Shown here: positions 1 through 40,983 of the stretch, in pieces
Layout of the letters: each line of letters begins with the position of its first letter
Numbering within the stretch: position 1 is the first letter of the stretch
Assembly (NCBI GenBank): GCA_963517705.1
Contig: CAUQHH010000001.1
Location: 1-40,983 of the forward strand
Length of the DNA stretch: 40,983 nucleotides
Source: an uncultured Campylobacter sp.
GTDB taxonomy: Bacteria > Campylobacterota > Campylobacteria > Campylobacterales > Campylobacteraceae
Direction: 5' to 3'
Position numbers and translations under genes: made by a program
Notes under the pieces: model-generated
The model's database searches: none
What the model saw: only the letters and a program-made list of their open reading frames with translations
Told to the model about the DNA's origin: nothing

Positions 1-134
1 TCGACTTTTTGGTATTCGCAAAGCCCCGCGGCCTCGATGAGCTCGGGTCCGATCGTAACCGAGCCCACGTAGTTGAGGTTTGCGTCCGTCACGCGCGCGC
101 GGTGGATTTTGCTTGATAAAATTTCGATTTTCAT
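1..134 (-). CDS. panD: aspartate 1-decarboxylase, N-terminal part (runs off the left window edge)
   Basis: Manual translation from ATG at 134: [44 protein letters not shown], with the PanD KIHRA and Y-x-G/S-x-TI autocleavage motifs. Not in the ORF track. Confidence 0.93.
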
Positions 135-406
135 CGGCAGTCCTTTGTGTTTTTTGAGAAAATTATACTATAAATTTAGCCGCAAAAAGCAACTTTATAT
201 AGCCGCGGCGATTCGTTTTTGCTTGCTTGCCGCGATAAAATTCGGAGTAAAATTTGTGATCAAATTTGATTTTAGAGGCATTTACGCGAGTGACAAAAAC
301 TGCGATAAATTTGACGCCGCTCGGCAGTAAAATAGAAATTTAGGCGCAAACAAAGGCAAATTTTACTCAAATTTACCCTTGTTTCACCGCCGTTTCGTCC
401 GTAAAT

Positions 407-1708
407 TTAGGCGCGTCCGTCCAAAAGTTCGCGCACGACCTCTTTGTCGCTAAACGGATATTTTACGCCCTTGATCTCTTGATAGGTTTCGTCGCCCTTG
501 CCTAAAATCACCAAAATTTCATCCTGCGAGAGGCTTTCAAGCGCGTATTTTATCGCCTCTTTGCGGTTTGCGATACATTTTACGCGCTCGTTCATCTCTA
601 GGCCGCCGCATATCTCGGCGATGATACTTTCTGGCTCTTCACTGCGGGGGTTGTCGCTGGTGACGACGAGTCTATGCACGTATTTTTGCGCTATCGCGCC
701 CATTTTTGGGCGTTTGGTGCGGTCTCTATCGCCGCCTGCGCCAAAAACCGCGACGATCTTGCGATGGCGCAATGCATTTAGCACCTTTTCGATACCGTCC
801 GGAGTGTGTGCGAAATCCACAATCACGAGCGGTTCGCGACTCACGACCTCCATGCGCCCCTCTACGCCGTCAAATTCCGCCGCGGCGCGCGCGATCTCAT
901 CTAGCGGCCTATCCGTCAGCGTCGCGACGCAAGAGACGGCTGCGACAAGGTTATAGAGGTTAAATTCGCCGTGCAAATTTGAGCTTAGCGCCATTTGCCC
1001 GCGCGGAGTCTTTAGCATCCCGCGCATGCCGCCTTCTAGCGAATACTCGACGGGCGCGAAGTCCGCGTCCGCGTGGAGCGCGCTAAGTGAATATGTTAGT
1101 GCGTTTGCGGGGTTAAATTTGATCCCGCCGCGGTCGTCTATGTTTATGAGCTTTGGCGCGTCATCTGCGAAAAACTCGCTCTTTACGCGCGCATACTCTT
1201 CAAGCGTACCGTGGTAGTCGAGGTGGTCTTGGGTCAAATTCGTAAAAATTTTCATCGCAAAATCCAAGCTCTCGATGCGTTTTTGCGCAATGGCATGCGA
1301 GCTAGCCTCCATCACGAAGTACTCGCAACCGCGCTCGCTAGCGGCTTTGAGGTAGCTAAGCGTGCGTAAAATTTCGCTCGTCGTTAGCGTCTTGTCGTCG
1401 ATGCGCTCGCCGTTTATAAAGGCGCCGCGAGTACCGCACAGGCCGCATCCGTAGCCTAAATTTAACAGCGTAGCGCAGATAATCGCTGCGGTCGTGGTCT
1501 TGCCGTTCGTGCCCGTGATGCCGATGATTTTGATGTTCTCGTCGATACCTAGCAGCCGCTTGCACTCGGCTAAGTTTATGATTTTTGCACCCTTTGCCTC
1601 GGCAGCTGCTTCAAATTTGGCGTTCGTCGCCGTTTTAACGAAATAGCAACCCGCCTCGCATTCGTTTGAGTTGTCGGTGACGAAGCCTTCTTTAACGTAA
1701 ATTTTCAC
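407..1708 (-). CDS. murE: UDP-N-acetylmuramoyl-L-alanyl-D-glutamate--2,6-diaminopimelate ligase
   Basis: GITGTNGKTT P-loop, MEASSH, NLTQDHLDYH, DFAHTPD, FGAGGDRD, DNPR (DAP specificity) and GKGDE motifs. Confidence 0.97.
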   Translation of the reverse strand: MKIYVKEGFVTDNSNECEAGCYFVKTATNAKFEAAAEAKGAKIINLAECKRLLGIDENIKIIGITGTNGKTTTAAIICATLLNLGYGCGLCGTRGAFINGERIDDKTLTTSEILRTLSYLKAASERGCEYFVMEASSHAIAQKRIESLDFAMKIFTNLTQDHLDYHGTLEEYARVKSEFFADDAPKLINIDDRGGIKFNPANALTYSLSALHADADFAPVEYSLEGGMRGMLKTPRGQMALSSNLHGEFNLYNLVAAVSCVATLTDRPLDEIARAAAEFDGVEGRMEVVSREPLVIVDFAHTPDGIEKVLNALRHRKIVAVFGAGGDRDRTKRPKMGAIAQKYVHRLVVTSDNPRSEEPESIIAEICGGLEMNERVKCIANRKEAIKYALESLSQDEILVILGKGDETYQEIKGVKYPFSDKEVVRELLDGRA

Positions 1709-2237
1709 TTTCGGCCTTTTCGTTGATTTCGCGAGCCAGCGCGCTTAGTCGCTCGTCGCCGGCAAACATCACGGCTGCGGTCTCGATGTAGTTTAGCCCC
1801 ATTTCGATGAAGCCATTTTTGATAAGATTTTGCAAAAACTCGAGGAAATCGTCGCGGTTGTCGATCATCACGCGCGTGGAAAACATGATGTCCTCAAAGG
1901 TGCTTTTAAATCCGCCGCGCCTAACAGCGTCCATAAAATCGGCGTAGCTGATCGCGTTTTGCTCCTCAAGACTCTCGTCGTCGTTAAATTTCGCCTCAAG
2001 CGCGCCCAAAATTTCCTCGAGTTCATCGGGACTCATGCCGAGCTTGTCTTTTAGCTTAAATATCTCAAAAAGCGTCATCGCCTCATCGCGGCGAGTCTTA
2101 GCAAGTGAGCAAAGCATGATGAGAAAAAGCAGCTTTTTGTCTGGTTTTTTGTCGTAGGCGAGCGAAAAATAGCTCGCTGCGGCGTCAAAATCGCCCTTGT
2201 TAAACGCTTTTATCCCCGCCTTTTTGTAATCAATCAA
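1692..2237 (-). CDS. conserved helical/TPR-like hypothetical protein
   Basis: 181-aa ORF overlapping both neighbours in an operon; TPR-like N-terminus (GIKAFNKGDFDAAASYFSLAY). Confidence 0.8.
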   Translation of the reverse strand: MIDYKKAGIKAFNKGDFDAAASYFSLAYDKKPDKKLLFLIMLCSLAKTRRDEAMTLFEIFKLKDKLGMSPDELEEILGALEAKFNDDESLEEQNAISYADFMDAVRRGGFKSTFEDIMFSTRVMIDNRDDFLEFLQNLIKNGFIEMGLNYIETAAVMFAGDERLSALAREINEKAESENLR

Positions 2238-2499
2238 ATTTAACTTCCTCGCCGATAGGGATGTTTACGACCTCTAGCTCAGGGTGGATATCCATGCGGA
2301 GCTGACGCTCGATGCCGTATTTTAGGGTGGTCGAGCTAGCTGCGCAGCCGTGGCAGTGGCCGGTGAGGCGGACGTAAACTTTGCCGTTTTTGATACCTAA
2401 TAGCTCCATGCCTCCGCCGTCGTTTTCAAGCATAGGCAAAACCTTTTGCAGGCTGGCTTTTACGGGCTTTAAAAGCTCTTCATCGGTAAATGGGATCAT
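2230..2499 (-). CDS. NifU/Nfu-family Fe-S cluster carrier
   Basis: PMLENDGGG..VYVRLTGHCHGCAASSTTLKYGIE is the Nfu domain with its CxxC motif. Confidence 0.93.
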   Translation of the reverse strand: MIPFTDEELLKPVKASLQKVLPMLENDGGGMELLGIKNGKVYVRLTGHCHGCAASSTTLKYGIERQLRMDIHPELEVVNIPIGEEVKFD

Positions 2500-2524
2500 T
2501 TTTAACCTTTTAAATTTTTGAGAT

Positions 2525-2533
2525 ATTATAGCA
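2525..2533 (-). promoter_or_regulatory. extended -10 box (TGCTATAAT) for the nfu-TPR-murE operon
   Basis: ATTATAGCA on the + strand, 25 nt upstream of the nfu ATG. Confidence 0.65.
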
Positions 2534-2968
2534 GATAAAATTTTAAATACGCTATGAGTTTGGCGTTTTGGCCGCTATTTTTGACTTGGATAAATTTGGA
2601 ATTTTAAGCGATTCTATATGTTGATAAGTCAAATATAAAAAATACTAGCAGCTCTTTAAGGATGAAAACGTGCGGTAGTGTAGCAAGGGCGTAATCCGTA
2701 ATTCAAAACTCGAAATACCTGTGCTTAATATTCCAAATGTTGTTTGCAGAGATGCATAAATTTGATATGGCAAGCGTCTATCGTATAAGCAAATCTTTTG
2801 AAAGCAAATTTGCACTTCAAACTACGACAGAAACCAGGGTAAAACTAGCTACAAATTTTGTTACTTTCTAACTAAATACAAAATTGCAAACAATGCAATA
2901 GATGAACAAATAAATTTAATTGATGTGAATACTAAAGGGAGTTTGAGGTAACTAAAATATGTCAATTT

Positions 2969-2995
2969 AAAAAGAAAAGAGAGCCGAAGCTCTCT
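2969..2995 (-). terminator. rho-independent terminator of the alpha operon
   Basis: Minus strand AGAGAGC-TTCG-GCTCTCT (UUCG tetraloop) followed by TTTCTTTT, just after the rplQ stop. Confidence 0.9.
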
Positions 2996-3000
2996 AAAAA

Positions 3001-3357
3001 TTATTCTTTGATTAGCTCGATATAAGCCATCTCAGCAGCATCGCCTCGGCGAACGCGAGTCTTAACGATGCGCGTATATCCGCCGTTTTTGCCTACGAAT
3101 TTTGGAGCAAGCTCAGTTACTAGTTTATTCGTAGTTTCTTTATCTTGCAAGCTGGCAAAAACTGCTCTATGAGCGTTGCTGTCGCCTTTTCTAGCTCTAG
3201 TGATTAGCTTTTCGATATAGCTTCTCAACTCTTTTGCCTTAGGCAAGGTCGTCTCTATCTTTTCGCTTTTGATGATAGCGATAGCTAAATTTTTAAGTAG
3301 AGCCGAACGGTGAGCCGACGTCCTACCTAGTTTTCTGTATCCGTGACCGTGTCTCAT
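3001..3357 (-). CDS. rplQ: 50S ribosomal protein L17
   Basis: [17 protein letters not shown]...GGYTRI. Confidence 0.99.
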
Positions 3358-3368
3358 TTATCTTCCTT

Positions 3369-4382
3369 TTACTCTTTTGCACTCATTTGTGATTTTAGGT
3401 CGGCGATTTTTTTCTTGAGTTGCTCTTTGCCGCCGCCTAGGTCGCCGCCGACCGGATATCCGATCTCTTGCATAACGGCTTTGATCTCGTCGAGAGATTT
3501 TTTGCCTAAATTTTTAAGCTCTTTTAGCTCGTTTTCATCCATCAAAGCAAGCTCGCCGATAAATCTAATCTCGGCTTTATCAAGGCAGTTAAAGCTTCTA
3601 GCGCTCAAATTTAGCTCTTCTACGCTTTGAAGTAGTTTCGCATGCTCGCTGCCTGAAGTTTGAGCGTTTAAGCCTGCAGAAACGTCGATATTTAAAACGC
3701 CTTTAAACACCGACATCTGCTGATACATCGCCTCGATCGCGTGTTTAAACGCCTCGATCGCGCCCACTTGTCCATCCGTCGTAACCGTGAAAATAATCTT
3801 CTCGTAGTCAGGGTTATCCTCGACTAGAACGTTTACTAGCTCATAAACGGCTTTTTTAACAGGCGTAAAGAAAGCGTCGAGGGCTATATAACCCTCTTCG
3901 GTATTGTCTCTTATCTCTTCGCTTGGGACGTATCCGATACCTTTTTGGATGATTACGGAAAATTTAAGCTCCGCGTCCTCGTTTATGGTCGCAAGATAGG
4001 CGTCCAGATTTACGATATCTACGACATCGCTTTTTAGATCACCGGCTTTTATCTCTTTTGGACCTTTAAACGAATACTCAACCACCTCGCGCTCAGACTC
4101 GTTTTTTAGCTTAAAGCGGATGTTTTTTAAATTTATAATAAACTGCGCTACGTCCTCGAGCATGCCTCTCATCGAATCAAATTCGTGAGATACGCCCTCT
4201 ATCTTGACGCCCGTAGCCGCAAATCCAACCGTGCTGCTATATAAAAGTCGTCTTAGCGGATGAGCCAAAGTAACAGCATAGCCCGTCTCAAACGGATACG
4301 CGGTTATTCTGGCGACATTCTCGCTTATACTCTCTACTGAAATTTCGGTAGGCATATAAGCTGATGTGGTAATTTTTCTCAT
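3369..4382 (-). CDS. rpoA: RNA polymerase subunit alpha
   Basis: [18 protein letters not shown] and alpha-[19 protein letters not shown]. Confidence 0.99.
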
Positions 4383-4396
4383 CGTTATACCCCTTA

Positions 4397-5023
4397 TTAT
4401 TTCGAATAAAGCTCTACTATGAATCTTTCCTCGACAGGAATGACGACTTCTTCCCTTTCCGGAGTTCTTGTGAAAATTCCGAATTTTTTATCTTTTTCGA
4501 CGTCAACCCAAGCTACGATGCCAGTTTGTGCCGTAAGGTCGATCGCGCGAACTATTTGCGGATTGTTTTTAGATTTTTCGATAACCTCTACTTTAGCACC
4601 CGCTTGAACTCTGTAAGAAGGAATATCCACTCTCTTACCGTTTACTAAAATATGTCCGTGAGTAACTAGCTGGCGAGCAAAGCGGCGAGTAGTCGCAAAG
4701 CCCATTCTGTAAACTACGTTATCTAATCTTTGCTCTAAAAGCTGCACCAAAAGCGCACCGGTATTTCCCTCGCGGCGAGCAGCCTCTTGGAATAAGCGGC
4801 GGAATTGCTTCTCGCTAATGCCGTACATAAATTTAGCTTTTTGTTTTTCGCGAAGCTGCAAGCCGTATTCGCTTATCTTGCTTCTTCTTTGTCCGTGTTG
4901 TCCCGGAGCGTAAGGTCTTTTGTCAAGCGCGCTTTTTCCTGCTAAGCGACGCTCGCCCTTTAGCGCCAAACTAACGCCGAGTCTTCTTTCTAATTTTTCA
5001 ACGGGTCCTCTATATCTAGCCAT
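4397..5023 (-). CDS. rpsD: 30S ribosomal protein S4
   Basis: [25 protein letters not shown]. Confidence 0.99.
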
Positions 5024-5045
5024 AATAATTCTCCTAAATTTCTAA

Positions 5046-5438
5046 TTATACGCGGCGGCGTTTCGGCGGTCTGCAACCATTATGCGGAAGCGGAGTTATA
5101 TCTTTTAAAAACGTTACTTTTATGCCCTCTACCGCGCCTACGCTCTTGACTGCGGTCTCTCTGCCGCTGCCAGGACCTTGTACTTTGATGCCTACTTCTT
5201 TTATACCGTGCTCTTTTGCTTTGGTTAGAGCGTCTTCTACTGCTTGTTGCGCTGCGTAAGGAGTTGATTTTTTACTTCCTTTAAAGCCTAGTCCGCCAGC
5301 ACTGCTCCAAGCGATAGCATTTCCCATCTCATCGGTAACCGTTACCATAGTGTTGTTAAAAGTCGCGCTTATATAAACGATACCTTTAGCGATACTTTTT
5401 CTTACAATTTTCTTTTTAACTACTTTTCTTTTTGCCAT
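5046..5438 (-). CDS. rpsK: 30S ribosomal protein S11
   Basis: [27 protein letters not shown]. Confidence 0.99.
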
Positions 5439-5447
5439 CGCTTATCC

Positions 5448-5816
5448 TTATTTAGTCGCAGCGCCGACTGTTTTGCGCTTGCCTTTTCTAGTTCTAGCGT
5501 TTGTTTTAGTCTTTTGACCGCGCACCGGAAGACCTTTTCTGTGTCTTAGACCGCGGTAGCTTCCTAAGTCCATAAGAGCCTTGATATCCATAGCGACGCT
5601 TTTTCTAAGGTCGCCTTCCACCACGTGGTTCTCTTGGATCTCTTTGCGGATAGCCGCAGCTTCGTCTTCGGTTAGATCGTTTACTCTTTTATCGTAAGAA
5701 ATTTTGGTAGCATCCAAAATTTGACGAGATTTGTGAAGACCGATACCGTAAATATAGGTCAAACCGTATTCGATTCTCTTTTTCTTTGGTAAATCCACAC
5801 CTGCGATACGTGCCAT
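5448..5816 (-). CDS. rpsM: 30S ribosomal protein S13
   Basis: [28 protein letters not shown]. Confidence 0.99.
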
Positions 5817-5819
5817 GCT

Positions 5820-5933
5820 TTATCCTTGTCTTTGTTTATGTTTTGGATTTTCGCAGATTATGCGAACTACGCCTTGGCGCTTGACAATTTTGCACTTGTC
5901 ACACATCTTCTTTACAGAAGGACGAACTTTCAT
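5820..5933 (-). CDS. rpmJ: 50S ribosomal protein L36 (zinc-binding form)
   Basis: Manual translation: [37 protein letters not shown] (37 aa, below the ORF-track cutoff). Confidence 0.98.
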
Positions 5934-6089
5934 TCTAGTCTCCTAAAAATTTATTCCACTTTTAGGCTGCATCAGGTTTAACGAAATTTTAAACCAACTA
6001 TTTTCAAAACAAGTGGTGGGCTTTGAAAACAATTCTTCATACAGCAATTTGTCGCAAAGGGCTGAGTATAGCCAAATTTAGCTTTTAAT

Positions 6090-6308
6090 TTACTTATGTC
6101 GGTAAATTATCCTACCCTTATCCAGACTGTAAGGCGTTAGCTCCACCTTTACGCGGTCTCCAGGCATTATTTTTATATAATGCATCCTCATCTTGCCCGC
6201 AATATGACACAAAATCACGTGTTTGTTGTCGAGCTCGACCTTAAACGTCGCGTTTGGCAGCGCCTCGATGACGTTGCCGTCGATCTCTATGACGTCGTCT
6301 TTTGCCAC
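6090..6308 (-). CDS. infA: translation initiation factor IF-1
   Basis: [28 protein letters not shown]. Confidence 0.99.
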
Positions 6309-6382
6309 TTAACTCCTTTTTGTTAAATTTACTTTCGCCGTTTGGCAGAAATTTGGATTTAAAATTTTAACTCACCACAAAT

Positions 6383-6436
6383 TAAAATTTTAAAATTTAC
6401 AAGTCGCACAAACAACTTGTAAATTTTAAAATTTTA
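6383..6436. repeat. perfect 22-bp inverted repeat overlapping the map stop codon
   Basis: TAAAATTTTAAAATTTACAAGT (6383-6404), 10-nt loop, ACTTGTAAATTTTAAAATTTTA (6415-6436). Confidence 0.85.
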
Positions 6437-7192
6437 CGCTAGGCTTAAGATCTCCGCACGTCCGTTCACGACTGCCATGCAGTGCTCGTAGTGGCTGGTT
6501 CTTAGTCCGTCTTTGCTGGTTACTTTCCATTTGTCAGGACCGATCACCGGAGTGCCGTCTTTTTGGCAAATCATCGGCTCCACGCAAAATACCATTCCGT
6601 TTTTGATTTTCGGTCCAGATTTTGGGCTACCGCCCTCTAAATAATTTAAAATTTGCGGATCTTCGTGCGGGCGTCTACCGATGCCGTGACCGCAAAATCC
6701 AGTTAAAGGAACGAATCCGCGAGCTCTTATAAATTTCTCGATTTCAAAACTAAGCTCTTTAAAGTGCATTCCAGCTTTTACGGTATCTATCGCAAAATAT
6801 AGCGCATCTTTAGCGCAAGCGATTAGTTTTTCGTCCTCGCGCGAAATTTGACCCACGCCCCAAGTTCTAGCCGAGTCGCCGAAATATCCGTTTAAATTTG
6901 AGCCGATATCGACGCTTACGATGTCGCCTTCTTGCAGCTTGTATTCGTTTGGGATGCCATGGATTACTACTTCGTTTACGCTGATGCAAGCTGCGTTTGG
7001 AAAGCCGTAAAGCCCCTTAAATGCCGGCTTTGCACCTGCAGCCCTTATCATATCGTCGCAAATTTTGTCTATTTCGAGCAGTGAAATGCCGGGCTTGATC
7101 ACGCTTTCTACGTAGTCGAGGGTTTGAGCGACGATTTTATTCGCCGCTCGCATCTTCTCTATGTCGTTTGGCTGCATAATGGTTATAGCCAT
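6434..7192 (-). CDS. map: type I methionine aminopeptidase
   Basis: SVNEVVIHGIP, GDIVSVDIG..GDSART, GHGIG..HEDP, VEPMI, HYEH. Confidence 0.98.
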   Translation of the reverse strand: MAITIMQPNDIEKMRAANKIVAQTLDYVESVIKPGISLLEIDKICDDMIRAAGAKPAFKGLYGFPNAACISVNEVVIHGIPNEYKLQEGDIVSVDIGSNLNGYFGDSARTWGVGQISREDEKLIACAKDALYFAIDTVKAGMHFKELSFEIEKFIRARGFVPLTGFCGHGIGRRPHEDPQILNYLEGGSPKSGPKIKNGMVFCVEPMICQKDGTPVIGPDKWKVTSKDGLRTSHYEHCMAVVNGRAEILSLA

Positions 7193-8454
7193 TACAAGCC
7201 TACCGCGCTTAGAGTTTGATATTTATTCATATAAATTTGAGCTTCTATCCTTCGCATCGTATCAAGCGCGACAGAAACCACGATCAGTACCGACGTGCCA
7301 CCGAAATAAAACGGAACGCCCATAATTTTAACGAGTACCCAAGGAAGCGTCGAGATAAGACCGAGGTAAATCGCGCCGCTAAATGTTAGTCTTGATGCCA
7401 CTTCGTTTAGATAGCCCGCAGTACCCTCGCCCGGTCTAATGCCCGGGATAAATCCGCCCTGTCTTTTTAAATTTTCGCTGATATCTTTTGCATTAAACGC
7501 TATCGAAGCGTAAAAATATGCAAAAAATACGACCAGCAAGAACGTCAAAAAGTTGAAAAAATAGCTATTTGGATTTAAAAAATCGTGAATAGCTTGGATG
7601 TAAGGATTTGTGCTGGCCTGCAAAATGGTGCTCGGAAACATCAAAATCGCACTGGCGAAAATCGGAGGAATAACGCCGCTTAAATTTACCTTGATAGGTA
7701 TATAGTTCATGATACGTTTATTTTGATTTTCCATCACGACTTTACGCGAATAGCTCACCGGTACGCGTCTCTCGCCCATCTCGACGTAGATAACTATGCC
7801 TACCGTGACCAAGATAACAAGCAAAATTACGATAACTACAAGGAAGTTCATCTCGCCCGTATTTACCAAATTTACCGTTCCGCCGATGGCTGAAGGTATG
7901 CCGCTAACGATACCAGCGAAGATAATAAGGCTGATGCCGTTGCCGATACCGCGCTGAGTGATCTGCTCGCCTATCCACATCAAAAGCATGGTTCCCGTTA
8001 GCATCGAAGCTGCCGCAATCGCGATAAATAAATTCATATCTATCATTATTGCGTCCTCTCCGCCTCTACCGTGAAGGCTCTGAAGCCCCATACTAACGCC
8101 CACTGCTTGAACAAGCGTGATACCGATAGTGGCATAACGGATAATCTGCATATATTTTTGCATGCCGTCGCGGTCTTTTTTCATCTTGCCCAAATTTGGG
8201 AAAGTAGCCGCTAAAAGCTCCATAATAATCGATGCCGTGATGTATGGCATAATGCCTAGAGAGATGATGCTGAGGCGCTCTGCGGCCTTACCGCTGAACA
8301 TATTAAATAGTCCAAGCGCATTTGAGGAATTCGAATCGAAAAACTCTTTAATAACATTGACGTTTACGCCAGGAACCGGCACGTATGCCAGTATCCTGTA
8401 AGCAAATAAAAATGCCAACGTGATTAAAATCTTGTTGGTCAATGTCTTATTCAT
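7192..8454 (-). CDS. secY: preprotein translocase SecY
   Basis: LGIMPYITASII, GEQITQRGIGNGISL, GGFIPGIRPG, GGTSVLIVV. Confidence 0.99.
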   Translation of the reverse strand: MNKTLTNKILITLAFLFAYRILAYVPVPGVNVNVIKEFFDSNSSNALGLFNMFSGKAAERLSIISLGIMPYITASIIMELLAATFPNLGKMKKDRDGMQKYMQIIRYATIGITLVQAVGVSMGLQSLHGRGGEDAIMIDMNLFIAIAAASMLTGTMLLMWIGEQITQRGIGNGISLIIFAGIVSGIPSAIGGTVNLVNTGEMNFLVVIVILLVILVTVGIVIYVEMGERRVPVSYSRKVVMENQNKRIMNYIPIKVNLSGVIPPIFASAILMFPSTILQASTNPYIQAIHDFLNPNSYFFNFLTFLLVVFFAYFYASIAFNAKDISENLKRQGGFIPGIRPGEGTAGYLNEVASRLTFSGAIYLGLISTLPWVLVKIMGVPFYFGGTSVLIVVSVALDTMRRIEAQIYMNKYQTLSAVGL

Positions 8455-8855
8455 TACGCACGTCCGCTAACGGTTACGTTCTCGTCTTTGATTTTCGAAG
8501 CCAAATCTTTCGCACTCACTCCGATCAATTTGATTTTCTTGACGCTGCTTGAAATTTTATGCACGGTAGCGATAGTAGCGATAGTGATCTCGCTTAGCTC
8601 TTTTACCGCAACGATTTTTTCTACGTTGATTACGTAAGGTTTCTCAAATTTAGAAGTGAAGCCTACTTTTGGAAGGCGTCTTTGAAGCGGTTGCTGACCG
8701 CCCTCGAAGCCTCTTTTTTCATTGTAGCCTTTTCTAGCTCTTTGACCTTTGTGTCCTTTACCCGCGGTTTTACCTTGACCGCTACCTTGACCGCGACCTA
8801 GTCTTTTGATTTGTCTAGTCGAGCCCTCGGCAGGTTTTAAATTTTCTAGTCCCAT
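8454..8855 (-). CDS. rplO: 50S ribosomal protein L15
   Basis: [27 protein letters not shown]. Confidence 0.99.
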
Positions 8856-8864
8856 ATCTTCTCC

Positions 8865-9308
8865 TTAGCCTTTAAGCATACTTAGCGCTTTTAAAGTAGC
8901 GCGAACGACGTTTGCCGAGTTGTTTGAGCCAAGCGATTTTGTTAGGATGTCCTTGATGCCCGCAAGCTCTAGAATAGGACGAGCACTACCGCCCGCGATC
9001 ACGCCCGTACCTTCGCTAGCAGGGCGAAGCAAAACGCGACTAGCGTTAAATTTAACCTCTACGTCGTGAGGTATAGTCGAGCCTTTTCTTTTTACCTCGA
9101 TGATATTTTTAAACGCGTCGTCGACGGCTTTTCTCATAGCGTCCGGTACCTCTTTTGCTTTACCGAAGCCAAAGCCCACTAGGCCGTTTCTGTTTCCCAC
9201 TACGACAAGAGCCGTAAATCTAAATCTACGACCGCCTTTTACGACCTTTGTAACGCGGCCGATATCAACCATTACTTCTTCGAATTCTTCTCTGTTATAT
9301 TTTTCCAT
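8865..9308 (-). CDS. rpsE: 30S ribosomal protein S5
   Basis: [21 protein letters not shown]. Confidence 0.99.
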
Positions 9309-9319
9309 AGCGATTTTCC

Positions 9320-9676
9320 TTATAGTTTGATACCGTTTTCACGTAATGCGTCTGCAAAAGCCGCTATAACGCCGTGATACAAATAGCCGTTTCTGTCGAA
9401 TAATGCCGCTTCTATTTTTTTAGCTTTTAGAGTTTTTGCAAATTCTTTAGCCAAAGTTACGGCGCCTTCTTTGTTTGCTTTTACGCCTAGTTTTCTACCG
9501 TCTGCCGCCGCTAGAGTTACGGCTGCTACGTCATCGATAGCTTGGACGTAAAGAGTTCTGTTTGATTTGAAGATAGAAATTCTAGGCAATACCGCAGTGC
9601 CGGAAATTTTGGCTCTGATTCTTCTTTTTCTCTTGATTCTAAGAGCGAGTTTTCTTTTTAATACATTTGCTGTCAT
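9320..9676 (-). CDS. rplR: 50S ribosomal protein L18
   Basis: [19 protein letters not shown]. Confidence 0.98.
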
Positions 9677-9686
9677 TATCTATCCC

Positions 9687-10223
9687 TTACTTCTTAGATG
9701 TCTTACCGGCTTTGCGGATGATGCGCTCTTCTACGTATTTAACGCCTTTTCCCTTATATGGTTCAGGCGGTCTGTACGCTCTGACTTGCGCCGCGATCTG
9801 GCCAACAACTTGCTTATCGTCGCCTTTGATAGTTATGATGTTTTTCTCTACGCTGATTTCAACGCCCTTTGGCACTTCGTGATTTATCGGGTGAGAAAAT
9901 CCTAAAGTAAGCTCAAGTACTTGGCCTTTAGCTGCGGCTTTGTAACCGACGCCGTTGATCTCAAGCTGGCGAACAAAACCTTTTGTGATGCCGATGACGA
10001 TATTGTTTGCAAGCGCTCTATAAGTGCCCCAGTAGGCTCTATCTTGTCTCTCGTCGCTCTTTGGAGAAAATACTATGTGAGCATCCTCGACTTTAACATC
10101 TACGTGCCCTTTTGTGTCAAGCTCTTTTAGATGAGCGCCTTTTTTAAATTTAAGGACGTTGCCTTCTACGCTGACCTCTACTCCGCTTGGAATAGCTATC
10201 GGCTGTTTTCCTATACGTGACAT
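9687..10223 (-). CDS. rplF: 50S ribosomal protein L6
   Basis: [19 protein letters not shown]. Confidence 0.99.
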
Positions 10224-10732
10224 TTTTTTCCTTTTTACTTGTCTAGGGTATGTCTACTTTTACGAATGGATACCGCAATACCATAAAAATAGAAATGAAT
10301 CGAAGCGATAAAAACCGCTTCAAACACTTTAATTTTCTCGTCAAATTTGACTAGCCTTTTTTGGATTTATTTCCTAAAATTTGGCGTCAAATTTGACATC
10401 GTCGTTTTTAAATTTAGCTTTGGCAAATTTGGATAAATTTGCAAGCCGAGCTAAATTTGGGAAGCTTTTTAAATTTGAGCTTCCGTTTTTAAATTTTATA
10501 AATTTGACGGCAGAAGTTTTTCGTAAATTTTATAAATAACGAAAAACATACCGAGTCAAATTTCATTTCAAAGCAATCCGAAACGTTATGTGTCGTAAAT
10601 ACGACAAGCCTACCGAATTAGATTACATTTTCAAGGATGCAACAACGATGCTCCCGCCGGAAATCCGGGAAGCCTATCGTTTAAGCTTCACTTCAATGAT
10701 GCGAAAACGATGCCCCACATCGTTTTCGTTCA

Positions 10733-11128
10733 TTACCACACAGAGCAGAGGATTTCCCCGCCTACGCCAGCTTTGTGAGCGTCTTCGTTGCTTAAAACGC
10801 CCTTGCTGGTGCTAACGATGATCGTTCCGTAGCCGTTTTTAAATCTCTTGATCTCGTCTTTTCCCTTATAAACGCGGCGGCCTGGGCTTGATACGCGCTT
10901 AAGCTCGTTAATCACGCTTCTGCCGTGCTCGTCGTATTTTAGAACTACGTTTATAAATTTCTTTTTATCTTCTTCTACGACGTTGTAGCTCTCGATATAG
11001 CCTTTAGCCGCAAGGATAGATAAAGTAGCCTCGACGACGTTTGAATGAAGAAGCTTTGTAGTTTCAAGTCTTCTCATTGCGGCGTTTCTAATGCGAGTTA
11101 GTCCGTCTGAAATTAAGTCGTTTAACAT
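10733..11128 (-). CDS. rpsH: 30S ribosomal protein S8
   Basis: [28 protein letters not shown]. Confidence 0.99.
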
Positions 11129-11137
11129 TTCTCTTCC

Positions 11138-11323
11138 TTACCAGCTTGCTTTTTTTAGACCCGGGATTAGTCCCTCGTTGGCCATTTTTCTTAGGCATAC
11201 GCGGCAAATTCCAAAATCTTTATAAACCGAATGCGGGCGTCCGCAAATTTGGCATCTCGTATAGCCGCGAACCGCAAATTTAGGCTTCCTGGCAGCCTTT
11301 GCTATCATTGATTTTTTCGCCAT
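11138..11323 (-). CDS. rpsN: 30S ribosomal protein S14, zinc-binding type Z (start corrected to ATG 11323)
   Basis: [25 protein letters not shown] (61 aa). Confidence 0.97.
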
Positions 11324-11324
11324 A

Positions 11325-11870
11325 TTACTTTCCTTTCGCAAACGGCAAACCAAATAGCTCAAGCAATTTGAATGCCTCTTTGTCGCTGTTTGTCGTCGTG
11401 ACTATAACTATATTCATACCGTGAGTGCGTAAAATCTTATCATACTCGACCTCTGGGAACATTAGCTGCTCGTTAAGGCCGAAGTTATAGTTTCCGCATC
11501 CATCAAAACCGTCTTTTGGAAGGCCTCTAAAGTCCTTAACTCTCGGTAGCGCGATAGAGATTAGTTTGTCTAAAAACGCAAACATATTCTCTTTTCTAAG
11601 CGTTACTTTTACGCCGACAGGGAAACCCTCGCGCACTTTAAAGCCAGCAACCGATTTTTTAGCATCGGTAACTACGGCTTTTTGTCCGGCGATTAGCGAA
11701 ATAGTATCGGCGATGTTTTGAAGTTGCTTTTGATCTTTAGCAGATTCGCCAGCGCCTACGCTTATCACGATCTTTTCGATCGCAGGGATTAGCATAGGAT
11801 TTTTGATGTCGAATTCTTTAGCCAAAGCAGGCTTTACGACCTCGTTATATTTAGCTTTTAATCTATTCAT
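11325..11870 (-). CDS. rplE: 50S ribosomal protein L5
   Basis: [21 protein letters not shown]. Confidence 0.99.
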
Positions 11871-11872
11871 TT

Positions 11873-12109
11873 TCAGCCCTCAACTTTTGCAACATTTGAG
11901 ATATCAATAGGCATCTCTTTATTGATAAAGCCGCCGTTTGGGGTCTTTTCGCTAGGTTTTATAGCTTTTTTAGCTACCTTGCAGCCCTCGACGATGACTT
12001 GTCCTTTTTTGGCTAGGACGGATAAAATTTTACCTGTTTTACCTTTGTCGTCGCCTGCGATGATCTTAACGGTATCGCCTTTTTTTACTTTAAATTTAAC
12101 GTTAGCCAT
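11873..12109 (-). CDS. rplX: 50S ribosomal protein L24
   Basis: KOW motif [27 protein letters not shown]. Confidence 0.98.
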
Positions 12110-12477
12110 TATAACACCTCCGGAGCAAGCGAAACGATTTTCATAAAGTTAGCGTATCTAACCTCACGGCCGACCGGTCCAAAGATACGAGTACCGATAG
12201 GCTCGCGTTTGTTATCTAGGATGACGGCTGCGTTTTCGTCAAAGCGGATTAGCGAGCCGTTATCTCTTTGAACCTCTTTTTTAGTTCTTACGACAACTGC
12301 TTTTACCACTTGACCTTTTTTGATCTTACCGTTTGGAAGCGCCTTTTTGACCGAGCAGATGATAACGTCGCCAAGCGTCGCGTATCTTCTCTTGCTGCCG
12401 CCCAAAACCTTAATACACATTAGCTCTTTCGCGCCGCTATTGTCGGCGACCGTAAGCCTCGTAAAAGATTGTATCAT
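12109..12477 (-). CDS. rplN: 50S ribosomal protein L14
   Basis: [23 protein letters not shown]. Confidence 0.99.
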
Positions 12478-12728
12478 TACTCAACCCCCGTCGCTAAAAT
12501 AGTCTTTAAGCGGAAAGATTTTCTCGCGCTTAGCGGTCTGCATTCGATAGCTACGACCGTATCGCCCGCTTTTGTCTCGTTCTTTTCGTCGTGAATCATA
12601 TATTTTTTAAAGCGTTTTACGAATTTGTGGTATCTTGGGTGCATAACGCGTCTCTCAACCAAAATCGTAGCCGTCTTATCGCCGGCCTTTTGTAAAACGA
12701 CACCTTGAATTTCTCTTTTTAATGCCAT
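12477..12728 (-). CDS. rpsQ: 30S ribosomal protein S17
   Basis: [19 protein letters not shown]. Confidence 0.99.
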
Positions 12729-12738
12729 TTCTCACCCC

Positions 12739-12924
12739 TTACTTTGAAGCGCTAATTGCAGTGTTGATTTGCGCTATTTCCTTGCGGACGGCGCTAATCT
12801 CGTTAGGGTTGCTTAGCTGCATAGTTTTTAGCTTTTGTCTTAAAGTAAATAAAAGCACCTTTTTCTCTTTCAATAACGCGTTAAGTTCTGCAACGCTTTT
12901 GTCTTTAATATCAGTATATTTCAT
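12739..12924 (-). CDS. rpmC: 50S ribosomal protein L29 (start set at ATG 12924)
   Basis: [20 protein letters not shown]; operon position. Confidence 0.96.
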
Positions 12925-13336
12925 TTTCACTCTCTCGCGTTACGATTTTAGTCTTAAACGGAAGCTTGTGGATAGCTAGAGTTAGAGCTTCACGCGCTAA
13001 TTCCTCATCTACGCCCGCCATTTCGACTATTATACGACCTGGTTTTATGTTCATAACCCACTCTTCGACTCCGGCTTTACCTTTACCCATACGAGTTTGT
13101 AGAGGTTTTTTGGTTAGCGGCTTATCTGGGAAAACTCTGATCCAAGTTTTAGCCTGGCGTTTTACGTGGCGAGTTAGAGCCACACGAGCCGCTTCGATCT
13201 GGCGCGAATTTACGCGGCCCGCTTCTACGGCTTTTATTCCGATCTCGCCCATAGCAAGATCAGCACCGCGAGTAGCTTTACCGCGGTTTCTGCCTTTCAT
13301 CTGTTTGCGAAATTTAGTTCGTTTTGGCATCAACAT
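12911..13336 (-). CDS. rplP: 50S ribosomal protein L16
   Basis: [19 protein letters not shown]. Confidence 0.99.
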
Positions 13337-13338
13337 GA

Positions 13339-14040
13339 TTATTTACCTCTTCTTGCTCTGCGCGGTTTTTTATCAGCTTTTTCTTCTTCGTTTTTTTCAG
13401 GTTGAACGCCTTTTTGAAGAACCTCGCCTTTAAATATCCACACTTTTATGCCTATGTTTCCATAAGTCGTATGCGCTTCAGCAACGCCGTAATCGATCTT
13501 AGCTCTTAAAGTATGAAGCGGAACGCGACCCTCTAAGTACCACTCTGTTCTAGCGATTTCTGCACCGCCAAGACGTCCTGCAACTGAAATTTTGATACCT
13601 TTAGCGCCTGATTTTTGAGCGCCTTGGATAACTTTTTTCATTGCGCGTCTAAATGCAACGCGTTTTTCAAGCTGCATAGCTACGTTTTCCGCAGCCAGCT
13701 GAGCCGAAGCTTGAGCTTTTCTTTCTTCTTTGATATTTACGTTTACTTCTTTGTTGATCAGCTTTTGGATATCCTCTTTAAGCTTCTCTACGTCAGAGCC
13801 CTTTTTGCCGATGATAATACCAGGGCGAGCTGCTACGACGGTTACACGGATTTTCTTAGCCGTTCTCTCGATCAAAATTTGAGAAACGCCCGCGTAGTAA
13901 AGTTTCTTTTTCAAGAAAGCGCGAATTTTGTAGTCTTCGCCGATATTTTCAGCCAAAGTTCCTTTAGCGGGAAACCATCTTGACTCCCAGTTGCGGTTTA
14001 TTCCTAGTCTTAGACCTATCGGATTTACTTTCTGACCCAT
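13339..14040 (-). CDS. rpsC: 30S ribosomal protein S3
   Basis: [23 protein letters not shown]. Confidence 0.99.
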
Positions 14041-14041
14041 A

Positions 14042-14374
14042 TTACGCTTCCTTCTTTTCAGGTTTAGATACTTCTACTAAGATATGAGAAGTCGGTTTGC
14101 GGATTCTGCTTGCGCTTCCTCTCGCTCGCGGTCTAAATCTTTTTAATACTGGGCCTGCGTCTACGCGGCAGCTTGTCACGATAACCTCTTCAGGCTCGAA
14201 TCCGCCGTTAGCTACCGCCGAGCTGATAGCCGTAGCGATAAATTTGGCGCCGCGGTTTGGCATAAAGCTAAGGCTAGCTAGTGCAAATTCGGCGTTCATG
14301 CCTTGTACTTCTCTTGCGATTAGTCTGGCTTTAGTCGGAGATAGTCTTACGAATTTAATAATTGATTTGCTCAT
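14042..14374 (-). CDS. rplV: 50S ribosomal protein L22
   Basis: [22 protein letters not shown]. Confidence 0.99.
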
Positions 14375-14383
14375 CTTATCCCC

Positions 14384-14665
14384 TTACTTACCGATTTTCT
14401 TTTGCACTGAGCCTTTGTGGCCCTTAAATGTGCGCGTAGGAGCAAATTCGCCTAGTTTATATCCGATGTGGTTTTCCGTAACGTATACTGGAATGAAGCT
14501 CTTGCCGTTATGAACGTTAAACGTTAGGCCTATCATTTCAGGCACTATCGTGCTGCGTCTAGACCATGTTTTTATCGGCTTGTTGTCGTTAGCTTTTTTA
14601 GCGGCAACGACTTTTTTCATTACATGCTCATCGACAAAAGGTCCTTTTTTGAGTGATCTTGCCAT
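14384..14665 (-). CDS. rpsS: 30S ribosomal protein S19
   Basis: [28 protein letters not shown]. Confidence 0.99.
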
Positions 14666-14667
14666 CT

Positions 14668-15498
14668 CTATTTACCTTTCCTTCTTGAAATTATAAGCTT
14701 ATCGCTAGCCTTTTTGCGGCGAGTCTTAGCACCTTTAGTCGGTTTACCCCATGGAGTAACAGGATGACGGCCAGAGTTTTTCTTGCCTTCACCACCGCCG
14801 TGCGGGTGATCTACTGGGTTCATCGCAGAACCGCGAGTTTGAGGACGGATACCTCTGTGGCGGTTACGTCCGGCTTTACCGATAGTTACGTTCGCCCAGT
14901 CTTCGTTACCTACTACGCCGATACTAGCCATGCACTCTGCAAGCACTTGTCTCATCTCGCCGCTTGGCAAGCGAAGCATTACGTATTTTTCCTCTTTACC
15001 CATTAGCTGAGCATAACCGCCGGCTGAACGAGCCATCTGAGCGCCCTTGCCCGGTTTTAGCTCCACGTTGTGTACGATAGTACCAACAGGGATGTTTCTT
15101 AATTTCATTGCGTTGCCAGGTTTTATATCTAGACCTGCCTCGGCTGCTGCTACTACATCACCAACATTTAGTCCGTTTGGTCTAATGATGTAGCGTTTTT
15201 CGCCGTCTTTATAAGCGATAAGCGCGATGCGGCAGTTTCTGTTCGGATCGTACTCGATAGCTTCGACTTTACCTTCGATACCGAATTTGCGGCGTTTAAA
15301 GTCGATGATTCTATAAAGCTTCTTCGCTCCGCCTTCTTTATGTCTAGAAGTTATTCTACCATTGCTATTTCTACCGCCGCTTACAGGGATCTTTACAAGC
15401 AAGCTTCTCACGCTAGGTTTAGCGGTGATATCCTCGCTCGATAAGCCCGTCATAAATCTGCGGCTAGGTGTATAAGGTTTATAGGTTTTTATCGCCAT
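14668..15498 (-). CDS. rplB: 50S ribosomal protein L2
   Basis: [20 protein letters not shown]. Confidence 0.99.
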
Positions 15499-15499
15499 C

Positions 15500-15781
15500 T
15501 TACGCCTCCGTGTTTTCTAGGCTTGAGCCTTCAGGCAACTGAACGTAAAATTTCTTTATCTCGTTGCGTTGACCTTCTCTTCCTTTGAAACGCTTAACTT
15601 TTCCGTCGATTCTAAGCGAATTTACGCGAAGCGGCGTTACCCCAAAATATTCTTTCAAAATTTCTTTCAGCCTATTTTTAGTCATCTTAGGCGAAGTTTG
15701 TATAACGACCACGCCTTGCTCTTGAAGACCGAGAGTTTTTTCCGTATATAAAATCGTTTTGATATCAGTTATATCTGCCAT
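15500..15781 (-). CDS. rplW: 50S ribosomal protein L23
   Basis: [25 protein letters not shown]; operon position. Confidence 0.97.
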
Positions 15782-15782
15782 T

Positions 15783-16397
15783 TCAGCCCTCTTTTATTAT
15801 AGTTTCAAGTGCGGCCTTCTCGATAACGACGGCACCGTAAGTGGCCACTAAGTAAGCGTTTATCTCGCTCGCATCGATTAGATAGCAGTTTGATAGATTT
15901 CTAAACGCGAGTAACGTATTGTCGTCAAGCAGATCTTTTACAACCAAAGCGTCTCTCAAATTTAACGCGCTGATTATTTTAGCCGCGTCTTTAGTCTTGC
16001 CGCTTGCGATCTCTATGCTATCTACCGCGAAAATTTTACCCACGTTAGCTTTTTCGTTTAGCGCGAACTCAAGCGCCAATCTTTTTTGCTTTTTATTGAC
16101 CTTTTGGAAGTAGTTTCGCTCGTTGCTCGGACCAAACGCCACCGCGCCACCTACCCAGACGTTAGTTCTGGTTGAGCCCGCTCTAGCGCCGCCGCGACCT
16201 TTTTGTCTCCACGGTTTTTTACCGCCGCCGCTTACGAAAGCTCTGGTTTTGGTGTGAGCCGAATTTGAACGCATACCGGACAAATAAGACTTAACGTAAA
16301 GATATAGGTTGTGCGGGTTGATCTGGGCGTAATTGGCCGGTAGATCAAGCTCGCTAGCTTTTTGTAATTTTTCGTTTAATACGCAAACTTTACTCAT
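15783..16397 (-). CDS. rplD: 50S ribosomal protein L4
   Basis: [21 protein letters not shown]. Confidence 0.99.
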
Positions 16398-16972
16398 TTT
16401 ACTATCCTTATTCTGCCCATTGCGCCGTTATAGCCAGCGACGCTGCCTTTTAAAACCAAAATTCCGTTTTCGGCGTCAAAGCTTACGATCTCGTTTTTAA
16501 CGGTAACTTTTTCGTTTCCGGTGTGTCCGGCCATCTTCATACCAGGCTGAACGCGTCCCGGCCACTCGCGGTTACCGATAGAGCCGTGTCTTTTGTGGAA
16601 GCGAGAACCATGGCTTTTTGGGCCACCCGCAAACCCGTGTCTTTTCACGACGCCTTGATAGCCTTTGCCTTTTGAGCTGAAGCTAACTTTTAAAATTTTA
16701 GCCGAACTAAGCGGACTAAAATCAAGATCGCCCGCCTCTTTATTGGCGACTTGTAGGGTTGCGAATTTATTAAATTCCGCCGTTAGGCTATATTTTTTTT
16801 GCTGACCCTCTATGGCTTTATTTTTTGCTTTACCTTTAGCATAAGCTACTATAGCGCAGCCGCATTCACTCACTTCGCAAACTTTAGCGTTTACGACCTT
16901 TAGAAGCGTAACGGGGATGCTTGGGTTGTTTACCGTTCTGCTCATGCCTATTTTTTCTACGATATATTCCAT
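16394..16972 (-). CDS. rplC: 50S ribosomal protein L3
   Basis: [29 protein letters not shown]. Confidence 0.99.
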
Positions 16973-16986
16973 CTTTCACCTCGCCT

Positions 16987-17298
16987 TTATTTGCCCATCG
17001 CGCGGACTTCGACGTTAACCTCAGGGGCTAAGTCGAGCTTTGTTAGCGAGTCGACGGTATCGGGCGTAGCCGCTACGATATCTAGCATTCTAGCGTGAAT
17101 TCTCATTTCAAACTGCTCGCGTGAGTCTTTGTTGATGTGTGGTGATTTTAAGACCGTGTAGCGTTTGATCTTCGTAGGCATCGGCACCGGACCTCTGACG
17201 TCGGCGCCCGTTCGTTTGACAGCTTCTACTATGGCTGCAACTGTGCGGTCGAGAACTCTATGGTCATAAGCTTTAAGCTTAAGCCTGATTCTTTCCAT
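16987..17298 (-). CDS. rpsJ: 30S ribosomal protein S10 (start corrected to ATG 17298)
   Basis: [30 protein letters not shown], preceded by an AAAGGA SD. Confidence 0.99.
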
Positions 17299-17364
17299 TT
17301 TCTTTCCTTTGAATAGAACTTGTCGCAAACATACGACACTTCTTAACTTGTGTAAGAGACTCGG

Positions 17365-17393
17365 ATTTTATCCAAATGGCTTTTTAAAGTCAA
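17365..17393 (-). promoter_or_regulatory. sigma70 promoter of the S10 operon
   Basis: Minus strand TTGACT (17393-17388), 17-bp spacer, TAAAAT (17370-17365). Confidence 0.75.
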
Positions 17394-17693
17394 TATTTTG
17401 AGCAAATTTGATGAAATTTAATAAAATTATTTCCTTTTTATAAGGAAATTTTTGCAAATTTGGCTGGAAACTTAAGGCAAAATTTTTCAATTTGATTTGG
17501 GATAAATTTGAACGGGTTTATTTGGGCGCAAATTTGATTCAAATAAAATTTGCTCGCATTTTTACCATTCAAATTTAACGCATTTTCTTTTAAATTTGAG
17601 TAATTTTTGATAGTTTTTTTGACGACAAATTTTAATTATCTTCCTCTTTATAAGGAAACTTCGCTATAATTTTCCAAATTTTAAAGGCTAAAA

Positions 17694-18788
17694 ATGCAGA
17701 CTCTAAACGCGCTATATCAAAGCCCGCCGAAAAATATTAAATTTATAAATAGAAAATTTGAGATCACGGCGCAGAAAACGCTTATAAAAGGCAGCATAGG
17801 AAGCGGCAAAACATCGCTGATCGCAGGCTTTTTGTCGGCGTTTGAGAGTAAAGAGTTTTTGTACGTAAATTTAGGCGACCTTCGCATAGACGCGGATGAG
17901 ATATTGTCAAATTTGCCCGAGTTTTTACGCCAAAATCCGCAGATAAAAATTCTAGCGGTCGATGATTTCGAGCAGAGATTTCAGGATAAATTTGAGCCGA
18001 TTTTAGAGCTAAATTTGCAAAATTTTGTCGTCGCCTCTCGGTTTAAAGACGTCAATTTAAACGGCTTTAGCGAGCTAAATTTGGATTTTTTAGACTACGA
18101 GGAGTTTATCGCATTTTTTTCAAAAAAGTTCGATCCCGAGACGCTTTTTAGCCACTTTTTGCTTCACGGTAGGAGCCCGGCATCGGCCTTTTGCGATGCC
18201 GAAAACGTCGCGACAAATCTGCAAACCGCGCTAAAATCGTCTCTATCCGCCACGCAACTAGCCGTGCTAAAAGAGTGCGCGAAGGCTCAAGCGCAAAACG
18301 TGAGCGTTTTTGAGATTTTTAGCACGTTAAAATCCGCCCGAAAAATCTCGAAAGATAGCGTCTACGGCGCGCTTAGCGAGCTAGAAAACATGAGCGCTGT
18401 TAGCCTGGTAGAGAAATTTAACGAGCCAAACGCCGCAAAGAGGCTTTATTTTAACGACTTTGCGTTTAAAAGCGCGCTAAGCCTAAAAAAGGACTTCGCT
18501 AAAAATTTTAACAACACGGTTTTTTGCGAGCTGGCCAAATTTAACGAGCAGATTTTTTATACGAAAGAGCTTGATTTTTTCCTGCCAAAAAGGAAACTTG
18601 CTATCATTTGCTCACCGTTTAGCGATGCGGATTTGGTCTTTTTAAAATTTAAAAAACTACACGCAAATTTAAAAATTTTAGGTATAAATAGGCTACAAGC
18701 AATCAGCGTGGCAAACTCGGGCGAGACGAGCATAGAGGGCATAAAATGCGAGGTCGCGCCGTTTTCGCGCTGGGCGCTGGGCATATAA
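17694..18788 (+). CDS. AAA+ family ATP-binding protein (AAA_14/DUF4143-like)
   Basis: Walker A GSIGSGKT, Walker B ILAVDDFE, central HTH-like segment, KRLYFND and ELDFF motifs; TATAAT at 17665-17670. Confidence 0.8.
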   Translation: MQTLNALYQSPPKNIKFINRKFEITAQKTLIKGSIGSGKTSLIAGFLSAFESKEFLYVNLGDLRIDADEILSNLPEFLRQNPQIKILAVDDFEQRFQDKFEPILELNLQNFVVASRFKDVNLNGFSELNLDFLDYEEFIAFFSKKFDPETLFSHFLLHGRSPASAFCDAENVATNLQTALKSSLSATQLAVLKECAKAQAQNVSVFEIFSTLKSARKISKDSVYGALSELENMSAVSLVEKFNEPNAAKRLYFNDFAFKSALSLKKDFAKNFNNTVFCELAKFNEQIFYTKELDFFLPKRKLAIICSPFSDADLVFLKFKKLHANLKILGINRLQAISVANSGETSIEGIKCEVAPFSRWALGI

Positions 18789-18799
18789 AAGGAGCGATT

Positions 18800-19681
18800 A
18801 TGAGAGCGGCTATAGCGCTATTTTTAGCCTGCGTTTTGGCGCTAGGCTACGAGATCAGACACGAAAACGAGGGCAAAATTTATAAATTTGCAGGCGAGGC
18901 AGACGGGAGTAAATTCGAGCTCTACATCAGCGAGCTTGAGACTGAGTTTGAAAATTTTAGCGATAAGGGCGTCGTTTTGCCGCCTAAATTTCAAGGGCAC
19001 GCATTTTTTGAGGGCGCCAGATACGACTTTACCAAAGGCGGCATCGAAAAATCGGACGCCGCTATAACGGCCGTAAGCGCGGTCACCGAGTGGCTAAATC
19101 TAAGCGTAAAAGCGGATAACGGCGAACTGACGGGCAAGCTAGCGATCAGAGGCAAGGCGCGAAAAGCCGTGCTAAAGCAGGTCGCAAGCTATGATTTTGC
19201 CGCGCTCGGGCTGCAAGAGATCGGGCGAGACGGGGCGCGATTTGAGGCCGTCGCGAGCGACTTTTACGCGCCTAAATTTGCGCAAAATAACAAAAAATCT
19301 CTCGCCGCAAAACTTGCAAATTTTAAAACAACATGGCTCAAAGACCCCTCAAAAAACGCCGCAAACGCGCTAAATAACCTCGAGTATCAAAACGGCAAAA
19401 TAAGAAGCGTCTGCGAACTCGGCGCGAGCGGAAAAATATGCAAAACCGTCTGGCTAAAAAACCTAAAAAAGATAAATTTGAGCGACGTTTTTAAGGATTT
19501 AAACGACGTAAATTTGACCGCGATTTTCGCAAAAGAAAAGATAACTCCGAGCGAAAATTTTACGCTCTCGCCAAGCGGCATTACATTTTTTGACGGCACG
19601 GCCGGCGGCAAAAACAGCGAGATCTCGCTACCGCTTGAGCCCATCAAAGAGCATTTAAAGCAAAATTTCGGGCTGTTTTAG
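18800..19681 (+). CDS. secreted/periplasmic hypothetical protein (start set at ATG 18800)
   Basis: AAGGAG SD before ATG 18800; signal peptide MRAAIALFLACVLALG. Confidence 0.8.
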   Translation: MRAAIALFLACVLALGYEIRHENEGKIYKFAGEADGSKFELYISELETEFENFSDKGVVLPPKFQGHAFFEGARYDFTKGGIEKSDAAITAVSAVTEWLNLSVKADNGELTGKLAIRGKARKAVLKQVASYDFAALGLQEIGRDGARFEAVASDFYAPKFAQNNKKSLAAKLANFKTTWLKDPSKNAANALNNLEYQNGKIRSVCELGASGKICKTVWLKNLKKINLSDVFKDLNDVNLTAIFAKEKITPSENFTLSPSGITFFDGTAGGKNSEISLPLEPIKEHLKQNFGLF

Positions 19682-19774
19682 CCAATTTTTTGAAAAATGG
19701 AAGGCAAAATTTGATACGAATCAAACCGAAATTTGACGGCTTAGATTCTAAAAAACTTACACAAAAGCATAAAG

Positions 19775-20350
19775 ATGAAAAACAAATCTGACGCCCAAAT
19801 CTGCGGCATCGATGAAGCCGGTCGCGGCGCGCTGGCTGGGCCCTTAGCAGTAGCTGCATGCGTGCTAAAGCGCGAGATGGCGGGGCTAAACGACTCAAAA
19901 AAACTGACTGAAAAGCGGCGCGAGGAGCTGTTTAACCAGATCGTCAAAAGTTCGGAATTTCTCATCGTATATTTTTCAAACGAACAAATCGACGAGCTAG
20001 GCCTTAGCGAGTGCCTCAGACGCGCACTGCGGCTGTTTATGGCGCATTTTACGAACTGCGAGCTGCTCTACGACGGCAACGTAAACTACGGCACCGGCAT
20101 AAAAACGATGGTCGGAGCCGACGGCAAGGTCGCGCAGGTGAGCGCCGCAAGCATCCTAGCCAAGGTAAGCCGCGACGCACTGATGAGGGCGTGGGACGGC
20201 GTGTATACGGGCTACGGATATGCCGCGCACAAAGGATACGGCACGAAAGCACATCTAGACGCGATCGCGAGGCTTGGCGACTCGCCGCTGCAAAGGCGCA
20301 GCTTTCGCGTGAAAAGCTTTGAACGCGGGCTATTTGACGAACCAATTTGA
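19775..20350 (+). CDS. rnhB: ribonuclease HII
   Basis: [34 protein letters not shown]. Confidence 0.97.
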
Positions 20351-21204
20351 CTTTGCGTAGACTTGTTTTCGTAAAATAGATTGAACATTTGCGCGACGGT
20401 AAATTATACGAATTTTACGCATAAACGTCAAAAACTAAAACTGGAATGTCTTTAAATTTAGCCGTTTTATCGGCGACCTTATGAGTGACCGAATTATGCG
20501 ATACAGCCTAATTGCCAAATTTGATTTTACAAGAAAACAAGAGTAAATTTGATATTTACGCATACTTCTGATCCCCAGGACAGCTCTCGTTCGACGTAGC
20601 GTAAAACTGCAAATTTGGCTTATTTCGCAGGAGATGTTTTAGAGATCTACAAAACTCCTCGTAAACGTCATAAACAGACTCGTCCGTGTAAATATCGTGC
20701 CAATGCATGGATTTCCGAGCTTCGTAGCCTGATTGTCGCGATTTTTTGAGGGCGTATTTGCGCTTGGCGTTAGGATTAAAAAGTCTAAATTTACGCGCTT
20801 CTAGCCCCTCGCTGTGCCCTATTTTTCTATGATTTATTGCATAAATTTTAGATATTTTACGGCGCCTGCGAGCAAATTTCCTAAGCCGCCGTGTGAGACA
20901 TTTTTATATCAAATGCGTCCGTTACGCCATTTTTCTCGACGTTTATGTCGTAAATATAAATTTGCCAAATACCTTTGTCGTTCGCAAATTTGATACGCTT
21001 GTGGATATCAAAAATCGCGCGAAAATACCCGATTTTCTTATAAATTTTGCGGTGAGATTTTATGTATTTGTAGACAAAATTTGCAGCCTTCTCACCCAAA
21101 CGCAAGCAAAAATCTTCACAAATTCCGCGCATGGAGCGTCCGTTTTGATTAAAAACCGCGTCGCCCGATTTCTCTTTGTTTAGCACGCGGCTCATTTTTT
21201 GGAG

Positions 21205-22419
21205 TTAGCCGTAAATTTTCTTTAAATTCGCAAGATTTGCGCTCAAATTTAAAAGTAGCATATCGGCTGTTACGAGCCTTGCCATCGCGGTGGCTACGAC
21301 GCTACCGCGCACTCCGATACACGGATCATGCCGTCCGCGCAGCTCGCAGATGACGTCCTCGCCGCGCACGTTTTGCGTCGGCTGAGATAAAAATATCGAC
21401 GGAGTCGGCTTAAAATGCGTCTTTATCACAATCTCCTGCCCGCTCGTCATGCCGCCTAGTGTTCCGCCCGCGTGATTTGAGACAAAGCCGAATTCGTCGT
21501 TCAAATTTAAGTCGCAGCAAGCCGCGCCGTCCGCCTCGCTTTTAAATTCGTCAAATTTGCCGCTGTTTAAATTTGACCGCTCATCCACGCCGTCAAGAGC
21601 AGGGTTATTTACACTCAAATTTGCGCCCGCATGCGCCGCGCCCATCGAGTCGTTATTTTGGCTGCCACGCATCTTGCTAGCACTCACGCCCTCACCGATC
21701 TCTACGGCTTTGACGCCGTTTATTCCCATCATCGCAGCCGCGATTGCCGCATCAAATTTATAGTATAACCCCTCGCCAAGTCCCGCCGGTGCGCCGCGGA
21801 TAACAGTGACGACGCTAGCTCCGACGCTGTCGTGCCCCTGCTTGGCTTTTAGGATTTCCTCTTTCATCGCCTCTTCGTTACCCAGCGAAAATATCTCCGA
21901 TCGCGCCGCGAGATCAAAGTCTAACCGCTCGCCGCACGAAATTTCGCCCACGCTCGCCACGCCGCTTTGCACGCTGACGCCAAACTCGCCCAGTAAAATT
22001 TGAGCTATCGCTCCGCCCGCCACGCGCACGGCCGTCTCTCTAGCCGAGCTGCGTCCGCCGCCTCTGTGGTCGCGGATGCCGTATTTGCGGTAGTAGGCGT
22101 AGTCGGCGTGACCTGGACGAAAGAGCTCGCGTAAATTTTCGTAATCGCCCGATTTTTGATTTTCGTTTAGGATGATAAAGCCGATCGGAGTGCCCGTGCT
22201 GACGCCTTCAAACATGCCGCTTAAAATCTCGACGCGGTCGCCTTCGCTCCTGGCCGTGGCAAATTTCGAGCCGCCGGGTTTTCGTTTGTCAAGCTCGCTT
22301 TGGATAAAATTTAAATCAATACGCACGCCTGCAGGAAAGCCGTCGAGCACGCCGCCGATCGCCGCTGCGTGACTCTCTCCAAACGTCGTTAGCGTTAGTT
22401 TGCGTCCAAAGGTGTTCAC
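21205..22419 (-). CDS. aroC: chorismate synthase (with an internal insertion of about 45-50 aa)
   Basis: TFGESH, RPGHADY, RGGGRSSARETA, KPTPSI, GRHDPC. Confidence 0.98.
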   Translation of the reverse strand: MNTFGRKLTLTTFGESHAAAIGGVLDGFPAGVRIDLNFIQSELDKRKPGGSKFATARSEGDRVEILSGMFEGVSTGTPIGFIILNENQKSGDYENLRELFRPGHADYAYYRKYGIRDHRGGGRSSARETAVRVAGGAIAQILLGEFGVSVQSGVASVGEISCGERLDFDLAARSEIFSLGNEEAMKEEILKAKQGHDSVGASVVTVIRGAPAGLGEGLYYKFDAAIAAAMMGINGVKAVEIGEGVSASKMRGSQNNDSMGAAHAGANLSVNNPALDGVDERSNLNSGKFDEFKSEADGAACCDLNLNDEFGFVSNHAGGTLGGMTSGQEIVIKTHFKPTPSIFLSQPTQNVRGEDVICELRGRHDPCIGVRGSVVATAMARLVTADMLLLNLSANLANLKKIYG

Positions 22420-23084
22420 TTGCCCTCTCCTAAAATCTCAAGCGCGGTTTTAGCGGCTTTTTGCTCGGCTTCTTTTTTGCTTTTGCCAGCAGCTCGCGAG
22501 ATTTCGCGCTCGTTTAGCATCAGCGCGATCTCAAATTCTTTCTTATGATCGGGGCCTTTTGAGCCCACCAGCACGTATTTTGGTATCTGGGCAAAGCGCG
22601 CTTGAGTGAGCTCTTGCAGCGCGGTTTTGTAGTCTTTTACCATGCGGTCGAAATTTATATCGGGGTAGCATCTCTCAAAGGCCTTTAGGCTAGCCGCGCG
22701 CACGGCGTCAAAGCCGCTTTCTAGGTAGATCGCGCCCATCAGCGCCTCGAAAGCGTCTGATAAGATCGAAGCTTTTAGCCGTCCGCCGTTGTGCTCCTCA
22801 GCCGGCGAGATGTTGATAAGCTGGCCCAAATTTAGATATTTGGCGAGTTCGGCAAAGCTTTTTTCATTTACGAGCGCGGCGCGTAGTTTGCTTAGATCGC
22901 CTTCGCTTAGGCGCGAAAATTTGTGAAAAAGATAATCCCCGATCACCAGATCCATAACCGCATCACCCAAAAACTCGAGCCTTTCGTTGTTTGCGCCGCC
23001 TTTTACGCTTTTGTGTGTGAGCGCGGTTTTTAGCAGTTTTTCGTCTTTAAATTTATATCCTAATTTCTCTTCCAAATTTCGCAT
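22416..23084 (-). CDS. rnc: ribonuclease III
   Basis: NERLEFLGDA signature plus dsRBD (DYKTALQE..KSKKEAEQ). Confidence 0.98.
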   Translation of the reverse strand: MRNLEEKLGYKFKDEKLLKTALTHKSVKGGANNERLEFLGDAVMDLVIGDYLFHKFSRLSEGDLSKLRAALVNEKSFAELAKYLNLGQLINISPAEEHNGGRLKASILSDAFEALMGAIYLESGFDAVRAASLKAFERCYPDINFDRMVKDYKTALQELTQARFAQIPKYVLVGSKGPDHKKEFEIALMLNEREISRAAGKSKKEAEQKAAKTALEILGEGK

Positions 23085-23521
23085 TATTCGCCTTTTAAGC
23101 TATTTTTTATCTTTACGGCTTGTTCGCGCGCCATCTCGTCGCAAAACTCGTTTTGCGGGTGTCCGGCGTGGCCTTTGACCCAGATCGCCTCGACCTCGTG
23201 CGGCTCGCTAGCGGCCAGATACTCCTGCCACAGCGGGACGTTTTTTACGTTTTTAAAGCTTTTCTTCACCCAGCCCTCTAGCCACGCATTTACGGCGTTT
23301 GCGACGTACGAGCTATCGGTGTAGAGCTTTACGTGGCACGGCTGTTTGAGAGCTTTTAGCCCCTCGATCGCTGCGCGCAGTTCCATTTGATTGTTTGTCG
23401 TGTGCGCTTCGCCGCCGCTTGCCGTTTTTTTGTGCTCGCCGTACTCTAGGATGTATGCCCAGCCGCCGGGGCCGGGATTGTCCAGGCACGAGCCGTCGCT
23501 AAAAAGGCATACTGTTTTCAT
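23084..23521 (-). CDS. rnhA: ribonuclease HI
   Basis: SDGSCLDNPGPGGW, TTNNQMEL, TDSSYV, WVKGHAGHPQNE. Confidence 0.98.
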   Translation of the reverse strand: MKTVCLFSDGSCLDNPGPGGWAYILEYGEHKKTASGGEAHTTNNQMELRAAIEGLKALKQPCHVKLYTDSSYVANAVNAWLEGWVKKSFKNVKNVPLWQEYLAASEPHEVEAIWVKGHAGHPQNEFCDEMAREQAVKIKNSLKGE

Positions 23522-24545
23522 CGGATTTTTCCGTAATGTGAGGCAAAATTTGCACGCTACCTAGCTCGCTACACATCGGACAGCGGTAAAAATGCATCGG
23601 AAAGGCGTTTTTACAGCTCTTGCAAACGTAGTTAAAGCTAAGCGCGGCCTTGTCGTAGTTTGCCGCTTTTAGTTTCTTTAAAACCTCTAGCTCAAAACCG
23701 AGCGCCGCGCCGTCCTCGTCGCTCATGCCTTTGATAAAAAACAGGCTCTTATACTCGGGATCGGTTAAATTTACGGGCGTATTTTGATAATAAACCAAAT
23801 CCAAAACGTCCCCTAGCGGCGGAAAATCGCTAAAATCCTTAAGCCCCGAACCGTTTAAATTTAACCTCTCCATCGCCATACGCCGCACGAGCACAAATTC
23901 GTCCTTTAGAGCTAAAATTTCGCTGATTTTGGCCGCTTCGTCCCTGCTTTTATCCGCTAAAATTTGCAGCGCCTTTATGTAGGCCGTCTGTGCTCTCACG
24001 CCCTCGCCGAGTTCTTGCAGCGCGTCCAAAGCCTGCAGTGCGCCCTCGTAGTCTTTTAGTTTTTCGAAAATTATCGTTAGGGATTTTAGCGCGATTTGAT
24101 TTCGCGGGGAGATTTTTAGCGCCTCTAAAAAGACGCTTTTTGCGCGCTCGAGAAAGCCCGCCTTAAAATAAGTCTGGCCAAGATCGGTAAAAATTTGCTC
24201 CTTTGCCGCGCGGTTTTTAGCCCGCTCTAAAGCTACGGCATAGACGTTGATAGCCTTTTCAAAATACCCGCTTTTTGAAAACGTCCCCGCCAAAAAGCAC
24301 ATCGTAGCCGTATCCGCGCCCGAGTTTATCAAAAGCTGCTTGTTTTCGTCGCTCAGGCCTTGAGATTTGCCGAATTTTTTTAAAAATCCCGCGATCTCCG
24401 CCTTTTCGTCTTTGCTCTTAAAAACGCCCCATGCGTAGCTAAAAACGGCGATCACGAGCACCGCGGCGACTAGCACCACGAGACCGAAAATCGGGTCTCT
24501 AAATTCGATAAAAAATATATCCAAAATGCCGCTTTCTAAAGTCAA
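23499..24545 (-). CDS. membrane-anchored TPR protein with C-terminal rubredoxin-like knuckle (LapB/YciM-like); start may be TTG 24524
   Basis: N-terminal TM helix, TPRs (LGQTYFKAGFLERAK), CKSC-x9-CPMC. Confidence 0.85.
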   Translation of the reverse strand: MTLESGILDIFFIEFRDPIFGLVVLVAAVLVIAVFSYAWGVFKSKDEKAEIAGFLKKFGKSQGLSDENKQLLINSGADTATMCFLAGTFSKSGYFEKAINVYAVALERAKNRAAKEQIFTDLGQTYFKAGFLERAKSVFLEALKISPRNQIALKSLTIIFEKLKDYEGALQALDALQELGEGVRAQTAYIKALQILADKSRDEAAKISEILALKDEFVLVRRMAMERLNLNGSGLKDFSDFPPLGDVLDLVYYQNTPVNLTDPEYKSLFFIKGMSDEDGAALGFELEVLKKLKAANYDKAALSFNYVCKSCKNAFPMHFYRCPMCSELGSVQILPHITEKSDENSMPF

Positions 24546-24587
24546 ATTTAACGCCGATTATAGCAAAACGATTGTATAATCTCGCTT

Positions 24588-26246
24588 ATGATCGATCCAA
24601 AATCAATAGAAAGACTAAAAGCGCAAACCGATATCGTCGATATCGTCGGGCACTATCTGCCGCTGAAAAAAAGCGGAGCGAACTTCGTGTGCGTCTGCCC
24701 GTTTCACGACGATAAAAACCCGAGCATGAGCGTGAGCCCGTCGCGCGGGATATTTCACTGCTTTTCGTGCAAAGCCGGCGGCGACGCGATCAAATTCGTG
24801 ATGGACTACGAAAAGCTAAGCTACCCCGAAGCTGTCGAAAAGATCGCGGGACTGCAAAATTTCACGCTAAACTACGTGCGCAGCGGCGAACCGGCGAAGG
24901 AAAACAAGCACATCCTAGAAAACGCAAACGCCTTTTACCGCTCGCTGCTTTATAAAACCCCCGCGGCCGTCGAGTATCTCTACTCGCGCGGTATAACCGA
25001 CGAGCTGATAGATAAATTTGAACTAGGTTTCGCGCCTGAGAGCGCGCAAACGATAAGACTACTGCAAAACGAGCAAATAGAGCCAAAAGAAGCCCTAGAA
25101 GTCGGTATCGTAAAGCAAAACGAAAACGGCATCTACGCTAGTTTCATAAACCGCATCACCTTTCCTATCTACACGCACGCGGGACGGCTAGTGGGTTTTG
25201 GCGGACGTACGATCAGCGGCAACCCCGCTAAATACGTAAATTCGCCCCAGTCCGCAGTTTTTGACAAATCAACGCTTTTTTACGGCTACCATCTGGCAAA
25301 GCGCGAAATTTTCAGCAAAAATCAGATCATCATCACCGAAGGCTACATGGACGTCATTATGCTGCATAAGGCGGGCTTTAACAACGTCGTAGCCGTGCTT
25401 GGAACCGCGCTCACGACCAAGCACTTGCCGCTTTTAAAACGCGGCGAGATTAGCGTCATCTTGTGTTTTGACGGCGACGACGCGGGCATAAACGCCGCGA
25501 CAAAGTCCGCTCTGCTGCTCGCGCAAAACGAAATCGACGGCAGCGTCGTCATCATAGAAGGCGGCGCAGATCCAGCCGATATGGTGGTAGCGGGCAAAAT
25601 AGAGTATCTGCGGCAAATTTTTGAAAGCGGCACGGAGATCGGCGAATTTTACATCAGGCATCTAGCTAGCGGCTTTGACCTCTCGCGCCCCGTGCAAAAG
25701 CAAAAGGCGCTAGAGGCGATCCAGGCCTTTACGACGAGTCTAAAGCCCATCGTCGCAAACTCCTACGTCCCGCTCGTGGCTAAAATTTTAAATATAGCCG
25801 AGGGGTCGTTTTGGCTAACTAGAGGTGCAAATACGCAAGCCGCTCAGGAGCGCATGCAAGCCTACGAAATGCAAAATTTGGGCAAAAATCAGCGCGGTCG
25901 TAAAGATATACTTGAAATTCGGTTTTTAAAAACAATGATCGAAAATCCAAATTTTAAAAAAATTGTTTTAGAAAATTTAAAAACTGAGTATTTCGTCCGT
26001 CACAGAGATATTTACGAAGCGGTTGCACAGGGGGCTAATGCAGACGATCCTGCTGTTCGCGAGCTGATGTTTGAAAACTACGACGCCTTTAAAGACGAGG
26101 ATGAAATTTTAAAAAATATAGTTATTTTAAAAGTGAGATTTTACGAGAATTTGCACAAAGAATATTCGGCAAAACAAATTCCTTTAGAGGAAAAAAAACA
26201 AATACTATCAAAAATAAAAAAAATTATCGAGGAACTTAAAAAATGA
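24588..26246 (+). CDS. dnaG: DNA primase
   Basis: CPFHDDKNPS..CFSC zinc finger, GFGGR, KYVNSP, TOPRIM EGYMDV / CFDGDDAG. Confidence 0.98.
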   Translation: MIDPKSIERLKAQTDIVDIVGHYLPLKKSGANFVCVCPFHDDKNPSMSVSPSRGIFHCFSCKAGGDAIKFVMDYEKLSYPEAVEKIAGLQNFTLNYVRSGEPAKENKHILENANAFYRSLLYKTPAAVEYLYSRGITDELIDKFELGFAPESAQTIRLLQNEQIEPKEALEVGIVKQNENGIYASFINRITFPIYTHAGRLVGFGGRTISGNPAKYVNSPQSAVFDKSTLFYGYHLAKREIFSKNQIIITEGYMDVIMLHKAGFNNVVAVLGTALTTKHLPLLKRGEISVILCFDGDDAGINAATKSALLLAQNEIDGSVVIIEGGADPADMVVAGKIEYLRQIFESGTEIGEFYIRHLASGFDLSRPVQKQKALEAIQAFTTSLKPIVANSYVPLVAKILNIAEGSFWLTRGANTQAAQERMQAYEMQNLGKNQRGRKDILEIRFLKTMIENPNFKKIVLENLKTEYFVRHRDIYEAVAQGANADDPAVRELMFENYDAFKDEDEILKNIVILKVRFYENLHKEYSAKQIPLEEKKQILSKIKKIIEELKK

Positions 26247-27229
26247 AAGCATTAGTTTTATTTAGCGGCGGGCTGGACAGCATGATCGCCATCAAGCTGC
26301 TGACAACCCAAGGCATCGACGTCACGGCGGTGCACATCGATATCGGCTTTAGCGGCGACGAGAAAAAGGCAGAAATTTTACGTCGCCGCGCGAACGAAGC
26401 CGGAGCCGAGCTTAAAATAATCGATATCAGAAACGAATACCTGCGCGATGTGCTTTTTACGCCAAAGCACGGTTACGGCAAGCACTTTAACCCATGCATC
26501 GACTGCCACGGATATATGTTTAAAACCGCGCTTGCGATGATGCGCTCGGAGGGTGCGGACTTTATCGCGACCGGTGAAGTGATCGGCCAGCGTCCGATGA
26601 GTCAGAGACGCGACGCGATGGCGCAGGTCAAAAACGCTGCCGGCGACGAGGAGGATCTCATCCTGCGTCCGATGTCTGCGCAGCTGATGAAGCCCACAAA
26701 ACCGGAGCGCGAGGGCTGGGTCGATCGCAGCAAACTGCTCGCCATCAGCGGACGCGACCGCAAAAGGCAGCTCGCGCTTGCGAAAGAGTTTGGCTTTAGT
26801 GAGTACGAGACGCCCGGTGGCGGGTGCCTACTCACGATCGAGAGCTTTGCGAATAAAATCAAAGATTTCATCAAATTTGACCCGGATATGACGAGCGCGG
26901 ATATGCAGCTACTGCGCCTCGGACGCCATCTGCGCCTACCAAACGGCACCAAAATGGTCATCGGCCGCGATGAAAACGACAACGCCAAACTGCTAGCTCT
27001 AAATAATCCGAAATTTACTCAGATCAAATTTGACAGCGATATCGTGGGCGCGGTGAGTTTCATTGACGCTAAATTTAACGAGGCCGACCTCGAGTTTGCC
27101 GTGCGGCTGGCGCTTGCCTACACCAGAGCAGATAAGGATACGGCGGTGCTGGCTAGGATCGGCGAGCGCGAGATTTGCGTGAAGCCTTTTGAGAGTAAAG
27201 AGCCCGCGCAGGAGTTTTTTGTTAGTTAA
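26243..27229 (+). CDS. PP-loop tRNA sulfurtransferase-like protein (ThiI/MnmA-like)
   Basis: FSGGLDS PP-loop, NPCIDCH, TGEVIGQRPMSQ, PGGGCLLT. Confidence 0.85.
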   Translation: MKALVLFSGGLDSMIAIKLLTTQGIDVTAVHIDIGFSGDEKKAEILRRRANEAGAELKIIDIRNEYLRDVLFTPKHGYGKHFNPCIDCHGYMFKTALAMMRSEGADFIATGEVIGQRPMSQRRDAMAQVKNAAGDEEDLILRPMSAQLMKPTKPEREGWVDRSKLLAISGRDRKRQLALAKEFGFSEYETPGGGCLLTIESFANKIKDFIKFDPDMTSADMQLLRLGRHLRLPNGTKMVIGRDENDNAKLLALNNPKFTQIKFDSDIVGAVSFIDAKFNEADLEFAVRLALAYTRADKDTAVLARIGEREICVKPFESKEPAQEFFVS

Positions 27230-27504
27230 ATTTAGGAGCTTTAAATTTGCCTGATTTTCGGAAAATGGCAAATTTAAGCGGCTCGAAGCGCTTAAGTTTT
27301 TGTCGTCTTTCATTAAATTTACCGCAAATTTTAGAGTCCGCGCACGGATAAATTTCAAATTTACAATACAAGCACTTTATTTTAATCAGGCAAAATTTAA
27401 TTTATCTTGCGATATACCAAAATCAAAATGATACTGGCTTTTATTTTATTTTGATATATTTTAAGTATAATTCTCAATTTAATATAATAATGAGAGTTTT
27501 TGCG

Positions 27505-28119
27505 ATGGATTATCAAGGATTATTTTTATTGGCGCAGTTTTTAAACGAGAGAAAAAAGGCAAGTCGTAAAGAGATAGCGGAGTTTTTATCGCGCGAAACG
27601 GGTGCGAGTCAAAGCAAAACCGACGCGCTTTTAAGCGCTATAGCAAATAGCCCTAAAATTCAAGCTTTGTCGCAAGAAAAAAGGATCGTTTTAAAGACTT
27701 CGCGCGGGATTTACGAGATAAGTAAAACCGGCGAAAAACTACTAAAAAGCAAAGACGCTCGGCAAAATTTTGAAGCTTGGATCGGCGACGTTTACGGCGA
27801 AACCGCGACGCAAAAACCGCAAAATTTACCAGCGCCCAAAACTAAAAAATACCTAAAAACCATCACCGCTCTCGTCGTCCACGAGATAAAGGACAAAATG
27901 ATCGGCGAAGCAATCAAAAAGCCGATAGAAGCGATAAAATCGCTCGCTCTAAAGCTCATGAAAAAGCATAAATATCTAGGCAAATTTTATGCTTTTAGAC
28001 ACGTTTTTTTGGCACTTTTGGCTGCCAAGATCGCGTTTGACGTCGTCAAATTCTTTAAAAATCGCAAGCTAGAAAAACTGCTTGCAGGCAATCAACCGGT
28101 AGGCTACTATATAAATTAG
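27505..28119 (+). CDS. hypothetical protein with an N-terminal winged-helix (Mrr-N-like) region and a C-terminal hydrophobic helix; start uncertain (27490 or 27505)
   Basis: SRKEIAEFL..RGIYEISKTGEKLL resembles a wHTH; hydrophobic FYAFRHVFLALLAAKIAF. Confidence 0.6.
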   Translation: MDYQGLFLLAQFLNERKKASRKEIAEFLSRETGASQSKTDALLSAIANSPKIQALSQEKRIVLKTSRGIYEISKTGEKLLKSKDARQNFEAWIGDVYGETATQKPQNLPAPKTKKYLKTITALVVHEIKDKMIGEAIKKPIEAIKSLALKLMKKHKYLGKFYAFRHVFLALLAAKIAFDVVKFFKNRKLEKLLAGNQPVGYYIN

Positions 28120-28232
28120 CTGAAAACAATAAACGATTTATTGTAAATTTATTTTTTGAAAAATTTAACATTATGTTTTTGTCGTCTGCGCGCAACAGAC
28201 CAAACAATGCTATGATTGCAAAAAATTTATTA

Positions 28233-28461
28233 CTTCAAAACTCCAACGGAGTAAAATTTAACAATAGCGCGGGTGTTCCTCGCCGCCTTGCCCCACGAGT
28301 CTCAAACTCCAACGGAGTAAATTTTAACAGGCTGAATCAAATAACCGTTATTCGTACAGTTGCTAGTTTCAAACTCCAACGGAGTAAATTTTAACGGTGT
28401 TTGTTATTTCGCACAAATGCCCTAAGTCGGCGTTTCAAACTCCAACGGAGTAAATTTTAAC
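28233..28461 (-). CRISPR. orphaned trailer segment of the array: 4 repeats, 3 spacers (36, 37, 36 bp)
   Basis: Repeats at 28233 (degenerate, CTTCAAAACTCC..AAAATTTAAC), 28299 (one mismatch), 28366 and 28432. Degeneracy at the left marks the trailer end. Confidence 0.95.
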
Positions 28462-28530
28462 ACCGAAATTTGCGGTATTATGTAGCATCCGCACAAGACT
28501 TTCATTCTAAAATCCGCTAAAATTCAGCCT

Positions 28531-28539
28531 ATTATAGCA
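28531..28539 (-). promoter_or_regulatory. outward-facing extended -10 (TGCTATAAT) inside the left end of the transposon
   Basis: ATTATAGCA on the + strand, the same 9-mer found upstream of host genes at 2525-2533 and 24557-24565. Confidence 0.55.
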
Positions 28540-28556
28540 TATCATAAAGGATTTAT

Positions 28557-28973
28557 ATGGCCGAATCTCACGTAATATCCGCTCTAGTATCTAAACATTC
28601 CGAGCTTCAAGGAAATATCAAATATCATCAAGAAATCGTTTTAAAGCTAAAATCCGAGCTTGAAACCATAGATAAGGCTATTGCGATATTCGACCCTAGT
28701 TATAAAACTACGTTCATTCGAGCTAAGAGAATTAGTAATTCTTCGTATTTTCCTCACGGTGAGCTAAATCGTAGGATTATAGAATGTGTAAAAATAAAGC
28801 CTAGCACTGTAAATGAAATAGCCGAGTATGTTTTTAAAGATGAGCAAGTAGATGACGCTCTTATAGCCAAGTATAAGCAAAACATATCCTCTTTAATTTC
28901 AAAGCTCATAAAAAGAGGAACTGTCTCGTTATTTACCGACAACGGAGTTAAATTTTATAAGATAGCTTCCTAA
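28557..28973 (+). CDS. transposon accessory protein (N-terminal coiled coil plus C-terminal wHTH-like region), convergent with the transposase
   Basis: AAAGGA SD; heptad region SELQGNIKYHQEIVLKLKSELETIDKAI; TVNEIAEY..ISKLIKRGTV is HTH-like. Confidence 0.8.
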   Translation: MAESHVISALVSKHSELQGNIKYHQEIVLKLKSELETIDKAIAIFDPSYKTTFIRAKRISNSSYFPHGELNRRIIECVKIKPSTVNEIAEYVFKDEQVDDALIAKYKQNISSLISKLIKRGTVSLFTDNGVKFYKIAS

Positions 28974-29980
28974 GCTCCAAGCCTTTCGGCTACTCTGTGA
29001 TTGCCTTGCCAGTAACCGCAGAATTCATTTGAGATTGAATTATTAGCCAAACATCTTGATAAAATATCGTCCATTATAGACTTATTATCTAGTCTTCTAG
29101 TGTCTTCTCTATATGCTATCTCGTTAGCATAGTTTGAAAGATAAAGCGTTCCTAGCTTATGGCATTGACCGTATTGCAAGCGTCTAAATCTAGCGTTAAA
29201 ACTTTCCGATTGATTGTTATTCTCTCTGTTTAGTCCCGAATACTCTATTTGGTGGTTTACTCTTTTTAAATCGTAATGAGCTAGCAAATCGTCGTAAGCC
29301 GAGTTTTCATCGGTATAAATTTCGCTGTTTGGCGCAATATGCGATTTAGCGATAGCGTTTATATCTATATTATTTTCGCTTTTTAGAATAAAGGTCTTAG
29401 TTTTACTAGCTCCGCTTCCAAGCAAATTTCTCTCTCTAAGCGATATTATAACTCGTTTATTAGGCTTAAAAGCCTTACGCCTATCTATTCTATCGTTTAT
29501 ATTATTAGCGGGTTTTATATAGTTTCCGACGTATACTCCGTCCATTTCGACTACTCCGCTAAATTTATTTCCGCTATCGCTAGTCATAAGACTTTCTCTG
29601 ATTTTATGAGATAAGACCCAAGCCGTTTTATATTGAACATCTAGGTCTCTACTAAGCTGTAAGGCTGAAATACCTTTCGTAGCGTTTGAGAATATGACGA
29701 TGGCAAGAAGTATGACCTTAAAATCAAGCTTATGAGAGTGAAATATCGTTCCGCTTGTAAGGCTAAAAGTATGAAAGCAATCCTTGCAGCGATATTGTAG
29801 TCTACTTTCTATAAAATAGTGAGACGATGCGCTTCCGCAAGTCGGACAAACGGGATTACCTTTATTGTCGCTCCAACGAATCGACTTAAAATACTCGTAA
29901 CACTCGTTCTCGCTCATAGAAGCTATCTTTCTAACGGAGATTGTTCTGGCTTTAGACGAGAGAAGGAAGTGTTGGGACAT
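28970..29980 (-). CDS. IS1595-family DDE transposase
   Basis: Zn ribbon CPTCG..CKDC, SGTIFH, KGISALQLSRDL..YKTAW, catalytic VEMDG / YTDE / NQSES; uninterrupted 336 aa. Confidence 0.96.
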   Translation of the reverse strand: MSQHFLLSSKARTISVRKIASMSENECYEYFKSIRWSDNKGNPVCPTCGSASSHYFIESRLQYRCKDCFHTFSLTSGTIFHSHKLDFKVILLAIVIFSNATKGISALQLSRDLDVQYKTAWVLSHKIRESLMTSDSGNKFSGVVEMDGVYVGNYIKPANNINDRIDRRKAFKPNKRVIISLRERNLLGSGASKTKTFILKSENNIDINAIAKSHIAPNSEIYTDENSAYDDLLAHYDLKRVNHQIEYSGLNRENNNQSESFNARFRRLQYGQCHKLGTLYLSNYANEIAYREDTRRLDNKSIMDDILSRCLANNSISNEFCGYWQGNHRVAERLGA

Positions 29981-30125
29981 TTTTAAGCCTTTTATGTATT
30001 TTTATTTTTGATATATGTATTATACATAGATATTGCTTAAAATACTATAAGTTATTTACCTAAATTTACTTGCTTTTAAATTAAGAAAAATTGTATAATA
30101 CGCTTATATATAATTAAGGCACATA

Positions 30126-30335
30126 ATGAATTACGATGAATTTTTATTAAAGCTTAAAGAAGCAGGAATAGATAGAGACGAATTTGCCGAGCTTACTAAG
30201 ACGAACAAGCTAACTATGAACGGCTGGGCTACGACTAGGCAAGGTAGAAAAACACCAGAGTGGGTGGATAGTTGGATTAATTTATATCTTTCAAATAGAG
30301 ACAAGGATATAATTATAAGAGAGTTGAGGAGATAA
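30126..30335 (+). CDS. small XRE/Cro-like HTH regulator, divergent from the transposase
   Basis: IDRDEFAELTKTNKLTMNGW..PEWV; TTGCTT-18 bp-TATAAT promoter at 30070-30099. Confidence 0.75.
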   Translation: MNYDEFLLKLKEAGIDRDEFAELTKTNKLTMNGWATTRQGRKTPEWVDSWINLYLSNRDKDIIIRELRR

Positions 30336-30604
30336 AATGCTAGGAACCAAAATAGTACTAAACGAAGAAAAAAAGAATTTTTTGCTTTGCAAAATGAGCG
30401 TAGCGACCCGAAGGGGCATTTCTAAGGGAAGCGAAGTGACCGAGTAAAAAACTACTTAGCCCTGCTGCTTCCCTAATTTTTTACTTCGTTGCACTCGCAA
30501 CTACTAGCAGAAGTGCGGGAGCGAGTAGCTGACTTATAGCACGCTCTTAAATTTATTAAGTTAAATTTAAATAAAATAACACACTAAACAAGGGGCGACA
30601 GCAA

Positions 30605-30871
30605 ATGACACTAGCACAAATGCTTGAAGGAATTCATAAGCAAATAGAAGATCTTGAAATGAAAGACATATCTCAAAAAGAGATGGCTCAAAGACTAGGA
30701 ATTTCACTGAGTGCTTATGCTTCTTGGTTAGGTGATACTAAAAAACCAAAAGCTATGAGCGCACTTCTTGATATGTTAGCTATGCTTGATGATGAGGGTA
30801 TGGTTATGGTTGTGAGAGAGTGGGAGAGTAGCAAAAAAGAAAAATCAAAAGAGGATAAAAAATGGCAGTAA
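30605..30871 (+). CDS. XRE-family HTH regulator upstream of mod-res (possible R-M controller)
   Basis: ISQKEMAQRLGISLSAYASWL is a classic XRE HTH; AAGGGG SD. Confidence 0.8.
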   Translation: MTLAQMLEGIHKQIEDLEMKDISQKEMAQRLGISLSAYASWLGDTKKPKAMSALLDMLAMLDDEGMVMVVREWESSKKEKSKEDKKWQ

Positions 30872-30913
30872 TAACGAAGAAAGATATTGCAATTGAAGCA
30901 TTAAGGAAATAAA

Positions 30914-33352
30914 ATGATAAAAAATGAAAAAAAATTTTGGGATATATTAACTAGTCTTTTTGTAGGTGCAGAAGTAAAAGGAAAATCTGGCTTCATAAAT
31001 CTTATGATTGCAAAACAAAACTATTTTGGAAAAGTAAAAGAAGAGCTACTTATACAAATAGAAGAAATTTGTAAGGATAATAAAGATTTTAAAGACGAGC
31101 TTTACGACAAGCTTTATAGTTTTTTTCATAGATATTTTAGTATTTCGGGAAGTATTTACTACAATTACACACCACTTTTTTATAATATCTATACAAAAGC
31201 CTATGGTGATAATACAAATGATACCAGAATCTTCTCGGGTGATTATGAACAAGTAATATCAAACAAGCAAGACACTTCGCTTTTCTATAAAACTCAGATG
31301 CTTTACTATGTCAAATCGGATAAAATTTTTAAAGACCTTGAAATTGAAATAGAGGATAAAAAATACATTTTTGATGTTTCAAATATGCAAGGTAAAAAAG
31401 CTAATGAAAAGAAAAGCCTTGTTTATGAATTAAAGTCGATTGAAAATAATTTATTAGCTTTCAATGTCAATTATTCCGAAAACGGAAAAGTTACAAAAAT
31501 CGATAATATTACAAAAGAAGCTAAAAAATCAAAAATGGAGCTAAACGAAGCAGATTTAAAAAAAGCTTTTCAGATATTTGAAAAACAATCAAACATAGAT
31601 TATTTTATCAATAAAGATGCAAAAAAGTTTTTATTCGAGCAGCTTGATATGTGGATATATCAATATATGTTTAGCCAAGAAGTTGATTTTAATATGCAAA
31701 GATTTAATCAAATTCAAGACTTTAAAAAAGTAGCTTCCAAGATTATAAACTTCATATCCCAGTTTGAAAATGAGCTTGTAAAAATCTGGAACAAGCCTAG
31801 GTTTGTGCTAAATTCAAACATCGTAGTAACAATCGATAAATTAAAAGCTAAAGGCTTTAATATAGACAAACTAAAAAATCATAAAAAATTTAAAGAGCAG
31901 CAAAGGGAATGGGAAGAATTGGGAATAATTCAAGATAATAGCTTAATAGAAAATGAATTTATGCCTATCGATACAAAATACTTTAGCGAATTTAAAGATG
32001 AGATTGAAAGCCTTTTTGAGCCTGATGAATTTGATGGACTGTTAATAAAAAGTGAAAATTATCAAGCTTTAAATACTATACTCCCTAGATTTAAAGACAG
32101 GATTGATTTGATCTATATAGACCCACCTTTTAATACAGGCGATGATTTTGCTTATATCGATAAATTTCAAAATAGCACGTGGCTTAGCCTGATGGAGAAT
32201 AGACTTGAACTCGCCAAAGAGTTTTTAAGCAAAAGGGGGAGTTTTTATTTGCACCTTGATGAAAACGCTGACTTCTTAGGAAGAATGTTGCTTGGTAAAT
32301 TATTCAGTGATTATGAAATTAAAAAAATAACGATGGATACAAATGCTACGAAAGATGAAGAAGCCGATTTGTTTGGATATAAAAGCTTTGGTAAAAATTT
32401 TGCACTAAAAAGTCAAACTATATACTTTATGAAGACTGAAAATTCTATTTTTAATAAACTTTGGAAACCAAATAGGAATATAAGCAACTTAAACTTAGGA
32501 CAAATGGACCTAATTGCTATTCCTAAAAAACAAATACTTATTTCTAAGAAAATTGAAGATTTTGATTACTACATTGAAAAGTATAATGAAAATAAATTAG
32601 AATTATTAAGAATAGATATACAGGATGAAAAAATTTATCCTGTAAGTGATATATGGAATGACTTATACTCATTTACGCAATCTGAAATGAGAGTAAGCGA
32701 AAATATATCATTCCAAAGTTCTCAAAAGCCAGAAAACTTGATAAGAAGGGTTATTCAATCTAGCTCCAAAACGAATAGCTTAGTTATGGATTTTTTTGCT
32801 GGAAGCGGAACAACTTGTGCTGTGTCTCACAAGCTAAAAAGAAAATATATAGGAATAGAAACTGGAGAGCATTTTTATGATTTTTATTATACAGACAATG
32901 GTGAAAAAAGATTAGGTTTGCTTGGAAGAATGAAAAATGTAATAAATGGTGATATAATATTTAAAGCAATAGAGAAAAATAGACGCTCAACTTTATCAAA
33001 AAATATTAACTACAAAGGTGGAGGTATATTTAAATACTATGAATTAGAGCAATATGAGCAAATTTTAAGAAGCACAATCTACAAAGACACACCAGATGAT
33101 TATCTCAATAGCAAGGAGAGTAGTGAAATTAAGGATTGCTTTTTGTTTGATGAAAAATTATCAAATGTAATTATTGCTGAAAATGATGGCTTTAAAGTAA
33201 ATTTAGGAAATCTATACCCAAATATCGATTTGAAAGAGACCATTCATAATATCACAGGAAAAAGACCTAAAAAGATAACAGATACAAAAGTAATATTTGA
33301 AGATAGAGAATATGAGCTTATCGAAATATTAAAACCATTGCTTGTTTGGTAA
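30914..33352 (+). CDS. mod: type III R-M DNA methyltransferase (beta-class amino-MTase with long N-terminal extension)
   Basis: Motif IV LIYIDPPFNTG precedes motif I DFFAGSGTT; QKPENLIRRVI; GGGIFKYYEL; adjacent to res. Confidence 0.92.
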   Translation: MIKNEKKFWDILTSLFVGAEVKGKSGFINLMIAKQNYFGKVKEELLIQIEEICKDNKDFKDELYDKLYSFFHRYFSISGSIYYNYTPLFYNIYTKAYGDNTNDTRIFSGDYEQVISNKQDTSLFYKTQMLYYVKSDKIFKDLEIEIEDKKYIFDVSNMQGKKANEKKSLVYELKSIENNLLAFNVNYSENGKVTKIDNITKEAKKSKMELNEADLKKAFQIFEKQSNIDYFINKDAKKFLFEQLDMWIYQYMFSQEVDFNMQRFNQIQDFKKVASKIINFISQFENELVKIWNKPRFVLNSNIVVTIDKLKAKGFNIDKLKNHKKFKEQQREWEELGIIQDNSLIENEFMPIDTKYFSEFKDEIESLFEPDEFDGLLIKSENYQALNTILPRFKDRIDLIYIDPPFNTGDDFAYIDKFQNSTWLSLMENRLELAKEFLSKRGSFYLHLDENADFLGRMLLGKLFSDYEIKKITMDTNATKDEEADLFGYKSFGKNFALKSQTIYFMKTENSIFNKLWKPNRNISNLNLGQMDLIAIPKKQILISKKIEDFDYYIEKYNENKLELLRIDIQDEKIYPVSDIWNDLYSFTQSEMRVSENISFQSSQKPENLIRRVIQSSSKTNSLVMDFFAGSGTTCAVSHKLKRKYIGIETGEHFYDFYYTDNGEKRLGLLGRMKNVINGDIIFKAIEKNRRSTLSKNINYKGGGIFKYYELEQYEQILRSTIYKDTPDDYLNSKESSEIKDCFLFDEKLSNVIIAENDGFKVNLGNLYPNIDLKETIHNITGKRPKKITDTKVIFEDREYELIEILKPLLVW

Positions 33353-33361
33353 GGAATTTTT

Positions 33362-36187
33362 ATGGCAAAGCAAAAAAAATTAATAGATGAACATAGCTAT
33401 AAAATAGTATTGCAGCAATTAGCGGAAAATGAATTTTTAAATATCGATATAAACGAATTTGATTTTAGTAGCTTTTCAAATGAAAAAACTTTATTTGAGT
33501 ATCAAGTAGAAGCTTTACAAAATGCTTTTAGAGTTTTATTAAAATTTTATAAAGATTACGATGCGGACAAAGAAAAATTCTATAACAAAGAGTATAAAAA
33601 ATACCCCCATGTGAACCTTGATTATTTAAAACCAAATGATCTATTGCAAGAATATTTTCCAATAATAGGTAAAAGAATAGAATTCCGTCATTTTGTAAAC
33701 CGTATGAGTTTTTGGATGACAATGGGAAGTGGTAAAACTATTGTTATTATAAAACTTATAGAGCTTTTAGATAGGGCTATGCAAATAGAGCTGATACCCA
33801 AGAAAAATATTTTGTTTTTTACGGCTAATGAAGGGCTGCTGGATAGATTTAAAAAAGAAGTTGATGAGTATAATTTGCTTAAAGAAAAAAACATTGATGC
33901 GATTAGTTTAAAAGATTACGAAGAGAGACAAAAAAATAGTTCTTTATTTGACTCTCAAATTATAAAGCTCTTTTGTTATAGGGCTGATTTGATGAATGAT
34001 GAGAGAAAAGAGGCTACGCTTGATTTTAAGGACTACTTTGATGACGGAAACAATTATATAATTCTTGATGAAGCCCACAAAGGAGATAAGCAAGATTCCA
34101 AAAGACAAAACATATTCTCAATACTTTCTAAAAATGGATTTTTGTTTAATTTTAGTGCAACTTTTACTGATGAATCCGATATTGCAACTACGATTTATAA
34201 TCTCAATCAAGCAGTTTGGGTTAAAAAGGGATATGGGAAAAAGCTATTTTTATTAGATAACGACTTAAAAGCTTTTAAAGAAAAGTCAGACTTAAATGAA
34301 AATGAAAAACAACAGGCAACATTAAAGTCATTATTGCTTTTAGCCCTTGCAAAAAAATATAAATTGTCTGATGCTTACCATGACCCTATGATGGTAGTTT
34401 TTACAAATTCAGTCAATACTGTTGAATCAGATGCGGAACTATTTTTTAGAACCCTACAGTCTATAGCAAAGGATGATCTTCAAAAAATATTTAATGAAGC
34501 TAAGATGGGTCTCAAAAAAGAGTTTAAAGATACTAAAGATCTTGTAACAGACAAAGATGGAGAGGGAGTATCTGAACTTGCGGATCAAGTAGGTCAAATA
34601 TCTTTTGATGAGCTGAAAGAGTTAATTTTTTATGCGAAAAATGGAAATATAGAAGCTATTATTAATCCTAAAGACAAAACAGAGATTGCTTTTAAATTAG
34701 ACAGTGTAGATAAGCCATTTTGCTTAATCAAAATAGGAGATATTAGTTCATGGCTTAAGGAAAAACTAAAAAATATAAAAATTGACGAGACTTTTAAAGA
34801 AGAGAGCTATTTTAAATCACTGTATAGCAGCAGTATAAATATTCTCTTAGGAAGTCGTGCTTTTTATGAGGGTTGGGATACGACAAGACCTAATATTATG
34901 CTTTTCTTAAATATAGGCATGGATAAAGAAGCTAAGAAATTTGTAACTCAATCTATCGGCAGAGGAATGAGAGTTGAATCAGTCGACGGAAGTCGTCAAA
35001 GAATAGATTTTATCAATATTGATAAAAAAGCTCAAATAAGTAAAAATGTAAAAACTTTAGAAACTTTATTTGTTATTTCTACGAATAAGGAAGCCATCAG
35101 CTCTATTGTATCATGGCAAGAAGAACAAAATAAAGGTATTGATTGGCTTGAAGTTGAACTGAAAAAAAATGAAACACCGAATAGAATACTTTTTATTCCT
35201 GTTTATAAGCAGCATAAGATAAGCGCGGATAGAATAAATAGCAAAAAAGCTTTTAAATTAAGCGATAAAAACAAAAAAGACTTAAAAATTTATATGCGCA
35301 ATCTTGCCCCTCAAATATTTGCTTTAAGACATAATTTTTATAATAAAAAAGAATATGACTTATTGGTTCAAATGGCAAGCAAAGATGATGCTTTTTTCAT
35401 TGACAAAAATACCCATTATAAATCTTTAGATACTTTAATTGAAAAGCTTAAAAATAGACTATATATAAAACAAAGCACAGTAGATACATTTAAAGCTTTA
35501 AATGATGAGATTGTGCATTTTAAAAAGATAAAAGTAAGAGAAGATAAGAAAGAAGAGTTTGTAAAAACTATTTTTCAAGCAATTGAAATGCAAAATTTAA
35601 CAGACGAAGAAGTATCACAAAAGGCAAAAGAAGATGGCATTTCTTTAAAGAAAGCAATTGAATTGTATCAAGCAACGGACATATCTTTTTGTGACGCCAA
35701 ATTTCAAAAAATGTTAAATCATTACTATAATCCTGTCATAAGCGGTAAAGATCTTGATTGGATAAGAAATATAATTTCAGAAGAGAGCGAGGTTGTATTT
35801 TTAGAAAAACTTACAGAAATTTGCAAAGATATTGATGAAAAATATGACTGGTGGATGTTTAGTAAATTGAACCAATACTATGACAAGGATATCTATATTC
35901 CATACATAGAGGACGGTGAACAAAAACCATTTCATCCTGATTTTATTTTTTGGCTACAAAAAGGCAACAAGCAAACAATTATATTCATTGATCCTAAAGG
36001 GGATAGGTTTGGGGATTATCAACATAAAATTGACGGTTATAATGAAGTTTTTTTAAATAAAACTTTTGATGTCGAAAACATAAAAATTGATGTAAAGTTA
36101 GCTCTGGTAAGAATAACTAATACAACAGTTGGAAAAGAGTATGAGCATTATTGGTTTTCCAAGGATGACTTATTAAGTGTTTTTTAA
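33362..36187 (+). CDS. res: type III restriction endonuclease (SF2 helicase plus PD-(D/E)xK nuclease)
   Basis: MTMGSGKT, ILDEAH, FSATF, EGWD, QSIGRGMR, C-terminal PDFIFW..FIDPKG. Confidence 0.93.
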   Translation: MAKQKKLIDEHSYKIVLQQLAENEFLNIDINEFDFSSFSNEKTLFEYQVEALQNAFRVLLKFYKDYDADKEKFYNKEYKKYPHVNLDYLKPNDLLQEYFPIIGKRIEFRHFVNRMSFWMTMGSGKTIVIIKLIELLDRAMQIELIPKKNILFFTANEGLLDRFKKEVDEYNLLKEKNIDAISLKDYEERQKNSSLFDSQIIKLFCYRADLMNDERKEATLDFKDYFDDGNNYIILDEAHKGDKQDSKRQNIFSILSKNGFLFNFSATFTDESDIATTIYNLNQAVWVKKGYGKKLFLLDNDLKAFKEKSDLNENEKQQATLKSLLLLALAKKYKLSDAYHDPMMVVFTNSVNTVESDAELFFRTLQSIAKDDLQKIFNEAKMGLKKEFKDTKDLVTDKDGEGVSELADQVGQISFDELKELIFYAKNGNIEAIINPKDKTEIAFKLDSVDKPFCLIKIGDISSWLKEKLKNIKIDETFKEESYFKSLYSSSINILLGSRAFYEGWDTTRPNIMLFLNIGMDKEAKKFVTQSIGRGMRVESVDGSRQRIDFINIDKKAQISKNVKTLETLFVISTNKEAISSIVSWQEEQNKGIDWLEVELKKNETPNRILFIPVYKQHKISADRINSKKAFKLSDKNKKDLKIYMRNLAPQIFALRHNFYNKKEYDLLVQMASKDDAFFIDKNTHYKSLDTLIEKLKNRLYIKQSTVDTFKALNDEIVHFKKIKVREDKKEEFVKTIFQAIEMQNLTDEEVSQKAKEDGISLKKAIELYQATDISFCDAKFQKMLNHYYNPVISGKDLDWIRNIISEESEVVFLEKLTEICKDIDEKYDWWMFSKLNQYYDKDIYIPYIEDGEQKPFHPDFIFWLQKGNKQTIIFIDPKGDRFGDYQHKIDGYNEVFLNKTFDVENIKIDVKLALVRITNTTVGKEYEHYWFSKDDLLSVF

Positions 36188-36335
36188 TAAAATAAACCCC
36201 ACAATACAATAAAAACTACTTATAAATATGGTAGAAATTATAATGAACTAGTCGACAAACTTCTAATTCTACTTCTACCCTTGTCGAAATCAAAGCATAT
36301 TAAGTTTTTTAAAAAGTGCCGTTTGGGGTATTCAG

Positions 36336-36364
36336 AAGTCTTGTACGAATACTACATAATATCG
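36336..36364 (-). repeat. internal (inner) right inverted repeat of the transposon
   Basis: Reverse complement CGATATTATGTAGTATTCGTACAAGACTT matches IRL 28473-28501 at 25/29 positions. Confidence 0.9.
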
Positions 36365-36607
36365 AAAAATCCACTATACATACAAATTAACTTAAACCAA
36401 ACCCAAAATGTTAATGATATTTGTAGAAAAATAAGGTACGACTTTCTAGGGTTAAATAGTGGAATTTTATCCCAAATGATCCTAAAAACCTTAGTATAAA
36501 AAACCATTTCTGGTATCATTCTTGGATTTTATTAAAAGATCATTAAATGTCTAGGTGCATTTGCCACATAATATCGGAAATTTGCACTCTTGATAGAAGC
36601 GCTATTA

Positions 36608-38281
36608 GTTTCAAACTCCAACGGAGTAAATTTTAACGCCGTTTCTTTTATGGTAGCCGCTCACGCTCTTGCCGGTTTCAAACTCCAACGGAGTAAATTT
36701 TAACTATCCCCGAGGCAAAAAAGGTTATGGCAAATTTTAAGTTTCAAACTCCAACGGAGTAAATTTTAACAACGAAATAATCAAGAGAGATAATATTTTC
36801 AAAATGTTTCAAACTCCAACGGAGTAAATTTTAACTTTACCCATGCAAAAAACTAGGGCGAAGTATCGTGTTTCAAACTCCAACGGAGTAAATTTTAACT
36901 TTACCAACCAAAGTTGTTACTCTATATTTATCCATAGTTTCAAACTCCAACGGAGTAAATTTTAACCCGGTATCGCAAAATACCAGCTCGTACAAACACT
37001 AGCGTTTCAAACTCCAACGGAGTAAATTTTAACGAAGGGTTTGCAGGGTCTAGATTTGGACAAACCGCGTAGTTTCAAACTCCAACGGAGTAAATTTTAA
37101 CGGCGCAATCTTGTCAAAAAACGTAAGCGCCAAAGCATCTGCAGTTTCAAACTCCAACGGAGTAAATTTTAACAAAAGCCGTGCGGCTATTTAGGTTATT
37201 TAGGCGGCGTTTCAAACTCCAACGGAGTAAATTTTAACCTACATCTATGCAACAGCGTGAATTGCTTTTGCACTCGTTTCAAACTCCAACGGAGTAAATT
37301 TTAACTCTTTATTTAGCTCCTTGCCGCTTTGTAAATCAGCGTTTCAAACTCCAACGGAGTAAATTTTAACGTAAATAAGGGAATTGAGCCTACGAGAAGA
37401 AATGTGTTTCAAACTCCAACGGAGTAAATTTTAACTACAGATTTGCGTAGAAAAGGCGGCTTGCTCGAAGTTTCAAACTCCAACGGAGTAAATTTTAACC
37501 TCATATCGTCCGCATATAAAGACACCGTAAAAAGTTTCAAACTCCAACGGAGTAAATTTTAACCTAAATGATTTCTCAAATAAAGATAACTTTTGATGTT
37601 TCAAACTCCAACGGAGTAAATTTTAACGCAAATACGGAAAAATTTGACGAGAGAATTTGAGAGTTTCAAACTCCAACGGAGTAAATTTTAACACTAGGGG
37701 CAGATTATGGCGATAGATAGAGTTGAGCGTTTCAAACTCCAACGGAGTAAATTTTAACTCAATAGCCTTGATATTTGCGGACGCCTGCTCGAGGTTTCAA
37801 ACTCCAACGGAGTAAATTTTAACGATGGGGGTATATTTTATACCGGCAACGTCTGAAGTTTCAAACTCCAACGGAGTAAATTTTAACCCTAACTTGAGCT
37901 ACAAAAGGCTTAAATTTAGCATGTTTCAAACTCCAACGGAGTAAATTTTAACGGGCGTTCAAGTAGAATATCATTGGCGGTTTTTTGAGTTTCAAACTCC
38001 AACGGAGTAAATTTTAACCTAAAATTAATCCTTATTCTCTTTAGTTTTTTTTGCCGTTTCAAACTCCAACGGAGTAAATTTTAACTTTGAGAATAAATAA
38101 GCCACTTCATCAACAGTATGTTTCAAACTCCAACGGAGTAAATTTTAACCTCGGGGCGTTTCGTAGGGTGTATCATACAAGATTTGTTTCAAACTCCAAC
38201 GGAGTAAATTTTAACTTAATTTTGCGTTATGCTGCATAAACGACGTAATAGGTTTCAAACTCCAACGGAGTAAATTTTAAC
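36608..38281 (-). CRISPR. main CRISPR array: 26 repeats of 30 bp and 25 spacers of 34-42 bp; repeat as transcribed GTTAAAATTTACTCCGTTGGAGTTTGAAAC
   Basis: Repeats counted by hand from 36608 to 38252. The 3' GAAAC end and ACTCC/GGAGT hairpin are typical of type I-B-like repeats. Leader and cas genes lie to the right. Confidence 0.98.
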
Positions 38282-38645
38282 AGCACCAAAATATACATTT
38301 TTAGGGCTATTAAAACTCAGAGTTTATATTTTTACGCCTTAAATTTGGATAAAAATCAAAATATTATTGATACGAAGTGCCCTAAATTTCATCATTTCTA
38401 AAATCTTAGAAAAAGCTTTATCGACATGATTTGGATTTAAAAAGGCACTTAGAAATCAAATATCCCGCCGCGAAAAGAGCAAACTAGCACCCCCCAACTC
38501 GATACCGTAGCCAAAGACGCATAGGTCAAATTTGAACGCAAATGCGTAGCGATTTTTGTGCTGCATTTTGATGAAGCCAAGGCCCTAAAATCAAATCATC
38601 AAAATACAACCAAGATACTTTGATCCTGCCGACAAAATATCAAAT
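38282..38645 (-). promoter_or_regulatory. CRISPR leader region
   Basis: AT-rich non-coding DNA between the cas1 stop and the first repeat, opposite the degenerate end. Confidence 0.75.
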
Positions 38646-39644
38646 TTATCCCCACCTAAACCCCTCATAAGGCGCGTCCTCGCAGATACATTTTTTGATC
38701 TGATTAGCTTCGCGGCGGATCACCTGCCGCCACGTGAGATCGCGACCGCCCAGCGAGATCGTTTCGCCAAGCCTCGCGATCATTTTTAGCTCGATCTTTT
38801 GCACGGCGTCGTTGCTAAATTTTATCCGCCCGGCGTCCGTTTGGAAGTCCTTTGCCGTGATCTCTTTTTTATTTAGCATGCTAAAAATCAGCGTATCGCC
38901 CAAAATCGGCTTAAAAATCTCCGCAAGATCGAGGTGTAGGCTCAGCGCACGGTAGTTTGGCTCGTGCAAAAAGCCGATGCGCGGATCAAGCTCGGTTTTG
39001 TAAATTTCGCTTAGGCAGACGTTATAAATGCGCGTATTTACGTAGCTTATGAAGCTGTTGATTTTGTCGGCGGGCGGGCGCTTGGAGCGGACGGTAAATT
39101 TAAAGCTTTTTTGATCCGCGATTATTTCGTTCCACTTTTCGTAGTAGAGCTTTTGAAACGCCCCTTCCACCGCCATTATCGCAGGTACGTCCGCAGCGGC
39201 ATTTAGCGCCTCTATATGGGGCGAGACGTCAAATTTCACGCCATGTCTTTTGCAGTTTGCCGCGTCGTTTAGGATGTGTGCGCGAGTGATCTCGCGGGCG
39301 ATGTAGGCGCGCTTAAGCGGATCGTCAAAGGCGCGAACCTGTTTTAGCAGCACGAAGCCGCTTTTATTGACCGAGTTTGAGGTATTTGGATAAAAGTTGC
39401 CGCGAAAGCTCTGATAAGGGCTAAAAACGTGCAAAAGGACGTTATTATCCGCCAGAAACGCCATAGTGTAGGTATCGATCTGCACTTTTGCCAGCACGTA
39501 AATTTCATCAATCGCATTTATCGGCAAAATTTTACTAGCGGCGAGCGCGCCCGCATCGTCAAATTTATCAAAATAGATATTGTTATCTTGCCTGCGAAGC
39601 TTGCCTGCGCTCAAAATAAAATGCGTCCTGTCGCTTTTTTGCAT
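38646..39644 (-). CDS. cas1: CRISPR-associated integrase Cas1
   Basis: GKLRRQDNNI, IMAVEG, RSKRPPADKINSFISY, DPRIGFLH..LHLDLAEIFKP. Confidence 0.97.
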   Translation of the reverse strand: MQKSDRTHFILSAGKLRRQDNNIYFDKFDDAGALAASKILPINAIDEIYVLAKVQIDTYTMAFLADNNVLLHVFSPYQSFRGNFYPNTSNSVNKSGFVLLKQVRAFDDPLKRAYIAREITRAHILNDAANCKRHGVKFDVSPHIEALNAAADVPAIMAVEGAFQKLYYEKWNEIIADQKSFKFTVRSKRPPADKINSFISYVNTRIYNVCLSEIYKTELDPRIGFLHEPNYRALSLHLDLAEIFKPILGDTLIFSMLNKKEITAKDFQTDAGRIKFSNDAVQKIELKMIARLGETISLGGRDLTWRQVIRREANQIKKCICEDAPYEGFRWG

Positions 39645-39713
39645 CTTTTTTCCTTAAATTTAGCTGGAATTTCAAGCGCCGCCGCCAAATTCGGCAAATT
39701 TACGCGAGCAAAT

Positions 39714-39992
39714 TTAACTAAACAGCGCGTTATTTTTGTCCTGTCCGATTACGATACGCTTGGAGTATTTCAGCGAATTAAACGTGTAAATCACGATAGA
39801 ATCGAGCTGCGTAATGCACTCTTTTTGCAAAATCGCGCTTAGTTTTTTAAAATCGCTCTCGCGAATCTCGCCTTCAAAAACGGAAAACTGCACGCGCGGC
39901 AAAAACTTCTCGACCGCCTTTCTGATGCGGTTTGCGTTGTTTTTCTCTTTTTGCTCGGCGCCGGCGATGTCGTAAAATAAAATCACGTACAT
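39714..39992 (-). CDS. cas2: CRISPR-associated Cas2
   Basis: MYVILFYDI..RVQFSVFEG..DSIVIY. Confidence 0.96.
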   Translation of the reverse strand: MYVILFYDIAGAEQKEKNNANRIRKAVEKFLPRVQFSVFEGEIRESDFKKLSAILQKECITQLDSIVIYTFNSLKYSKRIVIGQDKNNALFS

Positions 39993-40014
39993 TTTTCTAG
40001 CATTTTTCTAAATT

Positions 40015-40515
40015 TTAACTCGCACAATATCCGCTATAAGCGCAGTTTGCGCAAAATTTACCCTGCGTAAATTTCGGCGGTCGCTCTAGATTTACGAGTG
40101 ACGTTATCTCGCTTAAAATTTGCTCTATTAGAGCGAAATTTTCGCTGCTGTCATCCACCAAAATCACCTTTTTACCGCTGATTAGTTTGCCTTTTACCTC
40201 TTTTAAATTTAAGCCAGTTTTTAAAAGATAGACGTAAAAAAGTAGCTGCATCTTGCCTGCAAGCTCGTTTTTTAGGCTCTTTTTATACTCCGTGACGAGA
40301 TAATGTCCGCGCTGCTTGGAAAGTTTATCGAATTTCAAATTTGAAAATGCAAACTCCTGCAAATCGCTCTCTTTGATCTCCGCCAGCGCCTTGCCCATCA
40401 GCACGTTTTCATCCTCCTGATCGGCGTGGATATGGTGAGCGTAAAGCCACGCCTCGCGCCTGCAGGTAACGTAATAATTCACAAGCGTGCCGGTGATTTG
40501 ATCTTTGCAAAACAT
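40015..40515 (-). CDS. cas4: CRISPR-associated Cas4
   Basis: ITGTLVNYYVTCRREAWL, FD..EYKKS, QLLFY, C-terminal CANCAYSGYC Fe-S ligands. Confidence 0.95.
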   Translation of the reverse strand: MFCKDQITGTLVNYYVTCRREAWLYAHHIHADQEDENVLMGKALAEIKESDLQEFAFSNLKFDKLSKQRGHYLVTEYKKSLKNELAGKMQLLFYVYLLKTGLNLKEVKGKLISGKKVILVDDSSENFALIEQILSEITSLVNLERPPKFTQGKFCANCAYSGYCAS

Positions 40516-40983
40516 TAGTCGAATACCTCTTCAGCAATCGTAAGCTTAGGCAGGAAGCCGTCAAATTTATTATAGAAATTGCCTGGCGGTAAGATACGTA
40601 TGCCAAAATAATCTTTTAAAGTGGTTTTATAATCTTTTTTAAGTTCTTCTAGTAAATTTTCACCGACGGATATCGTGTATAATCCTAAATCTTTTTCCAA
40701 ATCTTTAATTTCGGCAAGAATTTTAAATTTATCATCATTTGATTGCAACAATTTATCCCGATTATCTAAAAACTCGCTGAAATGCCCACTATATTGCTCT
40801 ACAAAAAGCGAGACCTTCCAGTCCTGCTTAGGCATAAAATTTTCATTAAACTTTTTAAATAATGTTTGAAATTCCAGGTTTTTAGCATATTGCAATAAAT
40901 TTACGCTAGTCGTTTCATTTTTAGTACCTTCAAAATAGCTCTCTAAGACATTATAAATTTCGCTCTCTTTTATATTTTGCGAT
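40515..40983 (-). CDS. cas3: C-terminal part of a long ORF open to the window edge, probably Cas3
   Basis: Frame stays open upstream of the ORF-track TTG (..ESEIYNVLESYFEG..). It is translationally coupled to cas4, the usual cas3 position in type I-B. No HD or helicase motifs are visible in the window. Confidence 0.6.
   Translation of the reverse strand, partial: SQNIKESEIYNVLESYFEGTKNETTSVNLLQYAKNLEFQTLFKKFNENFMPKQDWKVSLFVEQYSGHFSEFLDNRDKLLQSNDDKFKILAEIKDLEKDLGLYTISVGENLLEELKKDYKTTLKDYFGIRILPPGNFYNKFDGFLPKLTIAEEVFD

Follow-up and report, generated by a model that had tools for sequence, protein, structure and literature searches.

From the junction, homology and comparative evidence presented here, we conclude that an uncultured Campylobacter sp. 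carries a complete IS1595-family element, loaded with predicted restriction-modification (R-M) genes, inside a spacer of a CRISPR array, and that its lineage seems to land in arrays by preference. We hold the structure to be practically certain, a real bias towards arrays to be highly probable, and the two taken jointly to be likely.

The window (the whole stretch of DNA analysed, 40,983 nt) is one whole contig that ends inside cas3. Alongside cas1 (38646-39644, Pfam Cas1), cas2 (39714-39992, Pfam Cas2), cas4 (40015-40515, Pfam Cas4) and the truncated C-terminal part of cas3 (40515-40982, PADLOC Cas3b), all on the minus strand, lies an array that is type I-B-like judging from these genes, with 30 repeats of 30 nt each and spacers of 34-42 nt. 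It is broken into a leader-side part of 26 repeats and 25 spacers (36608-38281, minus strand; repeat starts 36608 to 38252) and a trailer-side part of four repeats and three intact spacers (28233-28461, minus strand; repeat starts 28233, 28299, 28366 and 28432), now 8.1 kb from the leader, whose first two copies of the repeat are degenerate, in the manner of a trailer end. The presumed leader, assigned by position only, extends from cas1 to the first repeat (38282-38645, minus strand). The gap between the flanking repeats (28462-36607) measures 8,146 nt, against 34-42 nt for every other spacer, and comprises 11 nt of the interrupted spacer on the left (28462-28472), an insert of 8,104 bp (28473-36576), and a segment (36577-36607) holding a second duplication copy and the spacer's remaining 23 nt on the right. 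The exact 8-bp target-site duplication GAAATTTG stands at 28465-28472 and 36577-36584, and the insert begins with CGGTATTATGT on the left and, in reverse complement, CGATATTATGT on the right, 17 of the 22 terminal positions being identical. When the insert and one copy of the duplication are deleted in silico, 34 nt remain between the repeats, inside the range of the other spacers. The sequence-only reading had described this split into 26 and 4 repeats, the insert of about 8.1 kb with its inverted repeats and duplication, and the restored 34-bp spacer, and the repeat scan and recounted junctions bear it out on each point. Its further proposal that one spacer was destroyed and three were cut from the leader also fits, because cas1 adjoins the 26-repeat part and the degenerate repeats lie at the opposite end; in our explanation the three oldest spacers have lost their link to the leader promoter, and the other 25 stay connected.

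The element is present as a single copy in the source genome, and its G+C content is 30.6%, whereas the genome has 46% and bases 1-28000 of the window have 45%. The junctions are known from the assembly alone, and both the state of that assembly (191 contigs, 92% complete, 2% contamination) and the 15-point G+C deficit of the insert relative to the genome would suit an assembly or binning artefact in which a foreign element was joined to an array contig. However, an assembler has no reason to create the same 8-mer at both junctions between flanks that rejoin to a spacer of normal length, the same architecture is found in seven other assemblies, and several of the array-junction loci carry isolate-style records; we consider such an artefact very improbable. 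A chance look-alike is likewise disfavoured by the same kind of junction in the seven array-borne relatives. Comparison of 567 bp of the array with 142 genus genomes for an empty site gave only matches at about 70% identity, which correspond to repeats, with no spacer in common, and the exact right spacer half with the start of its repeat had no match among the metagenome contigs. No Rfam family matched positions 27200-38700 at the gathering threshold.

The left terminal inverted repeat (CGGTATTATGTAGCATCCGCAC; 28473-28494, plus strand) is identical or nearly so in the closest relatives, which form clade A, and the right one (CGATATTATGTGGCAAATGCAC in reverse complement; 36555-36576, minus strand) resembles the ends of clade B elements. 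An inner, right-end-like copy of the clade A type, with four mismatches to the left end, lies 212 bp inside the true end (36336-36364, minus strand). The transposase gene (28970-29980, minus strand) encodes 336 aa without stop codons, and its product matches a zinc ribbon (PF12760, 1.1e-14, residues 23-70), the DDE domain DDE_Tnp_IS1595 (PF12762, 1.9e-37, 129 bits against a cut-off of 27) and NCBIfam NF033547 (8.2e-38, 130 bits against a cut-off of 75). These matches, together with the duplication, the inverted repeats and the passenger genes, place the predicted enzyme in the IS1595 family, as had been suggested from the sequence; the source records name it only 'IS1595 family transposase'. 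The insert ends read CGGTATT and CGATATT and may fit the putative end consensus of the ISNha5 group, CGGnnTT, a string that our literature search did not return. At 8.1 kb, the element is slightly above the size range of that group. As described in the available text of two reports (PMC8101967, PMC11891212), the IS1595 family combines a DDE transposase bearing an N-terminal zinc ribbon with inverted repeats, an 8-bp duplication and passenger genes. Our element, a transporter IS (tIS), has in common with the ISNha5 group a single DDE transposase with an N-terminal zinc ribbon, the inverted repeats, the 8-bp duplication and the passengers inside the ends, features that make it a candidate member of that group. 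The element adds to this plan a second conserved core gene, orf138 (28557-28973, plus strand), whose product is predicted to combine a long N-terminal helix with a C-terminal winged helix (pLDDT 77.6; the best fold matches are all winged-helix regulators, with E of at least 0.009). The protein is conserved in 13 elements at 38-95% identity and has no family match in Pfam, NCBIfam or PADLOC. A repeat-like 19-22-mer within the gene (28940-28961) was considered and is read as a chance likeness, because it encodes the conserved wing and the residues differ there in clade B proteins. The small ORF orf69 (30126-30335, plus strand), itself without a family match, closes the conserved 1.85-kb left module; at its position, the small ORFs of five other elements match DUF6471.

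Only the first 1,853 bp of the element recur in other genus genomes, at 85-93% identity. This left module consists of the inverted repeat, orf138, the transposase gene and the small ORF, and the cargo behind it is exchangeable among relatives. In the present element the cargo is, by homology, an HTH gene followed by a type III-like mod/res pair with a predicted R-M function. The 88-aa HTH protein (30605-30871, plus strand; HTH_3 at 9.1e-05, just under the cut-off) is encoded just upstream of mod and possibly acts as a controller of the R-M genes; two clade B elements carry an HTH gene with 96% DNA identity to it. Mod (30914-33352, plus strand; 812 aa), which has a DPPF motif before an FAGSGT motif, matches the PADLOC model MTase_III PDLC03638 nearly end to end (8e-216, residues 3-812 on positions 3-816 of 816) as well as PF01555, and among PDB sequences it is closest to type III Mod subunits (6k0w, 4zcf; 1e-09). 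The Res-like protein (33362-36187, plus strand; 941 aa) is a predicted SF2 helicase (PF04851 ResIII, 6.2e-16, residues 110-269) with a C-terminal PD...DxK-like motif; it has no Pfam nuclease domain, no PADLOC restriction model and no PDB sequence match, and its PDF...IDPK motif is collinear with the canonical Res nuclease motif in a BLASTP alignment of E = 1.4 only. As in EcoP15I-type systems, res follows mod by 10 bp, motif IV precedes motif I in Mod, and Res has SF2 motifs and a possible C-terminal nuclease motif; unlike in those systems, Mod has an N-terminal extension of roughly 390 aa and Res has diverged beyond recognition by PADLOC or by PDB sequence comparison. The earlier identification of a type III R-M system therefore stands for Mod and for the helicase of Res, but 'type III-like' is the safer label, because Res has no match to a curated restriction model or PDB sequence. 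That the cargo ORFs are intact is confirmed by the full-length alignment of transposase, Mod and Res to relatives. Among the genus genomes compared, this cargo recurs only in one (G020), and there without the IS.

Relatives were sought with the transposase protein and longer end patterns, a 15-mer end pattern with two mismatches being as frequent as its reversed control. Among 22 scanned elements, 21 encode a DNA methyltransferase domain, in most cases together with a restriction enzyme of one type or another, and systems of types II, IIG and III, LlaJI-like systems and S-subunit-bearing systems are found on one chassis. An exact 8-bp duplication was found in 15 of the 25 elements for which both ends were examined (14 besides that of the window, and including one same-site pair). 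The plasmid collection held no match to the element, and one viral contig carries the inverted-repeat pattern. The passenger of ISNha5 itself is, according to the accessible part of the literature, a transcription regulator, whereas the cargo of the present family is almost always an R-M system. The closest precedent is that of Furuta, Abe and Kobayashi (2010; PMC2853133), who described R-M units with imperfect inverted repeats and 8-bp direct repeats, such as an N. gonorrhoeae unit with 26-bp repeats, type IIG plus S genes and a decayed COG3677 transposase-like gene. In the available text of that survey these are isolated occurrences lacking an intact transposase, and their mover is left open by the authors; the repeats are of the same kind here, but the transposase is intact and a whole family with swapped R-M cargo occupies biased sites. 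A search of the open-access literature returned no IS1595-family element in a CRISPR array and no tIS family dedicated to R-M systems.

The sequence-only reading had put forward a preference for CRISPR arrays as something to be tested by tabulating insertion sites, and the tabulation speaks for it. Genomes of the bacterial family to which the source belongs yielded 40 distinct insertion sites, of which seven (17.5%) are inside arrays, and an eighth array insertion was found in a further Campylobacter genome (G325). These sites come from one genome per species, related genomes being not fully independent, and exclude ten transposase-matching loci without a recognisable end. In the window's own genome, arrays make up 0.10% of bases, 0.19% when weighted by a target matrix built from 12 non-array sites, and 0.6-1.0% within non-coding DNA. 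Seven or more array sites out of 40 would be expected with a probability of 1.4e-07 if p = 0.01 and of 3.4e-03 even if p = 0.05, and with this one-genome null the Campylobacter lineage of the element is shown to be inside arrays about 20- to 100-fold above target-weighted expectation. The array insertions are in different spacers, in both orientations, with different cargo and in three unrelated repeat families, so that the events look independent, and recognition of one repeat sequence is disfavoured by the use of three families. Positions relative to the repeat start are -21, -12, -11, -11, +5 and +6, plus mid-spacer; three of the eight insertions are separated from a repeat by 11-12 nt, two fall at repeat positions 5-13, and the rest differ. 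Counting against the bias, array insertions number only 3 of 75 in the metagenome sample and none among 22 ends with the same inverted repeats in non-Campylobacter genomes. We also considered whether array disruption relieves CRISPR self-targeting, which predicts a spacer matching an element; when 410 spacers, some of them duplicates from overlapping loci, were compared with 26 elements, no alignment exceeded 20 nt, and the idea is not supported.

The array copies might have spread by natural transformation and homologous recombination between CRISPR repeats after one or a few original transpositions. Campylobacter is naturally transformable, one repeat family, that of the window's array, is present in 84 of the 142 genus genomes, and two elements inside arrays, L014 and L015, share their cargo and show no target duplication. 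However, a donor's split spacer halves should travel along with the element, and every array case differs in its half-spacers and positions; the exact 8-bp duplication is kept in four distinct array cases (the window's element, L017, L057 and L068), the cargo differs among these four and the L014/L015 pair, and two cases are in unrelated repeat families. Such a spread is improbable, if less so than an artefact.

A more serious alternative is that there is no target choice at all: any AT-rich 8-mer would be used, and survivors would accumulate in dispensable non-coding DNA such as arrays. Retention in harmless DNA clearly acts, since, among the 11 distinct sites outside arrays that show an exact duplication, nine have an empty site crossed by no open frame of at least 100 aa. 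The duplicated targets are AT-rich with a weak consensus, the positions within arrays vary over three repeat families, and clade B and non-Campylobacter elements have no array insertions, all of which agrees with this explanation. Retention by itself is nonetheless unlikely to account for the pattern. The non-coding, matrix-weighted null gives arrays far less than the share observed, and one of the arrays used (that of L057) has two repeats and a single spacer, in roughly 95 bp. Where a genome carries the window's repeat family, half of the clade A sites (6 of 12) are in an array, and clade B elements, although similar in size, cargo and target composition, show none (0 of 12, against 7 of 20 for clade A; Fisher 0.023).

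The behaviour of relatives in other hosts also argues against indifference to the target, as they show an equally sharp preference for another safe site, the apex of an uptake-signal-like hairpin. Among 75 metagenome flanks, 29 have a AAGTGCGGT-like core, which resembles an uptake signal, within 45 nt, whereas 2 of 462 control windows do; the distance is 9 or 16-22 nt, in one case 29 nt. Five of nine paired metagenome sites are hairpin apexes (MFE -14.6 to -21.1, compared with about -3.6 in controls). Targeting of this sharpness suggests that the family is capable of target choice. Hairpin-apex targeting was considered for Campylobacter too and set aside, the MFE of rebuilt empty sites there being not consistently below that of the flanks, unlike in the metagenome relatives.

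The reading that we prefer, at roughly one in three, is that the transpososome, made up of the transposase and perhaps Orf138, has a preference for AT-rich 8-mers near repeat-spacer junctions and that the harmlessness of the site helps array insertions to persist; the targeting step taken by itself is similarly tentative. In the sequence of events that we propose, the DDE transposase would bind both terminal inverted repeats and the element would be joined to cuts staggered by 8 bp in the 26th spacer from the leader, giving the duplication seen at the junctions; the mod/res cargo should protect its host and also penalise any loss of the element. This is reminiscent of the cyanobacterial Tn7-like transposons described by Chacon Machado and Peters (2025; PMC11837452), which, in the part of that paper available, insert preferentially in CRISPR arrays, within spacers, and are read as using a safe site. 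A lineage prefers arrays in both cases, and three of eight insertions here are 11-12 nt away from a repeat; however, our element has an IS1595 DDE transposase only, with no TnsABC or TnsD, its positions are not fixed, its cargo is defensive and its host is Campylobacter, and the likeness is one of behaviour, not of membership. IS insertions known from CRISPR-Cas loci, as far as the accessible text of PMC10359306 goes, disrupt cas genes and abolish immunity, whereas the present insertion, also in such a locus, is near the array trailer and keeps both the cas genes and 25 spacers joined to the leader. A bolder version, somewhat doubtful at present, is that this IS1595 lineage is a dedicated R-M vehicle that actively homes to arrays, its transposase possibly steered by the winged-helix Orf138, and that sister lineages home to uptake-signal hairpin terminators; the targeting of safe sites, which has so far marked out Tn7-like elements, would then be general and retargetable in a one-transposase family.

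The element provides a clear, intact example of R-M mobility, as the freely swapped cargo module of a one-transposase element, and thereby an example for the question of the R-M mover raised by the available part of the 2010 survey (PMC2853133). It also points to a second transposon type accumulating in arrays, one whose mechanism is unrelated to that of Tn7; this bears on the clustering of defence genes and on array decay. Should target choice underlie the bias, a 336-aa transposase with a predicted 138-aa DNA-binding protein would make a very small regionally selective system, and if active homing is true, innate defence would be stacked beside adaptive defence by a direct route to defence islands. 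Within the C. concisus/C. showae group, the practical consequence is that inserts of 3-8 kb will break typing by arrays as well as spacer analyses.

The CRISPR array of the window comprises 30 copies of a 30-nt repeat, divided into four repeats at the far end (starting at 28233, 28299, 28366 and 28432, the first two degenerate) and 26 repeats on the cas side (36608 to 38252). Spacers measure 34-42 nt, with a gap of 8,146 nt as the single exception. This gap holds an insert whose left end, CGGTATTATGT, begins at 28473 and whose right end, in reverse complement CGATATTATGT, lies at 36576; the two terminal inverted repeats are identical at 17 of their first 22 bases. The end consensus of the ISNha5 group is CGGnnTT. 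The 8-mer GAAATTTG is found on both sides of the insert (28465-28472 and 36577-36584), and in-silico removal of the 8,104-bp insert together with one copy of the 8-mer restores a spacer of 34 nt. The G+C content of the insert is 30.6%, versus 45% for bases 1-28000 of the window and 46% for the genome, in which the element is single-copy. A sequence-only reading had proposed a transposon inserted in a spacer; every feature that it named (repeats, ends, 8-bp duplication, 34-nt spacer upon removal) was found, and the structure is almost certainly as described there.

The genes cas1, cas2 and cas4 and the end of cas3 (PADLOC Cas3b) occupy 38646-40982 on the minus strand. Because the 26-repeat part adjoins these genes and the degenerate repeats lie at the opposite end, we place the leader at ~38282-38645. 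With the leader on the cas side, the insertion destroys the 26th spacer and cuts the three oldest off from the leader, in agreement with the earlier proposal of one spacer destroyed and three cut off. An array search among genomes of the genus yielded no spacer common to the window's array and its relatives, and the interrupted spacer was absent from the metagenome contigs in an exact search; an empty site was therefore not recovered. The array-proximal cas order is cas3-cas4-cas2-cas1, with cas2 ahead of cas1, and is identical in a second genome (locus L057, 5387-7182); the usual type I-B order is cas4-cas1-cas2. A 222-aa ORF without a match in Pfam, NCBIfam or PADLOC lies directly at the trailer end of the array (27451-28119), and a degenerate mini-array of 4-5 repeat-like copies from the same repeat family is present elsewhere in the genome (contig C6, ~16950-17210), with no element nearby.

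The transposase (336 aa, 28970-29980, minus strand) combines the IS1595 zinc ribbon with a DDE domain, both scoring above the curated Pfam and NCBIfam cut-offs, and is free of stop codons; many relatives' copies are broken. Its gene overlaps by 4 bases at the 3' end with orf138 (28557-28973, plus strand), whose product has no family match in Pfam, NCBIfam or PADLOC and is kept in 13 elements at 38-95% identity. In the predicted fold of Orf138 (pLDDT 77.6), a helix of 45 residues leads into a winged helix; the top Foldseek matches are weak (E >= 0.009) and all winged-helix DNA-binding regulators, with which the ESM Atlas leads agree. Near its 3' end (28940-28961), orf138 resembles half of the CRISPR repeat, the 9-mer CAACGGAGT being followed by AAATTTTA with a 1-nt shift; since the proteins of a second group of elements (clade B) differ at these residues, we attribute this likeness to chance. 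A small ORF of 69 aa (30126-30335) and an 88-aa protein with a borderline HTH match (30605-30871) are also encoded. Between them, a ~37-nt stretch (30478-30514) has copies of ~90-92% identity across many genomes of the genus, not near any element, and may be a small dispersed repeat.

The remaining cargo is a Mod protein of 812 aa, matching the PADLOC type III methyltransferase model PDLC03638 end to end (8e-216), and a Res-like protein of 941 aa that starts 10 bp downstream of mod. The latter carries the Pfam ResIII helicase domain but matched neither a PADLOC restriction model nor a PDB sequence. Its helicase motifs are collinear, weakly (E 0.005-0.06), with those of a canonical Res from a related element, and a PDF...IDPK motif follows them in the canonical order, in a segment reaching only E = 1.4. 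Both proteins have full-length alignments with a chromosomal pair of homologues in G020, another genome of the search, at 85% identity for Res and 66% for Mod, in which the central recognition region is replaced. The cargo is termed here a type III-like R-M system accompanied by a probable controller gene.

When the element's DNA was searched against 325 genomes of the bacterial family, its first 1,853 bp alone, a module of inverted repeat, orf138, transposase gene and small ORF, recurred at 85-93% identity in several genomes of the genus, and shorter stretches in more. The R-M cargo recurred only in G020, there without the IS, and the transposase protein was matched in 39 of the 325 genomes (E <= 1e-40). 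Located in the fetched loci by similarity to the left end, the relatives span 2.9-7.7 kb, their inverted repeats match at 22 or more of up to ~30 bp, and 15 of 25 elements with both ends examined, including one same-site pair, are flanked by an exact 8-bp duplication. The ORFs of 22 elements were compared with Pfam, after omission of two elements whose ORFs are all short and of two same-site duplicates. A DNA methyltransferase domain was found in 21 of them, and most have a recognisable restriction partner too: NgoBV, HaeII, R.Pab1, AlwI or LlaJI (the last with an McrB-like ATPase), MmeI-like fused enzymes, S-subunit-like proteins or, in locus L048, a canonical type III pair. Judged from these comparisons, the chassis of the family is constant and its R-M cargo is exchanged. 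The window's copy is itself a mosaic: its HTH gene shares 96% identity (stretch 30548-30834) with the counterpart in two clade B elements, L052 and L053, the outer right end (36555-36576), which has the duplication, is of clade B type, and an inner right end (36336-36364), 212 bp inside the outer one, is of the type of the closest relatives (clade A). In G058, two left-end segments stand head to head on contig 14 at 437-1445 (437-632 plus, 630-1445 minus), an odd pairing of two partial elements.

Forty-two loci with at least one end and its flank were tabulated and, with two same-site pairs across species, represent 40 distinct sites; ten transposase loci without a recognisable end in the fetched stretch, and one whose end falls exactly at the end of its contig, were omitted. 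Seven of these 40 sites lie inside CRISPR arrays. In the window the element sits in a spacer with the exact duplication GAAATTTG; L017 (G150) lies within a repeat, with the duplication AATTTACC; and L042 (G136) lies 11 nt beyond a repeat in the same geometry as the window, the contig ending before a duplication could be visible. L057 (G044), a 2.9-kb derivative without transposase, occupies the sole spacer of a two-repeat array beside cas1-cas2-cas4, and L068 (G105, contig 2), a distant relative with a transposase 39-50% identical, is in an array built from another repeat family; both have exact duplications. L014 (G077; 4,421 bp, left end within a repeat) and L015 (G133; 4,423 bp, in a spacer) share the same cargo and both lack a target duplication, and the right flank of L014 resembles an adjacent deletion of ~50 bp, which may point to continued activity, or to recombination, once the elements had inserted. 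An eighth case, in G325, emerged from a scan of species-representative genomes, with the right end 12 nt from a repeat. Measured from the start of the repeat that follows, insertions lie at -11 in the window, -11 in G136, -12 in G325 and -21 in G044; those within repeats are at 5-12 and 6-13 (G077, G150), and those in other repeat families are mid-spacer. The AT-rich 5' edge of the repeat shows some clustering, on small numbers and with the range of positions chosen post hoc.

The chance expectation was derived from a single genome, that of the window with the element removed in silico, and insertion sites were taken from one genome per species. Arrays make up 0.10% of all bases of this target, 0.19% when weighted by an 8-mer matrix built from non-array duplications only, and 0.6-1.0% when this weighting is confined to DNA that lies outside open frames of 80-150 aa. 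For an array share of p = 0.01, the probability of at least 7 hits in 40 is 1.4e-07; even for p = 0.05 it is 3.4e-03. One of the arrays hit spans just ~95 bp. Since spacer, position, orientation, cargo and repeat family vary from case to case, most array cases are separate events. In genomes with the window's repeat family, 6 of the 12 clade A sites are in an array; overall, 7 of 20 clade A sites are in arrays versus 0 of 12 for clade B (Fisher 0.023), which resembles clade A in size, cargo and target composition. Retention in harmless DNA contributes, because 9 of 11 distinct non-array sites with exact duplication have no open frame of at least 100 aa across the empty site. Tabulating homologues' insertion sites, the check suggested with the first reading for a CRISPR preference, thus bears that preference out, at 7 of 40 versus ~1% expected in non-coding DNA. 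The array excess is strong and lineage-specific, and we consider it a real bias with a probability of roughly four in five.

The identical 24-nt end occurs in species-representative genomes of C. concisus, C. showae and uncultured Campylobacter, and also in methanotroph, Sulfuricellaceae, Gallionellaceae and other proteobacterial assemblies; none of the 22 such ends outside Campylobacter is in an array. In one Sulfuricellaceae assembly (within L213-L243), 11 or more ends with this 24-nt inverted repeat are spread over separate contigs, suggestive of a burst of copies well outside Campylobacter. Metagenome contigs were scanned for exact matches to the end pattern, which gave at least 128 stretches; among the matches listed, the DNA of 80 loci (L079-L158) provided 81 ends and 75 distinct flanks, mostly of a different end subtype, ...GCAGTTGCACAA. 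Three of the 75 flanks among these listed matches are in arrays, namely the G325 site, the G105 site and a new one in a third repeat family. A AAGTGCGGT-like core lies within 45 nt of the element in 29 of the 75 listed flanks, versus 2 of 462 control windows from the same flanks, always reading towards the element at a distance of 9 nt or 16-22 nt (one at 29). Among the matches listed, 9 elements have both ends together with an exact duplication, and for 5 of these the rebuilt empty site is the apex of a strong inverted-pair hairpin (MFE -14.6 to -21.1 versus about -3.6 in controls). The motif is probably the Haemophilus-type uptake signal, and the sites may be uptake-signal terminators of Pasteurellaceae. 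Transposases of this family can choose landing sites very selectively, and the favoured site differs between lineages.

How the bias towards arrays arises was considered in several ways. Relief of self-targeting is not supported: when 410 spacers, duplicates among them, were compared with 26 elements, no match exceeded 20 nt. Hairpin-apex targeting was not seen in Campylobacter in the MFE of rebuilt empty sites. In the mechanism that we favour, at odds clearly below even, the transpososome would choose the target, with Orf138 as candidate selector and with help from the harmlessness of the site. We claim only the bias itself.

The IS1595 family is characterized by an 8-bp duplication, a Zn finger and a DDE domain, with groups including ISNha5 (PMC8101967), and transporter IS (tIS) with passenger genes are described (PMC11891212). 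Isolated transposon-like R-M units bounded by inverted repeats and 8-bp duplications have likewise been reported; one of them contains a decayed transposase, and the authors state that the moving agent was unknown (PMC2853133). Other papers describe Tn7-like elements that target CRISPR arrays (PMC11837452) and IS insertions into cas genes (PMC10359306). The literature searched contained no account of IS1595-family elements within CRISPR arrays, nor of a tIS family dedicated to R-M systems; Siguier et al. 2009 may bear on this point. With its fixed chassis, swapped R-M cargo and lineage-specific excess in CRISPR arrays, this family is worth a test at the bench.
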